Shown in pieces: positions 1 through 64,000 of a stretch of DNA of 64,000 nt. Under the pieces are notes generated by a model that searched no databases, was not told the origin of the DNA, and worked only from the letters and a program-made list of their open reading frames with translations. The DNA lies in contig OZ252243.1 of assembly GCA_965249555.1 (NCBI GenBank), positions 928,001 through 992,000 of the forward strand, read 5' to 3'. The stretch is from Nitrosopumilus sp. GTDB taxonomy: Archaea > Thermoproteota > Nitrososphaeria > Nitrososphaerales > Nitrosopumilaceae. Numbering within the stretch: the first letter of the stretch is position 1; the number at the start of each line of letters is the position of its first letter. A program made the translations under genes and the position numbers.

Positions 1-398
1 AATGAATTCTTTTCAAAAATAGATTCATCTTTTTTATATTCATAAGAAAATAAATCAGTTACATTATCAATTACAATTAAAGAAAAATCATTGTTTGTAA
101 GATTTTTTATAGATTTTATTTGTTCTGAAGTATTAGTTAGTCTAGATACTGTGATTTTTTCAAGAAAATCAATCTGTTTTTCAGATTGATTTTGAATTTC
201 CAGTATTCGCTCAGGTCTGAATCCACCTGTTGTATCTAAATACAGAACATGGCCACCATTTTTGATTGAATTTATTGATAATTGTAGTAAGAGTTGGGTT
301 TTTCCTGTTCCATTTTCACCAAAAATATCTACAATTACACCATCAGGAATCCCTCCCGATAAGAATTCATCCAATTTTTGTAAACCAGTAGAGATCAT
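1..398 (-). CDS. RadA/RadB-family recombinase-like ATPase (3' end runs off the window)
   Basis: Hand translation from ATG at 398 gives MISTGLQKLDEFLSGGIPDGVIVDIFGENGTGKTQLLLQ...VLYLDTTGGFRPERILEI, with Walker A and the RecA/Rad51 'FRPERI' motif. Not in the ORF track. Confidence 0.85.
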   Translation of the reverse strand, partial: MISTGLQKLDEFLSGGIPDGVIVDIFGENGTGKTQLLLQLSINSIKNGGHVLYLDTTGGFRPERILEIQNQSEKQIDFLEKITVSRLTNTSEQIKSIKNLTNNDFSLIVIDNVTDLFSYEYKKDESIFEKNS

Positions 399-506
399 TT
401 GTATAATTATTAGAAAAAGGAGAAAAAATTTAAAGAATTTTAATTTTTATAGAGTAGGTAAGGCTTTTATTCTAGAGAACAAAGTTGCAAAACAAGTGAA
501 TAATTA

Positions 507-752
507 GTGTCACAAACAACTAGTGCAAAAAGACCTTTAACTACTCTGCAAAAAAGTACCAAGAAGAAAGTTACTGTAAGACTGAAAAATGAAGTAGAAT
601 ACAAAGGAAAGATGGATAATGTTGATTCATACATGAATTTGATTATGACTGATGCTGAAGAAGTACTTCATGGCAAAACAGTTGCAAACTATGGAAGGGT
701 AATAGTAAGAGGCAATAATGTATTATTTATCAAACTAGAAAATGAACTCTAG
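507..752 (+). CDS. Sm-like (Lsm) RNA-binding protein
   Basis: Sm1 motif ([24 protein letters not shown]) and Sm2 motif (VIVRGNNV). Confidence 0.92.
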
Positions 753-763
753 CTAGTGATTTT

Positions 764-1930
764 ATGACCAATAGTTTTCTATTTACATCAGAATCAGTAA
801 CGGAAGGACATCCAGATAAAATATGTGATAATATTTCTGATGCATTTTTAGATGAATATCTCAGACAAGATCCAAACTCAAGAGTTGCAGTTGAAACAAT
901 GGTTACTACAGATTTTGTGGCAGTATCTGGAGAGGTTACATCTAATGCAGATTTTGATCAAAAGGCTCAAGAAGAATTAGTTAGAAAAACAATTAGAGAA
1001 ATTGGGTATGATAACAAAGACTTGATGTTTGATGCAGATACTTGTCAAATCAATTTAAGACTACATTCACAAAGTCCGGATATTAGTCAAGGCATATCAG
1101 CTACTGAAGAAAAGGAACAAGGTGCAGGAGATCAAGGATTGATGTTTGGTTATGCAACAAATGAAACTAAAGAATTAATGCCTATGCCAATTTTACTAGC
1201 ACACAAACTTATTCAGAAATTATCAGAAGTTAGAAGAGATAAGACTTTACCATGGGTTAGACCAGATGGTAAATCACAAGTATCTGTAAGATATGAAGAT
1301 GACAAGCCAACAAAGATTGAAACAGTTATAGTTTCAACACAACATGCACCAGATGTTTCTCATGAAGAAATTTCAAGAGAAATCATAGATAAAGTAATCA
1401 AACCAGTTTTAGGGAATCTTTGGGAAGATGAAATTAAAATTCACATAAACCCTACTGGAAAATTTGTAATTGGCGGTCCACATGGAGATGCTGGTTTAAC
1501 AGGAAGAAAAATCATTGTTGATACTTATGGTGGATTTGGAAGACATGGAGGAGGAGCTTTCTCAGGAAAAGATCCTTCCAAAGTAGATAGATCTGCATGC
1601 TATATGTGCAGATATATTGCAAAAAATATTGTTGCAGCAGGACTAGCTGATAGATGTGAAGTACAACTTGCATATGCAATAGGAGTGGCTGAACCAGTAT
1701 CACTTTATGTCAATACATTTGGAACAAATAAAATTCCAGAAAATCAGATTGAAGATCTGGTTAGAAAGAATTTTGATATGAAACCATCAGGAATAATCGC
1801 ACAATTAGATTTGAAAAGGCCGATTTACAAAAAGACTGCATCATATGGTCATTTTGGAAGAAATGAGCCTGAATTCACTTGGGAAAAAACAGACAAGGCT
1901 GAAACACTAAAGCAATCTGCCGGACTTTAA
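764..1930 (+). CDS. metK: S-adenosylmethionine synthetase (bacterial/eukaryotic type)
   Basis: Signatures [19 protein letters not shown] and GGGAFSGKD. Confidence 0.97.
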
Positions 1931-2776
1931 TAATTCCACAACTGACTGAAATTTGATTTTAGTAATTTTTCTTAACTTGTTATGGTTTCCTTTAAAATTA
2001 CCAATGAGAATATTGAGATCATCAACCCCAAAATCAGAGTTTGAATTAATTATTGCAGTATGATAAACATCTTCGAGATTGATTTTTCTGATGCTTGTTC
2101 TAGTTCCTTTAGAAAAAAGTTTAACATATTGTTGAAAAGTAATACAATCGGGACCAACAAGATCAATAATTTTATTTTTAAATTTTGTTTGAAGAACTGA
2201 TTGAAAAATAATTTGTACTACATCATTAATGTGAATTGGTTGAATTGAATAAGTTCCAGTTCCTGGAATCCCAATTTTTCCTTTCTTAATTTGTTTTTTT
2301 AAATATTTTGTAAACAGATCATCCTTTCCAACAATATAGGAAGGTCTAAAAATTGTATAATTTAATCCAGAATTTATAATTAATTTTTCTGCTTTATATT
2401 TAGAAATAAAATATCCTAATGAGGTATTTGATGAAACACCAAGACCGCTTGTAAAAATAAATTTTTTAATTTTTGCTTTTTTACTTAAATTTACAATATA
2501 TTTTGTAAATTCAACATTTACCATATTATAATCAGTTTTAATAGATTGTTTTCCAATCCCAACAAGATGAATTAATGCATCTGAATTTTGAATTTTTGAA
2601 AGAAGACTCTTTTCATCATAATTTTTTGAGATGACTTTGTGTTCATTTTTAAATTGTTTAAAGTCATTTCGTGATATTGAAATTAGTTTAATATTTTTTT
2701 TAGACAAATATTTTCTGAGATTTCTTGCAATAAATCCACTTGCTCCAGTTATAACTATCTGATTACCTTTAACCAT
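1907..2776 (-). CDS. NAD-dependent epimerase/dehydratase (extended SDR)
   Basis: ITGASGFIA Rossmann motif, Yxx[10 protein letters not shown]. Confidence 0.85.
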
Positions 2777-2855
2777 ACAAATCTCAAGTTATTTTTAATT
2801 TTAAATCTATTTAGAAGAATTTGAACATTAAGCAAACAAGAATTAATACACTAAA

Positions 2856-3959
2856 ATGAATACAATAGGTGTGGAAGAAGAAAAGACAAAATTAAGAACA
2901 GGTTATACTACTGGAAGCTCAGCTACTGCTGCGTCTAAATCTGCATTATTATCAATAATTAATCAGCAAAAAACTGAAAATGTATCTATTAGATTACCTA
3001 AAGGGGATTTTATCGATATTCCAATACATTCTTGTGAATTTGAATCCAATAAAGCAAAATGCTCTGTAATTAAAGATGGAGGAGATGATCCTGATGTCAC
3101 TCATGGTGCAGAAATTATAGTTGAACTATCATTTACAGAGAAAGTAAGTGAAATTGATATTGATGGAGGAGAGGGAGTAGGAATAGTTACCAAACCTGGT
3201 TTAGGTTTGGAAATTAACAAACCTGCAATAAATCCAGTTCCAAAAAAAATGATTAATGAGAATTTAAGAGAAGTTGGAGAAAAAATTCTGGTAAAAAAGG
3301 GAATTAGAGTTGTGATTTCAGTTCCCAAGGGAAAAGAATTAGGACCTAAAACAGATAATCCAAGATTAGGAATTAAGAATGGAATTTCAATTTTAGGAAC
3401 TAGTGGAATTGTTATTCCATTTTCTACAGCATCTTATGCAGCATCAATTAGACAGAATTTGGATGTAACAATTGCAATGGGAAATGATACAGTAGTGCTA
3501 ACTACAGGTGGAAGAAGCGAAGATTTTGCAAAGAAGATAGTTGATTTACCAGAACATTGTTTTGTACAGATGGGTGATTTTTCAGGATATACAATTCAAC
3601 AATGTGGTAAAAAAAATATCAACAAAGCATATGTTGTTGGTTTTATTGGAAAACTTGCAAAGATGGCTGCAGGAGTAAAACAAACTCATGTTAAAGGTTC
3701 AAAGGTAGACATGAATTTTTTGGCAGAATTAGCAAAAAAGTCAAATGCAACAGAAACAACAATTGAAAGTATTAAAAAAGCAAATACAGCAAGACATGTT
3801 TCTGAAATAATTCAAGAAAATAATGTTGAAGGATTTTTTGAGTTAATTTGTAGTGAGACGTATAAACACATGAGAAAACATTCTGAGGAAAAAGTTCCAA
3901 TTGATGTAATATTGTTTAATTTTGATGGAAAGATTCTAGCTAGAAAGTCAGAAGAGTAA
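2856..3959 (+). CDS. cbiD: cobalt-precorrin-5B C1-methyltransferase
   Basis: LRTGYTTGS, KDGGDDPDVTHG, NPRLGI..GISILGTSGIV. Confidence 0.95.
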   Translation: MNTIGVEEEKTKLRTGYTTGSSATAASKSALLSIINQQKTENVSIRLPKGDFIDIPIHSCEFESNKAKCSVIKDGGDDPDVTHGAEIIVELSFTEKVSEIDIDGGEGVGIVTKPGLGLEINKPAINPVPKKMINENLREVGEKILVKKGIRVVISVPKGKELGPKTDNPRLGIKNGISILGTSGIVIPFSTASYAASIRQNLDVTIAMGNDTVVLTTGGRSEDFAKKIVDLPEHCFVQMGDFSGYTIQQCGKKNINKAYVVGFIGKLAKMAAGVKQTHVKGSKVDMNFLAELAKKSNATETTIESIKKANTARHVSEIIQENNVEGFFELICSETYKHMRKHSEEKVPIDVILFNFDGKILARKSEE

Positions 3960-3990
3960 GGTATTTTATGAAATTTAGAAAGTTTTGATT

Positions 3991-5043
3991 ATGGAAAAAA
4001 CTGTAGTTCTCGCAATTACCAAAAATGGAGTCAATATAGGACAAAATCTAAAAGAACTATTTCCTGACTGGAATATTTTTGCACCGGTTAAATTCTCAAA
4101 TGAAGGTAACGAAATAACATGGTATTCTGAACCTACATCAGAAAAAATTATTGAACTTTTTGAAAACAATAATGCACTAGTGTGTATATTTTCATTAGGT
4201 GCAGTAATTAGATTAATTGCGCCACATTTGAAAGGCAAAAAAACAGATCCAGCTGTAATTGTAATTGATGATAAAACAAATTTTGTAATTAGTGTATTAT
4301 CTGGACATATTGGAGGAGCAAATGAGTTAACTCGAGAAATTGCAGAAAAGATAGGTGCTTTGCCAGTAATAACTACTGCAGCTGATGTTAACAAAACTAT
4401 AGCAGTGGATATGGTAGGAAGAGAATTTAATTGGAAAATTGACGATGATTCTACTGTAACTAAAATTAGTGCACATATGGTAAACGAAGAACCTATTGGT
4501 GTTTTTCAAGAAATAGGAAAAAAAAATTGGTATAAAGAATTACCAAAAAATGTCTCAATTTATGATAGTTTCAAAGATTTGAAGAATTCAAATTCTAAAG
4601 CGTATCTTATAATTTCTGATAGAATTATTGATAAGAATTTAGATAAGGAATCTGTAATATATCGCCCTCCAAGTTTAGTAATTGGTATTGGATTACATTG
4701 GGATACCTCAAAAGAAATAATCAGAGAAGGAATTGAACATTGTCTAGAAAAATTCAAACTTAGTTCAAAATCTATTGCAAAACTAGTATCAATAAAAAAA
4801 CCACAAGATGTTCAAGGACTGATAGATATTGGAAAGGAGATGGATATTCCAGTGGAATATGTAGATAGAGAAGATTTATCTGAGATTTCTGCACCAAATC
4901 CTTCAGAAACGGTAAAAGCGTTTGAAGGAACTGCAAGTGTATCTGAAGCTGCAGCAATCAAAGTTTCTGGTGGAAAATTAATTGTAGAAAAACAGAAATT
5001 CCCACCAAATTTGACTATAGCTATTGCGAGGATTATGAATTGA
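3991..5043 (+). CDS. cbiG: cobalt-precorrin-5A hydrolase
   Basis: DPAVIVID, LSGHIGGAN, PVITTA and SVSEAAA motifs; position in the cob operon. Confidence 0.92.
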   Translation: MEKTVVLAITKNGVNIGQNLKELFPDWNIFAPVKFSNEGNEITWYSEPTSEKIIELFENNNALVCIFSLGAVIRLIAPHLKGKKTDPAVIVIDDKTNFVISVLSGHIGGANELTREIAEKIGALPVITTAADVNKTIAVDMVGREFNWKIDDDSTVTKISAHMVNEEPIGVFQEIGKKNWYKELPKNVSIYDSFKDLKNSNSKAYLIISDRIIDKNLDKESVIYRPPSLVIGIGLHWDTSKEIIREGIEHCLEKFKLSSKSIAKLVSIKKPQDVQGLIDIGKEMDIPVEYVDREDLSEISAPNPSETVKAFEGTASVSEAAAIKVSGGKLIVEKQKFPPNLTIAIARIMN

Positions 5044-5792
5044 AGCGCGGATTACTAATTATTGATAGAGGAAGTAGAGAAAGAGAAGCATCTGAAGAAT
5101 TAGAGACTATTTGTGAGAGAATTAAGGCAAAAAGTGATTATGTATTCACAGATTTTTGTTTCTTAGAGGTAATTCCGCCATATATTGAGGCTGGAATTAC
5201 TAAATGTCTCAAAGAAGATATTGATTCGTTAACTATAGTTCCTTACTTTTTGTACCCTGGTAAAAAAGTGAAAAATGCAGTTACTGATGTAATGAAGTTC
5301 CAAAAAGATACCAAAGTGAAATTTGTTGTTACAAAGCAAATGAGTATGCACAAAACTTTGGTAGATGTAGTTGAAAATAGAATATCTACAACACTTAAAG
5401 AAAATCAAGTCACTTTTCCAAAAAAAGATGTAGATGTAATGATTATTGGACATGGTAGTAAAGATCCTAATGCACAAATGTCATTAAACTACATAGTAAA
5501 TAAACTAAAAGATTCCTATAGAAATGTAAGTCGGTGTTGGTTGGAAATTGAACAACCAGATATTTTTGAAGGAGTAAAAAAATGTGAAAAAGATAATCCT
5601 AAGGTTCTAATAATTGTTTTTTATTTTTTACATGAAGGAGCACACGTAAAAACTGACATCAATAATGATTTAACACCAGCACTTGAAAATTCTAATCTGA
5701 AAAAAACATACATTACAAAACATTTAGGAGTGGATGAGAAGATGATAGATTTGATAATAGAAAGGGCAAAAGAGGTAGAAGATGCAAACTAA
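5040..5792 (+). CDS. cbiX: sirohydrochlorin cobaltochelatase (two CbiX domains)
   Basis: Two CbiX repeats: DRGSR..FLE..VPYFL, and GHGSKD..FLHEGAHVKTDI. Confidence 0.85.
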   Translation: MKRGLLIIDRGSREREASEELETICERIKAKSDYVFTDFCFLEVIPPYIEAGITKCLKEDIDSLTIVPYFLYPGKKVKNAVTDVMKFQKDTKVKFVVTKQMSMHKTLVDVVENRISTTLKENQVTFPKKDVDVMIIGHGSKDPNAQMSLNYIVNKLKDSYRNVSRCWLEIEQPDIFEGVKKCEKDNPKVLIIVFYFLHEGAHVKTDINNDLTPALENSNLKKTYITKHLGVDEKMIDLIIERAKEVEDAN

Positions 5793-6423
5793 AAAAGGTC
5801 AATCAATTGAAGATGCAAGTATGCAAATGATTGAAGATGAAATTGGTACACACCAATATAACAAAAAAGAATGGCCTATTGTTAGAAGAGTTATTCATTC
5901 TACAGCAGATTTTGATTTTGCAGATAAAAATAAAATAATTTTTCACAAAGATGCAATTGAGAGTGCCATGGGTGCTTTGAGAAATGGTTGTAGCATCATA
6001 GTTGATGTTAATGGAGTGATTGGTGGATTGAATAAGCAAAACCCAAAGGATTTTGGAAATAACATAATTTGTAATATTTCAAATCCAGAAATAATGGAAT
6101 TGGCAAAAAAAGAAGGAAAAACACGCTCTCAAGTCTCTATGAGAGCAGCTATATCGGATATTGATGGAGGAGTTGTAGCCATTGGAAATGCACCTACAGC
6201 TCTAATGGAGATAATTCAGATGGTAAAAGAAGGCATAGTAAAGCCTGCATTGATTATTGGGATTCCAGTAGGATTCATCTGTGCTGCAGAATCAAAAGAG
6301 GAATTATCAAAAATAGAAGGAACGCCATTTATCACCAACATTGGCAGAAAAGGAGGAAGTTCATCAGCATCTGCCATAATTAATGCAATCTTTAAGTTAA
6401 TTAGAGAAAAATCAGCTTCTTGA
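5782..6423 (+). CDS. cbiC: precorrin-8X methylmutase
   Basis: RVIHSTADF, IGNAPTAL, GIPVGF, GRKGGS. Confidence 0.95.
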   Translation: MQTKKGQSIEDASMQMIEDEIGTHQYNKKEWPIVRRVIHSTADFDFADKNKIIFHKDAIESAMGALRNGCSIIVDVNGVIGGLNKQNPKDFGNNIICNISNPEIMELAKKEGKTRSQVSMRAAISDIDGGVVAIGNAPTALMEIIQMVKEGIVKPALIIGIPVGFICAAESKEELSKIEGTPFITNIGRKGGSSSASAIINAIFKLIREKSAS

Positions 6424-7767
6424 ATATTTTAAGCAATTTTTAACAAAAATTTGGGCATAGTTTGAGCTATCAAAATAGAGATGACCGTATGAAGCAAGTG
6501 TATTGTGCTGCATCATTCCATCTTGATGTTTTTTGATTCCCTCACCAATTTCCAAGTCATAAGCAAATTTAGAATCAGAGGAGACTGAATCTAACTGCGA
6601 ATAATGAAATTCATGGCCTTGAAAATTATGTGGTTTTTCTGAGATGAGGGTTTTTGCAGTAATCTTACCTTTCGTATAATTAAGTCTCATTTTCTGAGTC
6701 ATTTTAGTTTCAGCATCAAACAGACCAACCATTTTGTATTTTTTGTTATGATAAACAATTGATTTTGTGAGATACATTAGTCCACCACATTCAGCATAAA
6801 TTGGAAGGTTATCTTCAGACAAGTTCTTGATAGTTTTTTTCATATCTTGGTTTTTTTCAAGTAAATTACCTAAAACTTCAGGAAAGCCGCCACCAATGTA
6901 AAGTCCATCACATTTTGGAATTTTCTTATCTTTAATAGGACTAAAAAATTTTAGAATTGCACCCTCTCTACGTAATGCTTCTAGATTATCTTGATAGTAG
7001 AAATTAAATGAAGTATCAAGGGCAACTGCAATGGTAGTTTTTATTTTTTTATGAACAGGTTTTGATTTTCTTGGAAGATCAATAGGATTTTTTAAAATTT
7101 TAATAATTTGAGAAACATCTAAAGATTTTGAAATTATTTTTGATATTTTTTCAATTTGGTTTTTTAAATTTTTGTTATCAGATGTTGAAATTAATCCCAA
7201 ATGCCGTGATTCCATATTTAGTAGAGGGTTTTTTTGAATTACGCCAATAATTGGAATTTTAGTTTTTTCTAATGCACTTCTACACAAAATTTCATGTTTT
7301 TTGCTACCAATTTTATTAAGAATAATTCCAGATATACGAGAATTTCTATGAAATTTTTGAAAACCTAGAGCAGTTGCAGCAATAGAACGAGCAGCTTTAC
7401 TTGCATCTAAAACTAAGAGTACAGGAGATTTTGTTATAGTTGCTACATGATGAGTGCTTGCATAATTAGAATCTCCACCAAAACCGTCATAGTAGCCCAT
7501 CACACCTTCAATAATAGATACATCAGATTTTGAATTAGAAATGAAACTATTCAAAAGTTGGTTCTTTCCCATCAACCAAACATCCAAGTTGTATGTATCA
7601 TGTTTTGAAATACTGGATAGATAACTAGGATCGATATAATCAGGCCCTACCTTAAAGGGTTGGACTGAATAACCCTGTTTTTGTAAGGCATGAATAATAG
7701 AACATGTTATGGATGTCTTTCCAACTCCACTTGTAACGCCTGCTAATACTATTCTTGGAATTTTCAA
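6412..7767 (-). CDS. cbiA: cobyrinate a,c-diamide synthase
   Basis: SGVGKT, FKVGPDYIDP, EGVMG, AECGG, GHEFHYS. Confidence 0.95.
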   Translation of the reverse strand: MKIPRIVLAGVTSGVGKTSITCSIIHALQKQGYSVQPFKVGPDYIDPSYLSSISKHDTYNLDVWLMGKNQLLNSFISNSKSDVSIIEGVMGYYDGFGGDSNYASTHHVATITKSPVLLVLDASKAARSIAATALGFQKFHRNSRISGIILNKIGSKKHEILCRSALEKTKIPIIGVIQKNPLLNMESRHLGLISTSDNKNLKNQIEKISKIISKSLDVSQIIKILKNPIDLPRKSKPVHKKIKTTIAVALDTSFNFYYQDNLEALRREGAILKFFSPIKDKKIPKCDGLYIGGGFPEVLGNLLEKNQDMKKTIKNLSEDNLPIYAECGGLMYLTKSIVYHNKKYKMVGLFDAETKMTQKMRLNYTKGKITAKTLISEKPHNFQGHEFHYSQLDSVSSDSKFAYDLEIGEGIKKHQDGMMQHNTLASYGHLYFDSSNYAQIFVKNCLKYSRS

Positions 7768-7855
7768 TTTGCATGATTAGAATCATTTTTTGTTTAAATT
7801 GGTTTATTTTTGAGAAATGCTCAATGTTTTTAGTGAGATTATTTGAAGATCATCT

Positions 7856-8389
7856 ATGGAAGCAGATGGCTTAATCATTGTATATACAGGAAAGGGAAAA
7901 GGAAAGACAACAGCAGCATTAGGAATTGCATTACGAGCTACAGGTTATAAAAAGAAGATTTGCATGATTCAATTCATCAAGGGTTCATGGCACTATGGTG
8001 AAATGGATTCGTCTAAAAGGCTTGAACCGGAATTTGAAATGATTGCCATAGGTAAAGGATTTGTTGGAATTATAGATGATACAAGTCCAAAGGAAGATCA
8101 TAAAAAAATTGCCAAAGAGGCAATCAGGATTAGCAATGAAAAAATTCAGTCAGGAAACTATGATATTGTCATTTTAGATGAAATTAACTATGCAGTAAAT
8201 CTTGAACTAATTTCAGTGGATGATGTTTTAGATTTAATCAGATCAAAGCCGCAAGGAGTGGATTTAGTACTAACAGGAAATTATGCCAAGGATGAAGTTA
8301 TTGAAGTAGCGGATCTAGTTACAGAGATGAGAGAGATAAAACATCCATTTCAGCGTGGCATTAAAGCTAAAAAAGGGATAGATTTCTAA
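7856..8389 (+). CDS. cobO: cob(I)yrinic acid a,c-diamide adenosyltransferase
   Basis: YTGKGKGKTTAALG, QFIKG, ILDEI, KHPF. Confidence 0.95.
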   Translation: MEADGLIIVYTGKGKGKTTAALGIALRATGYKKKICMIQFIKGSWHYGEMDSSKRLEPEFEMIAIGKGFVGIIDDTSPKEDHKKIAKEAIRISNEKIQSGNYDIVILDEINYAVNLELISVDDVLDLIRSKPQGVDLVLTGNYAKDEVIEVADLVTEMREIKHPFQRGIKAKKGIDF

Positions 8390-8429
8390 CCAGCAACATT
8401 AATTTACACACTTGAGAGTTTTAGAAGAA

Positions 8430-9227
8430 ATGTCTACTGAAATTCAAGAGATGCCTGAACAAGGAGAAATTGTTCTTGCCACTGTTACCAAAGTAATGGA
8501 TCATGGGGCTTATGTGACATTAGATGAATATGATGATATCCAAGGATTTTTACATATTTCAGAGATTGCTCCAGGTTGGATTAGATCAATAAGTAGATTT
8601 GTCAGGGATGGGGAGAAAAAAGTTCTGCTTGTAAAGAAAGTAAATTCTAAACGAGGAGATATTGATTTGTCATTAAAACAAATCTCAAAAGATCAGAAAA
8701 AACAAAAACTAAAGGAAGTTAAAAAATTTGAGAAGGGTAAAACACTATTACAAAATGTACAAGACAAGGCAAAATTATCAGATGAAGAAGTTGAAAAGCT
8801 GGAAGATAGTATTTTTTCAAAATTTGATTCAGTTTATGATGCATTCATTGAGATTGGAAGAAATGGAATTGGGTCAGTAAAGGAACTCAAACTTGCAAAA
8901 AAAACTTTAACTGTAATTGAGGAAATTTGCTCTAAAATAAAACTTCCATCAGTTGAGATTAGAGGAATTATGGAAATTACAAACAACAAAACTAATGGAG
9001 TAGAAATTATTAAAAAAACATTATTGGATGAACTAAAAAAAGACTCTACTATAGATATTACATATTTGGGAGCACCAAAGTATAGACTGTCAATAACTTC
9101 AGATAATTTCAAATCTGCTGAGAAGTCACTAAAGCCAATCATTGCTGAAATTCAAACTAACATTGAAAAGAAAAAAGGTTCGTTCAAATTTACTAGAGAA
9201 GACTCGAAGAAAACCAGAGAAAATTAA
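8430..9227 (+). CDS. eif2a: translation initiation factor 2 subunit alpha
   Basis: S1 domain (PEQGEIV..GAYVTLDEY..HISEI) and YLGAPKY; followed by nop10 as in other archaea. ATG 8430 preferred over TTG 8412. Confidence 0.93.
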   Translation: MSTEIQEMPEQGEIVLATVTKVMDHGAYVTLDEYDDIQGFLHISEIAPGWIRSISRFVRDGEKKVLLVKKVNSKRGDIDLSLKQISKDQKKQKLKEVKKFEKGKTLLQNVQDKAKLSDEEVEKLEDSIFSKFDSVYDAFIEIGRNGIGSVKELKLAKKTLTVIEEICSKIKLPSVEIRGIMEITNNKTNGVEIIKKTLLDELKKDSTIDITYLGAPKYRLSITSDNFKSAEKSLKPIIAEIQTNIEKKKGSFKFTREDSKKTREN

Positions 9228-9228
9228 A

Positions 9229-9384
9229 ATGAGATTTCAATTAAGAAAATGTTCAAAATGTAATCATTATACATTAAAAGAAAAATGCCCCAAATGTAAT
9301 GAAGATACAGTTTCTGTACATCCAGCAAAATTTTCACCTGATGACAAATATATGAGATACAGATTAGCTGAGAGATACTCTTAG
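9229..9384 (+). CDS. nop10: H/ACA RNP protein Nop10
   Basis: MRFQLRKCSKC..YTLKEKCPKC..HPAKFSPDDKY; likely ATG is at 9229. Confidence 0.92.
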   Translation: MRFQLRKCSKCNHYTLKEKCPKCNEDTVSVHPAKFSPDDKYMRYRLAERYS

Positions 9385-9388
9385 AAAA

Positions 9389-11527
9389 TTAAGACACTGG
9401 CTTGTACTCTTTATTTATTTCATAGATAAAAACACCAAGCATTGGTCCAGGTTTTTCTTCAACAAAGCCTGAAGAGGCATATACCAATCTTAATGGTCCA
9501 TCACCATCAAAAGGAAATTTGATATCTTTAGCATAGATGCCTACTGTTCCAGGCACATAAGTTGGAGATTGTTGTGAAAAATCATTTGGATTAACATATC
9601 CTAATGGAGAAAAGGGAAACATCTTACCAAGCAAAGTTTCATTATTGAAATAATCAGTGCCATCAGAATCATTTGAATGTAAGAATTTTGATTCATCGTA
9701 TCCTGCTATTCTCATAAACCATTGTTTTTTTGATTCATCACCACCTCCACGTAACACATAGAAAGAATCTGGCGAATCAATTTTTAGCTTTTCACCTGCT
9801 ACAAAAACAAGAATATAATCCGCTTGCATTTCTTGTAATAAGTGCCAAGCTTCATCAGGATTACTGAGTAACATTCTTGCAATATTTTCAATTATACGAG
9901 TATTAACAGTTGAATTATCTGCTAATGTGGCTCTTTCGCCCATTGTAGAAATCCAATAACCATAATCCCACCAAGCTGCAACTACAGCATCTTTTGGAGT
10001 GTTATTTTTTATCCACTCCATTGAATCAAGCCAGTCAGTAGTACTTATTGTATACGAGCTTCCACCATTTAGAATAGTAGGAGGACTCTTAGAGATAGTA
10101 AACAGATCTGCACCTACAGGATAAATCAGAGGGATTATCAAAAGAATGATTATTCCTGCAACAAATGGTAATTTGATCAATTTACTAATTGGTTTCTTAT
10201 TGTCAGGTTTATTTTTGAAAAATTCTTTCGTTAAAGCAGTTAATCCCAAAGATGCTAAAATAATTACTGCAATTGATGTAAATACTTCTAATCTAACAAA
10301 AGTTGAACCCACATATACTCCAACAAGTCCCAAAATTAATGAAAAAGATAACATATCATTTTTAATAAAACTAGAATTTTTATTTTGAATATTTTTAATA
10401 ATTAACCATATTCCTAGACCTGAAAAAATCATCAAAACTGAGTGAAACAGAAATGATTGTGCTTGTGTTGTAGTTGCATGCTCCGCTACAGAATCTACCA
10501 AGGGATCAGTTGTAGTCAAAAAAGGATTCAATGCATTAAGATATCTATGACTAGCTTCTGGTAAAAATTTAGAATCAGAATTAATTATCATTATACTTGG
10601 GGCAATAATTAAAAGTGCAACTAAGAACAGCAAGCCATTTCTTGTTTTGTTTTTTGAACTTTTGAGTTGAATAAAAATACAAATTACTAAAAATATGGTA
10701 GAAACTATTAATGAAATTCCACCCATCCCAAAAATAAAACTAGAACTTACTCGTTCAATTCCTAAAGAAATTAAGACAGTAGTAATTGTGTAAAGAGGAA
10801 TAGCCCATATGATGAATTTATGATCAGTTCTCAAAAAGGGTAATGCAATGAAGAAAAGTCCTATTGGAATAATAAAGAATTGATTTCCTCCCCAAGCTGA
10901 AATAGAAAAGGTAGTAAAAATTCCAGCTCCAACGAGTTTTGCAAATGCTATTTTTTTGTTTTGAGAATTTATCCCACTTAATAGTAAATATACCGCCAAA
11001 AGACTGAAAAACAATCCCAGAGGTTCTGATTTGAACCAACCAATTGGACCTCGAATTAGTATTGGTAATGAAACAGAAAACAACAGAGCAGAAAACAAAC
11101 CAGCAGTAGTACCACCTATGACTCTAACTAAAGCAAAAATAACAATTGCAGATAAAGAACCAAAGACCACTGGAAATAATATAGTAAAATCATAGAGATC
11201 TAAACCTCCACCAAAAATCCAATAAGTGGTAGCAGCCGTTAGATGAAGTACTACTTGGGAGTTTGAAGATACATCTCTACCTGTTGGATACCAACTCAGA
11301 CTATCATTCCATTCAAAATATGCGCCAATTCCATTATCGACAACATACTGAGTAGCTCTATAATTAAAAAAGGGATCAAATTCGTTTAATTCAAAACCAA
11401 AATCAGCTGGTTGTGAACGAAGTAAAAGAGAAACAGTGAATGACAAAGCAAGAATTCCAATTATTAAAAGATGATTTAATTTTAAATCAAAATTACCTAC
11501 AGAAACAAGCTTTGTATTTGTTAACAA
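9389..11527 (-). CDS. aglB: STT3/AglB oligosaccharyltransferase
   Basis: EFDPFFNYR, many TM segments, SVAEH, WWDYG motif, ESKKQWF. Confidence 0.93.
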   Translation of the reverse strand: MLTNTKLVSVGNFDLKLNHLLIIGILALSFTVSLLLRSQPADFGFELNEFDPFFNYRATQYVVDNGIGAYFEWNDSLSWYPTGRDVSSNSQVVLHLTAATTYWIFGGGLDLYDFTILFPVVFGSLSAIVIFALVRVIGGTTAGLFSALLFSVSLPILIRGPIGWFKSEPLGLFFSLLAVYLLLSGINSQNKKIAFAKLVGAGIFTTFSISAWGGNQFFIIPIGLFFIALPFLRTDHKFIIWAIPLYTITTVLISLGIERVSSSFIFGMGGISLIVSTIFLVICIFIQLKSSKNKTRNGLLFLVALLIIAPSIMIINSDSKFLPEASHRYLNALNPFLTTTDPLVDSVAEHATTTQAQSFLFHSVLMIFSGLGIWLIIKNIQNKNSSFIKNDMLSFSLILGLVGVYVGSTFVRLEVFTSIAVIILASLGLTALTKEFFKNKPDNKKPISKLIKLPFVAGIIILLIIPLIYPVGADLFTISKSPPTILNGGSSYTISTTDWLDSMEWIKNNTPKDAVVAAWWDYGYWISTMGERATLADNSTVNTRIIENIARMLLSNPDEAWHLLQEMQADYILVFVAGEKLKIDSPDSFYVLRGGGDESKKQWFMRIAGYDESKFLHSNDSDGTDYFNNETLLGKMFPFSPLGYVNPNDFSQQSPTYVPGTVGIYAKDIKFPFDGDGPLRLVYASSGFVEEKPGPMLGVFIYEINKEYKPVS

Positions 11528-11590
11528 TTGTTTTTTCTCAAAAAACTTTGCTTATTACTCTTTGTATAAAAAATCACAGATATTTGGAAT

Positions 11591-12046
11591 TTATGGAGAA
11601 TATCTTCCTTCGAGTCTAGTTTTTGCAATAACATGATTCTTCATAGCTTCTTCTATTTGCTTTTTAGTTGAGTCTTTATCGGCATCTAATTTTTGATCTA
11701 ATGCATATAGTTTGAAGATGTATGTGTGTTCTTTATCTGGAGGAGCTGGTCCACCATAACCAATTTCGCCAAAATCAGTTTTACCTTCAAGACAATCTGA
11801 TGGAATAGAATTTTCTTTTAATTCCATAGTACTTGGATTAATATTCCATAAAACCCAGTGAACCCATACTTTTCCAACTGCGCCCATAGCATCAGGATCA
11901 TCCATTATAAGAGCTAGAGATGATGTGTTTTCAGGAACACCACTAATTTTTAGAGGGGGGCTTTGATTTCCATTTTTATAACCATATTTTCTAGGAATCA
12001 CTCCACCATTATCAAATGCTTCACTTTCTAAAGTAAAATCTTCCAT
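11591..12046 (-). CDS. YbhB/YbcL family PEBP (Raf kinase inhibitor-like) protein
   Basis: DDPDA, WVHWV, GYGGPAPP, HTYIFKLYALD. Confidence 0.92.
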   Translation of the reverse strand: MEDFTLESEAFDNGGVIPRKYGYKNGNQSPPLKISGVPENTSSLALIMDDPDAMGAVGKVWVHWVLWNINPSTMELKENSIPSDCLEGKTDFGEIGYGGPAPPDKEHTYIFKLYALDQKLDADKDSTKKQIEEAMKNHVIAKTRLEGRYSP

Positions 12047-12080
12047 ATCAGAATTTAGAAATACTCAAAGTTAAATTTTT

Positions 12081-12449
12081 CTAAGATTCTAAAACTATTC
12101 TGTTATTTGAAAAAGACATTATAGAACTTCCATGATTCTTGATCTGTTTTTTTAGTTGTTTATCCATTGTGGCAACAATTGCTTTATTGTTTAAAACATA
12201 ATCAAGTAACTCTTTGTCAGCAAATGTGCCAAAAATAGGAATTATTTTAAAAAATTTTATGTAATTAAGAGTTGATTGAATGTCTTGAGTTTTTTTTGGG
12301 TTTTTTTCTAATTTAGATAATTCATTTTTTACAACTTGTGGTACGACAAAGGTGATTTGACCGATTTCTACATCCAGATTATCAATATTTTTGATTCTTC
12401 TAGTTGCGAGATGAATTAGAAAATTTGTGTCACAGATTACTTCAACCAA
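12081..12449 (-). CDS. PIN-domain ribonuclease (Fcf1/Utp24-like)
   Basis: DTNFL, VKNEL, ATMD..LK; conserved archaeal position downstream of aIF2-gamma. Confidence 0.85.
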   Translation of the reverse strand: MVEVICDTNFLIHLATRRIKNIDNLDVEIGQITFVVPQVVKNELSKLEKNPKKTQDIQSTLNYIKFFKIIPIFGTFADKELLDYVLNNKAIVATMDKQLKKQIKNHGSSIMSFSNNRIVLES

Positions 12450-13704
12450 CTATTCCTGCACCGATTAATCTCCATCTTTCAGAAATTCTTCTACTAATTG
12501 CTACATTTCCACCTTCAAAGATACATGCAGGTCTTCTAAGTTCAATCTCGATATTTTTTGATTTTATTTTGTTAACCTTACCCAATACAGGAGCAGTTCC
12601 AATATTTAGTCGAAGTAGTTCGCCTGATTGGATTGGCTGGACTTTGATATCTTCAGTAATTCCTACTGCAGAATCAAACAGATTCACTTCTAGTTTTAAC
12701 TGAACAGAATTTTCAGGAAGTGTATCAGGTTTTCCAATAACTGAACCGATAAATGAATCACTTCTAGTCATAGAAGGATCTAATTTTGTTCCAATAGCAA
12801 CCAAACCACCAGGCTTTACTGATTCAACAATTCCTGCAGCAGTTCCTAAAGAAGTAATTTCTGTCACTAAAGGTTCATAGGACTTTTTTTTCTCATTCAT
12901 AACACCAGGTTTAATTTCAATTTCATCACCAACATTGAAAACTCCTTGAGTTAGACTTCCTCCAATGACACCTCCCTTGATATTTTTTATTTTTGTACCA
13001 GGTTTGTTTACATCAAAAGAACGCAAAACATGCATTATAGTATCTTTTTTTTCATTTCTTTCTGGTGTTTTGATTGTTGATTCAATAGATCCAATTAATG
13101 CATCAATGTTTAATCCAGATTGTGCAGAAATAGGAATTACAGGTGATTTTGCAGCATGAGTTCCTTTAACAAATTTTGTAATTTCTTGATAGTTTGCTAA
13201 GACTTCTTTGTAAGAAAGTAGATCAACTTTGTTTTGGACTACAACTATTTGTTGAATTCCAAGAGTTTCAAGAGCTAAGAGATGTTCTTTTGTTTGTGGT
13301 TTGGGAACTTTTTCATTTGCAGCAACTAGTAATAATGCACCATCCATCAAGGCAGAACCTGAAAGCATGTTTGCCATCAAACTTTCGTGTCCAGGGCTGT
13401 CAACAAAACTAACAACTCTAGATAATTCACTTTTCTTTCCACAATTGGTACATTTTGGGGTTGTAGAATATCCTAAAGGATCCTCACAACTTTTGCATTT
13501 GTAAAATGCAGCATCAGAGTATCCTACACGAATAGTAATTCCACGTTTTAGTTCCTGACTATGCACACTAGTCCACGAACCAGTTAATGCCTGAATAAGA
13601 GTAGTTTTTCCGTGATCTACATGACCAGCAGTTCCAATGTTAACGCATGGTTGATATCCATATTTTTTGATGTACCAATTAGGAAGTGTGTCTCTCCAAT
13701 GCAT
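12442..13704 (-). CDS. eif2g: translation initiation factor 2 subunit gamma
   Basis: GHVDHGKTT, RGITIRVGY, DSPGHE, QNKVD, RWRLIG. Confidence 0.97.
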   Translation of the reverse strand: MHWRDTLPNWYIKKYGYQPCVNIGTAGHVDHGKTTLIQALTGSWTSVHSQELKRGITIRVGYSDAAFYKCKSCEDPLGYSTTPKCTNCGKKSELSRVVSFVDSPGHESLMANMLSGSALMDGALLLVAANEKVPKPQTKEHLLALETLGIQQIVVVQNKVDLLSYKEVLANYQEITKFVKGTHAAKSPVIPISAQSGLNIDALIGSIESTIKTPERNEKKDTIMHVLRSFDVNKPGTKIKNIKGGVIGGSLTQGVFNVGDEIEIKPGVMNEKKKSYEPLVTEITSLGTAAGIVESVKPGGLVAIGTKLDPSMTRSDSFIGSVIGKPDTLPENSVQLKLEVNLFDSAVGITEDIKVQPIQSGELLRLNIGTAPVLGKVNKIKSKNIEIELRRPACIFEGGNVAISRRISERWRLIGAGIVG

Positions 13705-13735
13705 GAGTCAAAATGTAGAATCGGTATATGTTAAG

Positions 13736-14146
13736 TTATTCTTTTTTATCTTCAGTTTTTTCTTCTGTAGACTCTGCTGCATCTTCAGCAGGTGCTTCAA
13801 CTGGTAATTCTCCATCAAATTTACAATTTACTTGATAGATTTCTTCTGATACTGTATTTCCACGCATTAATTTTCTCACTCTTTGTCCGGTTTCTGCATC
13901 TTGCAAACCTACTCCTTTAGAAAGTAAAACATATTTTCTTGCTGCACCATGAATATCATTTCTCATAGGAACACCAGATTTGTCACTTCCTCCAGTTAGT
14001 TTTAATTTTCCAGCTAGTCCTACAATTGTAGCATCAGTTTCATTTCCTAGTTGTAAACCTAGTAATGGATTTGCATCACTGTCTTTGAGTTCCTTTGATA
14101 CAGACTTTCCCTTGATATCTGAAATTGTAAGTTTGAAGTTGGCCAA
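13736..14146 (-). CDS. rps6e: 30S ribosomal protein S6e
   Basis: LTGGSDKSGVPMR, RVRKLMRGN; likely TTG start (MANFKLTISD). Confidence 0.93.
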   Translation of the reverse strand: MANFKLTISDIKGKSVSKELKDSDANPLLGLQLGNETDATIVGLAGKLKLTGGSDKSGVPMRNDIHGAARKYVLLSKGVGLQDAETGQRVRKLMRGNTVSEEIYQVNCKFDGELPVEAPAEDAAESTEEKTEDKKE

Positions 14147-14220
14147 GTATTCCAAAAAAAAGTTTGACGACTAATTAACCTTTGGACATTATTTTTAAAT
14201 CAAGACTTACAAAGATAGGC

Positions 14221-14343
14221 ATGGGAGAAGACATTAGATGTCCAAAGTGTGATAACAAGATGGTACATATGCAAGCATGTCATATGTTTTGTCCCAACTG
14301 TGGGTCTCATTTAGATTGCTCAGATAAAGGAAACTATTGGTAA
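14221..14343 (+). CDS. small zinc-ribbon protein (40 aa)
   Basis: Hand translation MGEDIRCPKCDNKMVHMQACHMFCPNCGSHLDCSDKGNYW*; two CPxC knuckles; shorter than any ORF in the track. Confidence 0.75.
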   Translation: MGEDIRCPKCDNKMVHMQACHMFCPNCGSHLDCSDKGNYW

Positions 14344-14415
14344 CTATTTTGCCATATAGACAAAAAATTTAGGCTCAATTTTTGATAAAATCTAATGTAA
14401 TTTCCATACAATCAA

Positions 14416-15109
14416 TCAGTTTTGAATTCTTTGAGTAACATCTATGAATTCCATCAAATCTGGCGGTACTGGTTATGTTCTATCCAATGTTGAGAAATAC
14501 ATTGGAATGAATTCTGAACGATTTGTAAATTGTTTATGTCCTTGTAACAGTTCTTTTTTAATATCTTTGAATAGAGAATATTTCTTTGCCAATTTTTTAT
14601 ATGATTTTCCAATTGAAAATAGGACATCTTCATTCAAAAGCATTGTAAATGCAAAATAATTAACTAGAGATTCTGGTTTTACTTTTGGCAAAAATGCAAC
14701 AAATGTAGTCATAAATCCTTGAGATCCTAACATTCTTTCTTCCTGCTCTCTAATTGTCGTAGTAAGATCTACAAAAAAATTCATAGTTAATGTATTCAAC
14801 CAATTAAAAATTAGAAACAAAGAAAATGCTACTATTACAGTAGGGACTAAGATTACAAAAAATATCCATTATTCTAATGGATATAATGAATTATAGCCTA
14901 AGAAAACTGTTACAAAAATTCCAAAAGCTACAAAGATGTAATTTCGCTTATATCCTTAATCTCTGAAGTGACTAATGTTGTAGCATTTTCAAATCTATCT
15001 TGTATACGTTTAACGAATCAATTGCTCCTGTATGATACAGATCAATTCTAGAAATTGCCCATTTCTTATCCTCATCTGTTTTAATTAGATCTAATGAAAT
15101 TTCATCCAT
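14416..15109 (-). pseudogene. decayed membrane-protein gene (includes ORF 14473..14820)
   Basis: ATG at 15109 (MDEISLDLIKTDEDKKWAISRID). Coding-like and hydrophobic segments continue across frameshifts and stops into the 14473..14820 frame and beyond. Confidence 0.5.
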
Positions 15110-15125
15110 GTTATTTATCACTTAA

Positions 15126-15302
15126 TTATTGCCCACAAACTGGACATTGAATATTTTGGTTAGGTTTAGCAGGATGTATTTCATTTTCTGATGGGGAAAA
15201 ATCATGATAGTTTTGACATTCTTTGTTATAAGCTTCTTCAGAAGAATTTGCATGAATTACTTTGAAATGTGAGTGTGGATGCGTGTCTAGTCTCTGTTTT
15301 AG
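15126..15302 (-). pseudogene. 5'-truncated gene fragment (GIY-YIG-like small protein C-terminus) cut by the transposon left end
   Basis: Open frame starts exactly at the TIR edge with no start codon: LKQRLDTHPHSHFKVIHANSSEEAYNKECQNYHDFSPSENEIHPAKPNQNIQCPVCGQ*. Confidence 0.55.
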
Positions 15303-15411
15303 GGTACAGTGAAGTTATAGGGATACAGAAATACGGATCTTCTCTGAATTGAAATTCGTGCCTATTGTGGTTATGAGATATATGAAATCACGATCTTATT
15401 CGAATTCAAAA
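15303..15411 (+). repeat. left terminal inverted repeat (109 bp)
   Basis: GGTACAGTGAAGTTATAGGG...CGAATTCAAAA is the exact reverse complement of 17799-17907. Confidence 0.95.
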
Positions 15412-15429
15412 ATTAACAGGTTTTGAAAT

Positions 15430-15702
15430 TCAGGGCTTTATCTCATCATAACATTTGTCACAAACGTTAATCTGCTTTTCTGTGTCCGGATCTTTTACCC
15501 TCTTGCCCTTCCTAATCTGCTCTTTGCACATTGAGCAGAAATTAAGTCTGTCCTCCGTAACCAATGGCTTTCCATTACATTTCTTGCAAAAATATACGGT
15601 AACAGTTGGGAACTGTGGGATGAATAATCCCAAAGCCCGTTCCTCCAAGTCATAAACGCACCTGCATCTGATACATCTGAACTTGTCTGATACGAACTCC
15701 AT
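15430..15702 (-). CDS. Cys-rich zinc-finger protein (four CxxC motifs), transposon passenger
   Basis: CIRC, CKKC, CSMC, CDKC. Its ATG overlaps the transposase-remnant stop (TAATG). Confidence 0.7.
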   Translation of the reverse strand: MEFVSDKFRCIRCRCVYDLEERALGLFIPQFPTVTVYFCKKCNGKPLVTEDRLNFCSMCKEQIRKGKRVKDPDTEKQINVCDKCYDEIKP

Positions 15703-15898
15703 TATTCATACCCCCTATCCATGGCTGCATTTTGAATAAGTGTCTTCCATTTGTTCTTACCATCAACATTAATCAGGGCTATTTCTGCCCGGGGTCTTTC
15801 CTTTGAGTGAGCCATGCTTTTTGGTGAAATTGTAAGACCCTCATTCCATCTAGTATTGGCGTGTCCATCTTTTTTAGACCTCTAAAGACTTTTTCCCA
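15702..15898 (-). pseudogene. DDE transposase C-terminal remnant
   Basis: With two single-base frameshifts it reads EKVFRGLKKMDTPILDGMRV-YNFTKKHGSLKGKTP-EIALINVDGKNKWKTLIQNAAMDRGYE*, a typical rve/IS6-like tail (YN..H.SL.GKTP). Confidence 0.8.
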
Positions 15899-15997
15899 AG
15901 CTTTATCATTTTGTGTGTTTTATCATTATGTAAAAATAATATTTGAATGATCAGACACTGACATGTATCAAATTCCCGTTAAAATAAAAGTCGCTGA

Positions 15998-17575
15998 TTA
16001 CTGGCCGATATTGACTCGTACGTAGTTGGATCGTTTGCTATCTCCTGCTTCATTAAATGCAACTACTCTGTAGACATATTTGCCATCATCTAATGACTCG
16101 ATAGTAAATGAATCCCTTGGCGAGTCATTACTTAGAGTATAGATATTACATACTGCCAAGTCTTTGGTACCACGCTCTTTACACAAGATGTTGTAACCAT
16201 CTATGGTCGAATCTTGTGGATCAGTCCAGGATAATTCTACTGTATCATTATTAGCAGATGCTTCCAAGTTTTGAGGTTTTGATGGAGGTTCGCTAGTAAT
16301 AGTTGATGATTTAACAGGGTTGGAAGGTACGGGTTCGCCAATAGTTAATAATTTAACAAAATTGGAGCGTGGTGATTCTCCGGACTCGTTAAGGGCAATT
16401 ACGCGAAAGACATAGACAGTATTGGATTTTAAATCATCAACAGTGTAACTGTTACTGACTGTTCCTGTATTTTCAATACAGGTTTTTAGACTGGATTCAG
16501 TTGCAGGGGTTCGGCATAATATCTTGTAGCCTGTAATAGAGTCATCATTAGGATTGTTCCAAGATAATTTTACTGTATTTGCATTTGATGCTACAAATGT
16601 CAAATTACTTGGTTTTGCTGGCGGTGCTAGTGATACTTGATTTCCTGAAGTTCCAAGATCAGAGAGATTGGTAATTGGTATAAACTCAGTAACCGCAGTA
16701 TCTCCACCTGAATATACAGACTTTATAGCTACAGACTTGAATAATTCTTCACCCAAAACAGTTATAGCTAAATCAACTGAAGATTTTGAATCAGGTGAAA
16801 CAACAAGATGATGTTCTATGGTTGTATCATCTGCATATTTTCCTATCAACACATAATTACTGATATCTGTGTTGTATGGACTAGTCCATTCCAGTTCTAG
16901 ACCAATAGTAGTAAAGTCTCTACCTTGTATAGTTTTAGTTTCAGGTACAGTTACTCCCTTTTTCTCAATAGAGTCAACGCTAAAAGCACGAGCAGATAAA
17001 CCACTTAATGCTACAGCAGGACTATTTCCCATAGTTGGTATTACACAGCTGCCAGTGCCGAGACTTAGATTTATCAAGCCTAGTCCCATATAGGATTTAG
17101 GTTGAATCTCTGCTACATTTAATTTCTCTATTGTTATGAGTGCTGCTTCTCCTCTACCTTGATCATTTACTGCTGATATTCTAAAATTCATAGATGGACC
17201 AGAAGTACCAGTAACTAATGCAGTTGATTCACAGATTTTCATATATGGAAATTCAGTGTAAAAATCTGGACTATCATTAGGTGCATAACCTTCTACATTA
17301 TATCTAGTGATATCAACTCTATGGGAATCCCATATTACTCTGTTAATAGAATCATTATATGAAAACTCTATATGATATCCAACGATATCACTGCTGCCAT
17401 TAGACTCTGGAGCATCCCATGTTATTACTTGGATCAATCCAGTTCCTCCACCAATAGGTAGTTCACTAATTGCTTCTAGATTACGTGGTACTGATGGAGG
17501 TTCTGATTGTGCATATGCAGAGGTTAATCCTACCACTAGAACCAGTGATAAAATTACACTTGCTACAACCTTCAT
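15998..17575 (-). CDS. secreted fibronectin type III domain protein
   Basis: Signal peptide ending AYAQ and three Fn3 repeats (PPSVPRNL..ITWDAP..FRISAVN; PAKPSNL..LSW..YVFRVIALN; PSKPQNL..LSW..YRVVAFNEAG). Confidence 0.9.
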   Translation of the reverse strand: MKVVASVILSLVLVVGLTSAYAQSEPPSVPRNLEAISELPIGGGTGLIQVITWDAPESNGSSDIVGYHIEFSYNDSINRVIWDSHRVDITRYNVEGYAPNDSPDFYTEFPYMKICESTALVTGTSGPSMNFRISAVNDQGRGEAALITIEKLNVAEIQPKSYMGLGLINLSLGTGSCVIPTMGNSPAVALSGLSARAFSVDSIEKKGVTVPETKTIQGRDFTTIGLELEWTSPYNTDISNYVLIGKYADDTTIEHHLVVSPDSKSSVDLAITVLGEELFKSVAIKSVYSGGDTAVTEFIPITNLSDLGTSGNQVSLAPPAKPSNLTFVASNANTVKLSWNNPNDDSITGYKILCRTPATESSLKTCIENTGTVSNSYTVDDLKSNTVYVFRVIALNESGESPRSNFVKLLTIGEPVPSNPVKSSTITSEPPSKPQNLEASANNDTVELSWTDPQDSTIDGYNILCKERGTKDLAVCNIYTLSNDSPRDSFTIESLDDGKYVYRVVAFNEAGDSKRSNYVRVNIGQ

Positions 17576-17798
17576 ACAATATCCAAATACAGTAATGTAT
17601 AAGAGTATTTAGATCAATCATAGTGATCTAGCATATCTAGTGTTCAAAAGTTGACAAATATGGATTCTTATCTGGATTACCTTAACCACTTTACTGCTTT
17701 TTCATATTCTGGTATCTCCATTACTTAATTCATACAAAACTGAATTCTGTTGAGTTAAGATATTAAATCGATCTCATCTGAATTTAGAAATTAGTTGA

Positions 17799-17907
17799 TT
17801 TTGAATTCGAATAAGATCGTGATTTCATATATCTCATAACCACAATAGGCACGAATTTCAATTCAGAGAAGATCCGTATTTCTGTATCCCTATAACTTCA
17901 CTGTACC
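17799..17907 (-). repeat. right terminal inverted repeat (109 bp)
   Basis: Exact reverse complement of 15303-15411. Confidence 0.95.
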
Positions 17908-17917
17908 TTATTGGTAA

Positions 17918-18091
17918 TTACAATCCAGATCTATCTGGAATATAGTCTGATGCCATATTGATTGCATTATCTTTCATGATTTCAAGATAGGTATCATAAT
18001 CTGCTTCAAAGTTACAGTGAGGACATTTAACTTTCGTAATTTCATCATCTAAAATTGCAACTTTTTCACACTCTGGGCACCTTGCATCCAT
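17918..18091 (-). CDS. small zinc-ribbon protein (57 aa)
   Basis: Hand translation MDARCPECEKVAILDDEITKVKCPHCNFEADYDTYLEIMKDNAINMASDYIPDRSGL*; not in the ORF track. Confidence 0.8.
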   Translation of the reverse strand: MDARCPECEKVAILDDEITKVKCPHCNFEADYDTYLEIMKDNAINMASDYIPDRSGL

Positions 18092-18145
18092 ATCTTAGTT
18101 TCACAATCAAGATATTTAATCATGATTATCAAATATGTCCTAAGT

Positions 18146-18185
18146 GGAGTTAGTTTAGTCTGGTATAACGTCAGCTTCCCAAGCT
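18146..18185 (+). repeat. att site: copy of the tRNA-Gly 5' half through the anticodon loop
   Basis: GGAGTTAGTTTAGTCTGGTATAACGTCAGCTTCCCAAGCT is identical to 21332-21371. Confidence 0.95.
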
Positions 18186-18366
18186 CGGTGCCTACGGCGC
18201 AAGACACCTTCGGTGATAAATTGATGAGAGGTAATTCTTTTTCATAAAACATTTTTAGTTTTTTTATTGAAAATATAATTTTATACTCATAATTTTTGTT
18301 AGGATTAAAGTTTCTTGAGAGGAATTCTCGTTTTTTCTTACTAAACATAATCATATCAGTAAACAA
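18146..18366 (-). pseudogene. putative N-terminal part of an att-split integrase (part of ORF 18049..18366)
   Basis: The frame reads through the att repeat. In the reconstituted circular form it stays open for about 54 further codons, down to 21169. Confidence 0.4.
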
Positions 18367-18423
18367 CTAGATCTTAAAAATATTTATTCCCATATCACTT
18401 ACTTTTTAACCTAAAGAAAAAAA

Positions 18424-18711
18424 ATGAATATGTTGCAGAAGTTAAAAACTAATCTTTTACCTGAAATTAAAATACAAAATACTGTTTGTACTGCAGATCT
18501 TAACCAGAAAATAAACATTGCAGAATTTAACAGATATTATTTTTTGAGCTGCAATCTAGATCTGTATAGATGTGGGTATGTAAAGGATGATTCCATGATA
18601 GGAAGAACCACTGTGTTTGCAAATGGAAAATTAATTTCAGTTGGAACAAAAAGCCAAAAAGAAGCCATTAAGAAATTAAAAAAACTTGTAACAATAGTTA
18701 CACAGAAATAA
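18424..18711 (+). CDS. single-repeat TATA-binding-protein-like protein
   Basis: IKIQNTVCTADLNQKINI...RTTVFANGKLISVGTKS..EAIKKL matches one TBP repeat (IENIVA..DL...LIFSSGKMVITGAKS). Confidence 0.7.
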   Translation: MNMLQKLKTNLLPEIKIQNTVCTADLNQKINIAEFNRYYFLSCNLDLYRCGYVKDDSMIGRTTVFANGKLISVGTKSQKEAIKKLKKLVTIVTQK

Positions 18712-19988
18712 TTCTAATTCCTTCCCAGAGTCTTATTATTTTTCCTTCTATTCTCCCTATTGTTGATTCAATACCAAACTTTTGGGAAACTTTGTAATTG
18801 AAAGCTTTTTCTTTTTTTGGAGTGATTTTATTTTTCTTACACCACTTGCAAAATACCTGAAAGATGGAGACCTTGGAAGTTTGTCTCAAAATCCTGCTCA
18901 ACACAAGAATCCAAAAATGTGTCTATCGGATTGGCTTTTTGTGTCCAAATTTCTTGTAATTTTGAGGTATTTTCATCATATGTCAATTTTCCATTTTTCT
19001 TTATTTTTTGAATATATAGAAGAAGTAAATTTAGAATTCCTGAAAGTTTATGTTCTGTTGTTAATTCGTTGAAAAGATTTTGATTAATTTTGTATTTTTT
19101 ATTCTGATGAGTAAATTGTTGATTCCATTCAATCAAAACTAATCTTCGATAAACTGCATGTGAGTTTTCACCAAGTTCAGGTAATTCATTACATGAAAAG
19201 ATCGACTTTGCAGTGTTTCTCATCTTAAATCTATGTTGATTTTTCCTTTGAACTTCTATGGAGTCACTACTGATGATTGCTTTGATGGTGCCAAGTTCAG
19301 GAATTTCTCTTCTTGAAATATCTGCATAGATGTTTGCAAGTTTACTATCTAATCCAGCTTTTGCAAATCGATCTGATTCCATATCATGAATTGAGATATT
19401 AGAAACATTTTCTGAGCCTAAAAATCGTTCCATAACATTCAAGCAGGTACTTTTTCCATTAGCACCAGATCCTACATTCATGAACATTTTTTCTAGATGG
19501 ATATTTGGGAGTAATATAGAGGCAAACGCTTCTAATGCAGATATCTTATTTTTCTCCTCAGGAAGGCATTGATCTAAAAACCTCTGGAATTGTTCACATA
19601 TAGCATTTTGATCATATGTTACTGGTAGCTGAATTCTGAAAAGGAAGTTTGAAGAATGTGGTTGAAGTTGTTCTGTCTTTAAATTAAGAATTCCATTTCT
19701 TAGATTTATCAAGTTTTCATAACTATCAAATTCTTGATCTCGTGAAACATGTGTTTCTCGTCTAATAGTATTGATCACTTCTTTGCAATTGTGAGTTTTA
19801 CAGTCTGGAATTATTTTTTGGCATTCTTCTTTAATTATGATTTCTCCTCCACTTTTGTAGATACCATCTTCATAGACTAGAACTTGTTCAGAATCCCTTA
19901 AGGTCTTGAAATGAAAGGAGTTTCGGATAATGTCTGCATAATGACCATTTCCATACCTAATTTCACTCATTTTTAACTCAATTTCCAT
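18698..19988 (-). pseudogene. phage/plasmid D5 (P4-family) SF3 helicase, frameshifted near 18880
   Basis: D5_N region (LINLRNGILNL..PHS), Walker A GSGANGKST, SCNELP, RRLVLIEW. The C-terminal winged helix (SKVSIFQVFCKWCKKNKITP) lies in frame 18698..18904. Confidence 0.85.
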
Positions 19989-20200
19989 TGTGCTTCAATA
20001 ATTTCATTATTGCGATTATTGAAAGATATTTCCAATGCCCTGAACATGTCGTTTGAATTGTTATTTGTTGTTAGCATGATCTTTTCTATGGGAAAATCCA
20101 GATCTAAATACCTTTGTAGTAATTTTCTCAAAAAATATTTTTTCGGTTTGACTATAGAAATTGCAATTTGATTTTCTTTATGTTAAATTTTTTAAAATTA

Positions 20201-20746
20201 TTATTTTAACTCTGGGAATATGTCTGCATACATTAGTTTGAATTTGTCTTTTCTTTTTATTTCGGCAATTTGGTACTGATATTTTTTATAAAAATTAACT
20301 GCATCTTTAGTAAATAATACAATATATCTACATCCTACTTTGTCTGAGATAATTCGTGCTAATCCATTACACCATAATAATACATATTCTCCAAAACCTT
20401 TTCCTCTAAATTTTTTGTCAATACAAAAATCAAGAATTACTAATGCAGGATATAGATTGCCGTCACGAGTGGCAGGTCTCTTTTTTTTAATTATTTTATC
20501 TTTGTGAATATTAGATGTAGCTACTGTAACATAACCAATAGAATTTTTCTTGTAAGTTATGATGTAAGTAGTACCAAGATGTGCAGTTTGATTTTTTAAT
20601 GCTCTTTTATCAATAAAATATTGTAAGCATTGAGTGTCTTCACCTAATTCATTGGTACAATCAAAATGAGGTTTATGACTAGATTTTAATTTTGGAAAGC
20701 CAAATGCATCTTCGTCAATTTGAAATTTAGTTGAAGAACTAGCCAT
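20201..20746 (-). CDS. GNAT acetyltransferase, TacT/AtaT-like toxin
   Basis: FDC..LQYF, GYVTV, YPALVI..CIDKKFRGKGFGEY, VGCRYIVL, AVNFYKKY. Confidence 0.8.
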   Translation of the reverse strand: MASSSTKFQIDEDAFGFPKLKSSHKPHFDCTNELGEDTQCLQYFIDKRALKNQTAHLGTTYIITYKKNSIGYVTVATSNIHKDKIIKKKRPATRDGNLYPALVILDFCIDKKFRGKGFGEYVLLWCNGLARIISDKVGCRYIVLFTKDAVNFYKKYQYQIAEIKRKDKFKLMYADIFPELK

Positions 20747-20774
20747 AAAAATTATGAATGTGTGTAGGTAATTA

Positions 20775-20936
20775 TTACTTACTTTTTGGTGCTTGTCTTG
20801 GTTGACAGTGTTTGAGATAAAACTTCTCAGATTTTTTAAAATAAGCTATCTCTTCTGGTGTTGCTTGTCTTTTCTGATATTTTTCAAATGCTTTTGCATT
20901 CTTGCCTGTAAGTACAATTGGTTCATTTGGATTCAT
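20775..20936 (-). CDS. small putative antitoxin (53 aa) upstream of the GNAT
   Basis: Hand translation MNPNEPIVLTGKNAKAFEKYQKRQATPEEIAYFKKSEKFYLKHCQPRQAPKSK*; ends 28 bp before the GNAT ATG. Confidence 0.6.
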   Translation of the reverse strand: MNPNEPIVLTGKNAKAFEKYQKRQATPEEIAYFKKSEKFYLKHCQPRQAPKSK

Positions 20937-21168
20937 TATGTCATATACTCCTGTATAGAACGATTTTCTGATGTCATTATTAAATTAAGCATCTGATTTT
21001 CTCCTAGATTTTTTATAGATCCTTCTAGAGATAAGGTAGAATCTGTATTAGTTGAGCATAGACAGTTTTGCAGCATAAAATAGGCATAATCTGATTCCAT
21101 CATTTGATATTTCACAGTAAGGAGATCTAAGAAACAGGGACTGATATAATTGACATTATTGATAAATA

Positions 21169-21331
21169 TCATCTTGCATATCTTGCATTTTTGTTAGAGT
21201 ATAACCAGTTCTTGTATGCCGGATCGGCAGACAAACCTTGGAGGGCCTTACTAAAAACAGTAAGATCCATCTTACTGAATTCAGTAAGAGGAAAATTGTT
21301 TTTAGAGGGCTGACCGAAGGTCTGCGCAGGC
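21169..21331 (-). pseudogene. putative degraded C-terminal part of the split integrase
   Basis: In-frame continuation of the 18366 frame across att: PAQTFGQPSKNNFPLTEFSKMDLTVFSKALQGLSADPAYKNWLYSNKNARYAR*. Confidence 0.35.
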
Positions 21332-21403
21332 GGAGTTAGTTTAGTCTGGTATAACGTCAGCTTCCCAAGCTGAAGGCCGCGGGTTCAAATCCCGCACTCC
21401 GCA
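21330..21403 (+). tRNA. tRNA-Gly(CCC)
   Basis: Acceptor GCGGAGT/ACTCCGC, anticodon arm TCAGC-TTCCCAA-GCTGA, T arm GCGGG-TTCAAAT-CCCGC. No intron; CCA not encoded. Confidence 0.97.
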
Positions 21404-22366
21404 TCATAGTTCTCTAATTGCTTGTTCTATTACTCCTCTATCTGGGGCTTGCGGAAAATATTTCAAATAACTTTTGAGATCCTCTTTTGCATCAGAATTT
21501 TTATTTTGTTTTTCTCTAAGATAAGCACGGTTTTTGTAAATTTTAGCAGATCTTTTTGGATTAATTTCAATAGATTTAGTGTAATAATTCTCTGCCTTTT
21601 CAAATTGATTTGTTTTAAGATAAAAATTTCCTAGACCATTGTATGTTAGATATGATCTGTGGTTGATTTCCAAGGATTTTTCATAAAACTTGATACATTC
21701 AGAAGAGTTTTGTTCATTCATCATTGAACCCAATAGATGTAAAGCAGTTGAGTTGTTTGGATCAAGTACTATAGCTTGCTTTAGTAATTCAAGTGCTTCA
21801 GAGGAATTCTTTAGAATATTTAATTTCTCAGAGGTAAAACACAATCGATTTGATTTGTTATTAGAATCATTTTCAAGTTTTACAGAAGACAAAATTTCTA
21901 GTGGGGCCAATATTATCATTAATCTTCCTTCCTCTGACCATTCCTTGTCAAAGATATCTTGCGGTATGGCTCCTTCTTGTTGTTCTCCTTCTTGATTACC
22001 TTTCTGGATATAATGAAGGATTGTCTTTTCTTCATCATTATAGCCTGTAATGACAGATGCATGTTGTGTAATTTCTGGAATTCCTGGAAGAATAACAATT
22101 GGAGGTATTCCAGAATCAATAATTTTTTTTAATTCAGATAGAGATGAATGAATTATTTTGCATGTAAGACCATGTCTTTCTGCAGATTCTATTCCTTCAA
22201 TTAGAACACTACCATTAGATTCTGAATATTGTTTTGCAGTTTCTATGGCTTCAGCCATAGGTAATTCAATATTCCAATATTTTGAAACCACGTTAATAGG
22301 CAATGGAAGACAAATATTCTCTTCATCAACAAGAGGCAATAATAATTCATGGCTTTCTTGTTCCAT
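21404..22366 (-). CDS. C39-peptidase-like domain plus TPR repeat protein
   Basis: ENICLP (Cys), QHASVITGY (His), C-terminal TPR repeats. Confidence 0.8.
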   Translation of the reverse strand: MEQESHELLLPLVDEENICLPLPINVVSKYWNIELPMAEAIETAKQYSESNGSVLIEGIESAERHGLTCKIIHSSLSELKKIIDSGIPPIVILPGIPEITQHASVITGYNDEEKTILHYIQKGNQEGEQQEGAIPQDIFDKEWSEEGRLMIILAPLEILSSVKLENDSNNKSNRLCFTSEKLNILKNSSEALELLKQAIVLDPNNSTALHLLGSMMNEQNSSECIKFYEKSLEINHRSYLTYNGLGNFYLKTNQFEKAENYYTKSIEINPKRSAKIYKNRAYLREKQNKNSDAKEDLKSYLKYFPQAPDRGVIEQAIREL

Positions 22367-22400
22367 GAAATGAGGAAATTTTGAGAGTTATTAAAATCAA

Positions 22401-22943
22401 TCAGAGAGAACAGAATTTTTCAATCAAATCATGACCATCTTGACTCATCTCTGGATGAAATTGAGTCCCAAAAATTTGCTTTTTTTCATATTGAATGATT
22501 TCGTATTTGCAATTCTTCGAGTCTGCAAGCGGAACTAGTACACCAGGTAACTTGGATATCTCGAATATATGACTCTCAAAGACGGTTAAAGAGTCATTTG
22601 AGATTGAATTTTCTTTAGAAATCGTGATTATTTCATTTCCTTTTTGAAGTGATGAAATCCTTCTGATTGTTCCTCCCAAAGTAAGTGCCAAAATTTCGGC
22701 ACCATAGCAAATTCCAAGTAATTTCATGTTGTTTTTAATTGAATAAATAACAATTTTAGAATTGATTTCATTAGTCTTTTTTTCATTTTTTCTTCTTCCA
22801 GATAGAATTACAGAATCATAATTTTCAAGTGAGTTTAGATCTAAAAGTTGAGGAGTTTGTTTTTCAAAAGAAATATTTTTTTTATTTAAAAAATCAGTTA
22901 AATTTTTTGTATATATGGAACCGTTATCAACAACTAGAAGCAA
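22401..22943 (-). CDS. class I glutamine amidotransferase (GMP synthase subunit A-like)
   Basis: VVDNGS, LGICYG, QFHPE. Confidence 0.9.
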   Translation of the reverse strand: MLLVVDNGSIYTKNLTDFLNKKNISFEKQTPQLLDLNSLENYDSVILSGRRKNEKKTNEINSKIVIYSIKNNMKLLGICYGAEILALTLGGTIRRISSLQKGNEIITISKENSISNDSLTVFESHIFEISKLPGVLVPLADSKNCKYEIIQYEKKQIFGTQFHPEMSQDGHDLIEKFCSL

Positions 22944-25802
22944 TTAGTTGCCTACCTCAATTGAGATATAATGCATCTCAGGTATTCCATCTTTAACAAA
23001 CACTGTTCCAATATTGAGACTAGTTTCTTCTTGCCACATGAATACTCTATCACTACGTGGTTTTACAAAGTCATCAATGAATTTGGAGAGGAATTCTTCA
23101 GTATCTGCACGATCATTTTCAGTAAAGAAAATTAGTTCTCCTTCACTAAATGATAGTGGGACCTGAACAGATGTTGGTTCAGCAATTGTAATCTCATTTT
23201 CTTTAAAAACTAATTTTATGATACCAATTCTGTCATTTTTAGCTAGTTCAGTATATTCATCGTCTGTAGTTACAAGTATTGTTACACCAGAAACTTTCTT
23301 CAAATACGCTTCAAATGCTTCTTCTTGTGTATCGCCCAACCCAACAAAGTATTCTCCATTAAATGCTGCTCCAACTGCTGCAATAGTACCTATTTGGGCA
23401 ACTACTCCTCCAGCACCTGCAGTGTATACTGTGATAAAGTAAACGTCATGTTCACCTACATGATACAAAATATTATCACCAATTCTTGGATTTCTCAAGA
23501 GTGTCTTTAGTTGAGCAAAGTCTGGATCTCTATCAAGTGCCTCTCTAACTGCGGTTGGACCAATCAATTTAGTTGTAGAATTTAGTGGTACTTCATAGAA
23601 CTGCAAGTCTCCTAGAGTAGAAAGATCATTTTCAACAATCATGTATCCTGCAAGGTTCCTGCCTTGAGATCCTTTTAGTTCCAATGAAAGTAGTCCTATG
23701 AACTCAGTTTGTTCAAAACCAGGCGGTTTTGCTTCAACATAATAAGTATCAAGACCTCGTGGAATTTCATAGAATTCATTGGCTTGAATAAATGTCTCTA
23801 CATTAGTTACATGGTAAATATTGTACATCTCTGTTTTCCAATTAAATAATTCAACAGGATATCTAACTTGTTCTTCTAACCAAGAAGGAATTGGTATTAT
23901 TTGTTCAGAATATTGACTAGAAAACATTTCTGAAAAGAAATCATCTCCAGTTTTGAGTAGTTGAATATTACCATCGTATGTATCAACAAGTGCATAGCCT
24001 ACTAAACGTAAGAAAGGATTTCCAACAGACCAAGGAACATCACCTGTATCAAATCCAATGATTAATGGAATTAACCAATAGGAATTTTCTCCATCAGTGA
24101 CAGGAATTGAATCTAATTCTTTTCCAAACAAATTATAGAGAAAATAAGGATACAAAGCTTCCATTCTTTCGTGAACATCTTTGTATCTCATAACATGGAC
24201 TGGTTCAGTTGGAAATGAAAGCAAAAAGTTTGGCTCAAATGTCCAACTTATGGGTGGTGAAATGTCTATTCCACCTAAACCTGAATAAATGGCTCCTCCA
24301 AGCTCAGCACTTTCTGAACCTCTCGAAGTAGGATAACCAGACCAGGTTTGCTCAAATAGCCCACCCTCACCATAGTAAATCTCTCTTTGTTTGAAAAATT
24401 CACTACTATCGATAATTTGACCATCAGTTGCTTCTAGAGTAAGAAATCCATTTGGAACGTGAGTATAGACAAGATGCTCGTTATACCATCTGTTCTCAGC
24501 GCTTACAGTTGTTGGTAGAATTGGCTTCATTGAAGCAGTCCAATACAAAGTATTGTTAAAGCGAAGAATATCATTATCTTCAAAGTCTACATATGGAATA
24601 AGTCCGATTTCAGGCTTTAATTTGGCAAAAGCTCCTTCCCAATCCCAAACTCGAATTACATCAAGAACATCACTGTTTTTTTGTACATAATTATCAATAT
24701 TATTTGGAGAAACGGGTGTTAACTTTACATTATGAATATTTTCTTGTACATTATTTAACTCACCAAGATGTCGATTTACTCCAATTTGTTGGGCAGTGTA
24801 TGGTCCTAAATATTCAATCTTCTTTGCATCAGCAACACTATTGTTAACAGAAACAATTCCTGCGATAATAATTGCAATTGCAACAACTGTTATAATTCTA
24901 ATGTATACGTCTCTCTTAAACATGTGAGTTAGAACACGTGCTCGAATTCTATCTGCTACTGAAAATGCAATTAATGCAAAACCTATGACAAGTGTACCAC
25001 CAATCACATATCTTGTATTATAATCAATTTGATCTGTAAAGAAGAGATTAAATCCTATCCAGATTACGGCAATGCCAATTATCCCTTCAATAGTTGAAAC
25101 ATATCTTAGGTATCTAGGTTTTCCTTCAGTAGAGTCCTGAATGTACGAAATTACTACTTGAATAATTTTATGAATTCCAACATACAAAACTAAACGTAAC
25201 CCAATTGCTGCAAGTACTGGTGAAATCAATATCACCAAAGCAGGAATCATTGGAACAACATTCTCTACTGCATAATTTGGATCAGTATCAGGTGTTACAA
25301 AGGGTAGAGAAAATAATTTTGGTATATTTTCTATTCCTAGAGTATTTCCATCAATGAATGACATTGCTGCAAATCCAAACATAATATTTGCAAAGAATGC
25401 TCCAAAAAGCAAAATCTTGGTAATTTGCCAGATAACAAATTGTGCAGTAGATATTTTGTAATCTCTAAAACTTTGGATATCACTAGCTAAAGGTTGTTGT
25501 CCTCCTTTGGCAAGAAATCCGAGTGCTGTACTAATAGCATACCAGAAAATTGAAGATCTTCTAACAATATTTACACGTACAAGAGCAATTGTAGATAGAA
25601 TTATTGTAGAGACTAGAGTGTAAAAGAGAGGTTTGGTGAATTGATCACCAAATTCGGTGAAATTCATGGATAAAATTACTCCCTGATTTCCAACTGTGAC
25701 AAAAATTACAACAGCGATTATGGCTACAATGGCTAATCTGACGAATTTTCCAGCATCAGGAGGAGGTGTCTGCTTATCAGTAGAGGCACTATACAAAATC
25801 AA
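22944..25802 (-). CDS. UPF0182 family membrane protein
   Basis: N-terminal TM helices, IRVWD, HLVYTH, IYYGE, VDTYDG, RYP; 952 aa. Confidence 0.85.
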   Translation of the reverse strand: MILYSASTDKQTPPPDAGKFVRLAIVAIIAVVIFVTVGNQGVILSMNFTEFGDQFTKPLFYTLVSTIILSTIALVRVNIVRRSSIFWYAISTALGFLAKGGQQPLASDIQSFRDYKISTAQFVIWQITKILLFGAFFANIMFGFAAMSFIDGNTLGIENIPKLFSLPFVTPDTDPNYAVENVVPMIPALVILISPVLAAIGLRLVLYVGIHKIIQVVISYIQDSTEGKPRYLRYVSTIEGIIGIAVIWIGFNLFFTDQIDYNTRYVIGGTLVIGFALIAFSVADRIRARVLTHMFKRDVYIRIITVVAIAIIIAGIVSVNNSVADAKKIEYLGPYTAQQIGVNRHLGELNNVQENIHNVKLTPVSPNNIDNYVQKNSDVLDVIRVWDWEGAFAKLKPEIGLIPYVDFEDNDILRFNNTLYWTASMKPILPTTVSAENRWYNEHLVYTHVPNGFLTLEATDGQIIDSSEFFKQREIYYGEGGLFEQTWSGYPTSRGSESAELGGAIYSGLGGIDISPPISWTFEPNFLLSFPTEPVHVMRYKDVHERMEALYPYFLYNLFGKELDSIPVTDGENSYWLIPLIIGFDTGDVPWSVGNPFLRLVGYALVDTYDGNIQLLKTGDDFFSEMFSSQYSEQIIPIPSWLEEQVRYPVELFNWKTEMYNIYHVTNVETFIQANEFYEIPRGLDTYYVEAKPPGFEQTEFIGLLSLELKGSQGRNLAGYMIVENDLSTLGDLQFYEVPLNSTTKLIGPTAVREALDRDPDFAQLKTLLRNPRIGDNILYHVGEHDVYFITVYTAGAGGVVAQIGTIAAVGAAFNGEYFVGLGDTQEEAFEAYLKKVSGVTILVTTDDEYTELAKNDRIGIIKLVFKENEITIAEPTSVQVPLSFSEGELIFFTENDRADTEEFLSKFIDDFVKPRSDRVFMWQEETSLNIGTVFVKDGIPEMHYISIEVGN

Positions 25803-25843
25803 ATTTCGTTGTGATTTGGTAAATTAATGTCTTACCAGCAAAA

Positions 25844-26965
25844 TCAAGCTATTGTTGCTAGTTTTTTGCAAACCATATAGACTGCAGCATATGTAGGAAT
25901 TGTGACTTTTTCATTGGTATATGGGCCAAATTTTTTGTTTTTGAGGGAAAATTCTATTGGACAGTTTGCAAAAACTTCTACTGAGTCATCACTAAGAAAA
26001 GATGCTTCAGTGTATGGATCAAACTTTGTTAAATTTTTACAAAGAATTTTTGTGAGACCACTTTTGCTGTTTATAGAACCAGATAATCTAAAAATTCTAT
26101 GAATATCCATAGTTACATTAGGATCAATTTTTACTCCAATTTTTTCTGAGACATCATCAAGAGTTTTTTGGAAAGAAGGATAACCATTTACAAGCAACTC
26201 TGAAATTATTTTTGAGCGTTTTGATTTAGAACCAAACACATGTTTAGAAAATCTTCCTCGCCATCCATTTTCATTAAAATCTGGGAAAGATGAGCGATTT
26301 GGTTTGAATCTCTTCATTCCAAATTTTTCAGGAATAGCTCCATTAAACATGATGTAATCTACAAGTTCTGATCTTTCTCTAGAACCAATTTGTTGAAATT
26401 GTGAATCACACACATAAACATGAAATCCTTCGTTACCTGAAAAATATACATGAATTTTTTCTTTAGCTATTGCCAGATCATCAATTAGAACTTCAGATAG
26501 TTTAGATACTTCAGTTTTTGATGAATCAATACAATTTTTACAAGGTAAAGATTTTTTTTCTATTTTTGTAGAATTACATTTTAAACAGTGATCAGAATTT
26601 TTTGAAACTTCATTGCATTCATTACATATTGATACAGTATGATTTTCTCTGCAAGACAAATTAAGATCTTTTGCGTCAATATCAAAAATCAGATCTGCTT
26701 CCTTCCATTCTTTTTCATTCATAGGTAAATTAGGAAATGTATAGTATGCATTTGAACAATAAACATCAGATGGAATGTTTTGCATAAATAATAGATGCAA
26801 TTCCTTATCATCTTTTAATGAGATATGACGAGTCATTCCAGAATTGAATTTTTGATATCCAAATTCTCTTTCAGATGTTCGTTCAGGTGCATGAATTAGA
26901 TCAAAATGTTCAAAATAATATTTTTTGAACGAGTCTTCTAAGAATTTGATGTCAGTTTCTTTCAT
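25844..26965 (-). CDS. priS: DNA primase small subunit
   Basis: REFG, LIFDIDA, FSGNEGFHV, D..VT.DIHRIFRL..SINSKSG. Confidence 0.95.
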   Translation of the reverse strand: MKETDIKFLEDSFKKYYFEHFDLIHAPERTSEREFGYQKFNSGMTRHISLKDDKELHLLFMQNIPSDVYCSNAYYTFPNLPMNEKEWKEADLIFDIDAKDLNLSCRENHTVSICNECNEVSKNSDHCLKCNSTKIEKKSLPCKNCIDSSKTEVSKLSEVLIDDLAIAKEKIHVYFSGNEGFHVYVCDSQFQQIGSRERSELVDYIMFNGAIPEKFGMKRFKPNRSSFPDFNENGWRGRFSKHVFGSKSKRSKIISELLVNGYPSFQKTLDDVSEKIGVKIDPNVTMDIHRIFRLSGSINSKSGLTKILCKNLTKFDPYTEASFLSDDSVEVFANCPIEFSLKNKKFGPYTNEKVTIPTYAAVYMVCKKLATIA

Positions 26966-27990
26966 TATTTTCTCTTCTTTCCAAATTGTAGTGGATTAAT
27001 GATATTATCGCATTCTGGAATTGCAAAACAAAGATCTTGTGTTTTTAGTTTCTCACAAGAAGGGCAAATGTATTTAGTTCCACTTCCAGAAGTTCCAGCA
27101 AGATGATTGAGTTGGTAAAGTGTAACTCGTTCGTTATAATCAGGAGCATTTTTGAATAATGGTGCAATTTGTTCTACTGATTGACCCTTTGAGAGTAAAA
27201 AAGTAGCCAACATGAATCTTCCAGAATGTGGAAGGTTTTCGCCTTTTTCAAGCTCTTCTATTGCATGTTTTATGCATGGAGGATATTCTCCAGTAGTTAC
27301 AGTAAAAGTAACAAATTTTTTTGATAATGAAACAAGTTTGTTTACTGAATCCTCAAAACCTGAAATCATTGCAGGAGTTTTTGCATTAATAATTTTTGAA
27401 TTGATGTATGTTCCCAATTCTTTTCTTATCAGTCTAACTGTTTCATGCGGAGTAAGAAAGACTTGTCCATGTTCTACATGTCTGTTGATTAATTTCCATT
27501 CTCTTTCATGGAAATTAATTGAATGTTTTAGATAATCAGATACTGGAATTACAAAGTAATCATCAAGTTTCTCAACTTGAACTGAAAAGAGATCATCAAT
27601 TACTCTGATTGCCAATTCTTTTTTTGACTCGTCTGAAATGTTTGCTAGATCTTTTTCAAGATATTTTTCTGCACGTCTAGCCTCTGCAAGTGAAAATCTC
27701 TTGATTAGAGTATGCATACCACTTAGTTTCAATAGTACGATAGCCAAAAGAAACGAGAAAACCTCTCTAGGCAAAGCTGCGTCTTTTGAGACATGATCTC
27801 CAATTAGATCAGATTTGTAGATTTTTCCATCTGCTGCAACCTGAATTCGATCAAATGCTTTGTCAACTAGCTGTTTTAGATCAGGATCTGTGCCAAACTG
27901 CTCCAGTGTAAATCCCTTATCTTTGAGATATTGACCAGCATCTGCCAAGAAGGGATATTTTGCAATTTCGTCTTGTCCAAGTTCTAGCAT
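26965..27990 (-). CDS. priL: DNA primase large subunit
   Basis: YPPCI, HSGRF, PDYNE, Y.CPSC, C..IINPL Fe-S motifs. Confidence 0.95.
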   Translation of the reverse strand: MLELGQDEIAKYPFLADAGQYLKDKGFTLEQFGTDPDLKQLVDKAFDRIQVAADGKIYKSDLIGDHVSKDAALPREVFSFLLAIVLLKLSGMHTLIKRFSLAEARRAEKYLEKDLANISDESKKELAIRVIDDLFSVQVEKLDDYFVIPVSDYLKHSINFHEREWKLINRHVEHGQVFLTPHETVRLIRKELGTYINSKIINAKTPAMISGFEDSVNKLVSLSKKFVTFTVTTGEYPPCIKHAIEELEKGENLPHSGRFMLATFLLSKGQSVEQIAPLFKNAPDYNERVTLYQLNHLAGTSGSGTKYICPSCEKLKTQDLCFAIPECDNIINPLQFGKKRK

Positions 27991-28075
27991 GATAGTGATT
28001 TACCGAATTTACTTAAAAATCTGGTTTTATAATTTGAACACTAGTTTAAATTATGTTTTTTAGAAAATTATCTAA

Positions 28076-28915
28076 ATGCAGATCGGCTGTCATGTATCAA
28101 TAGCAGGGTCAATTGACAAGGCAATAGATAATGCCGTTGAAAGAGAATGCTCTGCTTTTCAGATATTTACAAGAAATCCAAGAGGTTGGCATGCAAAAGA
28201 ACTCATCAATGAAGATATTACTAATTTTAAATCAAAACTAAAAGAAAGTAAAATAGATAGATTTGCAACTTGTGCACATATGCCATATTTACCAAATCTT
28301 GCCACTCCAAAAGAAGAGGGATTTGAAAAATCAGTAGATACTTTGGTAAGTGAAGTTGAACGATGTGCACAGTTAGGAATTCCATACCTTGTAACACATC
28401 TTGGTAGTCATTTGGGAACAGGTGAAGAAGCTGGAATTAAGAAATTAGTGAAAGGCTTGACAAAAGCTGGACAAACAAAAAATGACGTAATTATTCTATT
28501 AGAGAATACTGCTGGTCAGAAAAACTCTGTAGGTTCAAAATTCAAACAGTTAGGAGAAATTTTCAATCAATTAAAACCTGCAAAAAAATTCGGTATTTGT
28601 TTGGATACTTGTCATGCATTTGTTTCAGGATATGATTTGAGAACTGAAGAGAAAGTAAAGGAGACTTTTGAAGAATTTGACAAGTATGTAGGAATAAAGA
28701 ATCTGAAAATTCTTCATCTAAATGATGCCAGAGGTGAAATTGGTTGCAATCTTGATAGACATTATCACTTAGGATTGGGAGGAATTGGAGAGAAAGGAAT
28801 TGCTGCGGTTGTAAAGTTTGCAAACAAGAAAAAAATTCCAATAATTTTAGAGACTCCAATTGATGATGACAGAGATGACTTTGAGAACATCAGAAAAGCA
28901 AAGGAATTTGCGTAG
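28076..28915 (+). CDS. nfo: endonuclease IV
   Basis: GCHVSIAG, HMPYLPNL, LENTAG, CLDTCHAF, HLND, DRH, ILETP. Confidence 0.95.
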   Translation: MQIGCHVSIAGSIDKAIDNAVERECSAFQIFTRNPRGWHAKELINEDITNFKSKLKESKIDRFATCAHMPYLPNLATPKEEGFEKSVDTLVSEVERCAQLGIPYLVTHLGSHLGTGEEAGIKKLVKGLTKAGQTKNDVIILLENTAGQKNSVGSKFKQLGEIFNQLKPAKKFGICLDTCHAFVSGYDLRTEEKVKETFEEFDKYVGIKNLKILHLNDARGEIGCNLDRHYHLGLGGIGEKGIAAVVKFANKKKIPIILETPIDDDRDDFENIRKAKEFA

Positions 28916-28946
28916 AAATTTATTCAATGGTTGAGTGAGTCTAATA

Positions 28947-30404
28947 ATGGACTATGAAGCAGTTATGAAATTGGCACTTGAGCGTGGATTTTACTTTCCT
29001 AGCTGTGAGATTTATGCTGATGCACAAGCTGGATTTTGGGAGTATGGACCATCTGGAGTTAGTTTGAAAAATAAATTTCTTGAATTGTGGAGAAGAGAGT
29101 TAATCCGAAGAGATGGAATGCTTGAGATTGATGGTTCACAAATAATGTCTAAATCAGTTTTTGAGGCATCAGGGCATTTGAGTAACTTTGCTGATCCAAT
29201 AATAAAATGCACAAAATGTAATTCAACATTTAGAGCAGATAGAACAATTGCAGATGTCGCAAAAATTGAAATTCCTGAAAGTGCAGGTTTGGAGGAATTT
29301 GATAATGCTATTTCACAAAATAACATAAAGTGCCCAAAATGTAAAGGAGATTTTGAGAAAACAAAGAAGTTCAATATGATGTTCAGAGTTGGTATTGGTC
29401 CTGAAGAAGAAGAAGCATATCTTAGACCGGAGACATGTCAATCAATCTTTGTTGATTTTCCCAGACTCTTTAAGACCATGCGAGGAAAACTTCCTTTGGG
29501 AATAGCTCAAGTAGGAAAGAGTTTTAGAAATGAGATAGCACCAAGACAGAGTCTGCTTCGTCTTAGAGAATTTTATCAAGCAGAAATTGAAGTCTTTTGC
29601 AATCCATCAAAGTTAGATGAGATGGATAAATTCTCAGAAATTCAAGATACAGTGATTAGAGTCCAAACAGATGCAGAACCTATTTCTATGACATGTAAAG
29701 AAGCAGTAGAATCAGGTACTATTCCAAACAAGTTTGTTGCATACTATTTGGGAATTTTGACTGAATTTTATGAAAAGACAGGAATAGACATTGCAAAAAG
29801 CAGGTTCAGAAAACTTGGTGATAAAGAAAAAGCATTCTATGCTGAAGTGGCATTTGATTTTGAGGTAGAAACCACAATAGGATGGCTAGAACTAGTTGCA
29901 TGTAACTATAGATCTGACTATGATTTATCCAGTCATGCAAAAAAGAGTAAGGAGAAATTTGAAGTAATGGATAATGATGAAAAGGTTCTTCCTCATATCT
30001 TTGAGATTTCAATGGGGATTGACAGGAGTCTTTACACCATCTTAGAGCACAGTTTGAGAGATGACAAGGAACATAAGAGAATTGTTCTATCACTAAAGCC
30101 ATATCTTTCTCCTGTTCATGTTGGAGTGTTATCTCTAGTCAAAAAGGATGGTCTCAAAGAGAAAACAGATGAGATTTATCTTCAAATTAAAAGAAAATGC
30201 GATGCATTTTTGGATCATTCTGGTGCCATAGGACGAAGATATAGAAGATTAGATGAGGTTGGTTCTCCCTTTGCCATAACTGTTGATCATCAAACTCTTG
30301 AGGATGAAACTGTAACCATAAGAAAAAGGGATTCGATGGAACAAAGTAGAATTAAGATTTCTGATCTTGATTCTACAATATCTGAATCAATTGCATTTCC
30401 ATAA
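28947..30404 (+). CDS. glyS: glycine--tRNA ligase (class II, homodimeric)
   Basis: LRPETCQ, GKSFRNEI, RLREF.QAE, GRRYRR.DEVG. Confidence 0.96.
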   Translation: MDYEAVMKLALERGFYFPSCEIYADAQAGFWEYGPSGVSLKNKFLELWRRELIRRDGMLEIDGSQIMSKSVFEASGHLSNFADPIIKCTKCNSTFRADRTIADVAKIEIPESAGLEEFDNAISQNNIKCPKCKGDFEKTKKFNMMFRVGIGPEEEEAYLRPETCQSIFVDFPRLFKTMRGKLPLGIAQVGKSFRNEIAPRQSLLRLREFYQAEIEVFCNPSKLDEMDKFSEIQDTVIRVQTDAEPISMTCKEAVESGTIPNKFVAYYLGILTEFYEKTGIDIAKSRFRKLGDKEKAFYAEVAFDFEVETTIGWLELVACNYRSDYDLSSHAKKSKEKFEVMDNDEKVLPHIFEISMGIDRSLYTILEHSLRDDKEHKRIVLSLKPYLSPVHVGVLSLVKKDGLKEKTDEIYLQIKRKCDAFLDHSGAIGRRYRRLDEVGSPFAITVDHQTLEDETVTIRKRDSMEQSRIKISDLDSTISESIAFP

Positions 30405-30427
30405 ATCAATTATACAAGTTTTAGAAA

Positions 30428-30580
30428 TTACTTTGAAAATGCTGTAATGGTTTCAGAGTGATATCTGTATTTTATCTTCACAGAGATGTCTTCCATTGCA
30501 TGTGCTTGTTGGATAAATCCATCCTCAGTCTCCACAGAAACAGTCCATTGACCAGTAATTGGATCAATGGAAGTTATTGA
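30428..30580 (-). pseudogene. orphan C-terminal gene fragment
   Basis: Coding-like frame ITSIDPITGQWTVSVETEDGFIQQAHAMEDISVKIKYRYHSETITAFSK* overlaps the rqcH stop. Confidence 0.3.
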
Positions 30581-32490
30581 GAATCTCCATAGCTAACTTT
30601 TTTGATTTGACTTTGTCCAGCTGGAAGAACACGAACAAAATCATCAATGCTTATATTTTTTGCAATCTCTTCTTCTAATTTTAAAAATTCAATTCTAATT
30701 TTTTTAGCAGCATCTACCATTTCTGTTCCATGTGGTTCAATAATTACATAACAAATAGAATTTTTTTTAATTGTTTCAGTAGGACCGGATGTTAAAACAT
30801 AATTATCATCTTGTGGAATAATTCCTACAGCTAATCTAAGAGTTTCTGATTTAATAAAATTTCTTTGTCCTTCAATTGAAAATGATCCTTTTGGTAAAAA
30901 TTCTCCACTCGGTGCTGCTTTTTTTACTTGTTCAGGATTTACCCAATATGCACTTACTCCATACATTCCCTCTCTCCAAGCTCTACTAAAACAAACAGTT
31001 GCATGTGCAACTTCATTCATACTTAGTGTTGATGCATTCTCTGCATTTTTTAAAATAAAAAATGGTGAACCAAAAATATCTCCATGAAAGACTTTATCAT
31101 TTTTTGCAAGATGTTTTCGTATAACTGCAGAGTTTGATGCAGCATCACGTCCTCCAATTGCGAGAAATCCATCAGATGTAAAAAACCATCTATAACGTTC
31201 GTACCAACTTTTCTTTCGTATCTCTGAAATTACAATTGCATTTCTTTCAGTTTCTGTTTGACTTTGTAATTTTTCAAGTTTCTTTGCTGTTTTAGTTTTA
31301 ATTTCCTCGATTGATTTTATTGCAGCAAACTGTCGTTTAGCTTCATTGAATAACATTGATGCAATTGATTGTAATGATGAAGTTGGTTTTATCTTAATTT
31401 TTTCGTCTTGAATTACTAATAACGTAATTCCTTTTTCTGTAGTAAGTTTAGCGTTGTTATTAGCAAGAAGTTTCTGTGCATTTGGGTCTTCAATGGAAAT
31501 AATTCCTTGAGAAACCATTTCAAAAAGGGAATTTGCTACTTTAGTTATGTATTCTGATTTTTCTTTAACAATTTGAATTGCTTTTTCTTGTTCACTTAGT
31601 TGACTTTGTAGTTGTTGAATTTTTTTGTTTGAGCTACTAAATTGAATTGATTTACCCTGTTCAACAATACTTTCTGTAAACACTCTATCAAGTCCTTCCA
31701 TAAATCCAGGAACAGAAGTACATTCCTCATCACTTTCCATTAATCTAACTGGTAAGATCTCAGCTTTATCCCCATAGATAATTACACTATCATGTTTTCC
31801 AGTTGTTACATTTGTAACAATTTCTTTTGTTGTTTCATAGATTTTTTTGATTTGTTCGTGACTTAGAGTATTTCCAATCTGTTTTGAATCAAGTTCAGCA
31901 ATTTTAAAAATTCCTTCAACATATTTTTTTGGCAAACCTAATGTTCTTCCTAACCATTTTCCAGAAGTAATATCTAATGTTTTTAATTGATTAAAATCAG
32001 ATTCAGTAATGTTAAAAATATCGAGACCATTTTGTGGAGGAGTTGTATATTCTAATCCTACACCTAGTTTTCTATGTCTGACATCTATTGAATGCTGTAG
32101 AGCAAGAATTTTCATATCTTTGTTACATATGAGGATGTTACCATCTCCAAAAAATTCCCCTACAATTACAAATTCCTTTCCAAATCCTTCAAATGTGAAA
32201 TAAGCAATTCTTTCTGAACCAATTTGTTCTACCTTTTTTAATTTCAGTCTAAGCATATCGCTTCGTAACCTCTTAAGCAATCTGTTTGGTTCCATTTGAT
32301 CTATTTTGACTGAAGTCAACCAAACACCAGATGTTGAAATCATCATAAACAGATCAGGTTTTTCAGTATGATGAAGTTTGAAAAGTATACTGTCTTTAGT
32401 AATTCCATAGATATTACTTACATAGTAATCTTGAACTTGTTCAGTAATTTGATTAACTAGATATCTTAATTCTATTCCAGCTAGGGCCAT
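30574..32490 (-). CDS. rqcH: ribosome quality control Rqc2/NEMF (NFACT) protein
   Basis: NFACT-N (ERIAYF, EFFGDGNILI) and NFACT-R (WYERYRWF.TSDG..IGGRDA, SGEFLPKGSF). Confidence 0.92.
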   Translation of the reverse strand: MALAGIELRYLVNQITEQVQDYYVSNIYGITKDSILFKLHHTEKPDLFMMISTSGVWLTSVKIDQMEPNRLLKRLRSDMLRLKLKKVEQIGSERIAYFTFEGFGKEFVIVGEFFGDGNILICNKDMKILALQHSIDVRHRKLGVGLEYTTPPQNGLDIFNITESDFNQLKTLDITSGKWLGRTLGLPKKYVEGIFKIAELDSKQIGNTLSHEQIKKIYETTKEIVTNVTTGKHDSVIIYGDKAEILPVRLMESDEECTSVPGFMEGLDRVFTESIVEQGKSIQFSSSNKKIQQLQSQLSEQEKAIQIVKEKSEYITKVANSLFEMVSQGIISIEDPNAQKLLANNNAKLTTEKGITLLVIQDEKIKIKPTSSLQSIASMLFNEAKRQFAAIKSIEEIKTKTAKKLEKLQSQTETERNAIVISEIRKKSWYERYRWFFTSDGFLAIGGRDAASNSAVIRKHLAKNDKVFHGDIFGSPFFILKNAENASTLSMNEVAHATVCFSRAWREGMYGVSAYWVNPEQVKKAAPSGEFLPKGSFSIEGQRNFIKSETLRLAVGIIPQDDNYVLTSGPTETIKKNSICYVIIEPHGTEMVDAAKKIRIEFLKLEEEIAKNISIDDFVRVLPAGQSQIKKVSYGDSQ

Positions 32491-32593
32491 AAACATCAAC
32501 TAAGAGTCTGAAATTATACTCTTACTATCAGATACGTGCATAAGATACCAAAGATATTAAACATGGTTTAATTGAGTCACGCTAGAAATTTAC

Positions 32594-33082
32594 TTGGCAA
32601 AATTCAAAAAGAAAAAATCACAACCGACAAAAGGAACAGATGACTCTAAAAAAGAATTATCTAAAGAAGAAACAAGTAATATTCCGGAAATTGAAAGTGA
32701 AACTTCTCCGGAAGCCCCTTCAAGTGAACCAGTGATAAATGAAGCTGAACGAGATGAAAAAGATAGAAAATTAAATAAATTATTTTGGATGCGAGTGGCA
32801 TTAGCTATAATTGCAGGTACAGCGGCTACTTTCATCTTTGAAGATATTGAAGGTGAAGAAAGAAGATGGTCTTCAATTGGTTTTATGATAATTTTATTTT
32901 TTGTTACAATAATGGTTGCAAAAGGAATGAAAATGCAGTTACCACGTTCCGATAGAAAAAAACTTGTAACACAAGGTATAGGAAGTTATATTTTCATGTA
33001 TTTGTTCACATGGATTCTAACTTACACACTTGTTACATATGTAGGAAGTATATCAAATGGAATTCCTTCACCAATTTCTTGA
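32594..33082 (+). CDS. membrane protein with three TM helices
   Basis: Charged N-terminus plus three hydrophobic segments; GIGSYIFMYLFTWIL. Confidence 0.7.
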   Translation: MAKFKKKKSQPTKGTDDSKKELSKEETSNIPEIESETSPEAPSSEPVINEAERDEKDRKLNKLFWMRVALAIIAGTAATFIFEDIEGEERRWSSIGFMIILFFVTIMVAKGMKMQLPRSDRKKLVTQGIGSYIFMYLFTWILTYTLVTYVGSISNGIPSPIS

Positions 33083-33099
33083 TCTACAAGGAAGAATAG

Positions 33100-33693
33100 A
33101 TGATGTGGAATTTTAAAACTCCTGGAATCCCTGATGAACAGTTTGAACGCACAGAGAAAGTTCCAATTACTAAAGAAGAAGTAAGAGTAATTCAAATTAG
33201 TAAAGCAAGATTACGTCCTGGACAATTAGTTTATGATGTAGGTTGTGGGAGTGGTTCAATTTCAGTAGAAGCAGCTATTCAAGTTGAATCAACTGGAAAA
33301 GTTTTGGCAATAGATTATGATGAAAATGCTATTGAATTAACAAAAAAGAATATTAAAAAATTTGGGCTTGCAAATATTTCATTAATTCATGGAAACGCAA
33401 AAGAAAAAATTCCCACACTAGAACCAGTTGATGCAATATTTATTGGTGGTACAGGTAAAGACACTGCTGAAATCGTTGAATTATGTCAAGACAAGTTAAA
33501 AACTGGTGGAAGAATTGTGATTGGAACTATATTGATTGAAACTCTCTATACTATTTTGCAAATACTAGATAAATTACAATTTGATTCTGTGGATATAACT
33601 CAAGTTACAATCTCAAAGAGTAGAAAGACAAGCACAGGAACTATGATGCTTGCTCGAAACCCTGTAACAATAATTTCTGCAACAAAATCATAA
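33100..33693 (+). CDS. cbiT: cobalt-precorrin-6B C15-methyltransferase (decarboxylating)
   Basis: PITKEEVR, DVGCGSGSIS, IFIGG, ARNPV. Confidence 0.93.
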   Translation: MMWNFKTPGIPDEQFERTEKVPITKEEVRVIQISKARLRPGQLVYDVGCGSGSISVEAAIQVESTGKVLAIDYDENAIELTKKNIKKFGLANISLIHGNAKEKIPTLEPVDAIFIGGTGKDTAEIVELCQDKLKTGGRIVIGTILIETLYTILQILDKLQFDSVDITQVTISKSRKTSTGTMMLARNPVTIISATKS

Positions 33694-33729
33694 TCTAGCT
33701 TTTAATTGGGAACATAAACCAGAATTTGT

Positions 33730-34452
33730 ATGACATCTTTAATTGGAATTGGAGTAGGTCCTGGAGATCCTGAATTACTTACGGTAAAAGCAGTAAAAGC
33801 TATTCATAATGCAGATATTATCATGTGTCCAGCCTCAAATGAAGATAGGCCCAGTATTGCATTATCTGTAATATCATCAATAATTGATGAATCTAAAAAT
33901 CAAGAAATTATAAAATTAATTTTTCCAATGACAAAAGACAAAGATGTTCTTGAGCAAACGTGGAAAAGAAATGCAAAGATTATGGCAGAAACAGTTTTGT
34001 CAGGAAAAAATGTTGTATATCTCACTGTTGGTGATCCATTTCTTTATAGTACTTGGATCTACATGCACAAAGATTTGAAAGAAAATTATCCTAACATGAA
34101 CATTAGTGTTATTCCAGGAATTGTTTCGATATTTACATTTGCAGCAAAGGTTGGTGTTAGTGTTGCTGAAGGTGCAGAAAAAGTTGCTATAATTCCATCT
34201 TGCTATGATTTATCTAGTGTAAAAGAAATTGCAAAACATTCTGAATCTATGATATTTCTTAAAGATGGAAGATATTTTGATCAAGTAATTAAAGTGCTAA
34301 AAGAATCTGGATTTCCTGATGACTCTATATTTGCAATTGGACAGGATCTTGGAACCGAAAATGAAATTATTCGAAAAATGACTTTGGGTGAAGTAAATGA
34401 TGGAACCTTAACTACAAAATATTTTTCAATATTGGTGGTAAAGCGTGTCTAA
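33730..34452 (+). CDS. cbiL: precorrin-2 C20-methyltransferase
   Basis: GVGPGDPELLTVKA, FPMTKD, GDPFLYSTW, KYFS. Confidence 0.93.
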   Translation: MTSLIGIGVGPGDPELLTVKAVKAIHNADIIMCPASNEDRPSIALSVISSIIDESKNQEIIKLIFPMTKDKDVLEQTWKRNAKIMAETVLSGKNVVYLTVGDPFLYSTWIYMHKDLKENYPNMNISVIPGIVSIFTFAAKVGVSVAEGAEKVAIIPSCYDLSSVKEIAKHSESMIFLKDGRYFDQVIKVLKESGFPDDSIFAIGQDLGTENEIIRKMTLGEVNDGTLTTKYFSILVVKRV

Positions 34453-35209
34453 AGTTTTTTTTGTTGGATGTGGTCCTGGTGATCCAGAATTAATTACAAT
34501 CAAAGCTAAAAAATTAATTCAGAAAGCTGATGTAATAGTTTATTCTGGTTCGTTAATTCCAGAACAAATTCTAAAATTTTGTAAAAAAGGAAAATTATAT
34601 GACGCATCAAAGTTGGTTAGAGAAGAAATTTTTGATCTACTTTACAAAAATGCAAAAAAAAACAAAGCAGTTGTAAGATTACACGATGGTGATCCATCAA
34701 TTTATGGAGCAATAAAAGAACAGATTGATAATTTAGAAAAAAAAGGAATTGAATCTACTGTTGTTCCAGGAGTTACTGCATTTTTAGCCTCAGCTGCAGC
34801 ACTAGGAACCCAACTAACACTTCCAGGAGTTACACAAACAATAATTGTAACAAGAGCAGAATCAAGAACCAAAGTTCCAAAACGAGAGAAAATTTCAGAG
34901 CTTGCAAAACATAAAGCAACTTTAATTTTTTATCTTAGTATACATCTTGTTTCAAATTTAGTTAAAGAGGCAATTGCAGGTGGCTACAAAAAAACTACAC
35001 CAGTAGCTGTAGTGTATAGAGCAAGTTGGAATGATCAAAAAATAATTAAAGGGACACTAGAAAATATTGCAAAAAAAGTTAAGAGTGAAAAGATTACAAG
35101 GACTGCAATTGTAATTATTAGTGATGTGATAAATCCTAAATCATATGAATATTCAAAATTGTATGATAAAAAATTTAGTCATGGCTATAGAAAAGCTAAA
35201 GTCAAATAG
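34445..35209 (+). CDS. cbiF: precorrin-4 C11-methyltransferase
   Basis: RLHDGDPSIYGAIKEQ, VVYRASW, SKLYDKKFSHGYR. Confidence 0.94.
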   Translation: MSKVFFVGCGPGDPELITIKAKKLIQKADVIVYSGSLIPEQILKFCKKGKLYDASKLVREEIFDLLYKNAKKNKAVVRLHDGDPSIYGAIKEQIDNLEKKGIESTVVPGVTAFLASAAALGTQLTLPGVTQTIIVTRAESRTKVPKREKISELAKHKATLIFYLSIHLVSNLVKEAIAGGYKKTTPVAVVYRASWNDQKIIKGTLENIAKKVKSEKITRTAIVIISDVINPKSYEYSKLYDKKFSHGYRKAKVK

Positions 35210-35966
35210 ATAAAAAAGATACTTTGTTTTTAATTTTTAATTGGATAAGATTTTTTTCAAGCTTAACTGGATCACCTGATGTAAAAATTTTTAATGAATT
35301 TCTCTTTGATTGATTATTTTTAATTATTTTAAAAACTTTTTCTGCAACAATATATCCAGGATCTATAAATTGAACATTTGGAAATTCATTTTTCAATAAT
35401 GATTTTAAAAATGGAAGATGTGTACTAGAAAGAGTTATGGTATCAATTGAATTTTTTGAAATAACATCATTTAGGACTTTTTTGATAATTTTTATACAAT
35501 ATTGTTTGTTTGTAATAAATTTTCCAGACTCTACAAGATTAACAAGATCTGATCCGTTAATTTTAAAAATTTTGTAAGATGTTGAAATTTCTTCTTCTTT
35601 AATGTAGTTTGATAATCCTTTACTCTTTATTGCAGACTTTGTTCCAAGTATTCCAATTCTTTTTGATTTAGAAATTTTACGAGCTTCATTTAGAGGTGGT
35701 TTTACTCCAATGACTTTGTCAGATGATAGATTCAGTATAAGACTAGGTGTGTTTGATGCCATTACCAAAACATCAGGAGAAAATTGTGCCTGAAGTGTTT
35801 TGATAGATTTTTTAATTATTGAGCCTAGTTGTGCTTGAGATTTATTCCCGTAAGGAAAGTTTTGTTCATCTGCAAAATAGATTATGTCAGACTTTGATAT
35901 TCTTTGAATAGCCTTGATTATGGAGAGTGAGCCCAAGCCTGAATCAAAAACCACAATTTTAGCCAT
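35202..35966 (-). CDS. glutamate racemase family protein with Cys-to-Ser active site
   Basis: FDSGLGSLS and FPYGNKS; ASNT and SSTHLPF stand where ACNT and GCTHYP are expected. Confidence 0.85.
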   Translation of the reverse strand: MAKIVVFDSGLGSLSIIKAIQRISKSDIIYFADEQNFPYGNKSQAQLGSIIKKSIKTLQAQFSPDVLVMASNTPSLILNLSSDKVIGVKPPLNEARKISKSKRIGILGTKSAIKSKGLSNYIKEEEISTSYKIFKINGSDLVNLVESGKFITNKQYCIKIIKKVLNDVISKNSIDTITLSSTHLPFLKSLLKNEFPNVQFIDPGYIVAEKVFKIIKNNQSKRNSLKIFTSGDPVKLEKNLIQLKIKNKVSFLSI

Positions 35967-36072
35967 AAATTTTAGGCGTAAACTCTTGCATAATAGTTTG
36001 TTAGCTAAATTTAATCCAAAGTCGATCTAAATGCACACAGTCCATTAAGACTAAATTTCTAAATGACCAGTC

Positions 36073-36723
36073 ATGCCAAAATTCGATAAGACTTGGGCTC
36101 GACAAGAGACCCAAAGTGTAACTGGCAAACTCCGTGAAGCAGTAAAGCCTCAAGGTGCATTAAAACCACGAATCCAAACTGCAGTAAACAAACTACAAGT
36201 CCAAATCTCAAAAATGGACTCTATGTTAACAAAACTGCACGAAAGAGATGCGCAACTCTTTCAGAGAGTCGTGACTGCAATGCAACAACATGATACTAGC
36301 ACAAGTAGAGTTTTGTCCAACGAATTAGCTGAAATTCGTAAAGTTACAAAGATGCTCGGCAACGCAAGAATGTCATTAGAACAAGTCCAACTAAGACTAA
36401 CAACGATTCATGATCTTGGTGATGCTATGGTAGCAATTGGACCAGCAATGTCTACAATGAAGGGATTGAAGTCATCGCTAGGAAGATTCATGCCAGAAGC
36501 AGACGCAGAATTGAATTCAATGTCCCAGACACTTAATGGACTTATGATGGATTCACTTGCAGGAGACTCATTTAGCATGGAGTCTGATGCTTCAAGTGAA
36601 GAAACAGAAAAGATTCTACAAGAAGCATCTGCAGTAGCTGAGCAACAGATAGGAGAAAAATTCCCGTCTGTTCCCTATTCAACTGGACTTTCGTCACAAA
36701 CCTCTACTTCTACCTTTGAGTAG
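36073..36723 (+). CDS. cdvB: ESCRT-III / Snf7 family CdvB paralog
   Basis: Snf7 helical hairpin, LSNELAEIRK, LEQVQLRL.T..DLGD, ILQEA. Confidence 0.88.
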   Translation: MPKFDKTWARQETQSVTGKLREAVKPQGALKPRIQTAVNKLQVQISKMDSMLTKLHERDAQLFQRVVTAMQQHDTSTSRVLSNELAEIRKVTKMLGNARMSLEQVQLRLTTIHDLGDAMVAIGPAMSTMKGLKSSLGRFMPEADAELNSMSQTLNGLMMDSLAGDSFSMESDASSEETEKILQEASAVAEQQIGEKFPSVPYSTGLSSQTSTSTFE

Positions 36724-36820
36724 ATTGGAAAGGACGAACGTTCATTCTTTTTATTTTAATTTTTTAAAAAATTATAGCCAAGTATTTTGTAACACAAAAA
36801 GTTTAGAAATTTTTTATTGA

Positions 36821-37240
36821 TTATGAGAATGTGTTGGTAAATGTACAGAGTACAATATCTAGATCTGCAGGAGTGAATGTTGTACCGACTAGTGTGCCAT
36901 TAACTGTACAATCAGAACCTGTTAAAGTAAAGTCAGATGGGATGCTAGTTTCATCAGTGGTGTAAGTAATTCCAGCTTCTAGAGTAATTACTGAAGATGA
37001 ACCAGTTCTTCCAATTAGAGATTCATAATCGAAAGTTTCTCCAAAGTCTTGTAAGTGTGATAAGAATTTTGGATCACCAGGAAGTTGTGGATCTTCCCAA
37101 ATGGAATAAAATTTATCATCTGTTCCCAAATTATCAGAGTAAGTACGGAATATTGGTATTCCATCAGTTCCACTTAATGCTTCAAATGATGAATATGTTT
37201 GTCCAAAGTCGTTAGAAAATCCCAATTTTGGGAATAGCAT
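36821..37240 (-). pseudogene. condensed relic of a surface protein (Asp-box motifs plus prealbumin-like C-terminus)
   Basis: SNDFGQTY and QDFGETF Asp-box-like motifs; ends E..IPSDFTLTGSDC...IVLCTFTNT; no signal peptide. Confidence 0.5.
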
Positions 37241-37303
37241 TATTAAATTTTGAACAAGATATGGAAAAATTCGTGAGCGGTTATACTAAGCGGAAAATAG
37301 AGT

Positions 37304-38458
37304 TTAGCCCCAAAGTTTTTCTTTGAAAGTGAGTTTTTTGTTTAAGATAAAGTTACCAAGTGCAGCAGTTGCAATAGCTGAAACTAAAGCCAGTGGATAT
37401 GCAATATTATGAGAATCTACTAACCAAAATACCATTCCTAGTTGTACTAGTGCACCCAATGAGCTAAAAATACTGAATTTTCCATATTGAGATAACGTTT
37501 TCTTTCGTGAAAAGTCTCTATCCTCAAATGTCCAGACTTTGTTTAAAATAAAATTAGTAGATATAGATGCAATTATTCCAAATACATTTGCATGAATATA
37601 CCAAAAGTCAGTTAGCCCAGATGTAAAAAGCATCGAAACAACATAATTGACAGCTAATCCAGAGACACCAACTGTAAAGAATCTTGCAGCTTTTGAAAGA
37701 AAACGAACTGAATTGCGTTTTTCATTTGTTGTTTTTATTTTTCCATTTTTGTATAATTTCCATACTGATTTAAAATAATCAAGAACAGTTGAACTATCTA
37801 ATTTACTTGAACCAAATTTTCTATTTTCAAAAGTATATGGAATTTCTTTTATGTTAATTCCTTTTGTTTTTACAAGAATTTCCAAAAGAAATTTGTAACC
37901 TAGTGTGTCAAAATTTAATTCTTTAATAATATTTTTTTTAAACGCAAAGAATCCAGACATTGGATCTTTAGTTTTAACACCTAATCCTTTTTTTGCAATT
38001 ATAGTTGCAATTTTACTCATTAGTTTTCGCTTAGTTGTCCAACCTTGAATATTTCCTCCTGTAATGTATCTTGAAGCTACAACAAGATCACATTGATATT
38101 GTTTAAGGGTTTCAATCATTTTTGGTATAATTTGTGGTGGATGTGAAAAATCAGAATCCATTACAACTATTGTTTCCCCTTTGGCATTTTGAATTCCATT
38201 TAGAATTGCAGAAGAAAGTCCATTCTTTGCTTTTCTATGAATCACATCAATAGTGTTTTCTGCAATTTTTTTAATGCTATAAATATAATCTTCTACAATT
38301 TTGCCGGTTCCATCAGGAGAATTGTCATCAACTACAATTGTTTCAGTATAGATTCCTTTTGGAATATTAGCGCGAATTGATTTAAGAATACCAATAATAT
38401 TTTGAGATTCGTTATATGTAGGAATAATAATTGATATTTGAGGATTCTTCTGAGTCAA
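37304..38458 (-). CDS. GT2 dolichol-phosphate mannose synthase-like enzyme with C-terminal GtrA domain
   Basis: IIPTYNE, VVDDNSPDGT, MDSDFSHPP, DPMSGF; GtrA NFILNKVWTF. Confidence 0.92.
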   Translation of the reverse strand: MTQKNPQISIIIPTYNESQNIIGILKSIRANIPKGIYTETIVVDDNSPDGTGKIVEDYIYSIKKIAENTIDVIHRKAKNGLSSAILNGIQNAKGETIVVMDSDFSHPPQIIPKMIETLKQYQCDLVVASRYITGGNIQGWTTKRKLMSKIATIIAKKGLGVKTKDPMSGFFAFKKNIIKELNFDTLGYKFLLEILVKTKGINIKEIPYTFENRKFGSSKLDSSTVLDYFKSVWKLYKNGKIKTTNEKRNSVRFLSKAARFFTVGVSGLAVNYVVSMLFTSGLTDFWYIHANVFGIIASISTNFILNKVWTFEDRDFSRKKTLSQYGKFSIFSSLGALVQLGMVFWLVDSHNIAYPLALVSAIATAALGNFILNKKLTFKEKLWG

Positions 38459-38575
38459 ACCTTACTTCATCTCTACCCTAAAACAAATTAATATTAATTT
38501 ATAATAAATTTCATGCCTAAGTTATCTTTTGTTCACAAGAATTTTTTAGAAAAATTGTATCTGACATTTGATCTA

Positions 38576-39175
38576 TTACCATCGAAAAATTCCTATTCTT
38601 GCTTTAGATTGTACTAGAATTATTGTAAAAATTAGGATTGTAAATACCAGGATTGGTAGGCTCAATTCAGGAAGCGATTTATCAGGAGATATGATATCTC
38701 CCCACTTAGATGGAGATGAAATATCAGAAGAATTATCTCTTGTAGAATTTTCAGGCCATGAATAAAATTTATCTAAACTGGCATCATAAACTGAAAGATA
38801 TAATCCATAATTATCTGAACGTTCTAGTAATTGAATTGGAATTTTAAATTCATAACTTGGATGAGGTGTTTTAGTATAACGATCATTTTCATCAGATACA
38901 GAACTAATTGCAATAAAATCATCAGGATTAGAAATTTTATTCATGGATATAGATTCATCTAAAGAATTACCTTGAAAAATAGAACCTTGATCATTTCCTA
39001 ACAAAACAGAAAAACAGAAGTCGTCAATATCATGAATTTCACTTTTATTGTTTTTTCCATCTAAACAAACAGTTGCTTCATCCATTTTTTTATCAAGTGT
39101 CAAATCATTTACAGGATCAACAAAAACATAAATGTAATCTCCAAAATGAGCTGTCCACAGATGTATTACCATTTC
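38576..39175 (-). pseudogene. 5'-truncated secreted protein with a C-terminal PEF-like anchor
   Basis: C-terminal LPELSLP plus TM helix and basic tail, but no signal peptide. The upstream part of ORF 38576..39232 is antisense to the neighbouring remnant. Confidence 0.55.
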
Positions 39176-39177
39176 TC

Positions 39178-39584
39178 CTAGGAATCGATAACAGAACATT
39201 AGCAGACGCATCAGACGATACAGATGCTGCATGTTCTAAGGATGGTTCCGGTGCTGGTCAAAGTGGTGGTGGAGAAATGGCTAGAAGACTAGTAATTCCA
39301 ACAGCAACTCAAGCATCAGGTGCTACATCAAGCGCTGTTGTAGAATTAAACACTGCAATTCCATTCACATTTGATACCAGTAATGCAACTGATGTAATTG
39401 ATCAGGTGTATTCAACGCCAATTATCAAGGTTCAGTTACCAATGGTCAATGTTACGGAGGAACTTCCCAAACAGCAACTACTGACTTCAATATGTTCTCA
39501 AGACAACTACTTAATGGTGTCACTGGAATTTCAGTAAGTGATGGAGATAGTCTCTCTGTTAAATGGACAATCACAGTAGGATAA
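39178..39584 (+). pseudogene. 5'-truncated, frameshifted beta-rich protein gene
   Basis: The ORF 39073 frame runs to about 39400, then a shifted frame gives SGVFNANY...NMFSRQLLNGVTGISVSDGDSLSVKWTITVG*. Confidence 0.6.
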
Positions 39585-39631
39585 GATTATTATTTTTTTA
39601 AAAGTAATCTTGTCTTTTTATTTTTAACTTC

Positions 39632-40282
39632 TTAAAGATTTTTCAGCTTGTAGTATTTACAATTTCTTTTAATTTTACACACATCACACATTGGAGATAT
39701 GGGTTTGCAGATGTTTTGACCATACATTACAAAGGTATCATTAATGTCAAGCCAAAATTTTTTTGGAATCTTTTTCATCAATTCTTGTTCAGTGTCTTCA
39801 GGAGTTTTAGTATCTACCAAACCCAATCTATTTGAGATTCTATGAACATGAACGTCAACTGGAATTGCAGGCTTTTCATAAGCATATACTAATACACAGT
39901 TAGCAGTTTTCCTACCTACGCCAGGCAGTTTAACTAGCGTTTCCAAGTCATCAGGCACTATTCCCTTATACTGAGAATCAATGATTTTTGCTACCTCTAT
40001 GATTCTCTTTGATTTTACATGGTAAAATCCAATGGATTTTATGATTTTTTCAATATCTTTGACTTTGGCATTTGCCAAAGATTTAGCATTTTTGTATTTT
40101 GAAAATAAAACTTTGCACACTTTTGTTGTACTTTCATCTTTAGTGCGAGCTGAAAGAATAGTACCTATTAGAATACTAAATGGACCGCCAGTCTCTACCT
40201 CATGAAGTTCTCTTAATGCAGTCATTCTGGGTGGTTTAACTGAATTCATAGTAGACATCATTCCGCGTAAAATTTTTTCCAT
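39632..40282 (-). CDS. nth: endonuclease III
   Basis: HhH LPGVGRKTAN, VDVHVHR, Fe-S motif CKPISPMCDVCKIKRNC. Confidence 0.95.
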   Translation of the reverse strand: MEKILRGMMSTMNSVKPPRMTALRELHEVETGGPFSILIGTILSARTKDESTTKVCKVLFSKYKNAKSLANAKVKDIEKIIKSIGFYHVKSKRIIEVAKIIDSQYKGIVPDDLETLVKLPGVGRKTANCVLVYAYEKPAIPVDVHVHRISNRLGLVDTKTPEDTEQELMKKIPKKFWLDINDTFVMYGQNICKPISPMCDVCKIKRNCKYYKLKNL

Positions 40283-40336
40283 ATTCATGTAATATTTTAC
40301 GTACAAGTATTATATCTGTAATAACTAACATGTCTC

Positions 40337-41491
40337 GTGGAATTAACTAGAGGAGAAGAATCTGCATTAAAAGGTGAACAAGGCGAAATTATGCAGATGG
40401 CATATAGAATTTTAGTTGCAACAGGTGAAGCAACAGATGCAGAAAGACTCGTTCCAATAGAATGGGCCCATCTATCAGGAGTTAATTACAATACAATTGG
40501 CGATGCAGGAGAAGAATTATTATCAAGTATTAGTAAAAATGCAAGAGTTAAAGTAAAAACAACTTTGAATCCAATGGGATTTGATATAGATAATGTTTCA
40601 AATTATAATTTAGATGAAAATTTTATTTCAAAACAACTTTCAATTAAAAACTCTTATGAAACAATGGGTGTTATCCCATCATTTTCATGTATTCCATATG
40701 AAATATTTGATATACCAAAAGAAGAAACTCAAGTTGCATTTGCAGAAAGTAATGCTGCAATTCATGCAAATTCTTATGATCATCTAAAAACAAACAAAGA
40801 AAGTTCTTTTAGTGCACTTGCAAGTGCAATTACTGGCAAGAGTCCATATTCTTCTTTACGAAAAGAAGATTCACCTAATCTTACAATTAGAATGAAAGTG
40901 AATGATCCAAATGAGTTAACCTATGGAATGCTAGGATTTTTTGCAGGAAAGGTTGGAGATACTTCTGTAAACATATCAGGTCTAGGAGAGATGGATAGAC
41001 GTCAATGCAAGGCCATGTGTGGAGGTATGGGAACTTCTGGAACTTGTGCAAAATTTCGTTTTGGAGAAGGAGATGCAGGTTGTGAAAAAGTAGACTTTGA
41101 TGAGAAAGAGATGCAAAATGTTCATGATGAATTAAACACTGCAGAAAAAGGAGACTTGATTACTCTTGGTAGTCCTCAATTAGGATTAGAAGAAATTTCA
41201 GATCTTACTGCCAGGCTTAAAGGACGATCTTTTAAGAAGAGATGTATGATATTTTGTCCCAGAACCGTAAAAGAACAGGCAAGAAAAATAGGATATGCAA
41301 ATGAATTAGAACGTGCAGGATGTGAAGTTCTTTCAGATTGTTGTACATGTCTAACACCATTAATCAGTAAAGATGAGGTTGATGCAGTTACTACAAACAG
41401 TATCAAAGGTGCATTTTATCTAAAAAATTCTAATGGTGTTGATGTAAATCTAAAACCATTATCACAGATAATTGAAGATGAAACAAGTTGA
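40337..41491 (+). CDS. aconitase X catalytic subunit (probable phosphomevalonate dehydratase large subunit)
   Basis: TTLNP, SCIPY, AESNA, GSPQL, TNSIKG. Confidence 0.88.
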   Translation: MELTRGEESALKGEQGEIMQMAYRILVATGEATDAERLVPIEWAHLSGVNYNTIGDAGEELLSSISKNARVKVKTTLNPMGFDIDNVSNYNLDENFISKQLSIKNSYETMGVIPSFSCIPYEIFDIPKEETQVAFAESNAAIHANSYDHLKTNKESSFSALASAITGKSPYSSLRKEDSPNLTIRMKVNDPNELTYGMLGFFAGKVGDTSVNISGLGEMDRRQCKAMCGGMGTSGTCAKFRFGEGDAGCEKVDFDEKEMQNVHDELNTAEKGDLITLGSPQLGLEEISDLTARLKGRSFKKRCMIFCPRTVKEQARKIGYANELERAGCEVLSDCCTCLTPLISKDEVDAVTTNSIKGAFYLKNSNGVDVNLKPLSQIIEDETS

Positions 41492-41880
41492 GGAAAATTC
41501 TAGTTCAAGGTAAAGTTGAAGGAATCATACTAAAATCAGAAGCATCGATTAATTTTCTTGGTACAGTAGACAAGAAAACAGGAATAATTAGTGATAAGAG
41601 TCATGAATTATTTGAAAAATCAATTAAAAATTCAGTTTTAGTATTTCCATCAGGGGTTGGTAGCAGTGTAGGTGCATATACTATCTATTCGATCAAATCA
41701 AATAATTCTGCACCACTTGCAATGATTTGTCAAAAAGCTGATCTTACAGTTGCAACAGGTTGTGCACTAGCTAACATTCCACTAGTGATTGTTTCTGATG
41801 AAGAGTTTTCATCATTTCAAAATGGGCAAAAAATTTCTTTAGATACAAAATCTGAAAATCCAATTTCAATTATTCAGTAA
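41488..41880 (+). CDS. aconitase X swivel subunit (DUF126)
   Basis: FLGTVD..TGII....H, FPSGVGSSVG. Confidence 0.88.
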   Translation: MRKILVQGKVEGIILKSEASINFLGTVDKKTGIISDKSHELFEKSIKNSVLVFPSGVGSSVGAYTIYSIKSNNSAPLAMICQKADLTVATGCALANIPLVIVSDEEFSSFQNGQKISLDTKSENPISIIQ

Positions 41881-41890
41881 GAAAAATCAA

Positions 41891-42559
41891 TTATCGTTTT
41901 TTGGTAAAAAATAGAATACCTACTATAGCAAAAAGACCTATTGCAAGAAAAAATGGATACAAGGCAAAGATATTATCTGCAGGATCACCTGATAGAAACT
42001 CTACAATCATGCTTCCAGAAGTTACTGCAGGAGGATCAGTAGAGCCCTCCAGTCCATGAACAGAGTAAGAATCAATTGCAAATACATCAATAGCTAAATT
42101 GGTAACAACAATTCTTCCTCCGTTGTTGACAGTTAGTCCTGCTCTATCAGTGTAAGATATGAGTACTTTAGCCTCTGGATACCACCCTCTATCCAAATCT
42201 CTAAAAACTACAATGTATCCTTCCTTTGGAGTTTTAACTGCAACCCATAATTTGTTATCAGGTTGTGAACCCATTCCAACTTCAATAAATTCTGTTGCTG
42301 AAAGATCTTGATTATATATTCTAATAACAGCATCTTCATTTGGATTTGCATAAAGTAGATTGTTATCAATTGTTACTTGCCAGCTAACAACATGAACATC
42401 ATCAAGCGATATAACTGGTGCATCACGTAAAACTATGTTAAATTCCTGTGCAGGGATTTCTATTGTATCAATAATTACTGAAGGATTATTCATATCTTGA
42501 GCAAATGCTGGAGTGATAAAAAATCCTGTAAGCAAAACTATTGCAAATAAATATTTCAC
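41891..42559 (-). CDS. secreted membrane-anchored hypothetical protein
   Basis: Signal peptide (AFAQ) and C-terminal TM plus KKR. Confidence 0.75.
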   Translation of the reverse strand: MKYLFAIVLLTGFFITPAFAQDMNNPSVIIDTIEIPAQEFNIVLRDAPVISLDDVHVVSWQVTIDNNLLYANPNEDAVIRIYNQDLSATEFIEVGMGSQPDNKLWVAVKTPKEGYIVVFRDLDRGWYPEAKVLISYTDRAGLTVNNGGRIVVTNLAIDVFAIDSYSVHGLEGSTDPPAVTSGSMIVEFLSGDPADNIFALYPFFLAIGLFAIVGILFFTKKR

Positions 42560-42589
42560 AAGCTAGAGCAAATTTAATTTAATAAATAT

Positions 42590-43732
42590 CTAATCTACAA
42601 AAGGTTTTGGATGATCTAAAATTACTTTTGCTACTTCTGGTCTTAGAATAAATTCAGATGGGGATTGTCCATTTTGAATCATCTCTCTGAGTTTAGTTCC
42701 ACTAATCTGCTCTTTTGCATCATCATCATGTGGACATGCCTTTGGAGTTGTGTATGTAAGACATTTCTTGCAATAGAAAAATGGTGGGAAAAATACTGGT
42801 GAGATTTCTAATTCTGGATAGTCAGCAAAGATTTTTTGTGCAGCAAATGGATCATAAAATTTTCCTACACCTGCATGGTCTCTACCAATAATGATGTGGG
42901 TACATCCATAGTTTTGTCTCATAATTGCATGATGAATTGCCTCTTTTGGACCAGCATACTTCATCTCAGTATGTAATGTTCCAAGTTTGCATCTATTTTC
43001 TGGATAGTATAATTTTATCATGGTTTCATAGCATTTTACAATAACCTCATCAACAAAATCACCAGACTTTTTCTTTCCAATAATTGGATTAACAAATACT
43101 CCATCACGTGTTGTAATTGATGTCTTTTGTAGCATTTCATGTGCAACATGTGGAGGATTTCTGGTTTGAAATGCACAGATGGTCTTCCATCCTGCTTGTG
43201 CAAATGCTTCTCTTGTTTGTTTAGGAGTTAGTCTATTTTTTCTAATTTCAGTCTCTTCTGGTTTTTGAATATAGTCAATCTTTCCACTTACTAGATAATC
43301 CTTCATGGACATTGTCTTTGCAACACCTGGATGAGATGAGTCAGTTGTTCCATAGACTCCTTGTACAGTCTTTTCTTTATCAAAAGAATATGTTTCCTCA
43401 ACATGCAATACTGCAACACCAGCTCCTTGAGGATTTTTCAATAGTACATCTCCTGATTCTTTCATTTTAGAAGCAGTAGACTCATCAACATCAAGAACAG
43501 TTGGAATGGTCCAAGCTAAATCATTTGCTAATCTTCCTCGTGAAACAACACTTTCAAAGTCTTGTTGTCCCAAGAATCCCTCTAAAGGACTAAAAATTCC
43601 ATCTGCTATATTTTCAACATCATTTGCAAGATCCTCACTAATTGTAATTGAGAATAATCCAGTAGGATCAACTTTGGTAATTCTATTAACTAATACTCCA
43701 CCGTGTGGTTTAATTGAATTATTTTCTGACAT
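42590..43732 (-). CDS. sat: sulfate adenylyltransferase
   Basis: [30 protein letters not shown]. Confidence 0.96.
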
Positions 43733-43741
43733 GTAAATCCT

Positions 43742-44458
43742 CTATTTGTGGTCTATATGAAGGCCACACTCTTTGTTTCCATCTTCTTCCCACCACCATC
43801 TTCCTGCTCGAAGATCTTCTCCAGGTTTTATAGCTCGTGTACAAGGCTCACAACCAACACTTGGATAACCTTTCTCAAGAAGACTGTTTTGTGGAAGATT
43901 ATTCTTTTTGATATATTCTTGAATTTGATCCCAAGTCCAATCAATTATTGGATTAATCTTTAGCATTCCTCCATGTCCATGGTCTAGTTGAAAAATTGTA
44001 CCATTTTCTCGAGTTTTGGTCTGATCACGTCTCAATCCAGTAATCCAACCATCTAAGGTACTCAGCATTCTATTAATTGGATGTACTTTACGAATTTCAC
44101 AACACAATTTTCTATTCTCTACACTTTCATAGAATAGATTCAATCCCTTTTCTCTAACCATATCTTCAACTTCTTTGGTATCAGGAAATAGTACTTCAAT
44201 TGAAATATTGTATTTTTTTCGTACAACATCCATAATGTCGTAGGTTTCTTGTGGTAGTCTTCCAGTATCTAACGTAAAGAATCTAAATTTTGGGTTAATT
44301 TTTAGCATAATATCCATAATTACTGAATCTTCTGCACCAAAGCTTGATGCCTTTGCAACTTTAGGGTGAAGGTTATCTGAGACCCATTGAAGTGCCTCTT
44401 CAGCAGTCTTTATTCTTGAGTTAAGATCATCTACTTGTTCTTGTGTGAATTTTGTCAT
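43742..44458 (-). CDS. cysH: (P)APS reductase, Fe-S type
   Basis: LDTG, CCEIRK, TGLRRDQ, SVGCEPCT, GRWWWE..KECGLH. Confidence 0.94.
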   Translation of the reverse strand: MTKFTQEQVDDLNSRIKTAEEALQWVSDNLHPKVAKASSFGAEDSVIMDIMLKINPKFRFFTLDTGRLPQETYDIMDVVRKKYNISIEVLFPDTKEVEDMVREKGLNLFYESVENRKLCCEIRKVHPINRMLSTLDGWITGLRRDQTKTRENGTIFQLDHGHGGMLKINPIIDWTWDQIQEYIKKNNLPQNSLLEKGYPSVGCEPCTRAIKPGEDLRAGRWWWEEDGNKECGLHIDHK

Positions 44459-44541
44459 ATTTTCACTTAAAGTATTTGTTTTATATTGATTACCCGAGTT
44501 TTATCCTAAATTATAAACAAGTAGATTTCAAAATAGAAAAT

Positions 44542-45657
44542 ATGAATGAAATATCATATGTTGTAGTTTTTCCAACTATATTTTCAAGAAATAAAATTTC
44601 ACATCTAATTACAAATATAAAAAAAATTCTTAAAATAAAAAATCAACAATTCAAATCTGTAAAACGTGATGGTGATGTGATTTTGGTTGATGCAAATGAT
44701 CCTGTATTTGCATCATCTGCCATCAATTTACTTTTTGGAATAGAAAAAATTGCAATTGCAAGACATATAAAAAATAATTTTCAAGATATTGTTTCTGAGA
44801 TTACATCTGTAGGTGGTAATCTACTCTTAAAGGGAGAGAAATTTCTAGTAAAAGTTGAAGGGGTATCAAAAGGATTTCTTACAAAAGATGTAGAGATTGC
44901 AGCAACATCAAATATAATAGAAAAAAAATCAAATTTAGGAGCTCGTCCTGGAACAGAAGAAGATTACGATAAATTATTGTATACATATTTAACAAAAAAT
45001 AATGCATACATCTGTATTTTTTCAGATAAAGGTAAGGGTGGTATTCCATATCAATCACAAAATCAGAAAACAATTTGTGCAGTATATGATGAAATATCTG
45101 CAGTTTCTTGTTTTGAGACAATAAAACAAGGTTATGATACTAAAATCATAGTATGTTATAGACAAAAATCAGAATTAATGAATTTGGCCAAAATAATTAA
45201 TCAAATAATTCCAAGATTAGTACAAGACAGGATTGAATTAGAATTTTATCAATTAAAAATAAAACCAAATGGAATTAAAAATTACTTGATCTATGTAAAT
45301 TCAATACTAGAGATAATGCTGCAACATTCAAACAGCCGTATATCATTAGCTTTATCACCATTAGTATTTTCTACAGATTTTATTGATAGTTCATTAAAGC
45401 GTGTATTTGAAAAAAAGAAAATTCCAATAATTCCACTTGCTGGAGTAGACACCAATTTGTTTGATGAAGCAAAAGAGATTGGGTTGGAAAGAAATGTCAA
45501 AAAATTGGAAAAAATAGTCACAATCAATTCAAATGAAATTCCAGTTTTTTCAAAAAAAGAAGTAGGATCTGCACTTAAAACAAAGAAAAAAATTTCAATT
45601 CAGGTAGGACCTAACAATCTTCATGATATTTTAGATTCACTAGAGGAAAATCACTGA
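44542..45657 (+). CDS. THUMP-domain ThiI-like protein with degenerate PP-loop
   Basis: FGIEK/THUMP region and GKGGIP; the SGGxDS position reads YDEISA. Confidence 0.65.
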   Translation: MNEISYVVVFPTIFSRNKISHLITNIKKILKIKNQQFKSVKRDGDVILVDANDPVFASSAINLLFGIEKIAIARHIKNNFQDIVSEITSVGGNLLLKGEKFLVKVEGVSKGFLTKDVEIAATSNIIEKKSNLGARPGTEEDYDKLLYTYLTKNNAYICIFSDKGKGGIPYQSQNQKTICAVYDEISAVSCFETIKQGYDTKIIVCYRQKSELMNLAKIINQIIPRLVQDRIELEFYQLKIKPNGIKNYLIYVNSILEIMLQHSNSRISLALSPLVFSTDFIDSSLKRVFEKKKIPIIPLAGVDTNLFDEAKEIGLERNVKKLEKIVTINSNEIPVFSKKEVGSALKTKKKISIQVGPNNLHDILDSLEENH

Positions 45658-45687
45658 GAATTTAAACGGCATATTTGGTTTCATATT

Positions 45688-46923
45688 GTGCTCAAAATAG
45701 GAGAATTCATCTATCCATGGGGAAGTGGTCATTATTCTCGAATGATGAGGTTAAATGACGTATTAGGAGACTACATAAAAGAAGACTTTGATGTTCATTT
45801 TTCAAGCAAAGATCATGTTTATGAGAAATTATTAAAAAAATTTCCAAATGAAAAAGAAAAAATTCATGAGATCTTAATGCCAACACCAATTGATGGTAAA
45901 TTTGGGCCAAGTGTTTCAATGTCGTTAATGAATTTGTTATTACCAGTTTCAAAGAACCCTCCATTGGTAAGACAGATTGCAAACTATTTGAGAGAGGAAA
46001 GAAAACTCTACAACAAAGAAAAATTTGATCTTGTAATCAATGATGGAGATATGGGTTCAAATATTTTGGCAAAAAATCGAAACATACCAAGTTTGTTTGT
46101 AACAAACCAATTTAGACCTAAACTGTACAATTCAAGATCATATCTGTATCCATCATTAATCTTTATTGCAAAACAAATTGTTAAAGCATCAAAAATTCTT
46201 GTTGCAGATTCACCACCTCCATATACTGTTTGTGAATATAATCTAAATTTTATAAAAGAAGCAGAAGAAAAGGTAACTTATGTAGGATATTTTACAAATA
46301 ATAAACAAATCAAAAAAGAAGATAGTTCGGATCTTGAAAAATTAGTTGAAAATAATGAATTTGGTTATTGGATGAGAACTGGAAACAAATCAACTAATGA
46401 TGGAACTGGTCAGCGATATGAAGAAGCATTTCATCAAGATGAGATGAGTAATGAAAAAAGAATTGTTTCACATGCAAGAAATGATTCAAACATAGATTCT
46501 GTTATAGGAAAAGATGGAAAGAAATATTCAATTTCAGAGGCTTTGGATAAAAAGATAGATTGGATACAAATTGATATTGGTTTTCTTTCAGAACAAGAAA
46601 AAGATACAATACTGAATTTGTGTAGATATGCAGTTGTCAATGGTTCTCATACTGTAATGGGTGAGATTATGGGTGAAAAATCAAAACCAATAATTGGAAT
46701 TCCAATTTATGATGAGCACACAAATAACATTAGATGGGCAGAGGAGAAAAATCTAGGTGTACTAGCCATAAAAACAAAGCAAGTAACTCAAGCAATCTCC
46801 AAAATTAAAGAGAATTATGAAGAATTTGAGGAACATTTGAGTGAATTTTCAAAGAATTTTGTTCCTAATGGGGCAAAGAATTCAGCAAAGATTGCGGCTC
46901 AAACTTTGGAAGAAAAGAGATAA
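45688..46923 (+). CDS. GT-B fold glycosyltransferase (GT28-like)
   Basis: WGSGHYSRM, DLVINDG, GSHTVMGE, PIYDEH. Confidence 0.8.
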   Translation: MLKIGEFIYPWGSGHYSRMMRLNDVLGDYIKEDFDVHFSSKDHVYEKLLKKFPNEKEKIHEILMPTPIDGKFGPSVSMSLMNLLLPVSKNPPLVRQIANYLREERKLYNKEKFDLVINDGDMGSNILAKNRNIPSLFVTNQFRPKLYNSRSYLYPSLIFIAKQIVKASKILVADSPPPYTVCEYNLNFIKEAEEKVTYVGYFTNNKQIKKEDSSDLEKLVENNEFGYWMRTGNKSTNDGTGQRYEEAFHQDEMSNEKRIVSHARNDSNIDSVIGKDGKKYSISEALDKKIDWIQIDIGFLSEQEKDTILNLCRYAVVNGSHTVMGEIMGEKSKPIIGIPIYDEHTNNIRWAEEKNLGVLAIKTKQVTQAISKIKENYEEFEEHLSEFSKNFVPNGAKNSAKIAAQTLEEKR

Positions 46924-46947
46924 TACATTATTTTTTGAATTTTGTTT

Positions 46948-47015
46948 ATCTGGCACGCGGGATTTCGATGGGCGAACGGACCGCAAGGGATGATGAAAAA
47001 ATCCGCGTGTCAGAT
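46948..47015 (+). ncRNA. candidate K-turn-containing small RNA
   Basis: GC-rich intergenic stem ATCTGGCACGCGG/CCGCGTGTCAGAT with apical CGGA-CC-GCAA-GG-GATGATGA. Confidence 0.55.
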
Positions 47016-47034
47016 TAATATCGATCAGTTATGA

Positions 47035-47385
47035 GTGTGGGAACGCTTTTATGGAAAAAATCTAGCCAAATCAACAGTGCCTAATTGTCCAGAGTGTACA
47101 GCAAGAGAGAAAAAGAAGATTATAGTAAAATATGAAGCAGAAACTGCTGAGGAAAATAGAGGCAGAGACGATTTATACAAATTGTTTGATACAATTGAAA
47201 TTCCAATGAAAATGGATTCTGCTACAAAGCATTTCATTTGTAAAAGATGTGGATTATACGCAACAAGAGAACAAGTATCAGACATTAGATACAAACTAAA
47301 TCAAAGAGAGAAAACACGTGAAGATAAACATGATGACTATTTAGAATGGTGGTCAAAAAGTAAAAAAGAAAAAGCAGAAAACTAG
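47035..47385 (+). CDS. zinc-binding hypothetical protein
   Basis: CPEC and CKRC motifs; start codon uncertain. Confidence 0.7.
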   Translation: MWERFYGKNLAKSTVPNCPECTAREKKKIIVKYEAETAEENRGRDDLYKLFDTIEIPMKMDSATKHFICKRCGLYATREQVSDIRYKLNQREKTREDKHDDYLEWWSKSKKEKAEN

Positions 47386-47397
47386 AGTAAATTTGAT

Positions 47398-47799
47398 ATG
47401 GTAAAAAAGAAAGAAGATGAAATTCCTGATTGGGTTTCTGATGAAATTCAAAATGCAAAATTTAAGAAACCAGAAGAGATGAAAAAAAGTGGATACATTC
47501 TTGAATTTTATAATGCAGATAACAAAGTAGATGTGCAGTTGTATGATCCTATAGAAGATGGAAGACATATTGTTACAATGGACTTGGTAAAAAAGATAAA
47601 AATTGATGATTTGGTTAAGGGAGAAGTTTATGAGTTTGTTTTTGATCAACATAAAGCTCCTATAAGCAAAAAAGCTTCAGAATATCTAGACAAAGAAAAA
47701 GAAATTGAGATGACTGCAATTTACCAATTTGAATTAAAATCACTAGAATTGTTAGAGGTAAGCTCTAGTGGGACTGCAGATGACGACGCAGAAGAATAA
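47398..47799 (+). CDS. hypothetical protein
   Basis: 133-aa acidic ORF following the upstream gene after 12 bp. Confidence 0.75.
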   Translation: MVKKKEDEIPDWVSDEIQNAKFKKPEEMKKSGYILEFYNADNKVDVQLYDPIEDGRHIVTMDLVKKIKIDDLVKGEVYEFVFDQHKAPISKKASEYLDKEKEIEMTAIYQFELKSLELLEVSSSGTADDDAEE

Positions 47800-47801
47800 A
47801 G

Positions 47802-48599
47802 CTAGTCTTTTGTAGAATCTAATTGTTTTTTGAAAGATTTTCCCAATATAGGATTGACAAAGTAAGGAAATGTATGCTTCATCCATACTGCTCCACGTAC
47901 TACAGATGGAACTATGATTTCCAGTCTTGGAGAGTTTGCTGCCTTCAAAATTGCTTTGGCTACTGCTTTAGAACTAAGTGACATTGGAGAGTATTTTGGC
48001 ATTTTTTCAAACGAAGAATGATCAAAAAAATCAGTTCTAACCATAATTGGACTAACAACAGTAATTCCAACTCCGGTATCTTTTAGCTCGTACTTGAGAC
48101 CCTCAGAGAATCCCAACATCGCAAATTTAGATGCACAATACGAAGCGATTCCAGGCAAACCAAAGCTTGCTGCAACAGATGCAACATTTATGATATGAGC
48201 AGATTTTTTCTTTAGCATTGATGGTAGAAAATTTTTGATGCAGTAAATCATACCAAAGTAATTTGTTTCCATCTGGGATTCTATCTCATCTATACTAAGA
48301 TCAGATACAGAACCATAAATTGCAAAACCAGCATTATTTACCAAAATATCAATAGAATCAAATTTTTCTAAAACCATTTTTGACATTTCTTTTACTTGAT
48401 CTTTTTTTGAAACATCACATTGACAAACTAGTACAGATGTTTGAAATTCTTTTAATTCATTTTCAACTTGTTCAAGTTTATCTTTTCTTCTTGCAACTAA
48501 AATTATGTTAGCTCCTAGTTTTGCAAATTCTATTGCTGTTTGTTTACCAATTCCAGATGATGCACCAGTAATTAGAACCATTTTACTTTTGAAATCCAC
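47802..48599 (-). CDS. short-chain dehydrogenase/reductase
   Basis: TGASSGIG, NNAG, YCASK. Confidence 0.93.
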   Translation of the reverse strand: MDFKSKMVLITGASSGIGKQTAIEFAKLGANIILVARRKDKLEQVENELKEFQTSVLVCQCDVSKKDQVKEMSKMVLEKFDSIDILVNNAGFAIYGSVSDLSIDEIESQMETNYFGMIYCIKNFLPSMLKKKSAHIINVASVAASFGLPGIASYCASKFAMLGFSEGLKYELKDTGVGITVVSPIMVRTDFFDHSSFEKMPKYSPMSLSSKAVAKAILKAANSPRLEIIVPSVVRGAVWMKHTFPYFVNPILGKSFKKQLDSTKD

Positions 48600-48672
48600 A
48601 AATTAAAAAAATCGTTTAAAGATAAAGTGGTTTCTATTGGATATTTTTCCATATAAATAAACTAGCGATGAA

Positions 48673-49710
48673 TTATTTTATTTTTTTATCAGTGCTATCT
48701 GAAGTTTTCTTTGGAATCTTACTTAGAGCCAATTTAACCAACAAGAGCCAGGTTATGCCTATAGGCACATAATAAGTTGCAATTCTCCAACCAATTACTG
48801 CATCCCATGCTAAACTTCCTTCAGGGATTTCTAAATTAAATGGATTCAGATTATGCAAATATGCAACAATTCCAAATTCAGCTAATCCTGAACCACCAAT
48901 AGTAATTGGCATGTTTCCAATTGCATTTGCTCCCATTACTGCCATAATTGAATCAAATGCATTAATCACATATCCTGTTCCCATAGCAATTATCATAAAT
49001 GATATTCCATAAAATGACCAAGAAACAATTGATATTAGAAATGAAATTGTGAATATTTTTCTTGATTCAGTAGTCTTTAGATTTTTTCTGCTCATCATAC
49101 ATATTTCTTCCATCCAAGTATTTGCTTGTTGAACATATTTCTCACCTTTTTCTTTTCCAATTCGTATGACCAAATCAGAGCAAACTTTTGGTATTAGAAT
49201 AATTCTTTTAGATGATAAGAAGAATAGGGTAATCCAAAGTATAGTTACAATTAAACTAGTTATCATAATTATAGTACCAACTACATATGCACCATGCATG
49301 AATGCAAGAATTCCTGCCATAATTGACAATAAGCCTGCAGCAAGAACTTCGGTAACTATATCCATTATTGCAATCCAAGTTGCTTTTGCAGTTTCAACTC
49401 TTTTCTTTTTCAAATAATATATGACTACAAATTCAGCTCCAATAAACATCGGAGTTGTAAATTTGATAAACTCACTTCCAACTCTTACACCAATTAGATT
49501 CCAAACAGAATCAAACTTTGGCAGATATTTTCGTGTGATATATACAAATTTTATTCCCTGCAAGCCCAGTTTCATCATCATTGCAGCAATAGCTCCTAAA
49601 AATGGCAAAATTCCAATTGCCAAGACATCTTCAATGTTTATGTCAAATTGAATAGCAATAATGAAAATAGGGATTAGAGTGATAGGTATGGCTACAAGTC
49701 TCCAGTTCAT
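48673..49710 (-). CDS. lysylphosphatidylglycerol-synthase TM / flippase-like membrane protein (UPF0104)
   Basis: TTPMFIGAE, PITIGGSGLAE, WRIATYY. Confidence 0.85.
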   Translation of the reverse strand: MNWRLVAIPITLIPIFIIAIQFDINIEDVLAIGILPFLGAIAAMMMKLGLQGIKFVYITRKYLPKFDSVWNLIGVRVGSEFIKFTTPMFIGAEFVVIYYLKKKRVETAKATWIAIMDIVTEVLAAGLLSIMAGILAFMHGAYVVGTIIMITSLIVTILWITLFFLSSKRIILIPKVCSDLVIRIGKEKGEKYVQQANTWMEEICMMSRKNLKTTESRKIFTISFLISIVSWSFYGISFMIIAMGTGYVINAFDSIMAVMGANAIGNMPITIGGSGLAEFGIVAYLHNLNPFNLEIPEGSLAWDAVIGWRIATYYVPIGITWLLLVKLALSKIPKKTSDSTDKKIK

Positions 49711-49801
49711 TTGATGATTTTTTTGAATAATCAAATAATAAAGTTGATGAAATTATAGTCATCAAAAATTGTATGCCTAATTTTAGGCGTAAAAATGTGA
49801 G

Positions 49802-49954
49802 TTAATCGATGTTTTTTTGTTGATTTTGAAGTTCTTGTTTGATCTCAGCAAATAACGGATCTAACATGTCAAAATCTGAAAGATTTCTTTCTTGTAGTAA
49901 TTTTACTACCAGATCTTTGAGATGAGCTTCTTTTTCAGATATAGTTTGAATCAC
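49802..49954 (-). CDS. small hypothetical helical protein (50 aa)
   Basis: Hand translation from GTG: MIQTISEKEAHLKDLVVKLLQERNLSDFDMLDPLFAEIKQELQNQQKNID*. Confidence 0.5.
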   Translation of the reverse strand: MIQTISEKEAHLKDLVVKLLQERNLSDFDMLDPLFAEIKQELQNQQKNID

Positions 49955-50090
49955 AAATGAAATAGAATTGAATTAGTTAAAGATCTGATGGAATTTTATC
50001 TGATTTTTCAATACCAATTTGGTATCTTCTAAGAAGAAATGATAATCAAGCTAGTTTGAAATATAAGCAAAGAAAGAAAATTAGACAGGA

Positions 50091-50849
50091 TTGAAGTCAA
50101 TTTTTATTTCTGGTACAGCTGGTGCAGGAAAATCATTGCTTACATCAAAGTTATACGAATATTATATAAAAAACGGAGCATTTGCAGCTATTTTGAATTT
50201 AGATCCAGGTGTCGAAAGTTTACCATACACTTGTGATATTGATGTAAGAGACTATGTGGATATTGTGTCTATAATGCAACAATATGATCTTGGTCCGAAT
50301 GGTGCTTTAATAATGGCCAATGATTTGATTGCATCAAAAATTGATGATATCCAAAATGAGGTAAATAGAGTAAATCCTGATTATCTAATTGTTGACACAC
50401 CTGGACAAATTGAATTGTTTGCATATCGTTCTAGTGGACCTTTTCTTGTAGAGAATATTTCATCAGAAGAAAAAACAAGTATATTTCTTTTTGATGGTGC
50501 ATTGATCACATCACCAGTAAATTTTGTTTCAATTGCACTTCTTGCAACATCAATAAGACTACGTTTGAAATTATCAACAATTAATGTATTAACAAAAACA
50601 GATCTAATTGGTACTAAACTAAAAGATATACTACGATGGACAACAAGTCTGAGTACGTTAGAAAATGCAATTGCTAAAGAGGCAGATGGGGAAACCTATA
50701 CTTTAACTACAAATATTTTACGAGGTTTGAATCTTGGTGGATTTGCACAAGGATTGATTCCAGTTTCAAATGTTACAGGAGAGGGTTTTGTGAATCTTGA
50801 AGGTGCCCTTAGTAGAATTCTTAACTTGGGTGAAGAGGTAGAAGATTAG
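50091..50849 (+). CDS. GPN-loop GTPase
   Basis: GTAGAGKS, NLDPG, LGPNG, DTPGQIELF. Confidence 0.94.
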   Translation: MKSIFISGTAGAGKSLLTSKLYEYYIKNGAFAAILNLDPGVESLPYTCDIDVRDYVDIVSIMQQYDLGPNGALIMANDLIASKIDDIQNEVNRVNPDYLIVDTPGQIELFAYRSSGPFLVENISSEEKTSIFLFDGALITSPVNFVSIALLATSIRLRLKLSTINVLTKTDLIGTKLKDILRWTTSLSTLENAIAKEADGETYTLTTNILRGLNLGGFAQGLIPVSNVTGEGFVNLEGALSRILNLGEEVED

Positions 50850-51773
50850 TTGGTCTCAAAGATTACCATAAAGGCACCATCATCTACTGCAAACCTAGGT
50901 CCAGGATTTGATGTATTTGGATTAGCAATAGATGCATTTCATGATGAAGTAACATTAACCAAAACAAAAAGTGGAATTACAATAATTACAGATGACAGTA
51001 TTCCAATGAATCCTGAAAATAATACTGCAGGATTGGTTGTAAAAAATATGAAAAGAAAATTCAAAATCAAAGATGGTGTTGAAATTAAAATCAAAAAAGG
51101 AGTTCCTGCAGGATTTGGAATGGGAAGTAGTGCAGCATCAGCGTCAGCAGCTGCTGTAGCATTTGATAAACTCTTTGGACTCAAGCTTGATGGAAACTCA
51201 CTAGTAGAATTTGCAGGTTCAGGAGAAAAAGCTAGTGCAGGCTCGGTTCATTTTGATAATGTTGCTGCTTCTGTTTTGGGAGGGTTTGTGATTGTAAAGA
51301 CAAATCCTTTAGATGTAATTAGAATAGAACCTCCAAAAAATCTTAGAATGTGTATTGCAGTTCCAGATGTTGATGTTCCAGAAAAGAAGACAAAAGTATC
51401 AAGAGGGGTAATTCCAAGGAGAATCAAGTTTACAGATAGTATTTTGAATCTATCAAATGCATCAGCGATTATTGCAGGATTTATGAAAAGAGACCCAGAG
51501 TTGATTGGAAATTCAATTAAAGATGTGATAGTTGAGCCTGCAAGACAACATATGATACCAGGATTTGCTAAAGTCAAGCAAAATGCCCTAAAAGCTGGAG
51601 CATTTGGTGTTACAATAAGCGGAGCAGGACCTTCAGTAATTGCATTTTCAAAAAGTTCTGCTAATTTAAAAAAGATCAGTTTATCTATGTCAAAAGGATT
51701 TTCATCTAGAAAAATAAAATGTAAAATAATAATCTGTAAACCAAGTAAGGGTGCTGCAGATAAGAGAAAATAA
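50850..51773 (+). CDS. thrB: homoserine kinase
   Basis: PSSTANLGPGFD, GFGMGSSAA, HFDNVA, ISGAGPS. Confidence 0.95.
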   Translation: MVSKITIKAPSSTANLGPGFDVFGLAIDAFHDEVTLTKTKSGITIITDDSIPMNPENNTAGLVVKNMKRKFKIKDGVEIKIKKGVPAGFGMGSSAASASAAAVAFDKLFGLKLDGNSLVEFAGSGEKASAGSVHFDNVAASVLGGFVIVKTNPLDVIRIEPPKNLRMCIAVPDVDVPEKKTKVSRGVIPRRIKFTDSILNLSNASAIIAGFMKRDPELIGNSIKDVIVEPARQHMIPGFAKVKQNALKAGAFGVTISGAGPSVIAFSKSSANLKKISLSMSKGFSSRKIKCKIIICKPSKGAADKRK

Positions 51774-51788
51774 TTTTAGTGTGATTTT

Positions 51789-52463
51789 ATGAAAAAAGCA
51801 GTCATTGTATTTAGTGGAGGAATTGACTCTGTTTGTGCAGTTTCATTTTTGAAATCAAAGTATGAGTTGTACGGTATTACGTTTTCATATGGACAAAAGG
51901 CAAATAGTGAAATTTTAGCAGCAAAATCTTTTGCAAAAAAACTTGGATTAAAACAGCATAAAGTAATTGATATTGGTTTTATGAAAGAATTGTATGGTGA
52001 TTCTAATGTTTTAACAAGCACAAAAAGAAAAATTCCAAGTAAATTTGAGTACTCAATTGTAGTTCCAATTAGAAATGCAGTATTTCTATCAGTTGCATCA
52101 GCATGGGCTTTTACACTTAATGCTTCATTGGTTGTATACGGTGCTCATATTGGAGATAAACATTATCCTGATTGCAGACCAACTTTTACAAAAAAACTAG
52201 AAGCTGCATTTAATCAGGGAGAGCTTGATGGAATAAATTCAGGATTACGAAAGAGTATCAAGATTTGGTCACCTTATCGTGAAGGATTATCAAAGAAGGA
52301 TCTGCTAAAAGCAGGAATGAAGGTTTTGGGTAATTCCATCTTTAAGACATGGAGTTGTTATTCAAATAAAAAATATCATTGTGGGGTTTGTGAATCTTGC
52401 AATAACAGAAAAATTGCGTTTCAGAAAGCTGGTATTACAGATATGACAAAATATCTTAAATAA
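51789..52463 (+). CDS. queC: 7-cyano-7-deazaguanine synthase
   Basis: FSGGIDS, YGQK, VPIRN, YPDCR, TWSCY, CGVCESC. Confidence 0.95.
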   Translation: MKKAVIVFSGGIDSVCAVSFLKSKYELYGITFSYGQKANSEILAAKSFAKKLGLKQHKVIDIGFMKELYGDSNVLTSTKRKIPSKFEYSIVVPIRNAVFLSVASAWAFTLNASLVVYGAHIGDKHYPDCRPTFTKKLEAAFNQGELDGINSGLRKSIKIWSPYREGLSKKDLLKAGMKVLGNSIFKTWSCYSNKKYHCGVCESCNNRKIAFQKAGITDMTKYLK

Positions 52464-52465
52464 TT

Positions 52466-52717
52466 CTAGTATCTATTTCTAAGAATTTTCTTTTTTAGAA
52501 TAAAACCTCTAATTCCAATATACCAAACTAAGAAGAACGTTCCAAAAATTCCTGTGATCACATAGTTATGTATGTCTACAGGGAGTTCTCCAAGAGAGTC
52601 AGTAATTTTAACTGCTGCTAGAAAAGAGAGTACAATTAGAAGTACACATTCTGCCGCATACCATATCCAGTGAGGAAATGATTCCTTTGGAATGTGAATA
52701 TTTGGATGTACTACCAT
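52466..52717 (-). CDS. small two-TM hypothetical protein
   Basis: Two hydrophobic segments and a basic C-terminus. Confidence 0.65.
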   Translation of the reverse strand: MVVHPNIHIPKESFPHWIWYAAECVLLIVLSFLAAVKITDSLGELPVDIHNYVITGIFGTFFLVWYIGIRGFILKKKILRNRY

Positions 52718-52758
52718 ATTTGTAATTGAAAAGATAGATTATTTAATTTTTGTATATT

Positions 52759-53316
52759 CTAAAAGTAAGAGTCTGAGGCACGTTTTTTGATAAGTGCCAT
52801 TATGATCGCTTTTTCCTCTTTATTTTCATAAATTCCTCGAAATGCTGATGAAGAAAGCATTGCATTATTTCTAACACCACGCATTTTCATGCAAAGATGT
52901 TCTGCATCAGCAAAAACTACAACGCCCTTAACGCCTTGAGAATATAGTTCATCTGCAATATTCTTAGTTAGTCGTTCCTGAATTTGTAGTCTCTTTGAAT
53001 ATTTTTCAACTAGTCTGACAAGTTTTGAAATTCCAAAAACTTTGCCATTTGGTGAGTAAGCAATGTGAATTTTTCCAAAAAATGGCAACATATGGTGCTC
53101 ACACATTGAATAAAATTGAATATCACGTGCAATAACTACATCAGAATCTTCTGAGAATTGCACAGCTAATTCTGAATCAGAATCATACCCTCCAAAGATT
53201 TCTTTGTACATATTTGCAATTCTTTCAGGAGTCTCTCGTAATCCCTCACGAGTAGGATCCTCCCCAACTTCAATGATTAATTCTCTTACGAGTTTTTTTA
53301 TACGTTCTTTGTCCAT
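52759..53316 (-). CDS. folE: GTP cyclohydrolase I
   Basis: [35 protein letters not shown]. Confidence 0.96.
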
Positions 53317-53380
53317 TTGATATTTTCACAGAATTTTTCTAGTATTTGAACCTAATCAGATTTTTAGGCAGATAGTAGTG

Positions 53381-54094
53381 TTATGGGGCTCCAATGAATT
53401 TGTGTAACTGAGGAACTACCTTGACATCAATATAGTGCGGATATACTATATCATACAAATTCAATAAAAGATCCAATGATGGTTCAGAAATACCATAAGT
53501 AGGCTGAATAATAAATCCATCAATATCATCTTTAGAAATAATATTAAAAATTTGATTTGTTAATTCTTCAAAATCATTTAACTGAGTTTTTGAGCTAACT
53601 ACAATTTTGATGTAAGTTGTTTTCTTTGCATTTACAGATGACTCAAGACATTTCATTGCATGAACTATTAATTTTTCATAGTGTTTAGAATCTACAAAAT
53701 CAGAATCTTTTGTTTTAAATTCAATTTTGATAATATCAAAAAAGGGTAAAACATGATTAAATCTATCAATATCAAAACATGATGATTCAAGATACGTAGG
53801 AATTTTTTTATCTTGAATATGCTTTGCAAGTAATGCTACGGCTTCGTGCTGAATCAATGGATCGCCTCCTGTAAAATTTACTTTGTAAGTTTGGTTTTTG
53901 AGATTAGAATCAATTAGTTGGGTTGCATCTTCAATTGTATATTCTGTGCCAGAATCAAGGGGAAGAGATTCTATGGTATCACAATAAAAACAAGTGAAAG
54001 GACATCCTGCAAGTCTAACAAAAAGGGTCTTTGTTCCATAAAGAATACCCTCACCTTCAACTGATGTAAATATCTCAAATAGTCTTACTTTCAA
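53381..54094 (-). CDS. queE: 7-carboxy-7-deazaguanine synthase (radical SAM)
   Basis: EIFTSVEGEG, FVRLAGCPFTCFYCDT, TGGDP, PQLHK. Confidence 0.94.
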   Translation of the reverse strand: MKVRLFEIFTSVEGEGILYGTKTLFVRLAGCPFTCFYCDTIESLPLDSGTEYTIEDATQLIDSNLKNQTYKVNFTGGDPLIQHEAVALLAKHIQDKKIPTYLESSCFDIDRFNHVLPFFDIIKIEFKTKDSDFVDSKHYEKLIVHAMKCLESSVNAKKTTYIKIVVSSKTQLNDFEELTNQIFNIISKDDIDGFIIQPTYGISEPSLDLLLNLYDIVYPHYIDVKVVPQLHKFIGAP

Positions 54095-54135
54095 TAAATA
54101 ATAGTAGTTTTTTTCATTATTTATTCAATGAGTTT

Positions 54136-54336
54136 CTAATGCATCGAAGGTTCTTTTGAATAGAATAATCCAGAAATAAAGAATACTACTCCTAGGATTC
54201 CAATAGTGCTTCCAACAAGTTCTATTTGATTTTGAAAATATTCTTCCATTGGAGCCCATAACCATGCCATCAAAGCACCAACTACAATCATTGGAATTCC
54301 TACCCCAACTATAATTGCTTTAGATGCCATGCTCAA
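54136..54336 (-). CDS. small two-TM hypothetical protein
   Basis: Two hydrophobic helices. Confidence 0.65.
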   Translation of the reverse strand: MSMASKAIIVGVGIPMIVVGALMAWLWAPMEEYFQNQIELVGSTIGILGVVFFISGLFYSKEPSMH

Positions 54337-54375
54337 TTCTGTTTAGAAAATATATATGAAGTTTATGATAATCTA

Positions 54376-55383
54376 TCAAAGAGAATTTTTAATTTCTTGT
54401 AATTGTTCTGCCAAATTTCTTAGAAGATCGTTGGCTGCATCAAACTCACCTTCATACAAATGCTGTTTAATACTTTCAAGTGTACCTAGAGCATCATCTA
54501 AATCATCTTGATCTACTCCATCTTCTTGAGATAGTCCAGATAGAGTTTTTTCAACTTGTAAAACTCTAGATTCGAGTCCATCATTTTCTGTTAATTCAAA
54601 CTGATCCTTAATTGACATAATTTTCCTAATTTCCTTGATAATTTCTCTTGGATTATCTGCAGAAGAAAGATTTTCTTTGGCTGTTTCTAGTTTTTCTATA
54701 ATCTCATCTGCAACACCCTGTTTTTTGGCATTTTCTATTAATCGATCAAGTTGTTCTAGATATTTCTGAGCATATTCTTCAGCACGTTGAGATTCATGTC
54801 TTGATGCTTCTTCATGAAGTTCTCTTTTTACTTCCTCTATAGTTTCTTTAATTTCATAAAGGGTTTCTAATGCTAAAGCAAATTGATGATCACTGATCTG
54901 TTGTCTTGCTTTAGCAAACAATTCATCGAGTTCAGAAAAATCAATTAAAGCATTATGTTTTTCAGCAATTGTTTTTAGACTGTCAACATATCCTTGCAAT
55001 CTTTGAAGAAGATTTGATGGATCTTTAACATCACTTCTTACAGAATCTGTTTCTGTTTGAGGTATAGTATCAGATGTTACTAATTGCCTAGAAATTTCTG
55101 TGAAAATTTTCATAGCGGAAAGAAAATGTTCCTCTGCAGAACCAGTATTATCACTTCTTAATGCTATTTCTAATGCATTGACCTCTTGTGTTCCCTCTTC
55201 AAATAATCTCTTTACTTTATCTGATGAATCAGCAGAGATCTGATTATGAATTTGTTCTTGTGCACGTTTTGCAATCTTTAGAAGACTTGTAGTATCATCT
55301 TGAGCAGAAACGTTACTTGTCATGCCTCCAAGAGCCATACTTGCAACTAAAATCAACAGACCAAAAGATGTTATATTTTTCAT
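54376..55383 (-). CDS. secreted all-helical hypothetical protein
   Basis: Signal peptide (VSAQ) and repeated amphipathic helices; start overlaps the upstream stop. Confidence 0.8.
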   Translation of the reverse strand: MKNITSFGLLILVASMALGGMTSNVSAQDDTTSLLKIAKRAQEQIHNQISADSSDKVKRLFEEGTQEVNALEIALRSDNTGSAEEHFLSAMKIFTEISRQLVTSDTIPQTETDSVRSDVKDPSNLLQRLQGYVDSLKTIAEKHNALIDFSELDELFAKARQQISDHQFALALETLYEIKETIEEVKRELHEEASRHESQRAEEYAQKYLEQLDRLIENAKKQGVADEIIEKLETAKENLSSADNPREIIKEIRKIMSIKDQFELTENDGLESRVLQVEKTLSGLSQEDGVDQDDLDDALGTLESIKQHLYEGEFDAANDLLRNLAEQLQEIKNSL

Positions 55384-56399
55384 TCTTCTTCCTCCATTTC
55401 TTTCTTCAATTTTACTAGATTTTGCAAGTCTTTTTTGGTAATTTCAATGATTCCTTGTCTTTCTAATCGTTTTACTGCTCTCCACATAGTAGTTCTGGGT
55501 TGAAGGAATTTTTTTCTTAATTCACTTTCCAAAGCTTGTCCTCCATTTTCAGAAATAAATTTGATAATTTCTTTGTCATCCTCACGTAATAAAGGTCTGA
55601 GATTGAAAATGGTTTCAGTATCAAGAGAGTCTGTATTTATTTTAGATTTAGAAATAACTTCAGTTTGTAAGACAGGTGAAAGTTTTGTTTGTTTTCTTTT
55701 AATTATAATTATTACTCCAGCTATAGCTGCTGCAATAGTAGCTCCAATTAGAGCTAATGTAGAAATATCCATAGTTGGTTGTACAGGATTTACAATCGGT
55801 GGATTTGTAGTACCAAAAATATAATTAATTTCGGATAAACCATTACTCAGCTCTAGTTTTGTTTGATCATTTACTAGATCCATATTTGATGGAGGTACAC
55901 TCATACCAACAATAATGGAATTTGATGGCATCAATAATGAATAATCAGTTGGTGAATCAAGAGAAAAAGTCCAAATTCTTCCTTCTTTTGAAATTAAGTC
56001 ATGAATATCATAATCAATTGTAATAGCAGAGGAACCAAAGGTGTCTATCATTACTTTATCACCAATTATTTCACTAGATAGCAAAAAACCATTTTCACCA
56101 ACTGCTACAAAGTTGTCAATAGATGAACCAAACAGGTTAACTTCAAAATCAGGCTCTAAAGGATCTACATCTACCTGAGTAAAGATATGTGCTGATCCAT
56201 CTGAATAAAGAGTAAGATCAAGAGTTCGAGTAGAGCTGAATGAGGACTGTATTGGTATCGTTAGTGCAACAACAATTAAGCCAGCAATTATCAAAGGTGT
56301 CTTAACCATTGTTTCGAGGATACCATCAGTCCTTACAAAAATCATTCCATCTTCTCGAAAAGACTCTATTCTATGTATTGGTACGATTTTGGGATTCAT
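55380..56399 (-). CDS. membrane-anchored protein with cytoplasmic winged-helix domain
   Basis: Exported beta domain, TM helix, then DDKEIIKFISENGGQALESELRKKF..RTTMWRAVKRLERQG. Confidence 0.85.
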   Translation of the reverse strand: MNPKIVPIHRIESFREDGMIFVRTDGILETMVKTPLIIAGLIVVALTIPIQSSFSSTRTLDLTLYSDGSAHIFTQVDVDPLEPDFEVNLFGSSIDNFVAVGENGFLLSSEIIGDKVMIDTFGSSAITIDYDIHDLISKEGRIWTFSLDSPTDYSLLMPSNSIIVGMSVPPSNMDLVNDQTKLELSNGLSEINYIFGTTNPPIVNPVQPTMDISTLALIGATIAAAIAGVIIIIKRKQTKLSPVLQTEVISKSKINTDSLDTETIFNLRPLLREDDKEIIKFISENGGQALESELRKKFLQPRTTMWRAVKRLERQGIIEITKKDLQNLVKLKKEMEEEE

Positions 56400-56403
56400 G
56401 GGT

Positions 56404-56691
56404 TTAATACCTTAGATTCATGCTTTCTACGAGTCCCTGGAATCTTTTGAATTCCTGGAAGAACTGAAGTCCTTTTTCAGTAATCAGAAAGATTCTATTC
56501 CTGTCATTTTTGACGGATTCGACCAAGCCTGCTTCTACCAGTTTCTCACATTTGTCTAATACTGCATAGTGAGATAGGTTGGCTTTGCGAGAGATCGTAG
56601 ATATAATGACTCCATCACGACCGCCATCAGCGGTAACGTATAAGATATCACCCATTATGCCCATTTCGGACCTGTATTGTTGTTTTGACAT
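56404..56691 (-). CDS. winged helix-turn-helix transcription regulator
   Basis: YRSEMGI..DIL, ISRKANLSH, LVEAGLV, ITEKG. Confidence 0.88.
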   Translation of the reverse strand: MSKQQYRSEMGIMGDILYVTADGGRDGVIISTISRKANLSHYAVLDKCEKLVEAGLVESVKNDRNRIFLITEKGLQFFQEFKRFQGLVESMNLRY

Positions 56692-56738
56692 GTCTTAGTA
56701 TACAACTAATTGGTTTATGAGGGACATCTTGAAACAGT

Positions 56739-56760
56739 AAAGCGGAACGCAAAGCGGAAC
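56739..56760. promoter_or_regulatory. tandem direct repeat AAAGCGGAAC x2 upstream of the wHTH operon
   Basis: Exact 10-bp repeat at 56739 and 56751 (12-bp period), 48-69 bp upstream of the ATG at 56691. Confidence 0.4.
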
Positions 56761-56869
56761 AGGTTTTTCAGCTAGAAAAATGATGGAATTTTACAGAAAA
56801 TGATATACAGAGAAGGTTATCCTTTGAAGGTCAACCATCAAGTTGGGCATATGTAAATTACCAAGCATA

Positions 56870-57171
56870 TCATTCAGGGATAGGTCATCTTTGATGGTAA
56901 AGCGTATAAGGTTGGAGAAAATTTATGGAAAATTTCTACAAATGATGTAATGGACAAAACAGTCTCAGATGAGAGTTTCAGTTACAGAGTCGTATTTTCT
57001 GGAAAAGCTGTAGAAATAGATGAGGAGAATGTAATTGCCATTTCCTTTATGAATTATAGTCTAAAAAATCCAGAGATGGGGCAAAATATGAAATTTCTTC
57101 AGGTTGGAGAATTGACCATAAAATCAGAAAAATCAATTAACTCGAACCAAGAATTCAGAAATTCGATATAG
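56870..57171 (+). pseudogene. gene remnant (ORF 56950..57171 plus interrupted upstream frame)
   Basis: The frame extends upstream (VIFDGKAYKVGENLWKISTND) to an in-frame TAG at about 56881; no convincing start. Confidence 0.45.
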
Positions 57172-57278
57172 GTGAGATAATCACCATTTTTTTCTTTAAT
57201 TGACTAAAAATCATTCACAAGGTCAGCTTTGAGATTCATAGTAACTTTTTATTCCCAGATTGAAAAGAGAATCATAAA

Positions 57279-57746
57279 ATGTTTGATAAATTTAGAGAAG
57301 GTGAAGGAGAGATGGTAGAAGAAAGGAAAGGAGAGAACACCAATGCTGAAGAATCTACTTCAACTGTAGAGTCTGGAAGTGAGATTGGAATTGGAGAATT
57401 AATAGGAAAACGTGCAAAATTAGAAGAGGCAATAGATTATGTTGGTTTAATGATTAAGAATCTAAGAGATAAGAGAACTTTACTTGAAAAAGACATTGAA
57501 GAAGAATCAGTAGATATTAAGAATCTCAAAGAAAAACTACAGAAAGTTAGCGAATACATAGAAGAGGAAAATAGAGGAATTAGGGATCTTTCAATTAAGA
57601 GAAAACAAGTAGAAGATGAAGCCGATGAAGTAGGAACAATCATCAATACATTAAGAGATAGACTATCAGGAATTGATAGAATAATTGGTGATGAAGGTAG
57701 TAGAGTTAAGAGAATTAAAGAATCTAGAGATTCTCTAGAAGAATAA
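57279..57746 (+). CDS. coiled-coil hypothetical protein
   Basis: Heptad-rich E/K/R sequence, convergent with the CdvB paralog. Confidence 0.8.
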   Translation: MFDKFREGEGEMVEERKGENTNAEESTSTVESGSEIGIGELIGKRAKLEEAIDYVGLMIKNLRDKRTLLEKDIEEESVDIKNLKEKLQKVSEYIEEENRGIRDLSIKRKQVEDEADEVGTIINTLRDRLSGIDRIIGDEGSRVKRIKESRDSLEE

Positions 57747-57757
57747 AAATTTTAGAA

Positions 57758-58399
57758 TTAGAGGAATTTAGCAGTAGTTGTTTCTTGAGTTTCTGTTGGA
57801 ACTGAAGGGAACATTTGACCGGCAGAAGTCTCTGCAACAGCAGCAGCTTCTTTGAGAATACTTTCAGATTCTGCGTTAGTAGTTTCATCAACTCCAAATG
57901 CTGTATCTCCTGAGAAACTTTCTGTCATAAAGCCTCCAAGCATTTCTGCCATTTGACCAATTTCTTGCTCAGCCCCTGGCATTATTTTTCCAAGAGATGA
58001 TTTTAGATTCTTCATCAAACCCATTGTTGGCATGATTGCTACTACAGTATCTCCAAGATCACTGCAGGTAGTTAAGCGTAATTCAATTTGTTCTAATGCT
58101 ATTCTAGCACTACTCAAAATTTTGGTAACTTTTCTTACTTCGGCTAACTCATTACCAAGAACCTTGCTGGTTTGAATATCATGTTTTTGTGTTGCCTCTA
58201 CAATTCTTTGAAATAATTTTGTATCACGTTCTTGTAAGTTTGTTAGCATTGAATCTAATTTTTGAATTTGTAATTGTAATTTTTTAATTCCATCTTGAAC
58301 TCTGGGTTTTAGTGGGCCTTTAGGCTTGAGTGTATCATTAATTTTTTCAGTAATACCGGGTTGTGACTGTTTTGACCATTTACTAGACAAATTAGGCAT
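57758..58399 (-). CDS. cdvB: ESCRT-III / Snf7 family CdvB paralog
   Basis: Clearly paralogous to 36073..36723 (KP.GPLKPR, LGNELAEVRK, LEQIELRLTT..DLGD); ATG at 58399. Confidence 0.88.
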   Translation of the reverse strand: MPNLSSKWSKQSQPGITEKINDTLKPKGPLKPRVQDGIKKLQLQIQKLDSMLTNLQERDTKLFQRIVEATQKHDIQTSKVLGNELAEVRKVTKILSSARIALEQIELRLTTCSDLGDTVVAIMPTMGLMKNLKSSLGKIMPGAEQEIGQMAEMLGGFMTESFSGDTAFGVDETTNAESESILKEAAAVAETSAGQMFPSVPTETQETTTAKFL

Positions 58400-58569
58400 A
58401 AGTTTGATTTTAAAATATGTACTTAATTTCAAGGGTGAATATTGGTTTACAGTAGATAAAATTTTGCTAACAAAAATTAAACATTAGTGGTTTTCTGAGG
58501 CTAGATTATGCAATATGTTCCCATTAATTTAGAAATTTATTTTTATAATGGAATTTAGAGTGTGTTTCA

Positions 58570-59001
58570 GTGAATAAAAAAATTGTAATAATTCCCATGC
58601 TTATGATAATTATAATTTTTGTAGCAATTTTTTCATTAGATCCATCTGAAAAAAATGATAATGTAATATTTCATGTAACTCTTGCAGATCCTGACCTGTA
58701 CAATAATGGAATCTATACTGATGTATTTACTATTGATAAAGGAGAATATTCTTTTAGATTTGTTCCAAATGGGAGTAGTCCAGAGATCTTATCAATAACA
58801 TTAAATGGAGAAAATTTTGATTTTTCTGAAGATTTTATGCTTGAAAGTACATCACACCAAACTGGAACCTCTGAATATTTTACGTGGAAATATGAGGAGC
58901 AAGAAATTATTTGGATTACTGAGATGCAAGAAATTTCAATAATTATCAATCCAAATGGAAATGTAATGGGTTCAGTATCTGTGGATATTTTAGAAAAATA
59001 A
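58570..59001 (+). CDS. membrane-anchored hypothetical protein
   Basis: N-terminal TM followed by a beta-rich domain. Confidence 0.7.
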   Translation: MNKKIVIIPMLMIIIIFVAIFSLDPSEKNDNVIFHVTLADPDLYNNGIYTDVFTIDKGEYSFRFVPNGSSPEILSITLNGENFDFSEDFMLESTSHQTGTSEYFTWKYEEQEIIWITEMQEISIIINPNGNVMGSVSVDILEK

Positions 59002-59004
59002 AAG

Positions 59005-59099
59005 GCGTATGCCCCTTTACTGCAGAACTTTGAGAGATTTCCTCTCGTGGTCAGTACGTTATAACGTCTGATTGCCTTTTTCGTTCTGCGGGGCTACGC
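59005..59099. ncRNA. candidate structured RNA (multibranch)
   Basis: Nested pairings GCGTA/TACGC, GCCCC/GGGGC and GCAGAAC/GTTCTGC enclose hairpins GAGAG/CTCTC and TCAG-ACGT/ACGT-CTGA. GC-rich within AT-rich intergenic DNA. Confidence 0.55.
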
Positions 59100-59268
59100 A
59101 GTTTTAGTCGATAGGAATTATATCCTTCGGCATCATATAATATAGTAACTTTAACTATTTAACATTTCATATAATAAATTATAAGATTTTATGATATTTT
59201 ATAAAATATTTTGTGCCTATTTAGAGATATAGTTGATCTATAAATTACGAATTTTTGTGTAAAAAATA

Positions 59269-60012
59269 TTGAGATTATCTGGAAAAATTGCATTAGTAAC
59301 TGGTGGAAGTCGTGGAATAGGATTTGCTACAGCAAAAATTTTATCAGAAAATGGAGCAACGGTGGTAATAACAGCAAAGGACCAGGATAGATTAGAAAAA
59401 TCTGTATTAGAGATTCCAAATGCAGTTGGTATTACAGCTGACATTAGAAAAAGAAATGATGTAAAAAGTGTTGTAAATAAAACGATTGAAAAATTTAGTA
59501 GATTAGATATTCTTGTAAATAATGCCGGAATTTTTCCAAAGATCAAACTATTACACGAGATTGATGAAGATGAGTGGAATGAAGTTTTAGATGTGAATCT
59601 TACAGGACAATTTAGATTTACTAAAGAAGCAATTCCTCATTTGAAAAAATCAGGTGGTTCAATAATTAACATTTCATCAGACGCAGGATTAAAAGCATAT
59701 CAAGGATTTAATGCTGATGCATATTCTGCTTCAAAAGCTGCTTTAATTTTGCTAACAAAATGTTGGGCACTTGAATATGCTAAATATAAGATTAGAGTTA
59801 ACTGTATTTGTCCGGGAGTAGTAGATACAGATATGACAAAGCCATTTATGAAAACTCAGAAAGATAGAGAATTCATGGATAGTGAACATCCAATAGGTAG
59901 AATTGGTCAACCTGAAGAAGTAGCAAAAGCAGTAATGTATTTTGTATCAGATGATGCATCTTGGACTACTGGTGCAATACTTGCAGTAGATGGAGGAGAA
60001 TCAATTAAATGA
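59269..60012 (+). CDS. short-chain dehydrogenase/reductase (FabG-like)
   Basis: TGGSRGIG, NNAG, YSASK, VDGG. Confidence 0.93.
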   Translation: MRLSGKIALVTGGSRGIGFATAKILSENGATVVITAKDQDRLEKSVLEIPNAVGITADIRKRNDVKSVVNKTIEKFSRLDILVNNAGIFPKIKLLHEIDEDEWNEVLDVNLTGQFRFTKEAIPHLKKSGGSIINISSDAGLKAYQGFNADAYSASKAALILLTKCWALEYAKYKIRVNCICPGVVDTDMTKPFMKTQKDREFMDSEHPIGRIGQPEEVAKAVMYFVSDDASWTTGAILAVDGGESIK

Positions 60013-60049
60013 ATTCACATGAATTTAATACAACTGTTGAGGGCAAAAT

Positions 60050-60259
60050 ATGATGAAAGATAGAAAGGCAAAAGCTAAGTTGATTATTCTTTTAGGAGTT
60101 ATTTGGGTAATCATTACATTACCACTACCATGGATAGTAAACAACCCACTAGTTTCAGAATCACAGTTTAACACCATACTTGCCATTATAGGAGTAATGT
60201 CAATTCCATTTATTGTTCTAGGAGTTGTGTGGACATTAAAGCCAGAACTTACAACTTAG
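60050..60259 (+). CDS. small two-TM hypothetical protein
   Basis: Two hydrophobic helices. Confidence 0.7.
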   Translation: MMKDRKAKAKLIILLGVIWVIITLPLPWIVNNPLVSESQFNTILAIIGVMSIPFIVLGVVWTLKPELTT

Positions 60260-60269
60260 GTAGTTTTAG

Positions 60270-61085
60270 TTGAAAGATATTCCCATAACAGATAAGATTC
60301 CTGAATTAGATATTGCTATTCAGGCTGCAAAAGAGGCAGGAAATGCAATTTTGGAGATTTATCAGAGAAATTTTGAAATATCTAAAAAAAGTGATGATTC
60401 TCCAATTACCGAAGCAGATCTTAAAAGTAATGAAATCATCAAAGAAATTCTCTCACAGACAGAGCACATAATTTTATCAGAAGAGGACAAAGATGATCAA
60501 AATAGATTATCAAAAGATACAATTTGGATTGTAGACCCACTTGATGGGACTTCTGATTTTATTGATAAAACAGGTGAATTTACAGTTATGATTGCATTGA
60601 TAAAAAATAAAAAACCAATTCTTGGAGTTATTAGTTGGCCTACAGAAAAAACATTCTTTGTTGCACAAAAAGGAAGTGGGGCATTTAGATATTCAAATAA
60701 TGAGTGGAGAAAAATATCTGTAACTACATTAACAGAACTTTCAAAATGTAGAGTAGTTGGATCAAGACACCATCTTTCAGATAAAGAAAAATCATTTATC
60801 AAAAAATTAGGTATTGGAGACTTTACAAGCATCGGTAGTTCATTAAAGGTTGGAAAGATCAGTTCAGGAGAAGCTGAAGCATATATCACAACCACAAACA
60901 AAATGAAGGAATGGGATTCAGCGGCATCTTATTGTATTATTTCAGAAGCCGGAGGAAAAATGACTGACATGTCAGGTAATGATATCACATACAATAACAA
61001 AGAAGTTTTTCATCAAAATGGAATTCTAGTAACAAATGGATTAATTCACGATAAAATAGTTGAAGAATTTAAAAAATTAGAGTAG
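60270..61085 (+). CDS. cysQ: 3'(2'),5'-bisphosphate nucleotidase
   Basis: SPITEAD, LSEE, WIVDPLDGT, GSSLK, EWDSAA. Confidence 0.92.
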   Translation: MKDIPITDKIPELDIAIQAAKEAGNAILEIYQRNFEISKKSDDSPITEADLKSNEIIKEILSQTEHIILSEEDKDDQNRLSKDTIWIVDPLDGTSDFIDKTGEFTVMIALIKNKKPILGVISWPTEKTFFVAQKGSGAFRYSNNEWRKISVTTLTELSKCRVVGSRHHLSDKEKSFIKKLGIGDFTSIGSSLKVGKISSGEAEAYITTTNKMKEWDSAASYCIISEAGGKMTDMSGNDITYNNKEVFHQNGILVTNGLIHDKIVEEFKKLE

Positions 61086-61592
61086 GTTTCTTCCGTTAAG
61101 AAAGTCCTTTACTTTGTTTGCACTCTCTGAAAGTGGTTCATCTTCTGTATCAATTATCAAATCTGCATTTTCTGGAGCTTCATAAGGATCATCAATTCCT
61201 GTAAATCCTTTGATTTCTCCTTTTCTTGCCTTAGCATACATGCCTTTGACATCTCTTTCTTCACATTTTTCAAGAGAGCATTTAACATAACATTCCGCAA
61301 ACTGATCACCTGCACCAATAATTTCTCTAGCATCTTTTCTATTCCCAACATATGGAGATACTAAAGATACTACACTTGGAACACCGTGATTTAGCAAAAG
61401 CTTAGCCAAATGAGCAACTTTTTTGTTATGCTCATCACGTCCTGCTTTTGAAAAGTCTTTTGGAGAGAACCATTCTCTTAGCTCATCACCATCAAGCATT
61501 GCCAAATTTGGGATATCTTTTTGCAGATCTTTTACGATAGTGGTCTTTCCTGAACAAGGAAGACCAGTCATCCAAATAACAAAAGGCTTCAT
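61077..61592 (-). CDS. cysC: adenylyl-sulfate kinase
   Basis: TGLPCSGKTT, LDGD, RDVKGMY, FTGIDDPYEAP. Confidence 0.95.
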   Translation of the reverse strand: MKPFVIWMTGLPCSGKTTIVKDLQKDIPNLAMLDGDELREWFSPKDFSKAGRDEHNKKVAHLAKLLLNHGVPSVVSLVSPYVGNRKDAREIIGAGDQFAECYVKCSLEKCEERDVKGMYAKARKGEIKGFTGIDDPYEAPENADLIIDTEDEPLSESANKVKDFLNGRNLL

Positions 61593-61628
61593 GAATCAAA
61601 TTTCTTAACAGCCCATAAAGAGCTTACG

Positions 61629-62171
61629 TTAATTTTGAAACCAAGGTTGATTTTCCAAATATTCAATTTCTTTAATCATATCTTCCATTTTTTTTGAAAT
61701 GGCCATAACTGATTTGAATTGCTCATACATATCATATTCTTCTTCTTTTGAGAGTACTTCAGCTTCAGCTTTATCAAAAAAATTTTCTTCTTTGGTTTTA
61801 TGGTCCATAAGAAATATCGAATATGTTTTTAGATATCTGGCAACAGGCTCTCTTGCATCTTTTCCTTCTTTCCACTGTTTGAGATATTTTTTGATTTGTA
61901 ACGCGATTCTTCTAGAAAATTCATGCTCTACTAACAGTTTGTGGATTTCTTCTTTGAGATGATCATAGCTTGCAACACAGGGAAAATAGGCGTCTTCTTC
62001 TCTGGAATAATGAATAGAATCTAAGAATTCATCTATAACTAATGAAATTTTATCTATATCAGATAAAGGAATGTTTTTTCCTGCATAAAGTTCCGTATAG
62101 CACTTTATGATCACTTTTTCTAATCGCCCAATTTGCTTGTGATCCTCACGTAATGATTCTGTTGCACTCAA
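61629..62171 (-). CDS. hemerythrin-like cation-binding domain protein
   Basis: EDHKQI, HYSREE..FP, EH, HKTKEE..F. Confidence 0.88.
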   Translation of the reverse strand: MSATESLREDHKQIGRLEKVIIKCYTELYAGKNIPLSDIDKISLVIDEFLDSIHYSREEDAYFPCVASYDHLKEEIHKLLVEHEFSRRIALQIKKYLKQWKEGKDAREPVARYLKTYSIFLMDHKTKEENFFDKAEAEVLSKEEEYDMYEQFKSVMAISKKMEDMIKEIEYLENQPWFQN

Positions 62172-62289
62172 GTAAGAAAAGTATTGTTAGTGTTCATTTA
62201 ATGTGTATCTAAAAATCAACTATGGAGCTTAAAATTATCAAACAAATCCAGTTTAACTTTTATCCACATATATTTACATTCAGTCATTA

Positions 62290-63675
62290 ATGAACCCCAT
62301 AATTTTGTCTATTTTGAATTTGATTAGAGGACAAGGTGGTGAGGTGCTTCCATTTTCTGATTTTGATCCAAGTTTGATTTTAGACAAAATTGTAGAGTTA
62401 CAAAATTCCATAGGAACGTTATCTAGTCAAGATGGAGGAATTGCTTCAGCTCATGTAATATTACTTGCGGCAGGAGTAGTAATTTTTCTTGGAGTTGCAG
62501 GAGAAGCATTCTTCAAAAAAACAGGAATTCCAGATGTAGCATTCTTGATGATTTTTGGAGTAATTATAGGGCCTGTTTTAGGGATTATTCAACCAGAAGC
62601 TGTTATCCAAGTGGTGCCATATTTTGCAGCACTTGCATTGATAATCATCATGTTTGATGGTGGATTACACCTAGACATCAAACATGTAATTAAAACTGCA
62701 CACTTTTCTGTAACACTAGCTATTCTTGGTTTTATTTTATCAGTTGTAATCATTACACTCGCTGCACATTTTGCATTAGGATGGTTATGGTTAGAGAGTA
62801 TTTTGTTAGCTTCAATTGTAGGGGGAAGTAGTTCAGCAATTGTTTTTGGTCTTGTTAGAAATATCAAAATTTCAGAAGAAGTCAAATCAATGCTAAGTTT
62901 TGAATCTGCACTAACTGATATTTTAGCCATGATTGCTGCATTCATATTATTTGAAGCAGTGTTAATAGGACATTTTGATATACAAACATTGCAAGAAACA
63001 CTTGGCAGAGCAATAGTTGTTGGTTTGGTTCTAGGATTTGGAGTAGGAATTCCTTGGATGTATGTTTCAACAAAGCTGGGAAATGCTCAACATGCATACA
63101 TGCTTACATTAGGAATCTTGTTTGTTTTGTTTTTCTTAGCAAATTCATTTGGAGAATCAGGAGCTTTGACAGCACTAGTATTTGGGATAATGCTTGGAAA
63201 TAAAAAACATCTTTCACGAATACTCAAATTTAAGCTTCCAAAGATCGAGTTGGATGATCCAACACATAATCAACTGACGTTTTTGGTGAGATCATTTTTC
63301 TTTGTGTTTGTTGGATTATTGGCAAGTTTTGGACAAATAGAATATATTGTATTTGGAATTTTGATTACGGTTGCTGTTTACGTAGGAAGAGTGTTTGTTG
63401 GTAAGATAACTCTAACAAAGAGATTCTCCAAATTGGATAGAGCAGTTACAAACTCTATGATTCCTAGAGGATTAGCTGCAGCCGTACTTGCTACATTTCC
63501 TATTACAATGGGTTTACCAAATGCAGAAGCGTATCCGCAAATCATATTCTTTATCATTTTATCATCAGTAATAATTACAACAATTGGATTAGGAAAATCA
63601 AAGAAGATTCCTCCACCTGAATCAGTTGAAGGAGGATTTGTCAAAAAACCACCTGAGGATTCTCAAAAAGAGTAG
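62290..63675 (+). CDS. cation:proton antiporter (CPA1/NhaP-like)
   Basis: Many TM segments, FDGG, FESALTD, PRGLAAAVLA. Confidence 0.9.
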   Translation: MNPIILSILNLIRGQGGEVLPFSDFDPSLILDKIVELQNSIGTLSSQDGGIASAHVILLAAGVVIFLGVAGEAFFKKTGIPDVAFLMIFGVIIGPVLGIIQPEAVIQVVPYFAALALIIIMFDGGLHLDIKHVIKTAHFSVTLAILGFILSVVIITLAAHFALGWLWLESILLASIVGGSSSAIVFGLVRNIKISEEVKSMLSFESALTDILAMIAAFILFEAVLIGHFDIQTLQETLGRAIVVGLVLGFGVGIPWMYVSTKLGNAQHAYMLTLGILFVLFFLANSFGESGALTALVFGIMLGNKKHLSRILKFKLPKIELDDPTHNQLTFLVRSFFFVFVGLLASFGQIEYIVFGILITVAVYVGRVFVGKITLTKRFSKLDRAVTNSMIPRGLAAAVLATFPITMGLPNAEAYPQIIFFIILSSVIITTIGLGKSKKIPPPESVEGGFVKKPPEDSQKE

Positions 63676-63709
63676 ACTGATACTTTATTTCATGAAAAAT
63701 GAATTAGAA

Positions 63710-64000
63710 TTATAAATCAAGTGACTCTTTGAGACCTTTGTATCTATTTCTAATAGTTACTTCAGTAACATTTGCAGCTTCGGCAATATCACGTTGCGTT
63801 TTGTCTTCACCATTTCTGACACAAGATAGGTATAATGCTGCAGCTGCTAGTCCCATAGGATCTTTTCCTGCAGAAACTTCATTTTCTTGTGCCTGTTTTA
63901 GTACTTTGGTTGCATATCTTTTTGTTTTTTCAGCAATTCCGATTCTGCTTGCAATTCTTGCAACACATTGGACTGAATCAGTTACTGGCATCTTCAAGTC
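63710..64000 (-). CDS. tfb: transcription initiation factor IIB (C-terminal part; 5' end outside the window)
   Basis: GKDPMGLAAAALY, TQRDIAEAANVTEVTIRNRYK. Confidence 0.95.
   Translation of the reverse strand, partial: DLKMPVTDSVQCVARIASRIGIAEKTKRYATKVLKQAQENEVSAGKDPMGLAAAALYLSCVRNGEDKTQRDIAEAANVTEVTIRNRYKGLKESLDL

Follow-up and report, generated by a model that had tools for sequence, protein, structure and literature searches.

Members of the IS6 family are described, in the available text of a 2021 review, as having inverted repeats of 15-20 bp and a typical length of 700-890 bp (the criterion applied being ∼0.7-1.8 kb), and archaeal members are placed there in the Euryarchaeota and Crenarchaeota (PMC7986276). 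The same text lists ISDsp3 as the sole IS6 member with a passenger gene (tIS) and describes the copies in IS26 pseudo-compound transposons as directly repeated (PMC7986276). For Thaumarchaeota, the available portion of a 2019 survey gives one or two genes as typical of IS-like transposons and reports that passenger-carrying transposons were undetected in archaea at that date (Krupovic et al. 2019, PMC6563490).

The locus described here lies within a window of 64,000 nucleotides (the whole stretch of DNA analyzed) from the genome of a Nitrosopumilus sp., referred to as G000; other G numbers denote comparison genomes. Perfect 109-bp inverted repeats bound a 2605-bp unit (15303-17907) that contains a transposase remnant, a 4xCxxC open reading frame (Zn ORF), and a gene for a fibronectin type III (Fn3) protein. 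On balance, this unit probably represents what is left, after decay and loss of autonomy, of IS6-family (DDE_Tnp_IS240) elements that carried passengers. It lies at the right edge of a 3.56-kb remnant of an integrase-type genomic island and would have been produced by insertion followed by adjacent deletion.

The unit resembles IS6/IS26 in its DDE_Tnp_IS240-type remnant, in its GG tips and TGT-type motif, in the occurrence of MITE derivatives, and in junctions without target repeats, as after intramolecular deletion. By contrast with the IS6 description in the available text (PMC7986276), the arms are bipartite and 109 bp long, the unit measures 2.6 kb, and the intact relatives, whose TIRs match perfectly over 54-57 bp, measure 2.3-2.7 kb. 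The host differs as well, being an AT-rich archaeon of apparently thaumarchaeal gene content. As in ISDsp3, going by its description in that text, a non-transposase gene lies between IS6 ends; unlike ISDsp3, the present unit has a dead transposase and a mosaic passenger region. Unrelated genes between IS-derived ends are likewise a feature of compound (Tn10/Tn5-like) and IS26 pseudo-compound transposons. However, neither flank of the present unit holds a complete IS, the left consisting of an end, the Zn ORF, and the transposase tail and the right of a ∼300-bp MITE-like piece, and the arms are inverted, unlike the copies in IS26 pseudo-compound transposons.

Structure of the inverted-repeat arms

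A repeat search aligned 15300-15411 with 17799-17910 as inverted arms (112 nt, 99%). Within these, the left arm (15303-15411) and the right arm (17799-17907) are exact reverse complements at 109/109 positions, and the repeat lengthened to 134 bp at 94% by blastn. Given that the runner-up inverted repeat within 13000-20500 was merely 27 nt at 74%, the arm pair lies far above chance. The perfect 109-bp repeats first reported in an earlier note on this DNA are thus confirmed.

The arm starts with GGTACAGTGAAG, in which a GG tip is followed by a TGT-type motif, as in the family signature given in the review (PMC7986276). Over the first 55-65 bp, similarity of the arms to congener TIR regions amounts to 80-86%. 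The arms also align, at 80-84% similarity, with the TIRs of two intact IS6 elements whose own repeats are perfect, one in G059 (2260 bp, 57-bp TIRs) and one in G151 (2747 bp, 54-bp TIRs, with a MunI-type endonuclease and an MT-A70 methylase inside). This likeness, together with the GG tip, upholds the initial assignment of the ends to the IS6 family. The intact relatives carry passenger DNA between their long perfect TIRs, which in G151 is a restriction-modification pair. Given that perfect 54-57-bp TIRs are ordinary in this clade, there is less reason to treat a long, perfect TIR as an anomaly in itself. One more TIR-bounded locus was seen in a congener, with its interior masked.

Each arm is built of two TIR-like modules in tandem (in the left arm, an outer TIR module at ∼15303-15359 and an inner TIR-like module at ∼15360-15415), and the score of 19 obtained for outer versus inner module was reached by 0 of 2000 shuffles. 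Comparison with congeners identified the inner module as the end native to the IS6 lineage with the Zn ORF. Judged from sequence, the arms are probably matched bipartite termini, with a family TIR of ∼57 bp on the outside and a TIR-like module on the inside. A nesting model, in which one element lies inside a minimal two-TIR element, was rejected because a target repeat between the modules would spoil the perfect inverted repeat. Tc1/mariner IR/DR ends, such as those of Sleeping Beauty, are long inverted ends that each contain two similar modules in tandem. The two tandem modules in each long arm here appear to bear a structural resemblance only to these ends, Sleeping Beauty belonging to another transposase superfamily branch.

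The transposase had decayed before the arms acquired their 109/109 identity, which most likely arose by copying of one composite end or by gene conversion. A conversion origin of the perfect 109 bp is at odds with a tract that stops exactly at the element tip. No 8-bp target repeat, direct or inverted, was found at the arm tips, where the flanks (tgttttag and ttattggt) are unlike in both senses; the earlier note had likewise seen no target duplication.

Assembly of the repeat pair

The possibility that the TIR pair is an assembly artefact, raised in the earlier note, was checked with public contigs. Contigs from runs of three studies end at 15332/15382 and 17828/17878, which is where the perfect repeat 15303-15411/17799-17907 must break 31-mer unitigs. 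All four arm junctions were reproduced by contigs from runs of three studies, and a 1784-bp contig from the third study crosses the entire right arm (16276-18059) with 0 differences. A misassembled inverted pair can, on these contigs, be virtually dismissed. Given that the contigs break inside the arms, the orientation of the interior is unreadable from them.

Gene content of the unit

The C-terminal remnant of an IS6-family (DDE_Tnp_IS240) transposase occupies 15702-15895 on the minus strand and is cut ∼7 codons before the native stop. By tblastn, the tail was resolved into three pieces in three frames (15895-15836, 15834-15793, and 15800-15714; ∼63 aa in total), in keeping with the twice-frameshifted DDE transposase tail originally noticed, and weak similarity goes on beyond it to ∼15951. 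Full-length relatives of the tail match Pfam DDE_Tnp_IS240 (PF13610) of the IS6 family, which disposes of the concern that the remnant might have no transposase homology. As these ∼63 C-terminal residues are all that is left and a full IS6-type DDE transposase is not encoded, the transposase is dead and the unit is non-autonomous, as had been proposed. Intact transposases of relatives measure 390 aa (G059-type) and 345 aa (G150-type); in G000, an intact cognate enzyme was not seen. Given that a 394-aa IS6 ORF at G000 231313-232497 is complete apart from its last ∼30 aa, some transposase activity may nevertheless persist in this genome. At four degraded IS6 copies of G000, the search for TIRs gave nothing above chance.

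The stop of the tail overlaps the start of the 90-aa 4xCxxC Zn ORF (15430-15702, minus strand) in the sequence TAATG, so that the coupling of the two described earlier stands. The Zn ORF, a passenger or accessory gene, is unique in G000, belongs to no Pfam or NCBIfam family, and gave no candidate in a large protein search. It sits ∼100-130 bp inside the IS6-type tip and reads toward that tip. Two homologues in G157 have the same placement relative to an IS6-type tip; there, the Zn ORF is linked to the tip and the transposase reads away from the Zn ORF. A relic at G000 1815499-1815651 retains the arm and the last 7 codons of the Zn ORF.

The 525-aa Fn3 gene (15998-17575, minus strand) is open and encodes a secreted-looking protein with a hydrophobic leader at its start and fibronectin type III domains (Pfam fn3 match, 2e-35). 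The product can thus be regarded as the intact Fn3 protein of the earlier description, with secretion being predicted. For its N-terminal 320 aa, no close relative was found among 150 congeners.

Only two activities are left to the unit in its present form, one of which is inversion, brought about by homologous recombination from arm to arm. A surface-protein-like gene bracketed by perfect inverted repeats is what would be expected of an invertible phase-variation segment that flips the gene between the 109-bp repeats. We consider such a function highly improbable, however, as none of the 10 neighboring ORFs scanned matched a recombinase family and the repeats are transposon ends by homology. 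Furthermore, the Fn3 gene and its upstream 220 bp both lie inside the segment, so that flipping would leave the promoter coupled.

Position within an island remnant

In 13 of the 18 congeners searched, and also in G150, window position 14346 is joined directly to 17908, and a public run yielded a relative's contig with the same joint. Given this joint in the relatives, the inserted block corresponds to 14347-17907 (3561 bp), which shares only its right border with the inverted-repeat unit. Conserved zinc-ribbon genes lie on both sides of the block, one of 53 aa on the left (14182-14343) and one of 57 aa on the right (17918-18091). The left att repeat (14334-14346, CTATTGGTAACTA) overlaps the last codons and stop of the former, and the right att repeat (17908-17920, TTATTGGTAATTA) overlaps the stop of the latter; the empty site of the relatives reads ...GGAAA TTATTGGTAA(C/T)TA CAATCC.

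The same att site holds a 16.5-kb island in G154, which encodes a tyrosine integrase (Phage_integrase, PF00589), and a 9-kb island in G155, both bordered by an att repeat 20-21 bp long. The 7-bp sequence AAGGAAA, present upstream of the right att repeat in G154 and G155, is replaced here by the arm tip. If the att repeat of this island were only 13 bp long, the right tip would fall exactly at the island border, which is not predicted by the deletion model.

The locus resembles the cryptic integrated elements of Thaumarchaeota, as portrayed in the available text of Krupovic et al. (2019, PMC6563490), in that its att site lies where protein genes end (3′), direct repeats border the block, relatives have the site empty, and the full-size relative (G154) encodes an integrase. 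Unlike those elements, it consists of just a left-end relic, and no integrase was found among the scanned ORFs in or beside block 14347-17907. The direct att repeats and the empty sites expected of an integrase-type island are thus present, whereas the integrase itself was not found.

The left-end relic (14347-15302) is unique in G000. Its first ∼31 bp are common to the G154 and G155 islands, and 14365-14660 is 87% like a relic in G150. A 58-aa 3′ fragment of gene X, a small island gene of 119-155 aa in congeners, is found at 15129-15302 on the minus strand; it has no start codon and is cut exactly at the left-arm tip, and its homology to G146 by blastn ends at 15302. The N-terminal ∼51 aa of gene X were found nowhere in G000. 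Identification of gene X as a GIY-YIG nuclease had no Pfam or NCBIfam support and was rejected. A 2.6-kb insertion near the site in G002 was set aside as it carries rve-type transposases unrelated to the arms, as was a helicase beside an att-like sequence in G007, which has no counterpart in block 14347-17907.

Mosaic interior and MITE-like right end

A 781-bp segment (15793-16573) is 96% identical to G000 2028564-2029346; the Fn3 gene contributes its 3′ third to this segment and the transposase remnant its upstream half. The Fn3-tail junction is therefore common to this 2.029-Mb locus, which has no arms, and the transposase tail travels with the Fn3 3′ end. The Zn-ORF module, by contrast, belongs to one IS6 lineage for which the adjoining tail is oriented wrongly. 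At the level of sequence comparison, the interior of the unit is a patchwork.

The right-hand 302 bp (17606-17907, ∼300 bp), of which the outer 109 bp form the right arm, are MITE-like, although the inner (left) tip is degenerate and no 8-bp target repeat is present at the ends. This piece is a diverged relative of a ∼265-bp IS6-derived MITE family that has ∼16 copies in G000, mostly 88-98% identical. The whole 2.6-kb unit, on the other hand, is not a MITE in the sense of a small element with no ORF and both IS ends. A common origin of the arms in one element is conjectural, the right arm also ending the MITE-like unit and the tail being oriented wrongly for the Zn-ORF lineage.

These observations bear on the alternative that the arms never belonged to one element. 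Here, a truncated IS6 copy (arm and Zn ORF) and an independent MITE would have bracketed the Fn3 gene in opposite orientations, with later gene conversion over 109 bp. The right arm is the terminus of a MITE-like element with its own inner TIR-like end, solo arm relics occur in G000 at 1815499-1815651 and 1556727-1556796, and identity, at 100% in the arms, drops to ∼70% immediately inward of them (134 bp at 94%), like the edge of a conversion tract. Nevertheless, we regard this origin as unlikely, since several extra deletions would be needed to lose the 5′ half of gene X between the pieces, conversion would not be expected to end exactly at the tips of both elements, and the MITE-like piece has no flanking 8-bp repeat.

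Copy number and evidence for mobility

The search for other copies with the TIR, recommended in the earlier note, was run and found no second copy of the unit. The unit 15303-17907 is single-copy in G000 (blastn, whole genome), the full arm was not found in 150 congeners, and two exact-pattern scans of metagenomes returned 0 matches each. The joint 15302-17908 was present on contigs of none of the runs examined. Neither a second copy nor presence/absence of exactly 15303-17907 was thus observed.

The unit had been proposed to be a vehicle for cargo genes, recently mobilized in trans. The IS6 ends, the lack of autonomy, and the passengers of congener relatives agree with that proposal, whereas recent mobilization of the unit as one vehicle is not supported: the inserted block differs (14347-17907), there is no target repeat, only one copy exists, and the interior is a patchwork. 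It might still be argued that 15303-17907 is one cargo transposon that moved recently in trans into gene X and lost its target repeat by a later right-end deletion. Both tips are exact breakpoints, the arms form a perfect pair, and 2605 bp is within the range of the intact passenger-carrying relatives (2260 and 2747 bp). Moreover, the ∼16 similar MITE copies in G000 indicate that trans-mobilization did occur in this lineage. Given the single copy, the empty searches among congeners and metagenomes, the missing target repeat and 15302-17908 joint, the lack of an intact cognate transposase seen in G000, and a patchwork interior whose Fn3-tail junction recurs at an armless locus, we consider this account doubtful, and movement of 15303-17907 as one unit is not supported.

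Proposed history of the locus

The history that we favor, insertion followed by adjacent deletion at the edge of an island, would comprise four steps. Comparison with relatives shows that an island first entered the att site at which the 3′ ends of the two zinc-ribbon genes converge. An IS6-type end would then have been joined into island gene X; the breakpoint is observed, and the mechanism is putative. Subsequently, an IS6-type intramolecular (adjacent) deletion may have fused the other IS6 tip to the att core. Such a deletion would account for the loss of gene X's 5′ half and of the remaining island with its integrase, and it would leave no target duplication. The right-tip/att border and the cut gene X fit this sequence of IS6-type insertion and then adjacent deletion. 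In the last step, for which the pieces are observed and the order is conjectural, the interior would have been scrambled, such that the end-plus-Zn-ORF module now abuts the Fn3-linked transposase tail and a MITE-like derivative forms the right end. The adjacent deletion is deduced solely from the junctions, and no intermediate state was found.

Apart from inverting, the present unit could be a substrate for a cognate IS6 transposase supplied in trans. A more far-reaching interpretation would be that the bipartite 109-bp ends, with two tandem modules resembling transposase sites in each arm, define an undescribed IS6 passenger-transposon subgroup in the genus, which shuttles surface-protein, zinc-ribbon, and restriction-modification genes and remains movable in trans after transposase loss, and that this copy was recently active and carved down the island. 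We view this interpretation as decidedly speculative and improbable.

Implications

A dead transposase enclosed by long, perfect inverted repeats is no proof of recent movement; in this case, the empty-site comparison revealed an insertion unit that differs from the arm-bounded unit. The archaeal IS6 clade departs from the family description in its perfect 54-57-bp TIRs (109 bp here), its length of 2.3-2.7 kb, and its passenger DNA. The locus provides a worked example of the way in which IS6 activity can strip an integrated island back to a single att repeat. If the elements are active, they would offer a route by which genes for surface proteins and defence could be exchanged within this archaeal genus.

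Structure of the inverted repeats

The unit at 15303-17907 (2605 bp) is enclosed by a left arm (15303-15411) and a right arm (17799-17907) that are fully complementary over 109 bp, in agreement with the perfect inverted repeat described in the earlier note. A repeat search returned the arms as 112 nt at 99% (15300-15411 and 17799-17910), and blastn extended a weaker similarity beyond the perfect part to 134 bp at 94%. Elsewhere in the region 13000-20500, inverted repeats reach at most 27 nt at 74%. The reported absence of an 8-bp repeat flanking the unit was likewise borne out. An assembly artefact had been raised as a possible source of the arm pair. Public-run contigs from three studies end at 15332/15382 and 17828/17878, exactly where 31-mer unitigs have to split if a perfect repeat is bounded as given above, and one contig crosses the right arm with zero differences. 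Given these predicted breaks and the spanning contig, an artefact is ruled out as far as contigs can show.

Each arm comprises two tandem TIR-like modules. Positions 1-57 align with positions 58-~110 at a local score of 19, which was reached by none of 2000 shuffles (mean 7.9).

Composition of the unit interior

All features of the interior lie on the minus strand. The 525-aa Fn3 gene (15998-17575) is open, as had been claimed, and matches Pfam fn3 domains at 2e-35; among 150 congeners, its N-terminal 320 residues drew four weak matches and nothing close. The frameshifted transposase was also found where expected, as an IS6-family C-terminal remnant, or tail, spread over three frames (15895-15836, 15834-15793 and 15800-15714). 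It is followed by a 90-aa ORF with four CxxC motifs (15430-15702; the Zn ORF) that belongs to no Pfam family. The right-hand 302 bp of the unit (17606-17907) resemble a ~265-bp MITE family with about 16 copies in the source genome, G000. Besides the Fn3 gene, at least three IS6-related pieces are patched together in the interior.

The tail stop does overlap the Zn ORF start codon in the sequence TAATG, but the coupling previously read into this overlap did not hold. The tail reads toward the arm end and is cut ~7 codons short of its native stop, whereas at one locus of the congener G157 the transposase tail reads away from the Zn-ORF-side end. Given the opposite direction and the early cut, TAATG represents a rearrangement joint and not an operon. 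In G157, both loci with a Zn-ORF homologue have a terminal TIR ~95-110 bp away from it, and the inner arm module aligns with that TIR; a solo arm relic at 1.815 Mb in G000 retains both arm modules together with the final seven codons of the Zn ORF. This spacing and the relic argue that the Zn ORF is a passenger of an IS6 lineage, adjoining one end. One G157 locus (L057, about 1408-1815, contig C1) holds a ~410-bp MITE-like piece between two IS6-type tips, the right one judged by eye, made up of a truncated Zn-ORF homologue and a transposase tail placed back to back.

The tract 15793-16573, which takes in the Fn3 gene's 3' third as well as the upstream half of the tail, is 96% identical to G000 2028564-2029346, where it sits behind an 871-aa Fn3 paralogue and the arms are absent. 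At this second locus (L051, G000:C1:2026000-2030000), the tail remnant is interrupted at the equivalent of 15793 by a ~270-bp sequence that recurs in many congeners at 72-85% identity, often twice per genome. Since the remnant there is cut by a congener-repeated sequence, the window keeps the longer, older version of the Fn3-tail junction. The ~270-bp sequence may be another mobile module with a 92-aa ORF.

Copy number and mobility

A scan of G000 (2.23 Mb, single contig), in which the window occupies C1:928001-992000, for further copies, as proposed earlier, yielded none. The only full arm copies are the unit's own two, and the whole unit is single-copy. Two solo arm relics were detected, at 1815499-1815651 (81% over 155 bp) and 1556727-1556796 (88-90% over ~70 bp). 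The full arm was not found in the 150 congeners searched, and two exact-pattern scans of metagenomes gave no match. When the arm plus Zn ORF was used as query, 12 of the 150 congeners matched: 11 of them matched over the arm's outermost 55-65 bp (at 80-86%, shorter pieces reaching as much as 100%), and G157 matched over the Zn ORF only. The inner arm part was confined to G000.

Of the recent-mobilisation reading, the non-autonomous character stands; movement of the unit itself is not supported, given the single copy, the missing target repeat, the failure to find a full arm in the 150 congeners and the two metagenome scans without a match. What survives is a decayed, non-autonomous relic of the IS6 family, whose two ends form a matched pair of an unusual bipartite build.

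The arms are identical up to their tips although the transposase remnant has already decayed. The 781-bp tract differs by 4% between its two copies; arms of the same age would be expected to show about 4 differences per 109 bp, and none is seen. Our best guess is that the identity arose by copying of one composite end, or by conversion.

At least 15 copies or fragments of a ~1.3-kb IS110-family element (PF01548) are present in G000. Of the 16 copies examined of the ~265-bp IS6-derived MITE, at least 5 contain it, at one fixed position (for example, C1 2098008-2098572, 538353-538882 and 1797071-1798279, and also L052, 85000-88500), and the arm relic at 1556727 likewise abuts an IS110 element. 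This looks like sequence-specific targeting, with one mobile element as the target of another.

The insertion site and its islands

An empty-site search of 30 relatives gave matches in 16 of 18 same-genus genomes and in none of 12 from other genera. Of those 18 congeners, 13 have position 14346 adjoining or overlapping 17908, with the junction ...GGAAA TTATTGGTAA(C/T)TA CAATCC...; the site is also empty in G150, and a public-run contig from a ~91%-identical relative has the same joint (14333 to 17908). From this joint, the block missing from relatives is 14347-17907 (3561 bp). The direct repeat on either side of it is imperfect and 13 bp long. On the right the block ends at the right arm tip, and on the left it begins 956 bp left of the left arm.

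Bigger inserts occupy the same site, where two small zinc-ribbon genes converge at their 3' ends, in G154 (16.5 kb) and G155 (9 kb). They share their first ~31 bp with the window block and carry a 20-21-bp repeat, AAGGAAA(C/T)TATTGGTAA(C/T)TA. The G155 insert contains transposases and a 1574-aa ORF. In the G154 insert (L045, G154:C5:245500-263500), Pfam matches identified a tyrosine integrase (Phage_integrase), a Shedu SduA_C-domain protein, a helicase, an HFX_2341-like protein and two DDE transposases; a methylase-like ORF and a small neighbouring putative Vsr-type endonuclease were judged by eye. This island looks like a defence island. Given islands at the same site, one with an integrase, the site is an att site for integrase-type islands, and 14347-17907 is the remnant of one. 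Such islands are of the same kind as the cryptic integrated elements described in Thaumarchaeota (PMC6563490). The att core and island left-end sequence also occur elsewhere, beside a helicase and small island genes (L018 6245-6321, G007:C1:710244-710320; L069 2017-2060, G066:C85), so the island family does not seem confined to a single site.

Immediately left of the left arm lies a start-less minus-strand fragment (15129-15302) of a small island gene, gene X. The fragment corresponds to the C-terminal half of proteins from G146 (119 aa) and G066 (155 aa); the G066 homologue adjoins the same island-end sequence. Nucleotide homology ends exactly at 15302, and the N-terminal ~51 residues are found nowhere in G000. 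At the right tip, the att repeat lacks the AAGGAAA present in G154 and G155. The homology stop and this loss show that both tips are joined, without target duplication, to DNA that was originally non-adjacent. The loss of gene X's 5' half, of the integrase and of the remaining island would be explained by one deletion that ran from the tip of the right arm to the att core; no intermediate state was found. The island remnant was probably trimmed by IS6 activity.

A second, separate island lies at 18146-21371, between perfect 40-bp direct repeats (18146-18185 and 21332-21371) corresponding to the 5' part of tRNA-Gly(CCC) (21330-21403). The ~3.2 kb between them encode a TBP-like ORF, a D5_N/DUF5906 primase-helicase and a GNAT ORF, with a small ORF next to it as a possible antitoxin partner. 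The ORFs scanned included no integrase.

Related IS6-family elements

Relatives of the tail in G000 and congeners match Pfam DDE_Tnp_IS240 and have, by eye, cysteine-rich motifs in their N-termini. The G000 copies all look partial or interrupted, the best being a 394-aa ORF without its last ~30 residues. An intact 2260-bp element in G059 (L062 788-3047, G059:C22:11587-13846) has a perfect 57-bp TIR, a 390-aa transposase, a 7-of-8 target repeat and about 1 kb of extra DNA with small ORFs of no Pfam family. A 2747-bp element in G151 (L066 718-3464, G151:C1:786717-789463) has a perfect 54-bp TIR and, next to a split transposase, genes for a MunI-type restriction endonuclease and an MT-A70 methylase; no target repeat was found there.

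By contrast with these 54-57-bp perfect TIRs, the IS6 family review gives IRs of 15-20 bp and names one passenger-carrying member (PMC7986276). Passenger-gene transposons had not been detected in archaea as of the 2019 survey (PMC6563490); the G151 element is an archaeal member of the IS6 family with passenger genes. Taken together, the G059 and G151 elements establish that perfect long TIRs with passenger DNA are normal for this archaeal IS6 clade.

Follow-up and report, generated by a model that had tools for sequence, protein, structure and literature searches.

The closest described systems are the elements pTN3 and TKV4 of Thermococcales, whose SSV-type integrase gene is split upon integration and whose attachment block, about 41 nt long (minimal segment Leu2-44), comes from the 5′ half of a tRNA gene; integration restores a complete tRNA, yet parts it from its original promoter (PMC5495485, PMC8371274). 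As a 2021 review describes pTN3-like elements, the integrase promoter drives the recombinant tRNA and int(C) comes to lie behind the tRNA promoter, a layout which implies that integrase gene and tRNA are co-directional; the same source calls these integrases unique in archaea for their use of the 5′ half (PMC8371274). In its account of SSV1 and of gene capture in Sulfolobus, attP lies within the integrase ORF; the gene ends up in two parts, int(N) and int(C), so that with the loss of free copies the element becomes trapped (PMC8371274). For thaumarchaea, the survey of Krupovic et al. (2019) reports one SSV1-like split integrase (NitEve-E3), elements as small as 2.6 kb, and use of the 3′ region by all tRNA-targeting elements but CalSub-E1 (tRNA-Ser of Ca. 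Caldiarchaeum); it also cites the rare recombination at tRNA 5′ regions in bacteria, known as reversed target orientation (Zhao and Williams 2002) (PMC6563490).

The window, the whole 64-kb stretch of DNA analysed here, holds a single tRNA gene, tRNA-Gly(CCC), called by ARAGORN and scoring 74.1 bits against the Rfam tRNA model. No further tRNA with a CCC anticodon was called in the genome, in which a tRNA-Gly(UCC) gene is also present. An exact 40-nt direct repeat (18146-18185 and 21332-21371), equal to nt 3-42 of tRNA-Gly(CCC), bounds a 3.2-kb insert. This repeat, already noticed in the initial annotation, matches twice in the window against 0 expected in 100 shuffles, and the left copy with its two preceding bases corresponds to tRNA nt 1-42 with one mismatch (nt 2). 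We conclude that positions 18144-21371 very probably represent a defective, cryptic integrated element in the 5′ half of tRNA-Gly(CCC), with an SSV-type integrase split by integration and a box of its own that most likely drives the tRNA (Table 1).

Table 1. Features of the integrated element and its flanks (positions in the window)
Feature	Position	Strand	Basis or remark
Host zinc-ribbon gene, left flank of the insertion site	17918..18091	-	Weak zinc-ribbon Pfam matches
Native tRNA box TATTTAAT (putative), now ahead of the truncated copy	18113..18120	+	Same octamer in empty-site relatives
attL, truncated tRNA-Gly(CCC) nt 1-42	18144..18185	+	Exact from 18146
int(N), N-terminal part of the split integrase gene	18186..18366	-	ORF 18049-18366 reads through attL into the host flank
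Cargo: 95-aa protein, single TBP repeat	18424..18711	+	PF00352 E 6.1e-9, 36 bits, cut-off 22.9
Cargo: D5-like / P4-type primase C-terminal helicase gene	18698..19988	-	D5_N, DUF5906, TIGR01613
52-aa ORF	19973..20131	-	No family
Cargo: single GNAT acetyltransferase	20201..20746	-	PF13508 E 3.3e-6; phrog_1758 E 6.7e-16
53-aa and 78-aa ORFs	20775..21172	-	No family matches
int(C) remnant	21172..21331	-	53 codons past the core, then stop; catalytic domain missing
Paired palindromic CTTACT..AGTAAG motifs within the int(C) remnant	21247..21288	.	Inverted-repeat search
Candidate element-supplied TATA-like octamer TTTTTAGA	21299..21306	+	-31..-24 of the intact tRNA, position of the native box
Intact tRNA-Gly(CCC); attR core 21332-21371	21330..21403	+	ARAGORN, Rfam
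Host TPR / peptidase C39-like gene, right flank	21404..22366	-	Synteny kept in relatives

As in pTN3 and TKV4, attB in the window is the 5′ half of a tRNA gene (nt 1-42). Unlike in pTN3-like elements, which we compare here by their description, the integrase gene runs antisense to the tRNA, with a separate box within the coding sequence as putative promoter; the element resides in a mesophilic archaeon of the Nitrosopumilaceae and not in a hyperthermophile of the Thermococcales. With SSV1 the element shares an attP inside the integrase frame, and the catalytic fold modelled for its integrase family is closest to that of SSV1 Int, but the clade of the element uses the 5′ half and thereby has the tRNA promoter replaced. 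Like the thaumarchaeal cryptic integrated elements, it is small, sited in a tRNA gene, equipped with an MGE-type replication helicase and devoid of virus and conjugation genes; unlike those reported in the survey, CalSub-E1 excepted, it uses the 5′ half.

Comparison with relatives bears out the integration that the initial annotation had proposed. The tRNA-Gly(CCC) site is empty in 18 of 24 same-genus genomes, where the DNA upstream of the tRNA is homologous to the left flank of the window (18086-18143) and unlike 21270-21329; the remaining six comprise one occupied site (G004), four cut by contig ends and one genome without a match. The zinc-ribbon gene stands directly upstream of the tRNA in the empty-site relatives. 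Since the upstream sequence of the empty sites matches the left flank, an integrated element occupies the 5′ half, and its DNA now lies upstream of the intact tRNA. Both ends were recovered for elements of 5.3 kb (G151, 42-nt exact repeat) and 5.05 kb (G308, 45-nt repeat at 93%), and for two metagenome loci (L093 and L101) with spacings of 2,257 and 2,853 bp. Homologous int(N) and int(C) occupy opposite element ends in G004, G151 and G205, and the same junctions recur, with differing cargo, across numerous unrelated genomes and metagenomes.

The integrase, left out of the initial annotation, is present but split, with int(N) on the left and a truncated int(C) on the right, inside which the putative promoter lies antisense. 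int(N) shares 55% identity over 82 aa with the left-end ORF of the G004 element, and the int(C) remnant 69% over 68 aa with the G004 integrase (E 2e-26), with nothing beyond (tblastn). When the circular junction is modelled, left-end ORF, core and right end join in a single open frame that ends at 127 codons, out of about 347. From its sequence, the minus-strand gene is recognizable as an SSV-type “suicidal” integrase split by integration. A frameshifted continuation of int(C) past 21172, suspected by eye, was not found by tblastn; the 53-aa and 78-aa ORFs fill the place expected for the catalytic domain, and 20775-21172 has no similarity to the G004 integrase (tblastn). With the catalytic domain lost and no second copy of the integrase family in the genome (G000), the element would be unable to excise by itself. 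The palindromes within the remnant are possible integrase-binding sites; their region is kept at -60 to -42 in related elements (majority frequency 0.78). Among the joints listed for contigs from public runs, none bridges 18146-21371; these contigs break at the 40-nt repeat, which exceeds the assembler word, so that the integrated form and an excised circle plus empty site are inseparable in them. One low-depth X2 contig skips 18278-20183 (depth 3.2, side 25) and was given no weight. Among viral contigs, no relative was confirmed as a free unintegrated form with an intact integrase, and int(N) lies directly upstream of int(C) in 0 of the 80 metagenome loci kept.

The cargo was in part correctly anticipated. 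The TBP-like ORF and the D5-like helicase lie between the repeat copies, with matches to PF00352 and TIGR01613, respectively; NCBIfam TBP models match the former far under their cut-offs. The helicase scores 55.8 bits with PF08706, 72.1 bits with PF19263 and 159.2 bits with TIGR01613 (cut-off 108.7). Its D5_N and P-loop helicase domains both exceed curated cut-offs, placing it in the P4-family / D5-like SF3 group, and a family search found no primase domain in the ORF. Near its 3′ end the gene is frameshifted (ORFs 18837-19988 and 18698-18904), and the G124 homologue aligns in frames -3 and -1. The “GNAT pair” of the initial annotation is reduced to one GNAT ORF, the adjacent 53-aa and 78-aa ORFs matching no family; a GNAT toxin-antitoxin pair formed with the 53-aa ORF was dropped as it had no family support. 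Only one of the cargo genes is not on the minus strand. The element is integrated, has att repeats at its ends and a split integrase, and carries no virion or conjugation genes; the loss of the integrase catalytic domain and the frameshift in the helicase gene make it defective.

The following course of events would account for this arrangement. Site-specific recombination over tRNA nt 1-42 would have placed the element in tRNA-Gly(CCC), the predicted recombinase being an SSV-type tyrosine integrase with attP inside its own frame, antisense to the tRNA. Integration would have cut the gene in two, leaving int(N) on the left and int(C) on the right, with the crossover probably in the anticodon arm. 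With the 5′ half as the shared block, the native promoter remains in front of the truncated copy, and the intact tRNA receives element DNA upstream. The TATA-like TTTTTAGA, antisense in the integrase frame and at native-box distance, most likely takes over transcription of the tRNA. Later, the integrase catalytic domain would have been lost and the helicase gene frameshifted, leaving an element that is presumably now immobile. The tRNA differs from that of relatives by one base, nt 24, which is A in both repeat copies versus G in the relatives and, as we read it, would turn a D-stem U-G pair into U-A; its presence in both copies is unexplained by a simple anticodon-loop crossover into a G-bearing host.

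The promoter proposal of the initial annotation, a candidate string that does stand at 21291-21307, has gained support. In 9 of the 12 empty-site relatives shown, TATTTAAT lies at -31 to -24 of the intact tRNA, displaced by 1-3 nt in the other three, and is probably a TATA box. Within the candidate string, TTTTTAGA occupies that same distance and is the best-conserved block over 28 distinct upstream sequences, with a majority frequency of 0.91 versus 0.60 in the 23-nt spacer, and third codon positions at 1.56 bits versus 0.63 bits. Octamers of the form TTTTTA(G/A)(A/T) lie at -31 to -24 in 8 of 9 genome loci, and a T-rich box was found in 21 of 21 distinct metagenome upstream sequences, at -31 to -24 (TTTTTA in 18, TTTATA in 1) or one base downstream (2). 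Flanks of the 5′-half type contain TTTTTA in 22 of 24 cases, those of the 3′-half type in 0 of 29. A G220-type variant is without the 42 tRNA-adjoining nt that G205 has; TTTTTAGT nonetheless lies at -31 to -24. The 5′-type loci form one clade, so these counts are not independent events. A promoter matrix derived by EM from the upstream regions of 55 ARAGORN tRNA calls gave a weak A-rich motif that assigns the same low score, 2.8 bits, to the candidate and to the genuine native promoter, and is uninformative partly because ARAGORN overcalls in this genome. Taken with its position and conservation, TTTTTAGA, antisense inside the integrase frame, most likely drives the intact tRNA.

Could the octamer be conserved for another reason? 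The element may be as described above while the T-rich octamer is an integrase-binding site of attP or a product of coding constraint (Lys-Asn codons in an AT-rich genome), the tRNA start lying elsewhere in 21173-21329 or farther. The octamer does sit inside the integrase frame beside palindromes that resemble binding sites, an attP site would likewise keep a fixed distance from the core, and one 5′-type locus (L041, G089) has GAAATAGT in place of the box though its tRNA part is intact as far as the contig extends. Yet no such box stands on the int(C) side of G124 or in any of the 29 3′-type flanks, the position is exactly that of the native octamer, and conservation extends to third codon positions beyond that of the spacer; read-through into the tRNA is made unlikely by the opposite strand of all cargo genes but one. 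We therefore regard a non-promoter octamer as unlikely.

More improbable still is a tRNA-Gly(CCC) that has been silent since it lost its promoter and has not yet decayed, GGG being read by tRNA-Gly(UCC). The latter gene exists and could in principle read GGG, so tRNA-Gly(CCC) may be non-essential; but the gene retains its high Rfam score and its single substitution keeps the D-stem paired, if our reading of it is right. Moreover, an intact tRNA adjoins int(C) in 7 genome and 27 metagenome loci whose elements have diverged (ARAGORN), which argues for continued selection. A repeat that arose when the tRNA gene was duplicated or rearranged locally would fit the absence of a complete integrase gene between the copies, but we give this reading almost no credence in view of the empty sites among congeners, the split integrase frame that crosses the repeat, and the recurrence of the same junctions with varied cargo in unrelated genomes and metagenomes. 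We retain the integrated element with its own box as the preferred reading. The initial suggestion that dependence of the tRNA may help explain the persistence of the element would then apply to the right end only, persistence itself being due first to the loss of the integrase catalytic domain.

Of 15 integrases of this family, 11 are recognised by PF16795 at E <= 0.01 (best 2.9e-11), and the G004 protein scores 18.9 bits, under the cut-off of 27. In a fold search, an AF2 model of a family integrase (pLDDT 77.6) comes closest to the catalytic domain of SSV1 Int (Z 15.3, 14.7 and 13.8; rmsd 2.4-2.6 Å; 133-145 residues), followed by XerA (Z 12.8); a sequence-profile search of the PDB with the integrase alignment returned no recombinase. 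R176, K205, R242 and Y273 are invariant in the 15 relatives and absent from the window remnant, and their order and context suggest that they are the catalytic residues. Type I integrases of Sulfolobus overlap the 3′ half of a tRNA in antisense, as do most members of this family. The integrase gene is opposite to the tRNA strand in the window and in every 5′-type tRNA-Gly(CCC) locus examined. The closest 3′-type relative, the G124 integrase (73% identical), uses the 3′ half of tRNA-Gly(CCC); a deletion of the tRNA 5′ half in G124 was dropped as an explanation, an intact tRNA with int(N) being found on another contig. No direct repeats were found around the tRNA-Arg(GCG)-linked integrases of L049, L053 and L058.

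Read jointly, these data point, with a confidence slightly above even, to a widespread, undescribed family of suicidal SSV-type integrases in Nitrosopumilaceae in which the att block of one clade switched from the 3′ to the 5′ half of tRNA-Gly(CCC) around the anticodon arm as pivot, at least one lineage (G124) reverted, and the 5′ clade evolved an antisense TATA box within the integrase coding sequence, which would keep the host tRNA expressed. If so, hosts would keep a promoter-bearing stump after the rest of the element decays, as in the window and G331. The principle of promoter loss is already known from pTN3 and TKV4, as described for Thermococcales; relative to these accounts, the Nitrosopumilaceae lineage, the integrase antisense to the tRNA and the 73%-identical relative on the other half of the same tRNA are new. 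5′-half targeting is thereby extended past the pTN3-like integrases of Thermococcales, called unique in the 2021 review (PMC8371274), and, at this locus of abundant marine ammonia oxidisers, a mobile element may take over the expression of a host tRNA. Empty sites, intact elements of 2.2-5.3 kb, others in decay and a stump reduced to the promoter make up a natural series in which to study how gene capture by a suicidal integrase turns permanent. Related integrases on opposite halves of one tRNA also offer a handle on attachment-site change by tyrosine integrases, a question left open in archaeal recombinase reviews. In annotating the genomes of these archaea, short pieces of integrase that lie antisense to a tRNA gene flag element ends overlooked by integrase-based searches.

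The initial annotation's observation at tRNA-Gly(CCC), the sole tRNA gene in the window, was confirmed, and its proposal of an integrated element is supported by a direct repeat, empty sites and a split integrase. The 40-nt direct repeat is exact (two matches, none in 100 shuffles), and its left copy plus the two preceding bases corresponds to tRNA nt 1-42 with a single mismatch at nt 2. The window's genome (G000) is a 2.23-Mb single contig, of which the window covers C1:928001-992000. With the tRNA and its right flank as query, the search took in 24 genomes of the same genus and 16 of the same order. In 18 of the 24 congeners the site is empty, the tRNA being directly preceded by a homologue of the window's left flank (a zinc-ribbon gene start and a conserved AAGATATTTAAT block). 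In one congener, G004, what precedes the tRNA instead shares homology with the right end of the window; four were cut by contig ends and one had no match. The 18 element-free congeners, which do not share the sequence immediately upstream of the window's tRNA, thus favor insertion: the native upstream region now precedes the truncated copy, leaving the intact tRNA with foreign DNA upstream. A metagenome-assembled genome, G089, holds both an empty site (L072, C2) and an integrase-tRNA junction (L041/L076, C1) on separate contigs, pointing to polymorphism of the element within this population.

Features of the element and its target in the window
Feature	Position	Strand	Remarks
Direct repeat, left copy	18146-18185
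int(N), left part of integrase gene	18186-18366	-
Short inverted repeats flanking the core in modeled attP	18190-18214, 21313-21331		ACCTTCGGT against ACCGAAGGT
TBP-like ORF	18424-18711		95 aa, single repeat; PF00352, E 6e-9
Helicase ORF	between repeat copies		D5_N/DUF5906/TIGR01613
52-aa ORF	between repeat copies
GNAT ORF	between repeat copies		one
53-aa and 78-aa ORFs	between repeat copies		no family match
Stop of modeled integrase frame	21169-21171
Putative TATA box	21299-21306		TTTTTAGA
tRNA-Gly(CCC)	21330-21403	+	Rfam tRNA, 74.1 bits
int(C) remnant, right part of integrase gene	from 21331 downwards	-
Direct repeat, right copy	21332-21371
tRNA nt 24	18169, 21355		A in both repeat copies

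The TBP-like ORF and D5-like helicase first listed between the repeat copies were recovered, and the accompanying "GNAT pair" came down to one GNAT gene, since the two small neighboring ORFs matched no family. The G+C content of the insert (0.26-0.33) is indistinct from its surroundings. DNA 73% identical to the TBP-like ORF occurs elsewhere in the genome (G000:C1:385191-385363; about 1501-1673 of locus L002), within no ORF of at least 70 aa; the adjoining ORFs look like type I restriction-modification genes. Relatives with an otherwise matching D arm have G at tRNA nt 24; in our reading, the A of both copies turns a D-stem U-G pair into U-A, and its presence in both would not be explained by a single anticodon-loop crossover into a G-bearing host. 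ARAGORN with intron search called 62 tRNAs in the whole genome, including many doubtful tRNA-Phe(GAA), tRNA-Gly(ACC) and tRNA-Asp(ATC), so counts from this program are not taken at face value.

In G004, a 249-aa ORF lies upstream of the tRNA on the opposite strand, with a weak Pfam match to PF16795, "Archaeal phage integrase". In the window, a minus-strand ORF starting at 18366 runs into the repeat and, in a circular form modeled by script, its frame stays open through the core and right end for 127 codons. Compared with the two ends of the G004 element, the window's two parts show 55% (82 aa) and 69% (68 aa, E 2e-26) identity. This continuous frame and identity place the attachment site within the integrase gene, which runs antisense to the tRNA and was split by integration into int(N) and int(C). 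No integrase similarity to the G004 element was found past the int(C) stop; the gene is missing from about codon 128 onwards, and the entire catalytic domain is gone with it. The helicase gene is broken (its homologue in genome G124 aligns in two frames), and G000 holds no second copy of the integrase family or of the helicase. The window's element is thus a defective remnant; the initial interpretation is supported and made more precise, the element being cryptic and its SSV-type integrase both split and truncated. Short inverted repeats and GC-rich GCGC..GGC motifs flank the core in the modeled attP and may be core-type binding sites; similar motifs occur in G151 and G004.

Relatives of the G004 integrase frame were found in 21/301 same-family genomes and 7/27 genera (a tally in which one genome, G294, is unpublished and supports no other result) and in 132 metagenome stretches, 80 of which were kept. 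R176, K205, R242 and Y273 are invariant in 15 aligned frames, 11 of which match PF16795 (best E 2.9e-11). The nearest structure to an AlphaFold model (pLDDT 77.6) is the catalytic domain of the SSV1 integrase, with 3uxu as top Foldseek match and VIA-align Z scores of 15.3 (3uxu), 14.7 (3vcf) and 13.8 (4dks), followed by XerA (12.8). Invariant residues, Pfam match and predicted fold all point to an SSV-type tyrosine recombinase.

Four complete elements have their two ends on a single contig. That of G151 measures 5.3 kb, with an exact repeat of 42 nt and both int(C) and int(N) intact; that of G308 measures 5.05 kb, its repeat copies match at 93% and its integrase contains a stop. The other two, at the metagenome 5'-type loci L093 and L101, have repeats spaced 2,257 and 2,853 bp apart and hold little besides the split integrase. 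The L093 spacing is below 2.6 kb, the minimum that a survey (PMC6563490) reports for thaumarchaeal cryptic elements. Cargo differs: G004 and G151 encode a 471-521-aa protein of no known family, with an Mrr-like nuclease in G004, and the window and G124 a D5-like helicase (42% identical). Common to these elements is the integrase/att module.

Int(C) lies antisense at the 5' end of tRNA-Gly(CCC) in G000, G004, G151, G308, G205, G331, G089 and G220, with the tRNA called intact by ARAGORN in all except G089, whose contig ends inside the gene; 30/80 metagenome loci are arranged likewise. In more distant integrases the gene begins in the 3' half (about nt 31-74), read antisense, of a different tRNA, namely tRNA-Thr(CGT), Cys(GCA), Ala(GGC), Gly(GCC) or Arg(GCG), as is usual in Sulfolobus. 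The G124 integrase, 73% identical to that of G004, sits in the 3' half (nt 28-74) of tRNA-Gly(CCC) itself: one contig carries the native promoter, the intact tRNA and int(N) reading into its 3' end, and the other carries int(C) beside nt 28-74 of the tRNA as an incomplete copy, together with the host gene of the right flank (loci L074, G124:C26, and L070, G124:C34). Since this block and the 5'-type block (nt 1-42) share only the anticodon arm, we infer that the arm is the crossover region. In a quick maximum-likelihood tree (SH-aLRT supports only, midpoint root), all tRNA-Gly(CCC) integrases form one group (support 100) of 29 5'-type rows and four without an assigned half, with G124 nested inside; the other clades are all 3'-type. 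This provisional tree and rooting suggest a single change to the 5' half and a single reversal.

The initial annotation held that the element supplies the tRNA promoter. At empty sites, TATTTAAT occupies -31..-24 relative to the tRNA start in nine of 12 relatives, and in the remaining three it lies 1-3 nt away from that position. The window has TTTTTAGA at this very position, within the string originally proposed, and TTTTTA(G/A)(A/T) occurs there in 8/9 element-occupied genome loci, the exception being the G089 locus (GAAATAGT). Among 21 distinct metagenome upstreams, the octamer is TTTTTAGT in 13, TTTTTAGA in three, TTTTTAAT, TTTATAGT and TTTTTACC in one each, and shifted by one base in two. 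It is the best-conserved block across 28 distinct 60-mers from 39 loci (majority frequency 0.91 vs 0.60 in the 23-nt spacer), and in the antisense frame the information at third codon positions is 1.56 bits around it vs 0.63 in the spacer. G220-type variants lack the 42 nt that adjoin the tRNA in G205 and have TTTTTAGT at -31..-24 all the same; its G205 counterpart lies further upstream in the frame. TTTTTA stands at a fixed place in 22/24 distinct 5'-type flanks, all from one clade, vs 0/29 distinct 3'-type flanks on the same core side. Conservation at a fixed distance would likewise be expected of an integrase-binding site, and the octamer could be such a site rather than a promoter; a promoter matrix was uninformative. 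Taking position and conservation together, a putative element-borne TATA box for tRNA-Gly(CCC) is the best reading; the proposed string and its position are borne out, and its promoter role is inferred. TTTTTAGA also occurs upstream of one tRNA-Arg(TCG) gene of G000.

Integration into a tRNA 5' half with promoter replacement is already known from Thermococcales and, rarely, bacteria, and the window's element would follow the same principle. According to a review (PMC8371274), pTN3-like integrases are unique in archaea for an attB in the tRNA 5' half, and the integrase promoter then drives the rebuilt tRNA; Cossu et al. (PMC5495485) describe a 41-bp shared stretch and a tRNA parted from its original promoter. 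The thaumarchaeal survey (PMC6563490) reports 3' region use by all tRNA-targeting elements but one, and one SSV1-like split integrase, NitEve-E3. A full-text search of main articles found no paper on suicidal or SSV-type integrases in Nitrosopumilus. What appears new is the lineage, the antisense orientation of the integrase with a promoter-like box within its coding sequence, and the existence of closely related 5'- and 3'-type integrases on one tRNA. At metagenome loci L137 and L145, the 5' half (nt 1-42) of tRNA-Arg(GCG) precedes int(C) in sense orientation, which would be a pTN3-like geometry inside the same integrase family. No direct repeat was found around the integrases of L049, L053 and L058, a separate clade with an intact tRNA-Arg(GCG) 150-1080 nt downstream on the same strand.

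Dependence of the tRNA on the element's right end, first suggested as a reason for persistence, would account for a stump and not for the whole element. The latter would stay because its integrase is split and, in the window, truncated, in line with the "gene capture" logic described for suicidal integrases (PMC8371274); promoter dependence would explain only retention of the right-end stump. In G331 (L068, G331:C1), about 65 nt of integrase sequence, box included, are left upstream of tRNA-Gly(CCC); a second repeat copy was not found there, and the upstream neighborhood is unrelated to, and not syntenic with, the usual left flank. The G331 stump fits promoter-dependent retention and G308 shows an intermediate state; such cases are few.
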